From the IMG/VR virus record IMGVR_UViG_2740892258_000006: DNA of 16,486 bases; one strand, written 5' to 3'. A program made the position numbers and the translations under genes. The notes under the pieces are model-generated. The model did not search any database and was not told the origin of the DNA. It worked only from the letters and a program-made list of their open reading frames with translations. The DNA comes from a virus (Duplodnaviria > Heunggongvirae > Uroviricota > Caudoviricetes). Shown in pieces: positions 1 to 16,486 of the stretch; positions within the stretch are counted from its first letter, which is position 1; the number at the start of each line of letters is the position of its first letter.

Positions 1-158
1 AGGAATAAGGCAAACCCAAGCGGTGCTTTCGACTGCACCATCCCCTGCGCAGCCATTACATCCGTAATTGTTAAACCACCCGAGCCTGTCGCCGATGCGT
101 CATCGCTCAATTTTGGAGATTTTGGGGAGTAATATTTCGGTAAGGCTTCAAGGTTCAT
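1..158 (-). CDS. Q: Antitermination protein Q (lambda Q-type), N-terminal 52 codons; gene runs off the left edge
   Basis: ATG at 158-156 with GGAG 7 nt upstream; translation MNLEALPKYYSPKSPKLSDDASATGSGGLTITDVMAAQGMVQSKAPLGFALF closely parallels the lambda Q N-terminus as I recall it (MRLESVAKFHSPKSP...GTDVMAAMGMAQSQAGFGMAAF). Confidence 0.7.
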   Translation of the reverse strand, partial: MNLEALPKYYSPKSPKLSDDASATGSGGLTITDVMAAQGMVQSKAPLGFALF

Positions 159-171
159 GCTCGTTCTCCAC

Positions 172-1077
172 TTACACCAGTACGCCAATTGCCAGCGCAC
201 GATCGATAAAACGAAATATCAGCTCCAGCTGGGAGCCATACATCTCTTCAAATGCCACGGTATCCGCATGCAGCTCGTCGTGATGCTTTCTGCACAAAGG
301 CAACACAAAAAGGTCATGCGCTTTTGTACCCATTCCACCCTGTCCGTGGCCTATCAGGTGGTGGGGATCATCAGCGGGCTTTCCACAACATGCACACGAC
401 TGTGTCTTAACCCAGCGCGTGTACTTTTCATTAACCCAGCGGCGACGTTTTGGGCGTAACATAAAAGACTCCGGCGACTCCGGATCCACTTTCAGCGCCA
501 GCACCTTTTTCGCCTTATCCTGGATGATGCTGGTGGCAGGAACCGAAGGCACAAGGTCACTTTCCCGGGTGACAGACGGCACAACAGGCTTCGGTAATCT
601 CAGTGCCTTACGGGCTGCACTTTCCGGTAAGGCATCCGCCAGATCATTACGAACCAGCCACCAGCACAGTTCCGGCATTGTCACAACGTGACTGTCATCA
701 AAACCGAGATCCCGACGCACAACAGACAACACCCAGCGGGCACAGTTATCCGTTGCCATTGATTCCAGCCGTTCCGTGAACTGATCGCGAAGCAGGTTAT
801 CGCAGTGCCAGCACAGACGGATTGCGCCCGGCGCGTGTCGCATTGTGGTCATGTTCTCGCTGTGCCAGTCGGAATGAGGCCACTGACAGCCCTTTTCACG
901 AAGTAACCAGCTTTCAAGACATTCCACACCCCCCGCACGACGAATAACTGCCTCATTGCGGAACACGGCCCGAATGGCAGGATCATCCGCCAGCGGTTGT
1001 GATGCCGCCGGAACGGCACCACTGGCAAAAGATGAATAACGTTCCGGCTCAGGCTCCAGCAGGACACGCCCCTGCAT
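172..1077 (-). CDS. Phage protein with C-terminal Cys/His zinc-finger/HNH-like motif (DUF968-like, tentative)
   Basis: 301-aa ORF; C-terminal CACCGKPADDPHHLIGHG...LCRKHHDELH motif; sits between KilA-N gene and Q; start may lie further upstream (see finding on T6 run at 1119-1124). Confidence 0.6.
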   Translation of the reverse strand: MQGRVLLEPEPERYSSFASGAVPAASQPLADDPAIRAVFRNEAVIRRAGGVECLESWLLREKGCQWPHSDWHSENMTTMRHAPGAIRLCWHCDNLLRDQFTERLESMATDNCARWVLSVVRRDLGFDDSHVVTMPELCWWLVRNDLADALPESAARKALRLPKPVVPSVTRESDLVPSVPATSIIQDKAKKVLALKVDPESPESFMLRPKRRRWVNEKYTRWVKTQSCACCGKPADDPHHLIGHGQGGMGTKAHDLFVLPLCRKHHDELHADTVAFEEMYGSQLELIFRFIDRALAIGVLV

Positions 1078-1243
1078 AAACAGCCGAACATGCAGCCTTT
1101 CGCCGTCAGCGACCAGAATTTTTTGATGTTGTTAATCGCTGTACGGCTGTATCGTTCGCGCTGTTCGACGATCCCCAGCTTCGCCATCTGGTGATATGCC
1201 TGATTAGCCGTAAGGCGGATACCATACTGTTTCAGCAGTGCAC

Positions 1244-1692
1244 TCAGCGACAGTGTCGGGCGACTTGAGCCATCAGGCGCGTCAGCAGGAGCATCAATGG
1301 CATAGCGCGGTGCGGTGTGCTGGTTACCATATCGAAAGTACGGATCACCTTCAGATGGAATGACGGGCTTATCCACATTGCATAGGCATACACCAGTTCT
1401 TTGCAGACATACGTCCCCTGGTTATTTCCGCCACGAATAACGTTAACTGGCTCTATATTGACCGAGTTGCAAATCTGCAACTCGCTTATTAAACGTTCAG
1501 TTTGCTCATTGCGGAGCCAGAATGCAGGCTTATGCTTATCCAGAGAACCGGCAGCCCTGTGCAGATCGTTCAGGCTGTAACGCCCATAAGCATCACGACG
1601 AACTTCAATACCATCTGCAGATCGTTCAGGCTGTAACGCCCATAAGCATCACGACGAACTTCAATACCATCAATAACCATCAGATTATTCAT
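1244..1692 (-). pseudogene. KilA-N domain protein (antirepressor-like), frame broken by a 56-bp tandem duplication
   Basis: ATG at 1692 with GGAGAAACGAAGT upstream; MNNLMVIDGIEVRRDAYGRYSLNDLHRAAG... joins ORF 1244..1480 (…ICNSVNIEPVNVIRGGNNQGTYVCKELVYAYAMWISPSFHLKVIRTFD) only if one copy of 1560-1671 is removed. Confidence 0.55.
1560..1671. repeat. Perfect tandem duplication, 2 x 56 bp (1560-1615 = 1616-1671)
   Basis: Identical copies read directly from sequence; inside KilA-N gene. Confidence 0.95.
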
Positions 1693-1711
1693 ACTTCGTT
1701 TCTCCTCTTAA

Positions 1712-2157
1712 TCAGGCAGCTGCACCCGCCGTTTTCTCGTACTTACTGATAGTGATCTCGACCTTCCCTTCCGGGATAACCGGTCCCCACTCCACCAGCA
1801 TTCTTTTCACCTGACTGTCGTCTTCCCACACACCCGCGTGGGTCAGGGCGTCAAACAGCGCCTTGTTATAGTTGTCCAGATCGCGGATCCGGTTATCCGG
1901 AGGAAACAACACGATCTCCACTGAAGCAGGTGCCGACGTTGGTTTCGGTTATCCGGAGGAAACAACACGATCTCCACTGAAGCAGGTGCCGACGTTGGTT
2001 TTGGCAGACGACGTAACTGCTCAACTATTGCTGCACACGCCGCGCTCTGGAATTTGCGCCCCGCCGCGCTTATCAGGCTCTTACCAGCAAACGCCCCTTT
2101 GTTGGGGTGTCGCCAGTACGTGTTCACGCTGGGCGGAAACGGCAGAATCAGCTTCAT
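1712..2157 (-). pseudogene. rusA: Holliday-junction resolvase RusA, frame broken by a 56-bp tandem duplication
   Basis: ORFs 1843..2157 (MKLILPFPPSVNTYWRH...) and 1712..1921 (...DNRIRDLDNYNKALFDALTHAGVWEDDSQV...) join into about 129 aa RusA-like protein when one duplicated copy is removed; ATGA stop/start overlap with upstream gene. Confidence 0.7.
1890..2001. repeat. Perfect tandem duplication, 2 x 56 bp (1890-1945 = 1946-2001)
   Basis: Identical copies read directly from sequence; inside rusA. Confidence 0.95.
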
Positions 2158-2480
2158 ACTTTCAGGCCCCTCTCATGTAACCAGTGGGCTGCACGCAGCC
2201 TGGCGTTTTCCTTACCGGCAAGCAGTGAGCGGATAATCCCGACCGCCTCGCTGTCGTCGTCCTTCACCGCGGTATGAAGAGTGATACCCCGGGCCACGCC
2301 ACGCTTTATCGTGATGACGCCTTTTTTCTCCAGTGCTCGAAGATGCTCCACCGCTGCATTCACTGAACGGTATCCCAGCATGGTTGCCACCTCCTGATTG
2401 GTTGGCGGGAAGCCACGTTCTTTCTGATAAGAAATCAGCATATCCAGCACCTGCTGCTGGCATTGAGTTAACGTCGTCAT
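2154..2480 (-). CDS. LexA N-terminal DNA-binding-domain protein (winged helix), phage regulator
   Basis: 108 aa; MTTLTQCQQQVLDMLISYQKERGFPPTNQEVATMLGYRSVNAAVEHLRALEKKGVI parallels LexA N-terminus; ATGA overlaps with neighbours on both sides. Confidence 0.65.
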   Translation of the reverse strand: MTTLTQCQQQVLDMLISYQKERGFPPTNQEVATMLGYRSVNAAVEHLRALEKKGVITIKRGVARGITLHTAVKDDDSEAVGIIRSLLAGKENARLRAAHWLHERGLKV

Positions 2481-3130
2481 GCCGCCATCTCCCTGAGCAG
2501 TTTTTCCGCCTGCTGGCGAACCTGCGCCAGAAACGCCTCACCACATGCCTCAAGTTCATCGCGCCCGATGTAGCTGATTGCCGGTCCCTTCCAGGTCTTG
2601 TCAAAAACAGCAATAGCACCAGCGAAGAAAGCTCCTGTCGGCACCTGCTTCTCGTCTTTCGGGATAAACCAGACAGGCAGTTCAAAACCAATACGCCCGC
2701 GAATAAAAGCAATATGATCTGCATCTTCCGGCCACCACACTTCGCTGGTGGCAGCTTTGATCAGGAAAACATAGCGCCCGCCTTTATCACGCATGGCACT
2801 GGCATGCTTCATGATGTAACGCATGCCGGTGATGTATTGCCCCTCATGCTGACTGGCGCGGCTGTATGGGGGATTACCAAAGGCAGCACCTTTAAGCTCC
2901 GCAAGACGTTCTGACCAGTCATGCGCCAGCGCATTGTCTTCCGCCGTGTAATACGCGGCACATTTGGCGTTACCACCGTCGGTGAACAGATCCAGAACAA
3001 ACGGGCCAAACAGGGTGTTAATTCCCCAGAAAATGTTGTCCGGCGTGCGCCACTGATCGCCCACTTCCTTCAGTTCATGGGCTGGTTTGTTCCGCAGCTC
3101 CACCAGCGCCTGGCAATATTTATTACTCAT
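2477..3130 (-). CDS. Phage DNA N6-adenine methyltransferase (Dam-like, orphan)
   Basis: NPPY motif (AFGNPPYSRA); start taken at ATG 3130 (MSNKYCQ...) where TAATG overlaps upstream stop; ORF track extends to 3163. Confidence 0.7.
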   Translation of the reverse strand: MSNKYCQALVELRNKPAHELKEVGDQWRTPDNIFWGINTLFGPFVLDLFTDGGNAKCAAYYTAEDNALAHDWSERLAELKGAAFGNPPYSRASQHEGQYITGMRYIMKHASAMRDKGGRYVFLIKAATSEVWWPEDADHIAFIRGRIGFELPVWFIPKDEKQVPTGAFFAGAIAVFDKTWKGPAISYIGRDELEACGEAFLAQVRQQAEKLLREMAA

Positions 3131-3624
3131 TAAGCCCCCACGTAATTCCCTGACAGATACCACTCTTCACCCGATGCAGCGCGCTTGCTGCTTTTCCGTA
3201 AGCACCGCTCACGACGCGCCAGAAAATTGTTTCGTTCTGGCTGGGAGTGGCTTTCACGGAATGCCGCCATCCACACGGTTGCAGCACGACGGTATAAACC
3301 CCTGGACTCCAGTTCTTCAGCCTGGCGGGTCAGGCACAAAATCACCCGTGGATCGTTAGTGCCGACATAGAAATTGCGCACAGGTCTGGTTTCTCGAACT
3401 GGTTGTGGTTCCGGTTCCTGCGCTCTCTCAGTCAGGCGCGGGAAATGTCTGCGTGTATCTCCTTCACAACGGTGAGCCACACGCCCACTCTGACGTAACT
3501 TGCTTGCTGACTGCAGAACGCGCTGTCGTGAGTAACCTGCAAAAGCATCCGCAATGTCACCGGAAGTACACCCCGGATGGGCTTCAATGAATTTCTGAAC
3601 GTCATTTAACAGACTCATGATCAC
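3130..3624 (-). CDS. Phage regulatory protein, C-terminal half PerC/Pch-like
   Basis: LESRGLYRRAATVWMAAF resembles the PerC-family GLWRRAA..W motif; N-terminal half looks winged-helix-like; GTG 3624 or ATG 3618 start overlapping upstream TGA. Confidence 0.5.
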   Translation of the reverse strand: MIMSLLNDVQKFIEAHPGCTSGDIADAFAGYSRQRVLQSASKLRQSGRVAHRCEGDTRRHFPRLTERAQEPEPQPVRETRPVRNFYVGTNDPRVILCLTRQAEELESRGLYRRAATVWMAAFRESHSQPERNNFLARRERCLRKSSKRAASGEEWYLSGNYVGA

Positions 3625-4154
3625 CCCCTGAATCCTGCCGGGATCTGGCTGTAGTCCACGTTGTCGTAACTGGCTTTGAAGTACGGGTCCTCGCGTTTTT
3701 CGGTGTACGTACTTACGGACGGCGATAAGCGCAGGGAAAGCTCATCCCATTTTTCCCGCAGCTTCGACGGGCTGAGCACGTTACGGCACCAGAACGGATC
3801 GCGGCTGACGCGGCTGTACATCTCGCAGATTTGTTTGTGAGTACGACCATCCTGCACACACATCAGGCGAATTTCGTTTGCCCAGGCTGTCCAGTTCGGT
3901 TCTTTGGGACGAACCACCTCGCCGTCACATTCGGCAGCCTGCTCGTACAGGGCGATGATTTTTTTCCAGAGCCACTGTGCGCAGGTCAAATCATCCTGCG
4001 TTCCCCACTGGCGCTTTTTAGGGCTGAATACAACAGCATCAGGATGGCGAGTTAAAAACTCCTGTTCAGCCGTCTGCGTGTCCGGTTGCGAAGCGTCCGG
4101 ACGAGAAGTTTTTTTCAGTTGCGAGCGACGGTAGTGTGTTGTTAAACTGTTCAT
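3621..4154 (-). CDS. Hypothetical phage early protein (177 aa), function not assigned
   Basis: Intact ORF, translationally coupled (ATGA) to upstream CII-like gene; Trp/Cys-rich C-terminal region. Confidence 0.55.
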   Translation of the reverse strand: MNSLTTHYRRSQLKKTSRPDASQPDTQTAEQEFLTRHPDAVVFSPKKRQWGTQDDLTCAQWLWKKIIALYEQAAECDGEVVRPKEPNWTAWANEIRLMCVQDGRTHKQICEMYSRVSRDPFWCRNVLSPSKLREKWDELSLRLSPSVSTYTEKREDPYFKASYDNVDYSQIPAGFRG

Positions 4155-4238
4155 GCGTTAGTTTCTCCACAGTCACGACACGCCACGGCGCCCGGAGCTG
4201 CACACTCGCGGGCGTCACTACTTTCTGAAACGCAAAAG

Positions 4239-4338
4239 ATTTTGTAGACCAGTGCTGCATGCTCCTGCAGCTTCGAAATTGAGAGGTAATTTTGTAGACC
4301 AGTGCTGCATGCTCCTGCAGCTTCGAAATTGAGAGGTA
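4239..4338. repeat. Perfect tandem duplication, 2 x 50 bp (4239-4288 = 4289-4338)
   Basis: Identical copies read directly from sequence. Confidence 0.95.
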
Positions 4339-4545
4339 CAGCTCATCGTTAATTGCTGTCTTCTCATGCGGTTCCACTACACCGTCTTCAATTGCTGAAC
4401 GAATCTGTTTTGAATAACTGCCGATCTGTTCAATGACCTCCAGCAGGCGTTGGTTGATATCGGCGTTGTCCACATCCTCGACGTCAGGAAGAGACACAAA
4501 GACGCCATTTGCAGACTGCGCCACAGCATCAGCAATGAAGTGAGT

Positions 4546-4567
4546 GCCACCAGCACGCCACCAGCAC
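4546..4567. repeat. Perfect tandem duplication, 2 x 11 bp (ccaccagcacg, phase ambiguous by one base)
   Basis: Read directly from sequence; both flanking ORFs encode RAGG across it. Confidence 0.85.
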
Positions 4568-4806
4568 GCTGTAAAACCATTGCCCATCCCAGCGGGAAAA
4601 TCTGATCGCCATCTGCACGAAGGCGGTTGAATAAAGCGTTTTCTGTTACATCGAGCCAGTCAGCCGCTTCAGCGTAACCACCCGGCAACGCCGCGATCGT
4701 TTTTCTGACAGCTTTCACGTACCACTCAGGCTGTTTTTCTATTTTCCAGTGATGCTTACCCACGATTAGCCTCATCGTTCTGTGGTTAAAAATTGAAAGT
4801 GTTCTG

Positions 4807-5007
4807 CTAATCTTTCGGATAGATATCCGGTCTTAAGTCAGATTTCGTAATTGCACCTGACGTGCATTGCTCAAGTTTTTTAGCCAGCACAAAACTGGCT
4901 TTTTTATAGCCATTGAAAACCAGCCGTAAGTAGCCAGGTGTTGAGCCAACTTTTCCGGCCAACTCGCCCTGCTGTTCTTTGGTTAAAGAGTCCCAATACG
5001 CTTTCAT
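4807..5007 (-). CDS. cro: Cro-like small HTH repressor
   Basis: 66-aa ORF (MKAYWDSLTKEQQGELAGKVGSTPGYLRLVFNGYKK...) divergent from cI-like gene; GGAGG upstream; start at 5007 within longer ORF 4807..5310. Confidence 0.6.
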   Translation of the reverse strand: MKAYWDSLTKEQQGELAGKVGSTPGYLRLVFNGYKKASFVLAKKLEQCTSGAITKSDLRPDIYPKD

Positions 5008-5013
5008 ACAATG

Positions 5014-5079
5014 TGTACCTCCGGTGTACATATTACATGATTGAAATGAACCTTCAAGATACTTGTACCTTAACGGTAC
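5014..5079. promoter_or_regulatory. Immunity-region operators and divergent promoters: O1 TGTACCtccggTGTACA (5014-5030), O2 TGTACCttaacGGTACA (5063-5079); PR-like -10 TAATAT (5030-5035) and -35 CTTGAA (5053-5058) on minus strand
   Basis: Two 17-bp dyad sites sharing TGTACC half-sites between divergent cro and cI starts; 17-bp spacer between -35 and -10. Confidence 0.5.
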
Positions 5080-5097
5080 AAGGGTTTTAATTTCGTT

Positions 5098-5772
5098 ATG
5101 AAAACAATCCATGACATCCGGCGGTCTAACGCCAGAAAACTGAGAGATGGTGTTGGCGGGAATTCTTCCTTTGCCACTATGATTGATCGCGAGCCAACCC
5201 AGACCAGCAGGTTTATGGGAGATGGTGCTACTAAAAATATCGGTGACAGCATGGCACGACACATCGAAAAATGTTTCGACCTGCCTGTCGGATGGCTCGA
5301 TCAAGAACACCAGACAACGAACATCACAAAAAAACCTGATGTTTCAATCACTAATAAACAAATCACATTAGTCCCTGTCATATCATGGGTACAGGCCGGA
5401 GCATGGAAAGAAGTTGGATATTCTGAGGTTGATTTGAGCACAGCAGAAACGTATCCCTGCCCTGTACCCTGTGGGGAAATGACTTATATCTTGCGGGTGA
5501 TAGGTGATTCAATGATTGATGAGTACCGCCCGGGAGACATGATTTTTGTCGATCCTGAAGTACCTGCCTGCCACGGTGACGACGTTATTGCATTGATGCA
5601 CGATACAGGTGAAACCACCTTCAAAAGGTTGATAGAAGATGGGACACAGCGTTATCTCAAAGCGTTAAACCCAAACTGGCCTGAGCCTTACATTAAGATC
5701 AACGGTAATTGCTCTATAATTGGTACTGTGATTTTCTCAGGAAAACCAAGAAGATACAAAATCAAAGCCTAA
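5098..5772 (+). CDS. cI: CI-like prophage repressor (HTH N-terminus + S24 LexA-type peptidase C-terminus)
   Basis: C-terminal GDSM Ser motif and downstream Lys (TFKRL) of S24 autopeptidases; divergent from cro. Confidence 0.8.
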   Translation: MKTIHDIRRSNARKLRDGVGGNSSFATMIDREPTQTSRFMGDGATKNIGDSMARHIEKCFDLPVGWLDQEHQTTNITKKPDVSITNKQITLVPVISWVQAGAWKEVGYSEVDLSTAETYPCPVPCGEMTYILRVIGDSMIDEYRPGDMIFVDPEVPACHGDDVIALMHDTGETTFKRLIEDGTQRYLKALNPNWPEPYIKINGNCSIIGTVIFSGKPRRYKIKA

Positions 5773-5784
5773 TCAATGTTTATG

Positions 5785-5807
5785 AACCTGCTTCGGCAGG
5801 TTTTTTT
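5785..5807 (+). terminator. Rho-independent terminator after cI (aacctgc-ttcg-gcaggtt + T7)
   Basis: 7-bp GC-containing stem, 4-nt loop, T-run. Confidence 0.7.
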
Positions 5808-5924
5808 ATACTTGACAATGTACCTTTGAGATACATAATGTACCCAAGAGAAACAACAAACAGGCAGGACGCCCACGAAGTAGCCGCCTGGGGCATATGA
5901 AGTCCAGGATGATTCGTTAGCAAC

Positions 5925-5947
5925 AAAAAAGCGCCCTATAGGACGCT
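5925..5947 (-). terminator. Rho-independent terminator for the LprI-like gene (agcgucc-uaua-gggcgcu + U6 on minus strand)
   Basis: Hairpin with one G-U pair followed by T6, 28 nt after the stop. Confidence 0.55.
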
Positions 5948-5974
5948 TCGCTCTTTAACAATCTGGATGACTTA

Positions 5975-6487
5975 TTACTCAGATTTGAACTTTGGTTCTG
6001 GCAAAAGAGGAGGAGTTGAGTCCTCGAATCGTAGCCAGTGCTCCCAGATATCGTGGGATTGTAATTCCAGAAGACCAATTTGACGTGATGCAACTGCAGT
6101 GCCAGCTATAGTTCCTCCTGCATAATCAACCTGGACGGACTTTGACGCTTTCTCAATTAATTCTGTCCAAGCTTCACTTTCCGCGTTAAAAGAAGCAGTT
6201 AATTCCTGCAGACGCTGTGGATCATCCTTGTTGTCTTGTTTCAAACGATTCAGGGCGGCCACCGAATACTTATTCTTAACCCAACTAACCTGAGCTAACT
6301 GAACTCTCTGACAAGCGTCCATATCAGTAGTTGTTTCCTGAGGCATATCAAAGCAGGAAATAAAAAAAGTCTCAACACCATCATTTAGACTACTGCTCGG
6401 CTGGTTCAAAGCATCAGAAGCATTGGATGCTATCGGTATTATCAGTGCTACCGACAGAATCAAACGTTTAACATAAATCGCTCCCAT
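5975..6487 (-). CDS. Secreted/periplasmic protein with signal peptide, LprI-like (DUF1311) fold suspected; moron
   Basis: N-terminal MGAIYVKRLILSVALIIPIASNA signal-like sequence; Cys...Cys and Trp/Tyr spacing reminiscent of DUF1311; antisense to surrounding operon; own terminator. Confidence 0.5.
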   Translation of the reverse strand: MGAIYVKRLILSVALIIPIASNASDALNQPSSSLNDGVETFFISCFDMPQETTTDMDACQRVQLAQVSWVKNKYSVAALNRLKQDNKDDPQRLQELTASFNAESEAWTELIEKASKSVQVDYAGGTIAGTAVASRQIGLLELQSHDIWEHWLRFEDSTPPLLPEPKFKSE

Positions 6488-6968
6488 TTAATTATCCCCT
6501 CTAAGAACAGAGTCATCCAGATTAGCCGAATCCTTGTTGTTGGGGAATAACCAGGCCCACCTCGCCTGATGTGGCTAAAAGCAGGCACATAACAGCTAAG
6601 TATTTTCAACCAGAGAGAATCCTTAGCGTTGTGGTGAATGCGGCTCAGCGCACGCGGGTTAAGGTTGAGGCTGACAGTCGACCTTCTGTGGATACCCACC
6701 CGCCTGGTGTGCAACCTTCGCCAGGCACCGGGAGGCACCCGGCACCACAACTTTATGCTGTGTGTAGTCCTGGCGGTACCAGCATGCCCTTATTTCTGCT
6801 CAGGGTGTTAATGAAATTATCAGTAAGATTGGTGCCGACGCAGTGGCATTACCTGAAAATTTCCGCATTCATGATCTGGAAAAATTTAATTTAAATCGCT
6901 TCCGTTTCCGTGGTGCGCTTTCCACTGCCAGCATCGATGACTTTACCCGTTATTCTAAAGATCTTGCG

Positions 6969-7080
6969 GATGAAGGCACCCGCTGCTTTATCGATGCCGA
7001 TAATATGCGTGCCGTCAGTGTGCTGATGAAGGCACCCGCTGCTTTATCGATGCCGATAATATGCGTGCCGTCAGTGTGCT
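6969..7080. repeat. Perfect tandem duplication, 2 x 56 bp (6969-7024 = 7025-7080)
   Basis: Identical copies read directly from sequence. Confidence 0.95.
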
Positions 7081-7204
7081 TAACCTGGGTACTATTGATG
7101 AGCCTGGTCACGCAGATAACACCGCCACTCTCAAACTGAAAAAGACAGCACCGTTCTCTGCTCTGTTGTCTGTTAATGGCGAGCGTCATTCCCAGAAGTC
7201 ACTG

Positions 7205-7316
7205 GCAGAATGGATTGAAGACTGGGCCGACTACCTTGTGGGCTTTGATGCTAATGGTGAGCAGAATGGATTGAAGACTGGGCCGACTACCTTGTGGGCT
7301 TTGATGCTAATGGTGA
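7205..7316. repeat. Perfect tandem duplication, 2 x 56 bp (7205-7260 = 7261-7316)
   Basis: Identical copies read directly from sequence. Confidence 0.95.
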
Positions 7317-7980
7317 TGCCATTCAGGCAACAAAAGCGGCTGCGGCAGTCCGTAAAATCACGATTGAAGCAAACCAGACCGCTGATTTTGAAGACAATGA
7401 CTTCAGCGGCAAACGCTCCCTGATGGAGTCTGTCGAAGCGAAGACCAAAGATATTATGCCAGTGGCATTTGAATTTAAATGCGTTCCGTTTGAAGGCCTG
7501 AAAGAACGTCCGTTTAAATTACGCCTCAGCATTATCACTGGCGATCGTCCTGTACTGGTTCTGCGCATTATTCAGCTGGAAGCAGTGCAGGAAGAAATGG
7601 CTAACGAATTTCGTGATCTGCTTGTTGAGAAATTCAAGGACAGCAAAGTAGAAACCTTTATTGGTACTTTTACCGCCTGATTTCATTACTGCAAATGCCC
7701 CTGCGGGGGCATTTATGGAAACGTAATTGACTCAATAATCGCCGGATGGTGAGGGCTTTCTTTTACCAGAATTCAGCGCGGTGCAGCGCATATACGTGGA
7801 GAACAAAATGTCATTTATTAAAACTTTTTCCGGGAAGCATTTTTATTATGACAGGATAAATAAAGACGACATCGTTATTAACGATATCGCGGTTTCTCTT
7901 TCAAATATCTGTCGCTTTGCAGGACATCTTTCACATTTCTACAGCGTCGCCCAACATGCGGTGCTTTGCAGCCAACTGGT

Positions 7981-8092
7981 ACCGCAGGAATTTGCTTTTG
8001 AAGCGTTAATGCATGATGCAACAGAAGCGTATTGCCACCGCAGGAATTTGCTTTTGAAGCGTTAATGCATGATGCAACAGAAGCGTATTGCC
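7981..8092. repeat. Perfect tandem duplication, 2 x 56 bp (7981-8036 = 8037-8092)
   Basis: Identical copies read directly from sequence. Confidence 0.95.
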
Positions 8093-8222
8093 AGGACATC
8101 CCCGCGCCGCTGAAACGCCTTCTTCCTGACTATAAACGGATGGAAGAAAAAATAGACGCCGTAATCCGTGAGAAATACGGGTTACCCCCGGTTATGAGTA
8201 CGCCCGTGAAATATGCCGATCT

Positions 8223-8334
8223 CATCATGCTGGCAACCGAACGCCGCGATCTCGGGCTTGATGATGGCTCTTTCTGGCCATCATGCTGGCAACCGAACGC
8301 CGCGATCTCGGGCTTGATGATGGCTCTTTCTGGC
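8223..8334. repeat. Perfect tandem duplication, 2 x 56 bp (8223-8278 = 8279-8334)
   Basis: Identical copies read directly from sequence. Confidence 0.95.
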
Positions 8335-8552
8335 CCGTACTGGAAGGTATCCCGGCAACAGAGATGTTCAAAGTTATTCCACTGTCGCCAGGCCATACCT
8401 ATGGGATGTTTATGGAACGCTTTAAAGAGTTAACTGAGTCGTAAAAATCAGCACGTACGAATTCAAACTCTGCCATAAAAGAACATATAAGTAATTTATT
8501 AACATATAGATATAGGTTATATTACAAATTGAAAAATTATTGGAGAGCAACA

Positions 8553-9419
8553 ATGAATCAAAATCCATTCTCATTCTATGACTTTCTTGGATATTTAATA
8601 CCAGGTGGTTTTTTTATCCTATTAATGTATTTCTGTGGTTTGACATTCGATCTAGATATTGTTATTGACTTAAGTGAATTGCTCAGAGGTCAAAGTCAAA
8701 TCTTTGGCATTTTGAACTACGCTTCAATAGTTATTATATCTTATATAGCTGGACATTTTATTTCTATCACGTCAGCATTTTTTATCGAAAAATACATGAA
8801 TAAAGAATTAGGATATCCTTCCAAATATCTATTTAAAAAATTGATAGATACCTCAGAAAGCATTTGTAGCCCATCATGCGATGAGAGAAGCGCTGATAAA
8901 AAAACAAAAATAAAGAATCGCATAATCAAATGCGTATTATGTCCAATAATACTATGGGATTTTATAACACAAAAACTATGTTATTCTCAATCTCTACCAT
9001 TTCATTTAGCTAATACAACATGGTTAATGATCAAAGAAGGTTATGAGAAAAAGTTCATAACAAATCGCCAATTATTACAAGATAAAAACGGACTTGATGA
9101 TGATCTCTTCAGATTGGCATATCATTATGTTTATGAGTTTTCAAAACAACATCAAACAAAAATTCAAAACTATGTTGCATTATATGGTTTTTGCAGAAAC
9201 ATATGTTTAATCTTTATAATTTCATTTTGGGTATCAGTTCCAACCTTTATTTATCGATTATGTACTCATAGTGATTATCTTTATAGTTTACTTTCAATAA
9301 TGCTTAGCTTTTTCTTCGTCTATGTTTTCTATGTTGGTTTTGTTAAATTTTATAGAAGATATACTTTAGAAGTATTAATGGCATTTGCTGTACTTCAAAG
9401 TAACGACACTATTCGTTAA
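8553..9419 (+). CDS. AT-rich multi-pass membrane protein (4-5 predicted TM helices), moron of unknown function
   Basis: ATG 8553 with GGAGA 7 nt upstream; hydrophobic segments FLGYLIPGGFFILLMYF, IFGILNYASIVIISYIAGHFI, ICLIFIISFWVSVPTFIY, LLSIMLSFFFVYVFYVGFV; strongly AT-rich versus neighbours. Confidence 0.6.
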   Translation: MNQNPFSFYDFLGYLIPGGFFILLMYFCGLTFDLDIVIDLSELLRGQSQIFGILNYASIVIISYIAGHFISITSAFFIEKYMNKELGYPSKYLFKKLIDTSESICSPSCDERSADKKTKIKNRIIKCVLCPIILWDFITQKLCYSQSLPFHLANTTWLMIKEGYEKKFITNRQLLQDKNGLDDDLFRLAYHYVYEFSKQHQTKIQNYVALYGFCRNICLIFIISFWVSVPTFIYRLCTHSDYLYSLLSIMLSFFFVYVFYVGFVKFYRRYTLEVLMAFAVLQSNDTIR

Positions 9420-9460
9420 TAATGTTGCTCCCGTGTGCAGACGGGATAATGGAGAAACGT

Positions 9461-9667
9461 ATGCTGAACCTCGATTGTGTTCCTATCTCAACTTATTGCA
9501 AAGAAACTGGCGAAACTCCTGAAGCAATAAACAAACGTGTACAGCGCGGTGTTTGGCGTGAAGGTGTTCAGGTTTTAAAGGTTGAAGGCGTTAAGGAGAG
9601 GTGGATTGATCTTAGTGAGGTTGCAAAATGGGCCAGACAAAACTGCTCAAACTACCGCGCGGCGTAA
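9461..9667 (+). CDS. xis: Excisionase-like protein (Xis)
   Basis: Small basic protein directly upstream of and overlapping int; start at ATG 9461 (GGAG 6 nt upstream) within ORF 9422..9667. Confidence 0.6.
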   Translation: MLNLDCVPISTYCKETGETPEAINKRVQRGVWREGVQVLKVEGVKERWIDLSEVAKWARQNCSNYRAA

Positions 9668-10800
9668 CAATCAGGAAACACCACCAGGGAGAAACGATCA
9701 ATATAACTTTCACCTACAAAGGAGTTAGATGTCGTGAGCCGCTTTCCAATCTGGAAGTAACACCAAAGAACATTAAATACGCCGAGCGTACACTCGGCGA
9801 AATCCATAATAAGATCGAAAGGGGAACATTCATTTATGCAGAATATTTTCCCCGTTCTGCTCGTTTGAAAATTTTTGGTAATGCTGCTGCAAGCAAAACG
9901 GTAAAGATGTACCTGGACGAATATCTTGAAATCTGCGAAACAAGAAAACTTTCACCCTCTACGATTGGTGGCTATAAAAAATGCCGTAGTGCGTTAGCCT
10001 CACTTCACATTTGCCCTGCAAGTGAATTAACACCAGCAACCCTGAAAGCGTGGATTCAAAGCCAGAAAACAACCTTAAAAACCATTCGCAACCAGTTATC
10101 TTTCCTACGGTCAGCACTTGATGAAGCCGTGACCGATGGGGTACTTCAAATTAACCCCGTATCGTTAGTAACAGCTTCGCGCTACCAAAGTGATAAGTCA
10201 GAAGCAGAAAGCAGCTATGTGGTTGATCCGCTATCACCAGCAGAAGTTGATGCATTACTAGCAGCAGCCGGAAACAAACAATGGGAAAATCTGTTCCGGT
10301 TCGCCATACATACAGGCCTGCGTAGTTCTGAATTATGTGCCCTACGATGGCATGATATCGACTTTGTTGGAAAAACAGCCCATGTTCAGAGCGCAAGTGT
10401 TGTCGGAGTTATCAAAGGAACAAAGACAAAAGCCGGTACCCGTAAAGTTGAACTGACTGAAGAAGCAATGTTGGCGTTGATAAACCAGAAGCCATTTACA
10501 TTCATGAAGGATGCTACTGTCTTTGAAGATCCAAAGACCAATAAACCCTGGGCAAGTGCTGATGCAATTAGGAAAAAAGCATGGGTGCCAACATTGCGAA
10601 AAGCAGGTATTCGTTACAGAAACCCATATCAAACCAGGCATACATTCGCCACCAGCCATATCAGCCGGGGAGCAAACCTGTTTTGGCTTGCGGCTCAAAT
10701 GGGCCATAAAGGGCCTGAAATGTTATTCAGGCACTATGGACAATACTTGAAAGAGTATGATGGGAGGGCAAGTATCAAGGATAAAAAGGCTTTATTTTAA
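9628..10800 (+). CDS. int: Tyrosine site-specific integrase (lambda-type with N-terminal arm-binding domain)
   Basis: 390 aa; catalytic-domain signatures HTGLRSSELCALRW (Arg), RHTFATSH (His-x-x-Arg), GHKGPEMLFRHYGQY (His...Tyr). Confidence 0.9.
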   Translation: MGQTKLLKLPRGVTIRKHHQGETINITFTYKGVRCREPLSNLEVTPKNIKYAERTLGEIHNKIERGTFIYAEYFPRSARLKIFGNAAASKTVKMYLDEYLEICETRKLSPSTIGGYKKCRSALASLHICPASELTPATLKAWIQSQKTTLKTIRNQLSFLRSALDEAVTDGVLQINPVSLVTASRYQSDKSEAESSYVVDPLSPAEVDALLAAAGNKQWENLFRFAIHTGLRSSELCALRWHDIDFVGKTAHVQSASVVGVIKGTKTKAGTRKVELTEEAMLALINQKPFTFMKDATVFEDPKTNKPWASADAIRKKAWVPTLRKAGIRYRNPYQTRHTFATSHISRGANLFWLAAQMGHKGPEMLFRHYGQYLKEYDGRASIKDKKALF

Positions 10801-11409
10801 GTCATTATGCCAATCGTCTACTGTTTGAAACCAAATTTTTAACCTTTGCATAAAGGTACGATCCTTTTTGGGAGGGTGGTACCTTTGAAAAGAAGTATGT
10901 AACGCTTCGATAACTCCCATACAAGCATCAATTACTTCTTGTGCTTTAACCGGGCGATCGGCATCTGAAAGCTTGTGAGCGACCTCACAATCCAGAGTTG
11001 CTTTCTCTAGTACAGATGAGAACACCTCGTCAGGTATATACAGTCCTCTGCTTTCCAAAATGCAAATCAGTTTGGAAACTTGTTGAGCTTTAGCCAAGAT
11101 AGTTAACAAGTATGAAACAGAAGCCTTTGTTCTATCCTTTTGCAACCTTAACAATCGATGCTTTGATGCTCTAATTTTAGGTTGAGTTGTCTGACTGAGC
11201 CAATAGTTAGAAGAAATATCAGAAATTTCAATAACTAACTTTGAAATAGCATCAATAATTGATTTCGATTCAGAACGTGTCGCCAGTTTTACAGAATTAT
11301 TGTACGCAACTCGCCATCCAATGAAAACTAAGCAGACGCTAACTACTGTGATACACCACGAATACTGTCCTATTTGTGCTACTAATGACATTGGTTCCGT
11401 ACTGATCAA
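10792..11409 (-). CDS. Cargo operon gene C: membrane-anchored protein (one N-terminal TM helix, helical soluble domain), unknown function
   Basis: TTG start at 11409 with AAGAGG overlapping upstream stop (alternative ATG 11391); TM segment YSWCITVVSVCLVFIGWRVAY; 3' end overlaps int by 9 nt. Confidence 0.6.
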   Translation of the reverse strand: MISTEPMSLVAQIGQYSWCITVVSVCLVFIGWRVAYNNSVKLATRSESKSIIDAISKLVIEISDISSNYWLSQTTQPKIRASKHRLLRLQKDRTKASVSYLLTILAKAQQVSKLICILESRGLYIPDEVFSSVLEKATLDCEVAHKLSDADRPVKAQEVIDACMGVIEALHTSFQRYHPPKKDRTFMQRLKIWFQTVDDWHNDLK

Positions 11410-11419
11410 CTATCGCCTC

Positions 11420-11746
11420 TTATACTCTTTCTGGTTGTGCTAAATCAATAAATTTATCAATCTGTTCTTTGTAGAACGGAACATCACTTTTTATAATCAA
11501 ACGTGCTTTAACGTTGGCTTTAGGTATCCCTTCCTTACGGATGAGACCTCCAAACGCCTCTTCTAAGAAAGAGGAACCAACACCCAGTGCTATACCGCGA
11601 AAATCAACCACAATCTCCTGTTCAGTACCCTTCAGCGCAGGCACCAAAAACTCTCTACGAAATCTTTCCGCACTGTGTGGGCTATCCGTTGTGTAACGTC
11701 CGAAAGGTGTTCTGGAGAACTCCTTCGCTATGACGATATTTCTCAT
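11420..11746 (-). CDS. Cargo operon gene B: small STAS-like protein (DUF4325-like, tentative)
   Basis: 108 aa; AGGAG 8 nt upstream of ATG 11746; motif EIVVDFRGIALGVGSSFLEEAFGGLI resembles STAS-like DUF4325 as I recall it; 4-nt gap to gene A. Confidence 0.6.
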   Translation of the reverse strand: MRNIVIAKEFSRTPFGRYTTDSPHSAERFRREFLVPALKGTEQEIVVDFRGIALGVGSSFLEEAFGGLIRKEGIPKANVKARLIIKSDVPFYKEQIDKFIDLAQPERV

Positions 11747-11750
11747 AAAA

Positions 11751-12662
11751 TCATCTCCTGGGAACCAGCGACCATTGTAGTAAAGTACCCGGTATGTACT
11801 CAGCTAGCTTCTCACATCGAGGACTACTGTCATTAGAATTATAGCTATAACGAGCCCTTCCTGTTAGTATCAGAAGTGTCTCATTATCCTCACAACCTGC
11901 CCCAATAGGTCTCTTGATATCTTCAGAGCCATTTCCCCGTCCGGAACCAACAAAGCGGGATTCCCCTACTAACATAGCTCTTTCCACAGAAGATACTTCG
12001 TTTTGAATGCTATGACCATCACCATTAGGCACGAAACTTCTATAAATCCCCAATCCAAGGTCACAAACGATAAAAACGACTTTATTTTCATCACGATTGA
12101 ACCAAGCGCACTGCCACCATCGTTTACCTTTGAGAAGCTGAATATCTGACTCGAACCCCTCATCTTCATACGCATGATGAGAAACATTGAGCAAAGCTTC
12201 ACTAATCGCTGTCAGCAGTAAGCCTAACTGTTCATTATTAAGCAGAGCACTTTTCTGCAGCATGAGTACTGTTTCAACAATATGCTCGTAAGGTTCGACA
12301 GCTGACTGAAAGTATCGTTCCTCCCTCGTAAGTGCATTCAGTTTCTCTTCTGTGCCAGCAAGCAAAGCACGAGCAAGTCCAGTACCAACGATCCATCTAT
12401 GCCCAGATGGGTTATCATCCTTTTTAGGCCATTTAAAACGTATAAAATTAGGGTCCCGGGTTAAAAATTGAGCTCTATTTACTATGGCAAAGAACAGTAC
12501 CGATGCCGCAGCTGAGGCAAATTTTACCTTGGACAAATCAACTATAACTCGACCTTTATTTTTTACTCCAATCGATTCAATCGAGTTGATGAAGTTCAAT
12601 GTCCCAGCCCTAGAATCATCTGAGTAAATGCAAAATTTGCTTGGGGGTACCAGTATGGTCAT
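11751..12662 (-). CDS. Cargo operon gene A: GHKL (histidine-kinase-like) ATPase with unassigned N-terminal domain
   Basis: 303 aa; Bergerat-fold motifs in the C-terminal half: N-box EALLNVSHHA, G1 CDLGLGI, G2 GSGRGNG. Confidence 0.65.
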   Translation of the reverse strand: MTILVPPSKFCIYSDDSRAGTLNFINSIESIGVKNKGRVIVDLSKVKFASAAASVLFFAIVNRAQFLTRDPNFIRFKWPKKDDNPSGHRWIVGTGLARALLAGTEEKLNALTREERYFQSAVEPYEHIVETVLMLQKSALLNNEQLGLLLTAISEALLNVSHHAYEDEGFESDIQLLKGKRWWQCAWFNRDENKVVFIVCDLGLGIYRSFVPNGDGHSIQNEVSSVERAMLVGESRFVGSGRGNGSEDIKRPIGAGCEDNETLLILTGRARYSYNSNDSSPRCEKLAEYIPGTLLQWSLVPRR

Positions 12663-12813
12663 AGCGATGTCATTCTTATACGATGGATTTATAGATTATC
12701 TACTATTCATAGTTGGTTATGAAGACTGGGATATAACAGTAAAAGATACGTGTAAGATCCGCAAGATAGTTAATGTCGAAAAAATCATTAATTACATCAA
12801 GTTAGTGATATTT

Positions 12814-12851
12814 GGACTCGGGTTCAACTCCCGCCAGCCAATCATGATTGG
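12814..12851 (+). other. Candidate att remnant: 25-nt match to the 3' end of tmRNA/ssrA (GGACtCGGGTTCAACTCCCGCCAGC) followed by perfect palindrome CCAATCATGATTGG (12838-12851)
   Basis: Recalled E. coli ssrA 3' end is ...GGACGCGGGTTCAACTCCCGCCAGCTCCACCA; one mismatch here and divergence after CAGC. Confidence 0.55.
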
Positions 12852-12970
12852 ACGGTGTAAGGACTACACCAACAAAAACAGGAAGTTATAAGTCTCAGCA
12901 GGACACCGACCAGACGGTGAGGAGACAAAAAAGGATACGCAACGGAGTCGCGACTCCCTATGACATTAAA

Positions 12971-12993
12971 GCCCGCTGATGCGGGCTTTTTTA
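12971..12993 (+). terminator. Rho-independent terminator (gcccgc-tgat-gcgggc + T6)
   Basis: Perfect 6-bp GC stem, 4-nt loop, T-run; lies about 130 bp downstream of the ssrA-like fragment. Confidence 0.65.
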
Positions 12994-13299
12994 TTGGTCC
13001 TGACCCGCCCTGAATAGAATTCATCCAATTACAGTCCAGACATATACAGTATCCCTCAGCTCAGTATCAGCTTCTCGACAAATGGTCACTGTTATTTACC
13101 CGTTGCCAGAAAGAGAATAATTTGCCCCCATAGCCAGCCTTCCCGGAATCTGTATATTCATTAATATTGTTATCGATTCCATCAAGTAACATAGGTTGGA
13201 TGCGATTGATCTTACTCACATTAGTCGACACGGAACTCAGTAAGTTGAACTCTGAAAAAGCAGTTTAAATAGCATTTAAACAAATGCCACCAGTTCGAA

Positions 13300-14500
<1,201 letters not shown>

Positions 14501-14519
14501 GCGCAAAGGAATTGAGCGG

Positions 14520-15788
14520 ATGTATGATTTTTTGATTATTGGCGGCGGCATCATCGGCATGTCGACCGCCATGCAACTAATTGATGTTTATCCGGATGCC
14601 CGCATAGCGTTGCTGGAAAAAGAGCCCGGCCCGGCCTGTCACCAGACGGGCCACAACAGTGGCGTAATCCATGCCGGGGTCTATTACACGCCCGGCAGCC
14701 TGAAGGCGCAGTTTTGCCTGGCAGGAAACCGCGCCACCAAAGCCTTTTGCGATCAAAACGGTATTCGCTACGACAACTGCGGCAAGATGCTGGTCGCCAC
14801 GTCTGAACTCGAAATGGAACGGATGCGCGCCTTATGGGAACGCACGGCGGCGAACGGAATCGATCGCGAGTGGTTAAACGCCGAAGAGCTGCGCGAGCGC
14901 GAACCAAATATCACCGGGCTGGGCGGTATTTTTGTGCCGTCCAGCGGCATTGTCAGCTACCGCGAAGTGACGGCGGCAATGGCAAAAATTTTTCAGGCCA
15001 GAGGCGGTGAGATTATCTATAACGCCGAAGTCAGCGCCCTCAGTGAGCATAAAAACGGCGTGGTGATATGTACCCGTCAGGGCGGTGAATATGAAGCATC
15101 GACGCTGATTAGCTGTTCCGGGCTGATGGCTGACCGGCTGGTGAAAATGCTCGGCCTCGAACCGGGCTTTATTATCTGCCCGTTCCGCGGCGAGTATTTC
15201 CGCCTTGCGCCGGAGCATAACCAGATTGTTAACCACCTGATTTACCCCATTCCCGACCCGGCAATGCCGTTTTTGGGCGTGCATCTCACCCGCATGATCG
15301 ACGGCAGTGTGACCGTCGGGCCAAACGCGGTGCTGGCTTTCAAACGCGAAGGCTATCGTAAGCGCGACTTCTCATTTAGCGACACGCTGGAAATTTTGGG
15401 CTCGTCGGGGATTCGCCGGGTGCTGCAAAACCATCTACGCTCAGGACTGGGCGAGATGAAAAACTCGCTGTGCAAAAGCGGCTATCTGCGGCTGGTGCAA
15501 AAGTATTGTCCCCGGCTTTCGTTAAGCGATCTCCAGCCCTGGCCCGCCGGTGTGCGGGCGCAGGCGGTATCGCCGGACGGCAAGCTGATTGACGATTTTC
15601 TGTTTGTCACCACCCCGCGCACGATCCACACCTGTAATGCGCCCTCCCCGGCAGCGACATCAGCAATTCCTATTGGTGCGCATATTGTCAGCAAGGTACA
15701 AACGCTGTTGGCAAGCCAGAGTAACCCCGGACGCACGCTGCGAGCGGCACGTAGTGTGGATGCCTTACACGCCGCATTTAATCAATAA
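14520..15788 (+). CDS. lhgO: L-2-hydroxyglutarate dehydrogenase/oxidase LhgO (FAD-dependent)
   Basis: 422 aa from ATG 14520 (AAGGA upstream); FAD-binding LIIGGGIIG motif; ORF track extends upstream to 14454 overlapping csiD. Confidence 0.9.
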   Translation: MYDFLIIGGGIIGMSTAMQLIDVYPDARIALLEKEPGPACHQTGHNSGVIHAGVYYTPGSLKAQFCLAGNRATKAFCDQNGIRYDNCGKMLVATSELEMERMRALWERTAANGIDREWLNAEELREREPNITGLGGIFVPSSGIVSYREVTAAMAKIFQARGGEIIYNAEVSALSEHKNGVVICTRQGGEYEASTLISCSGLMADRLVKMLGLEPGFIICPFRGEYFRLAPEHNQIVNHLIYPIPDPAMPFLGVHLTRMIDGSVTVGPNAVLAFKREGYRKRDFSFSDTLEILGSSGIRRVLQNHLRSGLGEMKNSLCKSGYLRLVQKYCPRLSLSDLQPWPAGVRAQAVSPDGKLIDDFLFVTTPRTIHTCNAPSPAATSAIPIGAHIVSKVQTLLASQSNPGRTLRAARSVDALHAAFNQ

Positions 15789-15810
15789 CCTTTGAAAACA
15801 GGATGTAGCG

Positions 15811-16486
15811 ATGAAACTTAACGACAGTAACTTATTCCGCCAGCAGGCGTTGATTAACGGGGAATGGCTGGACGCCAACAATGGCGAGGTCATCGACGTC
15901 ACCAATCCGGCGAACGGCGACAAGCTGGGTAGCGTGCCGAAAATGGGCGCTGATGAAACCCGCGCCGCTATCGACGCCGCCAACCGCGCCCTGCCCGTCT
16001 GGCGTGCGCTCACTGCCAAAGAACGCGCCAACATTCTGCGCAACTGGTTCAATTTAATGATGGAGCATCAGGACGATTTAGCGCGCCTGATGACCCTCGA
16101 ACAGGGCAAACCACTGGCTGAAGCGAAAGGCGAAATCAGCTACGCCGCCTCATTTATTGAGTGGTTTGCAGAAGAAGGCAAACGTATTTATGGCGACACC
16201 ATTCCCGGTCATCAGGCCGATAAACGCCTGATTGTTATCAAGCAGCCGATTGGCGTCACCGCGGCTATCACGCCGTGGAACTTCCCGGCGGCGATGATTA
16301 CCCGTAAAGCCGGTCCGGCGCTGGCGGCAGGCTGCACGATGGTGCTGAAGCCCGCCAGTCAGACGCCGTTCTCTGCGCTGGCGCTGGCAGAACTGGCGAT
16401 TCGCGCGGGCGTTCCGGCTGGCGTGTTTAACGTAGTCACCGGTTCGGCGGGCGCGGTCGGTAACGAACTGACCAGCAACCCGCTGG
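15811..16486 (+). CDS. gabD: Succinate-semialdehyde dehydrogenase GabD, 5' partial (continues beyond window)
   Basis: ATG 15811 with AGGA upstream; MKLNDSNLFRQQALINGEWLDANNGEVIDVTNPANG...; aldehyde dehydrogenase N-terminal region; no stop before window end. Confidence 0.9.
   Translation, partial: MKLNDSNLFRQQALINGEWLDANNGEVIDVTNPANGDKLGSVPKMGADETRAAIDAANRALPVWRALTAKERANILRNWFNLMMEHQDDLARLMTLEQGKPLAEAKGEISYAASFIEWFAEEGKRIYGDTIPGHQADKRLIVIKQPIGVTAAITPWNFPAAMITRKAGPALAAGCTMVLKPASQTPFSALALAELAIRAGVPAGVFNVVTGSAGAVGNELTSNPL

Follow-up and report, generated by a model that had tools for sequence, protein, structure and literature searches.

The window (the whole 16,486-nt stretch of viral DNA analysed here) matches the chromosome of E. 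coli ATCC 11775 (NZ_CP033092.2) at 100% identity and contains, from left to right, an excisionase gene, an integrase gene, a three-gene operon on the opposite strand, a short stretch resembling the end of the tmRNA gene ssrA, and the host gene glaH, also called csiD (Table 1). The ssrA-like stretch GGACTCGGGTTCAACTCCCGCCAGC (12814–12838, plus strand) reproduces the 3' end of ssrA with one mismatch, as the original prediction had it; 24 of 25 positions agree, and 12818 has T for G. Its last base is at the same time the first base of CCAATCATGATTGG, a perfect palindrome of 14 bp; the palindrome had been placed immediately after the fragment and is indeed perfect, although it overlaps the fragment by that one base. 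A terminator scan located a strong terminator-like hairpin (12968–12989, with a T-run to 12995) 130 bp past 12838, at the distance predicted.

Neither the 25-mer nor the palindrome occurred in 200 shuffles of the window, and chance similarity to ssrA was ruled out on this basis. Rfam recognises only the T-arm (12819–12833, 12.9 bits) and ARAGORN reports neither a tRNA nor a tmRNA gene for the window; the stretch is therefore a gene fragment rather than a gene. A Leu_leader match at 12942–12992 proved to be merely the terminator.

Table 1. Features of the junction and its surroundings, with positions in the window
Feature	Position	Strand	Remarks
Excisionase (xis)	9422–9667	+	phrog_2917, E 8e-45; overlaps the start of int; xis-int order as in phages LLS and phiNP
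Tyrosine integrase (int)	9628–10800	+	Pfam Arm-DNA-bind_2 and Phage_integrase; transcribed towards the junction
Cargo gene C	10792–11409	-	205 aa (199 aa annotated), N-terminal membrane helix; phrog_30059
Cargo gene B	11420–11746	-	108-aa STAS-like protein, DUF4325 (PF14213, E 6e-14); GVGSSF motif present
Cargo gene A	11751–12662	-	303 aa; N-terminal alpha/beta (STAS-like) domain and C-terminal GHKL ATPase/kinase domain
Left arm, phage-derived	12663–12818	+	Ends in a decayed ssrA-like stretch, ~12808–12818, with T at 12818
att core common to attL, attR, attB and phage attP	12819–12837	+	Identical in attB, attL and attR
Parts of the core	12819–12822		T-stem CGGG
	12823–12829		T-loop TTCAACT
	12830–12833		T-stem CCCG, followed by CCAG
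Site of the 5-nt deletion (CTCCA/TCCAC)	12837–12838	+	From alignments; most of the tmRNA acceptor 3' strand is gone from the displaced fragment
Palindrome CCAATCATGATTGG	12838–12851	+	CCA end of tmRNA joined to the 11 nt of native sequence that follow ssrA
Native ssrA 3' trailer and terminator	12852–12995	+	100% identical to the empty site
glaH (csiD)	13523–14500	+	First host gene to the right; RefSeq annotation

The empty site and the two prophage ends

Positions 12600–13530 were used as a query against 5426 complete E. coli genomes, in 136 of which at least 80% of the query was covered. In many B2 strains (clone D i14, ST131, Nissle and others) the match starts at ~12803–12814 and extends rightwards only, with an annotated ssrA followed by glaH. 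The gene order at this empty site is smpB-ssrA-glaH in clone D i14 and likewise in many other B2 genomes, which supplies the comparison with prophage-free strains that the original prediction had proposed, and the ssrA end is intact in all prophage-free B2 relatives seen. When the window is aligned to the empty site of clone D i14, the sequences left of the T-arm are unrelated; from the CGGG at 12819 onwards 178 of 178 bases are identical except for one 5-nt gap (CTCCA or TCCAC), and the next stretch, as far as the start of glaH, agrees at 683 of 685 bases. The fragment had been described as diverging from ssrA at CTCCACCA, which is true on its face, but the departure is a clean 5-nt deletion (Δ5), beyond which the sequence runs in step with ssrA again, first with its CCA end and then with the native flank. 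The prophage boundary thus lies ~700 bp upstream of csiD/glaH, close to the predicted distance of about 670 bp. Occurrence of the same fragment upstream of csiD in prophage-free strains had been named beforehand as an argument against an att site; it does occur there, but as part of the empty site, and hence speaks in favour of one.

The same genome has an intact ssrA (363 nt) beside smpB. It precedes the fragment on the left by 43,124 bp (core to core) and runs in the same orientation, and only one ssrA-like core is present at each end of the 43 kb. An imperfect direct repeat (89.7% identity), 178 nt long at one end and 183 nt at the other, links the two; it is the counterpart at the far prophage end that was to be looked for, is far longer than the 25-mer, and results from trailer and terminator being present again behind the intact ssrA. 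At attL the copy has diverged, with 92% identity to the empty site (the phage-carried trailer and terminator alone being ~90% identical), while the copy at attR is that of the host. The divergent copy at attL argues that the phage carries a replacement ssrA end together with trailer and terminator, and that the host end has been displaced to the glaH side. Between the two ends lie genes for terminase, portal, capsid, sheath, tube, tape-measure, baseplate, tail-fibre, lysis and regulator proteins, as well as xis and int, a gene content from which the element looks like a complete temperate myovirus; the phage collection holds no free-phage record of this prophage. The excisionase, the integrase and the three-gene operon are all inside the element, left of the junction, and the operon is int-proximal as predicted.

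It is an established principle of island mapping that an intact tDNA and a displaced fragment mark the ends of an island (PMC4383910). This Islander signature is matched exactly here, with a regenerated target gene at one end, a displaced 3' fragment in direct orientation at the other, a tyrosine integrase between them and an empty site in relatives. Unlike the plain signature, the repeat extends ~150 nt past the gene, through the terminator. With high confidence, then, we assign the site as the int-proximal junction (attR, read in the ssrA direction) of a 43-kb ssrA-integrated prophage of the ATCC 11775/ST95 lineage, the junction, the empty site, the repeat, and the deletion with its distribution among genomes (see below) all being observed directly. 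The proposal that the fragment is an att remnant of an ssrA-targeting element was accordingly correct. The right boundary is thereby fixed for a prophage of a major extra-intestinal pathogenic lineage, which includes UTI89, S88, IHE3034, APEC O1 and the E. coli type strain.

The palindrome, by contrast, does not mark att as had been predicted. Both it and the terminator follow the intact ssrA unchanged in empty-site strains, and the palindrome is also found at attL; the two are native ssrA flank and not att machinery. The palindrome was likewise ruled out as crossover or core, being host flank in the empty sites and missing from the CP4-57-type flank joined by the same phage arm.

The trailer has features of its own. 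Genomes of Escherichia, Citrobacter and Pseudenterobacter share a conserved ssrA 3' trailer of ~155 nt, which has also been copied into many ssrA-integrating phages. The first hairpin of this trailer, GGTGTA-AGGAC-TACACC at 12854–12870, covaries: compensatory changes occur at three of the six pairs, and 164 of 184 cells are paired, against 40–72 in shifted controls. Rfam contains no family matching this hairpin. Just after the CCA end, CCAAATAATGATTGG replaces CCAATCATGATTGG in L009 (strain C31) and in L036. These two carry unrelated left arms, which identifies the replacement as a polymorphism of the host flank and means that the palindrome is broken in some B2 strains; for the same reason CCAAATAATG of C31 was ruled out as a new lesion.

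The integrase, related phages and the crossover

The integrase shares 91% amino acid identity with that of phiNP and 86% with that of LLS, and is homologous over its full length to the integrase of Pseudomonas phage phiCTX (31% identity over 97% of the query, E 9e-41), which typifies a subfamily using a symmetric sublocation in the T-loop. Phage LLS (PQ299149), isolated on K-12, has the order xis-int-one cargo gene-attP, and in its attP an undamaged ssrA end (…GCGGGTTCAACTCCCGCCAGCTCCACCA) is accompanied by palindrome, trailer and terminator. The record of the Citrobacter phage phiNP (OR565852) ends at …GGTTCAACTCCCGCCAGCTCCACCA. Both phages resemble the window phage in the order xis-int-cargo-att and in having the ssrA 3' end in att, and LLS also in the trailer and terminator. 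They differ from it in their virion modules, in their cargo and in their intact ssrA ends, the last because these are attP or prophage-boundary copies. In the LLS record the annotated attP (L005, 2489–2508) is the 20-nt GAATTACGGGCGCGGGTTCA, which lies mostly left of the T-loop and is two positions off E. coli ssrA; the block truly in common with ssrA is GCGGGTTCAACTCCCGCCAGCTCCACCAATCATGATTGGAC.

Scanning viral contigs and genomes for the conserved trailer motif returned 68 loci. Nine att variants could be assigned to the family of this integrase (the window, L012, L030, L069, LLS, L039, L044, L047/L065 and phiNP), in which mismatches to ssrA reach to within 1–3 nt of the T-loop and then stop, TTCAAC and everything to its right being kept. 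Such a pattern is expected where a functional ssrA end, beginning at the T-loop, has to come from the phage. In addition, the window-type left arm is joined in L006 and in five complete genomes to CTCCACCAA, followed by the CP4-57-type flank that has no palindrome, and the right limit in L006 is CCAA. Together, the att variants and the L006-type junctions confine the exchange to TTCAACTCCCGCCAGCTCCACCAA, although the L006 arrangement could also be explained by later insertion of a P4-like element into the displaced fragment. As the T-arm is the sole symmetric element in TTCAACTCCCGCCAGCTCCACCAA, we infer that strand exchange takes place in or near the T-loop. A search of the reconstructed attP for arm-type integrase sites as exact 9-mer repeats gave nothing convincing.

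With the crossover so placed, the word ‘mimic’ in the original prediction no longer fits the fragment: left of the T-loop is a decayed, phage-borne ssrA-like arm, and right of it the displaced end of the host gene with its 5-nt deletion.

We propose that the arrangement arose as follows. The phage attP would carry a copy of the last ~27 nt of ssrA with ~150 nt of trailer and terminator, and the T-arm would be where the phiCTX-type tyrosine integrase recombines it with ssrA. In the lysogen the functioning ssrA (at attL, outside the window) ends in phage-supplied DNA, and the original host end, joined to the phage left arm, is displaced by 43 kb to a position beside glaH. Having lost five bases of the acceptor 3' strand, the displaced end could no longer complete a functional tmRNA, and precise excision would be expected to leave the cell with an ssrA carrying Δ5 and without trans-translation, in line with what has been published on CP4-57 and its relatives. 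For these strains it follows that the tmRNA gene in use has a phage-derived end.

The 5-nt deletion and its history

The deletion was found in 149 of the 5426 complete E. coli genomes, nearly all of ST95 type. The window left arm with a trailer-type right flank occurs in ~162 genomes, mostly on the glaH side (on the ypjA side in Ecol_545 and probably in C1), and about nine-tenths of these carry the deletion; they are of ST95 type and include UTI89, NU14, S88, IHE3034, APEC O1 and PMV-1. The same arm adjoins other right flanks in independent integrations (L006, Ecol_545, HH97 and C31). There, CTCCACCA is intact in Ecol_545 and L006, C31 is intact except for the host-flank polymorphism described above, and the HH97 junction has two substitutions, one of them at T357. 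Retention of CTCCACCA in other integrations of the same arm indicates that the phage side is not deleted, and the deletion was thus ruled out as a part of the phage attP. A crossover at the T-loop would place the deleted stretch in the host-derived part, so that the displaced host fragment, rather than the phage, would bear the lesion. Of the 11 different junctions of displaced fragments at the B2 flank, eight have lesions in or near the acceptor 3' strand, and the adjacent 150-nt trailer is almost untouched. The deletion lies to the right of the T-loop, on the side that returns to ssrA upon excision.

Lesions of this kind have precedents. The E. coli strain RS218 presumably belongs to ST95. 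For its element Eco48X the scar CGCCAGC-----CA is tabulated (Williams 2003, in Table 1 of PMC10107115), and the same 5-nt deletion is listed there for Stm27X of LT2 and OI-108 of EDL933. Eco48X and the window element have in common the species, the ssrA target, the phiCTX-type integrase class and an identical displaced-fragment scar; the name Eco48X implies 48 kb, against 43.1 kb between the cores in ATCC 11775, and no other difference can be demonstrated. From the published table, the integrase type and the lineage to which we take RS218 to belong, we strongly infer that the window element is Eco48X. The junction is therefore an ordinary prophage end at a well-known hotspot, with a scar that has already been described for this E. 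coli lineage.

The cryptic islands CP4-57 (E. coli K-12) and CP4So (Shewanella), whose excision acts as a switch that inactivates ssrA, are likewise ssrA elements with a lesion of the acceptor 3' strand in the displaced fragment. These have P4-type integrases acting at the extreme 3' end, a 1-nt deletion (T357) and an int gene next to ssrA, whereas the window element combines a phiCTX-type integrase and a probable crossover in the T-arm with a deletion of 5 nt, looks like a complete myovirus and has its int gene at the end far from ssrA. Excision of CP4-57 leaves a dead tmRNA, and ribosome rescue switches to ArfA; other mutations of the same table, when put into E. coli tmRNA, abolished tagging (PMC10107115). 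These published equivalent scars predict that curing the prophage would switch off trans-translation, which is relevant to the engineering or curing of these strains.

A separate observation concerns E. coli WB61 (L011, NZ_CP020025.1), whose sole ssrA (2211–2569, 359 nt) itself carries Δ5 (…CCCGCCAGCCAATCATG…, within 2540–2580). This gene directly adjoins ypjA, with no prophage, and its flank context differs from that of the window. Judging from its genome, WB61 is probably a natural isolate without functional tmRNA.

When the deletion arose is a further question. Δ5 is found beside an identical glaH-side flank with three different left arms: the window type, that of L012 (integrase 97% identical, different cargo) and that of L044 (integrase 67% identical, no cargo). 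The scar could on this account predate the present prophage, an ancestor having had an ssrA, or an earlier displaced fragment, without CTCCA, to the left of which the phage then integrated; the phage would either have repaired a broken ssrA or have replaced an earlier prophage, and the scar would have been inherited through the turnover. WB61 demonstrates that cells with Δ5 in their only ssrA exist in nature, and the listing of the deletion for Stm27X and OI-108 points in the same direction. However, the intact ssrA of the prophage-free B2 relatives speaks against an older scar, two prophages in tandem, the inner of which was later lost, would leave this pattern with ssrA intact throughout, and an identical deletion may have recurred, both orders of events requiring an equal number of steps. 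We consider it unlikely that the scar came before this prophage. The scar may be older and have been kept through prophage turnover, or it may be recurrent; neither history alters the identity of the site.

A more far-reaching version would make Δ5 an inherited defect of the host site, more lasting than any single prophage, such that the working end of ssrA in ST95 would always be supplied by a phage. The three left arms at the same scar and flank suggest this, as does WB61 with the deletion in its sole ssrA, and we regard it as a speculative and rather unlikely reading. If true, prophage loss would cost the cell trans-translation, and incoming ssrA phages would be selected as gene repair, amounting to an addiction to lysogeny at this locus.

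Another explanation would reverse the origin of the fragment: the whole ssrA-like stretch would be a phage-borne mimic, the crossover would lie at or beyond the palindrome, and both the deletion and the mismatch would belong to the phage attP. Taken from a single event, the differences of attR and attL from attB bound the exchange only to the interval from 12819 to the GGAC at 12864, which includes the palindrome, and lesions do cluster in the ssrA-like part with the trailer unchanged. Yet the same left arm meets an intact CTCCACCA in L006, Ecol_545 and C31, and in L006 and the five complete genomes it runs into CCAA and then a flank lacking the palindrome. Moreover, decay stops exactly at the T-loop in LLS, L030, L044, L047 and phiNP, as expected if the right side rebuilds a working ssrA. 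A phage origin of the entire stretch is consequently very improbable, and we retain the displaced host end as the preferred reading. That the fragment is instead the fossil of an older element, unrelated to a prophage on its left whose true end would be elsewhere, is scarcely credible even at so busy an integration hotspot with its tandem arrays, since phage-specific sequence is unbroken from gene A to 12818 and host sequence begins within the core, each end of the 43 kb has a single core, and the attP of the sister phages has exactly the same position relative to int.

Cargo between int and att

Within this integrase family the gap between int and att ranges from ~0.14 kb to 3 kb and constitutes a variable cargo slot (10801–12818 in the window). 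Its contents include AbiLi and AbiLii in L069, an AAA ATPase with a PD-Lambda-5_B-like methyltransferase in phiNP, a DUF4760 membrane protein in L012, and uncharacterised genes in L030, L047 and LLS (ORF31); L039 and L044 have none. In the window the slot holds the three-gene operon, for which a promoter scan placed a promoter-like site on the minus strand at 12723–12695, inside the left arm. In Salmonella and E. coli the three-gene cassette is found again next to an integrase of this kind, and in Providencia prophages it occupies a second moron site, between the lysis and terminase genes (L079, 5001–6889; L082, 5001–6919).

Searches of the three cargo proteins in PADLOC, NCBIfam and the PDB gave nothing useful, and PADLOC v2 has no model for the cassette. 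Gene A has weak matches to HATPase_c_2 and RsbW. Across 28 homologues, E155..N159, D201xGxG205 and G243xG245 are invariant, corresponding to the N, G1 and G2 motifs. Its AF2 model (pLDDT 87) shows a beta-alpha-beta fold in the N-terminal domain, and Foldseek matches the protein to the ATPase domains of GyrB, TopoVI-B, Hsp90 and CheA. Gene C has no Pfam, PADLOC, NCBIfam, PDB or PIN match, and has only 29 homologues, which are on the same contigs as those of gene A.

The nearest parallel in architecture is VapKSC/CapK-CapS, composed of a STAS-GHKL kinase, a STAS protein and a VapC toxin (Chambers et al., EMBO J 2026, PMC13373217). The cargo likewise is a three-gene operon in which a STAS-GHKL kinase-like gene comes first and a small STAS-like protein second, and it too is phage-associated, with defence systems in the sister slots. 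In contrast to VapKSC, its third gene encodes a membrane-anchored protein and not a VapC PIN nuclease, and the likeness is one of architecture. The boundary established here puts the kinase-like, STAS-like and membrane-protein genes in the slot that holds AbiL or a PD-Lambda-5-like pair in sister phages, which makes the operon a reasonable candidate for a phage-defence module.

Two minor observations concern other parts of the prophage. In its early region, a stretch overlapping yfdP (6630–6749, plus strand) matches the sRNA STnc100 in Rfam below threshold (35.6 bits, the gathering score being 47; E 1e-4). The ssrA-proximal end (L003, 17542–22860; record 1254541–1259859) also has accessory genes, encoding a DUF262 protein (630 aa) and a LEM-3-like GIY-YIG protein, together with a broken DinI-like gene, a truncated recombinase and two hypothetical genes.
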